From a virus: a DNA stretch of 5,102 bases. Below are positions 1 through 5,102 of this stretch, piece by piece; within the stretch, counting starts at the first letter, position 1, and each line of letters opens with the position of its first letter. The notes under the pieces were generated by a model that made no database searches, was not told the DNA's origin, and saw nothing but the letters and a program-made list of their open reading frames with translations. A program made the position numbers and the translations under genes. The stretch covers positions 1 through 5,102 of the IMG/VR virus record IMGVR_UViG_3300045988_010309. One strand, given 5' to 3'.

Positions 1-55
1 ATATCTGGTATTAATGCTCTTCCGTTCCGTTGTGTTTATCTTATTTGGAACGAAT
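1..55. repeat. Terminal redundancy, copy 1. Identical to 5048..5102, marking the overlap of a circular genome with a 5047-nt unit.
   Basis: By direct comparison, atatctggtattaatgctcttccgttccgttgtgtttatcttatttggaacgaat occurs at both 1..55 and 5048..5102. The offset is 5047 nt. The repeat lies inside one continuous reading frame. Confidence 0.97.
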
Positions 56-1314
56 GGTTTAGAGATGAAAATCTTCAAAAATCCGTAAAAATTCAAAAAG
101 GTGATACTAATGAGGTTTTTGACGGCTCGCGTGTATCTGAACAGCCTGAATGGCTCCAAGGAATTCCTGAAAGTTATCTTCCTTGTCCACCTCGTGGTAA
201 GCGCCATGATTACTTTACTTCTTCTTTACCTTGGACTCAGAAAGGCCCTGGCGTTTCTATAGGTCTTGCTGGTACTGCCTCTATAGTTGACCCGACACCT
301 GGTACTGGTTATCTTCTCCATAGTAACGATAGACAGCTCGCCGCTGTTTCATCTTATGGCGGTGATTCCTCTTCTTCAGGCGGTCGTAGAGTTCAATCTG
401 GTAATGATTCTATTAAGTTTAACCGTTATTATTCAAGTTCTGACTATAGTACCGTAGGCGGTTTTGCCGGCAGTACCAATGCAGAGGTAACTATGTCTGC
501 TCAAAAAGCCTCTACTTACCTTGGCAATGATTCTTATGTTGATTTGGACACTTCAAGCATCTTTACGATCAACAGTCTTCGCACCGCTTTCCAAATGCAG
601 AAGTTTTATGAACGCCTTGCTCGTGGCGGTAGCCGGTACACAGAAGTTTTACGCTCTTTCTTTGGCGTAGTTTCTCCTGATGCAAGATTGCAACGCCCTG
701 AATTTTTAGGCTCATTTACTAAAATGATGAACATCAATCCTATTGCTCAGACTTCTAGTACCAATGACACAACACCGCAAGGCAATCTTTCTGCTTATGG
801 CGTTACAGGTGCCAAGTTTCATGGTTTCACGAAATCCTTTGTTGAACATGGTTATATAATTGGTTTCTGTTGCGCTCGCGCTGACTTGACTTATCAGCAA
901 GGCATTAATCGTATGTGGTCTAGGTCTACTGTTTACGATTGGTATTGGCCGACTTTTGCTCATTTAGGTGAACAGGCTGTACTTCTTAAGGAAATTTATG
1001 CTACTGGCGATGCTGATCAAGATAATTCTGTATTTGGTTATCAGGAGCGCTATGCCGAATATCGTTATAAACCTTCTGTGATTTGCGGTAAGTTTAGGTC
1101 TAATATTAAAGGCAATCTTGATGTATGGCATTTGTCTCAGTATTTTGAAACTGCCCCTAAACTTAATCCTGAATTTATAGAGGAAGATGTTCCCATTAGA
1201 CGTATTGTTGCTGTACCTAGTGAGCCTCAGTTTTTGATTGATATAGGATTTAAGTATACTACTGTTCGTCCTATGCCTATGTTTGGTACTCCTGGTCTTG
1301 TAGACCACTTCTAA
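1..1314 (+). CDS. VP1: Major capsid protein VP1, 3' part. Together with 4619..5047 it gives a 580-aa protein.
   Basis: Frame 1 is open from base 1 to TAA 1312..1314; I translated 1..492 by hand and found no stops. The tracked ORF 493..1314 is only the part after an internal Met. Family motifs present are NALPFRCVYLIWNEWFRDENLQ, HDYFTSSLPWTQKG and INSLRTAFQMQKFYERLARGGSRYTEVLRSFFGV. Confidence 0.95.
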   Translation: MSGINALPFRCVYLIWNEWFRDENLQKSVKIQKGDTNEVFDGSRVSEQPEWLQGIPESYLPCPPRGKRHDYFTSSLPWTQKGPGVSIGLAGTASIVDPTPGTGYLLHSNDRQLAAVSSYGGDSSSSGGRRVQSGNDSIKFNRYYSSSDYSTVGGFAGSTNAEVTMSAQKASTYLGNDSYVDLDTSSIFTINSLRTAFQMQKFYERLARGGSRYTEVLRSFFGVVSPDARLQRPEFLGSFTKMMNINPIAQTSSTNDTTPQGNLSAYGVTGAKFHGFTKSFVEHGYIIGFCCARADLTYQQGINRMWSRSTVYDWYWPTFAHLGEQAVLLKEIYATGDADQDNSVFGYQERYAEYRYKPSVICGKFRSNIKGNLDVWHLSQYFETAPKLNPEFIEEDVPIRRIVAVPSEPQFLIDIGFKYTTVRPMPMFGTPGLVDHF

Positions 1315-1326
1315 GGAGTTGGTAAT

Positions 1327-2085
1327 ATGTCTTGGTTAAGTGATGTCGCTGGTTCTGTTGCAGGATCTATTTTTGGTTCTGCCGTTCAGGGTCATTATAA
1401 TTCTGCTGCTTCAGCTCAACAAAATGCGTGGAATGTTGAAAATTACAAACATCGTTATCAATGGGCTATGGAAGATATGCGTAATGCTGGCCTTAATCCT
1501 ATTCTTGCTGCTACTAATGGTGTTGGCGGTTCTATTGCAGGTGCATCTGCTGCTAGTATTGGTATGCCTGATATTGCTGGCAATATTAGTTCGGCTCGTG
1601 GTGTTTCTGCTGCCTCCAAACAGGCTAAGGTAGCTGAACATCTTTCTACTAGTCAGATTGAAAAAAATATTGCTGATGCTAAATCTTCTTCTGCTAATGC
1701 AGGTCTTGCTACTGCTAATACTACTAATGCAGACTTGCAAAATAAAATCTTGCAGAATGATGTTGATTTTAAAACTAAAACTTTTGATCAGCGCGTACAG
1801 TTTGAGTTTGAGCGTATGAAAGCTGAAATCGATAATCTCCACAAGCTTGGTCAGATGTATGATGCTAATTCTTTAAATGCTACTGCTTCTGCCTTGCGTG
1901 CTAATTCCGCTGCTGCTTTTGATAATGTTCAAACGGAGCTTGCTGGTTATGAGCGTGATTTTTATAAGTCTCTTGGCGATCTCGGATCTGATGCTAAAGT
2001 TATGGGTCCTGCTATTGGCAAAGGTGTTGCTGGCGTTATTGGCAAAGGCATCGGATTTTTAAGAAAACGTTATTTTGGAAGGTGA
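1327..2085 (+). CDS. VP2: Minor capsid / DNA pilot protein VP2 (functional analogue of phiX174 H), 252 aa
   Basis: ATG 1327 follows AAGGAG 1313..1318, which overlaps the VP1 stop, with an 8-nt spacer. The gene sits immediately after VP1. It has a Gly/Ser/Ala-rich N-terminus and the motif NYKHRYQWAMEDMRNAGLNPILA, which I recognise as typical of gokushovirus VP2. The middle is helical and coiled-coil-like, and the C-terminus is glycine-rich (GPAIGKGVAGVIGKGIGFL). Confidence 0.85.
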   Translation: MSWLSDVAGSVAGSIFGSAVQGHYNSAASAQQNAWNVENYKHRYQWAMEDMRNAGLNPILAATNGVGGSIAGASAASIGMPDIAGNISSARGVSAASKQAKVAEHLSTSQIEKNIADAKSSSANAGLATANTTNADLQNKILQNDVDFKTKTFDQRVQFEFERMKAEIDNLHKLGQMYDANSLNATASALRANSAAAFDNVQTELAGYERDFYKSLGDLGSDAKVMGPAIGKGVAGVIGKGIGFLRKRYFGR

Positions 2086-2090
2086 TTTTT

Positions 2091-2330
2091 ATGTCTAACA
2101 AAACTACCATGATTCTTACTTTTATTGTTTCTGTCGTTGTTCCTTTTATTCAAGAAGTTGTAGATTTGATTGAGGCCTTAAAAGGTCATTCCAGTGCTAA
2201 CTTGGTTACTGCCAAGAAGGTTGCATCTGATTTTCAAACCGATGTTAGTGAGGCTCTTACTCCAGTTTCTTCTAAAAAAGATTCTAGTAAAGGTTCTAGT
2301 CGTTTTTTTGGTCCTTGGAGGGATAAATAA
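2091..2330 (+). CDS. Hypothetical 79-aa protein with an N-terminal hydrophobic helix. It is a candidate membrane or lysis protein.
   Basis: ATG 2091 follows GGAAGG 2077..2082. The tracked GTG 2082 start overlaps the VP2 stop and has no better signal. The sequence is MSNKTT-MILTFIVSVVVPFI-QEVVDLIEAL followed by a hydrophilic Ser/Lys-rich tail. Codons are T-ending like the core genes. The stop TAA 2328..2330 overlaps the next ATG (TAATG), which suggests translational coupling. I recognise no family for this protein. Confidence 0.6.
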   Translation: MSNKTTMILTFIVSVVVPFIQEVVDLIEALKGHSSANLVTAKKVASDFQTDVSEALTPVSSKKDSSKGSSRFFGPWRDK

Positions 2331-2440
2331 TGCGTAGACGTAGGATTAGCAAAAGAGGTTCTCGTCGTCTTTTTCGCCGTACATCCAAACCCAGACGCAG
2401 AAATCTTCGTAGAGTACAGCGAGGCGGATTTAGGATTTGA
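2330..2440 (+). CDS. Small arginine-rich DNA-binding/packaging protein (phiX174 J / gokushovirus ORF8-VP8-like), 36 aa. It is not in the ORF track.
   Basis: ATG 2330 follows GGAGG 2317..2321 with an 8-nt spacer, and the stop is TGA 2438..2440. The translation is MRRRRISKRGSRRLFRRTSKPRRRNLRRVQRGGFRI, with 16 Arg and 2 Lys in 36 residues and no acidic residue. It lies just upstream of VP4. Confidence 0.75.
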   Translation: MRRRRISKRGSRRLFRRTSKPRRRNLRRVQRGGFRI

Positions 2441-2465
2441 CATTTCCGTTTGAATCCGTTATAAT
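2437..2465 (+). promoter_or_regulatory. Consensus sigma70-type promoter: -35 TTGACA (2437..2442), 17-nt spacer, -10 TATAAT (2460..2465)
   Basis: Both hexamers match consensus exactly and the spacing is optimal. The predicted transcription start is near 2472, about 10 nt upstream of the VP4 ATG at 2482. The -35 overlaps the TGA of the Arg-rich ORF. A small 6-bp hairpin (ccgtta 2456..2461 / taacgg 2469..2474) overlaps the -10. Confidence 0.65.
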
Positions 2466-2481
2466 CTGTAACGGTGATGAT

Positions 2482-3393
2482 ATGGTTTGTTTTAATCCTA
2501 TGCTTATGACTAAAGTCGAAGGAGCGTTTACGAAAAATGGTAAACAGCATTTGTCTTTTTATGGTTCACTTGCTAATAACCCTTCTTTTGCTTCCGATAG
2601 CCGTTTTATTCGCGTCCCTTGTGGTCAGTGTCTCGGCTGTCGTTTGGAACGATCTCGTCAATGGGCTGTTAGGTGTGTCCATGAGGCCAGAATTTCTGAA
2701 AACGCTTACTTTCTAACTTGTACTTTTGATAATTATCATTTGCCTGCTGATAGGTCTTTATCTGTGAAATTTCATCAGACTTTCCTTAAGAATCTTCGTA
2801 GAGAGTTTGGCTCAGGTATTAGATTTATTGGTTGCGGCGAATACGGTGAACTACATGGCCGTCCCCATTATCATTATATTTTTTACAATATTGATTTGTC
2901 TGATAAAGTTTTTGCTTTCCGTGCCGATGGCTATAATACCTATACTAGTTCTCGTTTTGGTAAAGTTTGGAAGTACGGTATGCATCTTATCGGTGATTTT
3001 AGCTTTGATGCCGCTGCTTATGTCGCGCGCTACATAGTCAAAAAGCAGACTGGTCCTAATTCTAACGAACATTACAAAGGTCGTACCCCTGAATTTTTAG
3101 TTACTTCTCGTAGGCCTGGCATTGGTGCAGCTTGGATTGAGAAGTATGGTCAAGATGTCTATTCCAATGATTTTGTTGTTATTAACGGCAGGAAGATGAG
3201 GCCTCCTCGCTTTTATGACAAAAAATTTTCTGAAAAGTACCCTGAATGGATTGACTACGTTAAAGAAAATCGTGTTCAAAAAATGCTCTTTCATCTCGAA
3301 AATAACACGTTTGAACGTCTTGTCGACCGTTGTAGGTGTGTTGAAGGAAAATACAAAACATTTCTTGGCAGAAAACTTGACAAACAATTGTGA
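2482..3393 (+). CDS. VP4: Replication initiation protein VP4 (HUH rolling-circle endonuclease, phiX174 A-like), 303 aa
   Basis: The N-terminus MVCFNPML from ATG 2482 fits the usual M-x-C-x-x-P start of gokushovirus VP4. The tracked TTG 2437 start would read through the promoter. The Cys cluster PCGQCLGCRLERSRQW is present. Rep motif 1 is FLTCTF (2710..2727), the HUH motif is HGRPHYHYIF (HYH at 2866..2874), and the double-tyrosine catalytic motif is YVARYIVKK (Tyr codons at 3019 and 3031). The stop is TGA 3391..3393. Confidence 0.93.
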   Translation: MVCFNPMLMTKVEGAFTKNGKQHLSFYGSLANNPSFASDSRFIRVPCGQCLGCRLERSRQWAVRCVHEARISENAYFLTCTFDNYHLPADRSLSVKFHQTFLKNLRREFGSGIRFIGCGEYGELHGRPHYHYIFYNIDLSDKVFAFRADGYNTYTSSRFGKVWKYGMHLIGDFSFDAAAYVARYIVKKQTGPNSNEHYKGRTPEFLVTSRRPGIGAAWIEKYGQDVYSNDFVVINGRKMRPPRFYDKKFSEKYPEWIDYVKENRVQKMLFHLENNTFERLVDRCRCVEGKYKTFLGRKLDKQL

Positions 3394-3666
3394 TTGTGTC
3401 ATACTATAACAGAAGGAGGCGATAATATAGATGAATTAAAATTCTTAAAACGTTGGTGTCAGTTTAATGGTTATATTTTTAGGCCTAATTTTTCAGGTAG
3501 CAAATATTCTTGTTACAAGTTTAAGCCTTTGGAATGTTCTGTAATTCGTATCGACGATATGTATTACGTGTTTTCTAAGTATGAAGCATTGATGTATAAC
3601 CGTGTATTAAAATTATATCGTATGCATAAGGAGAAGTTGTCCGATGAAAATTTACTCAGTTTATGA
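3394..3666 (+). CDS. Hypothetical accessory protein (90 aa from TTG 3394, 79 aa from ATA 3427). The start is uncertain and I recognise no family.
   Basis: A 273-nt frame stays open in the most AT-rich part of the genome. My hand count gives about 29% GC over 3421..3600, against 42-48% in spot-checked lines of VP1, VP2, VP4 and VP3. Third codon positions are T-biased as in the core genes, but Leu is mostly TTA rather than CTT. TTG 3394 directly abuts the VP4 stop (tgaTTG). The 3' end overlaps VP5 by 23 nt. Confidence 0.5.
   Translation: MCHTITEGGDNIDELKFLKRWCQFNGYIFRPNFSGSKYSCYKFKPLECSVIRIDDMYYVFSKYEALMYNRVLKLYRMHKEKLSDENLLSL
3412..3419 (+). promoter_or_regulatory. Strong Shine-Dalgarno site GAAGGAGG with no canonical in-frame start codon downstream
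   Basis: GAAGGAGG lies at 3412..3419. The nearest ATG (3431, 11-nt spacer) encodes only Met-Asn-stop (atg aat taa, 3431..3439). The long ORF frame has ATA at 3427, a 7-nt spacer from the SD. Confidence 0.5.
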
Positions 3667-3922
3667 TAAGAAGGCTGAATCTTTTAGTCCTCCGTATGTT
3701 GCTCATAATGATTTGATTGCTCTTCGTAATTTTGAAGGGAGTGTGAATAACCCTGAGTTTCCTATTTCGAAATATCCTGATGATTTTAGTCTCTATTATC
3801 TTGGCAATATTGGCGATATGGATGGTCGTTATTTCCTTGACGGTGACGAACTTAACACCGTAATGCCAAAACTTATAGGCGAAGCTCGTGATTATGTTGC
3901 AAAAACTCCTGAAAAGGAGTAA
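3644..3922 (+). CDS. VP5: Nonstructural protein VP5 (gokushovirus ORF5 family), 92 aa
   Basis: ATG 3644 follows AAGGAG 3628..3633. The sequence MKIYSVYDKKAESFSPPYVAHNDLIALRNFEGSVNNPEFPISKYPDDFSLYYLGNIGDMDG fits the pattern I recall for VP5: M-x-x-Y-x-V-x-D-x-K-A-x-x-F, then A-x-R-x-F, then YPDDF-x-L-x-x-x-G. Its position downstream of VP4 also fits. Confidence 0.75.
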   Translation: MKIYSVYDKKAESFSPPYVAHNDLIALRNFEGSVNNPEFPISKYPDDFSLYYLGNIGDMDGRYFLDGDELNTVMPKLIGEARDYVAKTPEKE

Positions 3923-3945
3923 GATAAAAAAGAGCGATGCAAATT

Positions 3946-3976
3946 AAGACGTTCTCAAATGAGAACGTCTTTTTTT
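3946..3976 (+). terminator. Rho-independent terminator: 11-bp stem, 4-nt loop, then a T-tract
   Basis: aagacgttctc (3946..3956) pairs perfectly with gagaacgtctt (3961..3971) around the loop aaat. T residues run from 3970 to 3976, the first two within the stem. The element lies 24 nt after the VP5 stop and is preceded by an A-tract. Confidence 0.8.
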
Positions 3977-4026
3977 GCATTGCTACGCCCGCCGCGTTTA
4001 GGCGCGTACGAAAGGAGGTGAAAACT

Positions 4027-4497
4027 TTGAAATTTAAAACTCCCTATGATAATATTGAATCTCATGACCATTGCGGAAAGGTGTTTAATTTGCCCTCACT
4101 TGCCCTACAAGACGAGAAAGAGGAGACAGACATCAATTATATCGTCAACAAGTATTGCGATGGTCAGAGAGGCATTGCTACGCTTGATTTAGGTAATTCT
4201 GATGTTTATCAATATCTGCAGTTCGGCGATGCTACATTGCCTGGCGATTATGAAACTGCTCTTGACCTTGTATCTGGTGTTCGCGAAGAGTTCTATACTT
4301 TGCCTTCAAAATTTCGCGCAGAATTTAACCACGATCCCTTGGAATTTATCCAGCGTTTGAATCAGCCTGAAACTTTGAACTTGCTTCAGGAATACGGTCT
4401 ATATACTTCTAGCGTAGTACAAGGTCCTACTGTAGAAAAACAAAATAATAATGAAAGTAACAATTTAGGAGAAAATGAAGAAAAAAATAAAAACTAG
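4027..4497 (+). CDS. VP3: Internal scaffolding protein VP3, 156 aa, starting at TTG
   Basis: AAGGAGGTG 4012..4020 is near-perfectly complementary to the anti-SD, and TTG 4027 follows the GGAGG core by 8 nt. From there the protein reads (M)KFKTPYDN...LPSLALQDEKEETDINYIVNKY...GDYETALDLVSGVREEFYTLPSKFRAEFNHDPLEFI. This fits the VP3 pattern I recall: PS-x-T-x-Q...E-x-DIN-x-I...DY-x-x-A...F-x-x-LP-x-x-x-R-x-x-F-x-x-DP-x-x-F. The tracked ATG 3937 start would place the terminator hairpin inside the gene. Confidence 0.85.
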   Translation: MKFKTPYDNIESHDHCGKVFNLPSLALQDEKEETDINYIVNKYCDGQRGIATLDLGNSDVYQYLQFGDATLPGDYETALDLVSGVREEFYTLPSKFRAEFNHDPLEFIQRLNQPETLNLLQEYGLYTSSVVQGPTVEKQNNNESNNLGENEEKNKN

Positions 4498-4500
4498 CGG

Positions 4501-4541
4501 CAGTTGTGCCAGTTACCTACTTGATGTAACTGGCACAACTG
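4501..4541 (+). other. Perfect 16-bp inverted repeat with a 9-nt loop in the VP3-VP1 intergenic region. It is a candidate replication origin or structured regulatory element.
   Basis: cagttgtgccagttac (4501..4516) is the exact reverse complement of gtaactggcacaactg (4526..4541). The loop is ctacttgat (4517..4525). The stem can extend by 3 bp (gcg 4497..4499 / cgc 4543..4545) across one G-A mismatch. No T-tract follows on the + strand. Confidence 0.85.
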
Positions 4542-4618
4542 ACGCAAAATTAAATTAAACCTTAATAAATGTTTCTTTAGGCTTATTTTTAAGGTTTACA
4601 CTTTTGAAAGGAGCTAAA

Positions 4619-5102
4619 ATGTCACGCAGAATTCGTGTTAAAGGTCATCGTTTTTCAGACGCTCCTGCTATGTATATGCGTCGAACTAAGTTTGACCGTT
4701 CGCATGTCTATAAGACTACTTTTGATTCAGGTAAACTCATTCCTGTATTTGTTGATGAGGTCTTGCCTGGCGATACTTCTAGGTTGAGCGTTAGATATTT
4801 TTCTAGGCTTGCTACTCCTATCAAGCCTATCATGGATAATATTTATCTTGACTGGTTCTTTTTCTTTGTTCCTAACCGCCTTGTGTGGTCACACTGGCAG
4901 AATTTCTGTTTTGAGCAAGAAGACCCCGACGATTCCACCGATTACGTTTGTCCTACTACTTCTCTTGTTGGCAAGGCAGGCGATACCTTAAATGGTATAG
5001 GTACTCTTTGGGATTATTTTGGACTTCCCACAGGTCTTCCCAATACCATATCTGGTATTAATGCTCTTCCGTTCCGTTGTGTTTATCTTATTTGGAACGA
5101 AT
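4619..5102 (+). CDS. VP1: Major capsid protein VP1 (phiX174 F homologue), 5' part. It runs off the window end and continues at position 1.
   Basis: ATG 4619 follows AAGGAG 4608..4613 with a 5-nt spacer. My hand translation finds no stop up to 5102. The N-terminus MSRRIRVKGHRFSDAPAMYMRRTKFDRSHVYKTTFDSGKLIPVFVDEVLPGDT...RLATPIKPIMDNIYLDWFFFFVPNRLVW fits the conserved Microviridae capsid N-terminal signature. Positions 4619..5047 are 429 nt (143 codons), so 5048 (= position 1) starts a codon. Confidence 0.95.
   Translation, partial: MSRRIRVKGHRFSDAPAMYMRRTKFDRSHVYKTTFDSGKLIPVFVDEVLPGDTSRLSVRYFSRLATPIKPIMDNIYLDWFFFFVPNRLVWSHWQNFCFEQEDPDDSTDYVCPTTSLVGKAGDTLNGIGTLWDYFGLPTGLPNTISGINALPFRCVYLIWNE
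5048..5102. repeat. Terminal redundancy, copy 2. Identical to 1..55.
   Basis: This is the same 55-nt string as 1..55. It most likely comes from assembly or linearisation of a circular genome rather than being a biological direct repeat. Confidence 0.97.

Follow-up and report, generated by a model that had tools for sequence, protein, structure and literature searches.

A hairpin presenting a phiX174-type nick motif, conserved across gokushoviruses, is a candidate viral-strand replication origin

The origin of phiX174 and the other Bullavirinae is a 30-nt region in which the gene A protein cuts the sequence CAACTTG^ATA, and in which the nick motif is followed, after a spacer of ~16 nt, by a conserved downstream block, (A)GACCAC. 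It lies inside gene A, with an AT-rich, unstructured spacer and no hairpin. By itself the phiX174 origin region is sufficient for replication and packaging, and we know of no separate packaging signal in this phage. Stem-loop origins served by HUH enzymes are found in geminiviruses, circoviruses and other circular Rep-encoding ssDNA viruses, and at pT181 IR-II and the pMV158 nic locus. A third kind of site comprises the phiX174 n'/PriA site, the complementary-strand origin of G4 and plasmid ssoA, which are intergenic, strand-specific and stable hairpins in the packaged ssDNA, as is the hairpin described here. Among microviruses, intergenic hairpins have been described close to the Rep gene of reekeekeeviruses and roodoodooviruses, and in these hairpins the loop is conserved and the stem shows compensatory changes (Olo Ndela et al. 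2022, PMC9865509). These belong to other clades, no nick-like motif or downstream box was reported for them, and they were tentatively tied to negative-strand priming, their function being left open by the authors (PMC9865509).

The locus analysed here belongs to a gokushovirus represented by a window of 5,102 nt, which is the whole stretch of DNA that was examined. The genome is circular with 5047 nt, and positions 5048-5102 of the window repeat positions 1-55. Profile matches identified VP4 as the Rep (PF23343), VP5 (PF20577) and VP3 (PF09675), in agreement with the names given in the initial annotation. Between the VP3 stop codon (TAG, 4495-4497) and the VP1 start codon (ATG, 4619) there is a gap of 121 nt, as first reported, which contains the hairpin (4497..4545, + strand; GCGGCAGTTGTGCCAGTTAC-CTACTTGAT-GTAACTGGCACAACTGACGC). 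In the single-stranded fold, a perfect stem of 16 bp (4501-4516 with 4526-4541) is followed by a G/A mismatch (G4500/A4542) and 3 further base pairs (4497-4499 with 4543-4545), and encloses a 9-nt loop (4517..4525, + strand; CTACTTGAT). With -23.4 kcal/mol (z = -9.6, equalled by 0 of 200 shuffles) it is both the longest inverted repeat and the most stable 60-nt window of the genome, which confirms its initial description as the strongest structure; the runner-up is a terminator-like hairpin at 3926-3985 (-20.5 kcal/mol). No Rfam family matched with a score reaching the gathering threshold, the only hit being a sub-threshold miRNA-precursor hairpin (29.9 bits, against 100 required).

In order to compare this locus with its relatives, we used 80 gokushovirus loci that had been sampled solely via VP1 homology, at 47-85% identity. 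A perfect stem of at least 6 bp around CTTG[A/T]T, followed by a TGAC box, is present in 70 of these loci, and in 77 when imperfect and variant forms are included; no recognisable copy was found in Chp1, L156 and L162. The element has three parts, namely a loop motif (Y)ACTTG[A/T]T, a stem that varies freely in sequence but remains paired, and a TGACACC box located 16±1 nt past the predicted nick. In the relatives CTTG[A/T]T always lies near the 3' side of the loop, which has 8-23 nt. The element finder required CTTG and a T two bases past the G, so that the invariance of these positions among the 45 unique elements arises by construction. The flanks, on which no constraint was imposed, are also conserved, with T/C and then A upstream and G-T-A-A downstream, and directly past the G, 36 of the unique elements have A and 9 have T.

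The stem was observed to covary. Paired bases occupy 82% of the stem cells, compared with 27-37% when the partners are slid, the covariation score is 0.316 versus 0.115, a level reached by none of 500 shuffles, and both sides have changed in 9 of the 16 stem pairs. This covariation does not depend on how the sequences were gathered. Of the contigs returned by a search with only the linear motif ACTTGAT-N14-TGACACC, 48 of 54 of microvirus size contained stems of at least 6 bp and of unrelated sequence, compared with none of 12 large contigs with chance matches. For the 5' arm (4501..4516, + strand; CAGTTGTGCCAGTTAC) the sequence is thus free in relatives and only pairing with the 3' arm is constrained. 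In the 3' arm (4526..4541, + strand; GTAACTGGCACAACTG) most lineages conserve the sequence GTAAC, also where the 5' partner does not complement it. The proposal in the initial annotation that this hairpin is a (+)-strand origin candidate is supported by the retention of hairpin and loop among the relatives and by the covarying stem.

The distribution of the element is broad. A blastn search with the 56-nt hairpin retrieved 106 phage records, all of microviruses, from gut, marine, insect and tunicate samples, and the matches fall almost always in DNA without an annotated feature. Outside the element, this non-coding DNA cannot be aligned. Covariance-model scores on the gene strand are mostly between 45 and 71 bits, falling to ~20 for divergent forms; the window itself gives 62.5 bits on the + strand and a mirror match of 26.8 bits on the - strand, and nothing else. 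The cultured gokushoviruses Chp2, SpV4 and phiMH2K carry the element with entirely different stems, and it is present in phages or prophages of Chlamydia, Spiroplasma, Bdellovibrio, Negativicutes, Enterobacteriaceae, Desulfovibrionaceae and Melainabacteria. Complete E. coli genomes gave no direct match. The breadth of hosts fits better with recognition by a conserved phage protein than by host-specific factors. Judged from the sequence comparison, the hairpin is this genome's copy of an element common to nearly all gokushoviruses.

The loop ends with the heptamer ACTTGAT (4519..4525, + strand), a predicted Rep cleavage motif that is identical to positions 4301-4307 of phiX174 and, as in the Bullavirinae, lies on the viral/coding strand, the viral strand being taken here as the coding strand on the basis of family biology. 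In the phiX174 record (NC_001422) positions 4299-4328 read CAACTTGATATTAATAACACTATAGACCAC and the rep_origin is annotated at A4306, which places the nick at G4305^A4306 and bears out the origin core given in the initial annotation. The predicted scissile bond in our genome, G4523^A4524, is inferred by analogy with phiX174, and there are no cleavage data. Recomputing the match between CTACTTGATG and phiX174 CAACTTGATA gave the same 8 of 10 identical positions as first stated. The observation that ACTTGAT occurs a single time in the window also stands after scanning both strands (4519-4525), but it carries no evidential weight, because 0.9 copies are expected by chance and at least one copy appeared in 120 of 200 shuffles.

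A position matrix built from gokushovirus elements alone ranked the true phiX174 origin 1st of 10,772 positions. This first rank is owed to the core heptamer: when only the flanks are scored, the true origin drops to position 182 of 10,772, the flank similarity being in the top 1.3-1.7% of phiX174 positions. Past the first nine positions, the gokushovirus consensus and phiX174 agree at 7 of 21 positions (p = 0.29), and the two have GAC at 17 nt past the nick. Thus, homology of the entire 30-nt phiX174 origin is not established, and we do not consider it supported beyond the heptamer and the equally spaced GAC.

The predicted trans-acting partner, which would recognise and cut the element, is VP4 (2482..3393, + strand), a HUH rolling-circle Rep by its match to PF23343 (E = 1.5e-15). 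In a BLASTP comparison with phiX174 protein A the similarity spans motif 1 and the HUH motif with an E-value of 0.005 (EYGELHGRPHYHYIF versus EYGTANGRLHFHAVHF). The HUH motif HYHYIF and the tyrosine motif YVARY of VP4 align with HFHAVHF and YVAKY of protein A, the latter in the contexts YVARYIVKK and YVAKYVNKK, respectively. The Reps of phiX174 and of gokushoviruses therefore both combine HUH with a two-tyrosine YVA[R/K]Y motif, and the HUH and YxxxY layout that had been attributed to VP4 by likeness to protein A was found. No solved structure related to VP4 could be found by sequence.

The third part of the element, which had not been singled out in the initial annotation, is the box TGACGCA (4540..4546, + strand), the version of TGACACC(A) in this clade, whose T lies 16 nt past the predicted nick. 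It is a candidate Rep-binding determinant, for which there are no binding data. Across 92 diverse elements the information content of the box is high, and conservation ends immediately 3' of it. The distance from nick to box is 16 nt in 33, 17 nt in 11 and 15 nt in 2 unique elements, and this 16±1 nt spacing is kept while stems range from 7 to 20 bp and loops from 8 to 23 nt. A fixed spacing of this kind is the expected imprint of one protein reading two sites on a single strand. The order of nick motif, spacer of ~16 nt and conserved downstream block is also that of phiX174, whose block is (A)GACCAC instead of TGACACC; however, the gokushovirus element is intergenic, and its fixed-length spacer is occupied by the 3' arm of the hairpin.

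The element also resembles the HUH stem-loop origins, in having the nick motif in the loop, a covarying stem, a candidate Rep-binding determinant beside the stem and a set strand polarity. It differs from them in that those systems use other, mostly one-tyrosine HUH families and other loop motifs, e.g. TAATATT^AC, and in that many of its loops are long, reaching 23 nt, and hold the motif at their 3' edge. Furthermore, their binding sites are iterated; the gokushovirus element has a single 7-nt TGACACC box at a fixed distance, and direct repeats were not seen beside it. That the box lies in a second hairpin or inverted repeat was rejected as a general trait, as no more than 11 of 92 elements have the reverse complement of the box within 60 nt.

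The TGACA core of the box corresponds to the last five bases of TTGACA, and this resemblance to the sigma-70 -35 hexamer counts against the origin reading. The box could accordingly be the -35 element of the downstream gene, in the form TGAC(A/G)C, with the hairpin as a regulatory structure, and in phiX174 TTGACACC (3927-3934) does lie at about -35 from the annotated transcription start of gene A (3962). We nevertheless regard a promoter or operator as very unlikely. A -10 signal at a spacing of 16-18 nt occurs in 9 of 92 elements, compared with 2-7 of 92 at control offsets, which amounts to none; conservation stops at the box; a Shine-Dalgarno-like motif 7-21 nt past the box in about one quarter of the elements leaves no space for a promoter; and the scan of the window yielded no promoter using the box. 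The hosts also include phyla with promoters that are not of the sigma-70 type, and the downstream gene changes from lineage to lineage.

The genomic position of the element varies likewise. The initial annotation had tied the hairpin to the VP3-VP1 gap, which is correct for this genome and does not extend to the subfamily, as the element lies between VP3 and VP4 in most lineages. Its upstream neighbour is VP3, VP5 or VP4, and its downstream neighbour VP4, VP1 or a VP8-like ORF. Six independent genomes, which account for ~3.5% of 172 distinct elements, carry the module in reverse orientation to all five genes; it is intact there, keeps its own polarity and remains in the same intergenic region. 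Because the element stays intact despite changes of neighbours and inversion, it acts as DNA, independently of transcription, and these same facts argue against roles as terminator, mRNA element, promoter or attP; a promoter in particular would in these six genomes point away from every gene. As a side observation, contigs end within 300 nt of the element in 17 of 62 cases, with ~8 expected, an excess that tells nothing about a physical nick, since hairpins are another cause of assembly breaks.

A transcription terminator or a 3' mRNA stabiliser of VP3, the latter having been offered in the initial annotation as an alternative, would account for a very stable hairpin directly past the VP3 stop codon. 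However, neither invariant loop nor box at fixed spacing is needed for such a role, an inverted module would give RNA bearing the complementary loop, and in other lineages the element follows VP5 or VP4, so that we now hold this explanation to be highly improbable. The terminator in particular was rejected, as there is no T-run, AAAATTAAATT coming next, and the hairpin was not called on the + strand, whereas that at 3946-3971 was.

Enterogokushoviruses undergo XerCD-mediated lysogeny and related prophages integrate at dif (PMC7062461), and in Phascolarctobacterium prophages the element and a phage dif-like site share an intergenic region. An attP role is nonetheless contradicted by the prophage junctions and was rejected: the element is internal, with one copy per integrated prophage, and the flanking dif-like repeats are separate from it (in L210 at 1950 and 10605, in L205 and L262 ~100-150 nt downstream of the element). 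In addition, the element is unlike dif, and strictly lytic phages, e.g. Chp2, also carry it; we give this reading practically no credence.

From the observed structure, its conservation across the subfamily, the stem covariation, the fixed spacing, the identity of the heptamer with the phiX174 cleavage site and the catalytic motifs common to both Reps, we consider it likely that the hairpin is the viral (+) strand origin of rolling-circle replication, nicked at G4523^A4524, i.e. a phiX-type nick site in a hairpin loop. There is no biochemistry behind this reading, and VP4 binding, cutting, the exact bond and every enzymatic step are inferred. In the proposed mechanism, the nick motif (Y)ACTTG^[A/T]T would be kept single-stranded in the loop, base pairing being the sole requirement on the stem, and VP4, as a two-tyrosine HUH Rep homologous to protein A, would dock on the TGACACC-type box. 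The substrate may be either the supercoiled replicative form with an extruding inverted repeat or displaced ssDNA that folds spontaneously. VP4 would then cut G4523^A4524 and become linked to the 5' phosphate of A4524, and a host polymerase would extend the 3'-OH of G4523. After one round, the second tyrosine is predicted to cut the regenerated hairpin, and the displaced strand would be ligated to a circle for packaging.

Against the origin reading, there is no experimental evidence for cleavage or for dependence of replication on the element, and the phiX174 origin sits in gene A and is not a hairpin. Moreover, for the stems of 7-8 bp with loops of 17-23 nt that occur in some lineages, cruciform extrusion from duplex DNA is unfavourable and the stem may act on ssDNA only, which is equally what a complementary-strand origin would need. 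Such an origin had been raised in the initial annotation, with the hairpin in the packaged strand serving as the entry for host priming by RNA polymerase, primase or PriA and not as a Rep nick site. Priming sites look exactly like a stable hairpin on the packaged strand, and the short stems and large loops of many lineages would form mainly in ssDNA. The minus origins of filamentous phages are recognised by RNA polymerase and have a -35-like element, which the TGACA core of the box resembles, but there is no -10-like signal beside the box. The viability of the inverted module is also most easily explained if it additionally primes whichever strand it causes to be packaged, and conserved intergenic hairpins in other small microviruses have received a similar tentative reading (PMC9865509).

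In contrast, the n'/PriA, G4 and ssoA sites are host-specific, and none is known to have a loop sequence conserved across host phyla, a Rep cleavage heptamer or two parts at fixed spacing, whereas here the loop and box are near-invariant across very distant hosts. The heptamer, which is invariant, matches the cleavage site of a homologous Rep, and no single-strand origin is known in which two sequence blocks keep a fixed linear spacing whatever the length of the stem. TAGCGT, the loop sequence of ssoA, was found only as a chance occurrence in the Chp2 stem. The complementary-strand explanation is therefore weakened by the cross-phylum conservation of loop and box, and in our view unlikely, yet it is not excluded.

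Taken strictly, the conservation pattern tells us no more than that the loop and the box are read by a conserved factor of some kind, and this factor could be a phage protein other than VP4. The element might be a signal for packaging or procapsid docking. It might also be bound by VP5, a switch factor resembling protein C, or by the Arg-rich VP8/J-like protein; conservation within the subfamily extends to VP5 and to the small basic protein. This would make the exact match to the Rep cleavage heptamer a coincidence (~6e-5 per register), and the simplest view of any role of this sort is as a component of origin function; we find a signal of this kind quite improbable.

Returning to the viral-strand origin, the inverted copies raise the possibility that the element is a portable, self-contained origin module that by itself selects the strand to be displaced and packaged, such that phages with an inverted module package the antisense strand. 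We put this forward only tentatively, as an idea that is rather doubtful at present. If true, these phages would be negative-sense microviruses, so far unknown in the family, and the survival of the inversions would further imply that the module of ~50 nt also supports complementary-strand priming, uniting double-strand and single-strand origins in one hairpin.

No earlier description of a gokushovirus origin was found in the searchable open literature, although an older mention, in the genome papers of Chp2, phiMH2K or SpV4, is not excluded, and none of the 60 public-record matches listed is annotated with an origin or a stem-loop feature at the site of the element. Gokushoviruses are among the most abundant ssDNA phages in gut, marine and soil viromes, and a subfamily-wide candidate with a predicted scissile bond makes the question of their origin directly testable. 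The element provides a natural zero point and a marker of strand polarity for annotating thousands of metagenomic microvirus genomes, flags the rare genomes whose packaged strand may be antisense, and offers a new family of short, specific substrates for HUH enzymes. It suggests how a hairpin can take the place of an AT-rich melting region in exposing a nick site of the phiX type, a presentation that connects the mechanism of the Microviridae with that of other rolling-circle Rep replicons whose origins are hairpin loops.

The window is an exact 55-nt end repeat (5048-5102 equals 1-55) longer than a circular gokushovirus genome, which therefore measures 5047 nt, with VP1 crossing the junction (4619 to 1314). 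All genes lie on the + strand: VP1 is followed by VP2 (1327-2085), a small ORF (2082-2330), an Arg-rich ORF of 36 codons that precedes VP4 and resembles VP8 or the phiX174 J protein (2330-2440), VP4/Rep (2482-3393; PF23343), a 90-codon ORF without Pfam match between VP4 and VP5 (3394-3666), VP5 (3644-3922; PF20577) and VP3 (approximately 4027-4497; PF09675). The closest public genomes are gut gokushoviruses of human, pig and dog, with which parts of the genome share 73-80% nucleotide identity.

The hairpin that the initial annotation placed in the 121-nt gap between VP3 and VP1 is indeed found there, at the start of the gap, and folds as had been proposed: 4497-4545 forms 16 perfect pairs (arms 4501-4516 and 4526-4541), a G/A mismatch and three further pairs, closed by the loop CTACTTGAT (4517-4525), which contains the motif ACTTGAT (4519-4525). 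Its fold energy is -23.4 kcal/mol (z = -9.6); no inverted repeat of the genome is longer and no 60-nt window more stable, as the description of the hairpin as the strongest structure implied. Downstream of the motif we observed a box, TGACGCA, at 4540-4546. The phiX174 origin had also been quoted correctly (4299-4328, CAACTTGATATTAATAACACTATAGACCAC, with the rep_origin at A4306), but the single ACTTGAT in the window cannot be used as support, with 0.9 copies expected by chance in 5 kb.

Other sequences in the window deserve mention. A second CTTGATGTA 9-mer, without stem or TGAC box, lies within VP1 at 1117-1125 (ATCTTGATGTATGG); it is probably due to chance, but Rep might use it as a secondary cleavage site when the DNA is single-stranded. 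A smaller inverted repeat at 4556-4598 (TAAACCTTAATAA / TTTTTAAGGTTTA; 13 nt, 92%) separates the hairpin from the VP1 start; no dif-like sequence was recognised in this part of the gap in the window, and the corresponding part in related Phascolarctobacterium prophages carries a phage dif-like site. The second strongest hairpin (3926-3985; -20.5 kcal/mol), with nested stems, lies between VP5 and VP3, and its inner stem (3946-3971), followed by a T-run, is a canonical intrinsic terminator amid the gene array.

A blastn search of 50,697 phage records with the 56-nt hairpin matched 106, all of them microviruses (78-92% identity), from gut, marine, honeybee, tunicate and rodent samples. The matches fall nearly always in unannotated DNA (54 among the 60 matches listed, where the remainder lay under CDS or VP misc_features and none under an origin or stem-loop feature). 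Scanning IMG/VR for ACTTGATGTAACTG retrieved approximately 75 microvirus-sized contigs with this 14-mer in the same context, as well as large contigs with it outside that context, which are chance matches and were used as control. To avoid a motif-based choice, 80 loci were sampled by VP1 homology only (47-85% identity): a profile of the element matches 68-70 of them, and 70 are positive with a finder requiring a perfect stem of at least 6 bp around CTTG[A/T]T, followed by a TGAC-type box. Counting imperfect and variant forms the element is present in 77, and only L156, L162 and the partial L186 lack it. A covariance model trained on 30 diverse copies matched the gene strand mostly with 45-71 bits, decreasing to about 20 in divergent forms, versus only 12-37 bits for mirror matches on the opposite strand. 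The cultured gokushoviruses Chp2 (CTAGCGTATAACAG-TCTACTTGAT-CTGTTATACGCTAG-GTGATAGC), SpV4 (TGGGGCATAT-ATTACTTGTTATA-ATATGCCCCA-TTGACGAC) and phiMH2K (AGTTCGGCTAC-GGACCCTACTTGTTGTAA-GTAGCCGAACT) all three carry it, with wholly different stems; no recognisable copy was found in Chp1. The window hairpin is a single copy of an element that is subfamily-wide. Conserved hairpins of unknown function have been reported in other small microviruses (PMC9865509), and our full-text searches retrieved neither an account of this element nor a mapped origin of a gokushovirus, an older remark not being excluded.

Some contigs of 5.8-9 kb (L036, of 8974 nt, L139, L142 and L191) contain two copies 4-5 kb apart, with different flanks in L036, suggesting concatemeric or chimeric assemblies of two related genomes. 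Among the VP1-sampled IMG/VR contigs (L130-L203), 17 of 62 end at most 300 nt from the element, versus about 8 expected, which may be due either to assemblies breaking at the hairpin or to physical ends left at a nick, inseparable here.

Within the loop, the constancy of CTTG and of the T two bases past its G was imposed by the finder. The flanks, on which no condition was set, show conservation as well (T/C then A upstream, G-T-A-A downstream), the base right after the G is A in 36 cases and T in 9, and relatives gathered without a motif requirement include rare variants of the required part (CTCTTGAT, CTTGTC). The stem is 7-20 bp long and unconstrained in sequence. In an alignment of 30 sequences, pairing is observed in 82% of cells, versus 27-37% with partners slid by 1-3 columns, two-sided changes occur at 9 of the 16 pairs, and the covariation score of 0.316 (0.115 in shuffles) was reached by none of 500 shuffles. 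The cleanest test was an IMG/VR search with the linear pattern ACTTGAT-N14-TGACACC alone, where 48 of 54 new microvirus-sized matches have a perfect stem of at least 6 bp, among them 43 of the 49 without the common GTAACTG arm (for example AGCACTAATAT/ATATTAGTGCT and GGGGGGATTCAT/ATGAATCCCCCC), versus none of the 12 matches in large contigs. The box is generally TGACACC(A), and TGACGCA in the window's clade; its T follows the G of CTTG by 16 nt (33 unique elements), 17 nt (11) or 15 nt (2), independently of stem and loop lengths, and conservation ends abruptly past it.

Only 11 of 92 elements offer the box a pairing partner. In a minority (L002, L023, L025, L026, L055, L065, L092, L097 and L166) it pairs with a downstream GGTGTCA, forming a second hairpin, and in the window's clade with an upstream GCGTCA, so that the main stem grows to about 20 bp. 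A short G+C-rich mini-hairpin directly 5' of the element, just after VP3, is also present in many marine and freshwater lineages (GGCCGATAGGCC, CGGCCGATTAGGCCG, GCCGTTCAGGC; e.g. L002 at about 4150-4165, L087, L094, L105, L110 and L124) and is possibly a terminator or an additional structural signal.

Alignment of VP4 with phiX174 protein A covers motif 1 and the HUH motif (pairwise E = 0.005), and YVARYIVKK of VP4 corresponds to YVAKYVNKK of protein A, which holds the two catalytic tyrosines. The protein A cleavage site is identical to the loop heptamer, and a matrix built from gokushovirus elements only gave the real phiX174 origin the top rank of 10,772 positions. This rank calls for caution: once the core heptamer is left out, the origin falls to 182nd when the flanks are scored and to 141st with the 3' part. 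Of the 21 remaining positions, 7 agree between phiX174 and the gokushovirus consensus (p = 0.29) and 10 between phiX174 and the window (p = 0.026), the latter at sites unconserved among gokushoviruses. The element and the phiX174 origin share only the heptamer, their overall length and a GAC located 17 nt past the nick. The best phiX174 match to the 3' part of the element is TTGACACC (3927-3934), in the H-A intergenic region at about -35 of the annotated gene A transcription start (3962). Because of this match a promoter has to be considered, but no -10 partner accompanies the box and ribosome-binding sites are often found 7-21 nt past it, which makes this reading very improbable.

The element is intergenic in every case, with varying neighbours: VP3-element-VP4 is the majority order (52 of 75), VP3-element-VP1 is found in the window's clade and in all 12 prophage or genomic loci mapped, and further orders are VP5-element-VP4 and, in SpV4, VP4-element-(small basic ORF). 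The complete module, with its box, is inverted with respect to all five genes and yet remains in the VP3/VP4 gap in six independent genomes (L070, L109 [= L195], L171, L293, L316 and L325); these cases represent about 3.5% of 172 distinct elements. Neither a promoter nor an RNA-level function would survive this inversion; a terminator or stabiliser is less credible still, with no T-run after the 4497-4545 hairpin as there is after that at 3946-3971. The context argues for a DNA-level, transcription-independent role.

Gokushovirus prophages were found in large bacterial contigs of several phyla (L205, L262, L210, L208, L212, L222, L239, L241 and L242), the hosts including Phascolarctobacterium faecium DSM 14760 (L205), Intestinirhabdus alba (L210) and metagenome-assembled genomes of Sutterella, Desulfovibrionaceae and Gastranaerophilales. 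Dif-like repeats (..ATATATTATGTAAA..) flank the L205 and L262 prophages, and in L210 the dif-like sites, at 1950 and 10605, enclose a tandem of two different prophages. An attachment site has been described for enterogokushoviruses (PMC7062461); we rejected the element as this site, since it is single-copy and internal in the prophages, whose junctions are formed by separate dif-like repeats. This dif reading can be practically dismissed.

In our view the element is likely the viral-strand origin, although no biochemistry supports this: the structure, its conservation and covariation, the spacing, the motif identity and the Rep motifs have been shown, and binding by VP4, the bond cut and all the enzymology are inferred. 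VP4 would recognise two sites at a fixed distance on a single strand, the box and the loop motif, and the stem would hold the motif single-stranded, either because it extrudes from the supercoiled replicative form or because the displaced strand folds. By analogy with phiX174 (G4305^A4306), the cut is predicted at G4523^A4524, and extension, termination at the regenerated hairpin and circularisation may follow the two-tyrosine scheme. The main competing explanation, a complementary-strand priming site, suits a strand-specific hairpin and the short-stem lineages, but leaves unexplained the invariance of loop and box across host phyla, their fixed spacing and the coincidence with the Rep cleavage site; we regard it as unlikely, and both functions could coexist. 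A signal for another phage protein appears slightly less likely again. The proposed origin combines the hairpin-loop mode of working of other rolling-circle replicons with a nick sequence type and Rep family as in phiX174, and for this reason we do not class it as proven to belong to the phiX174 origin family. The six genomes with inverted modules would be antisense-packaging microviruses, provided that it is the element which determines the strand packaged.
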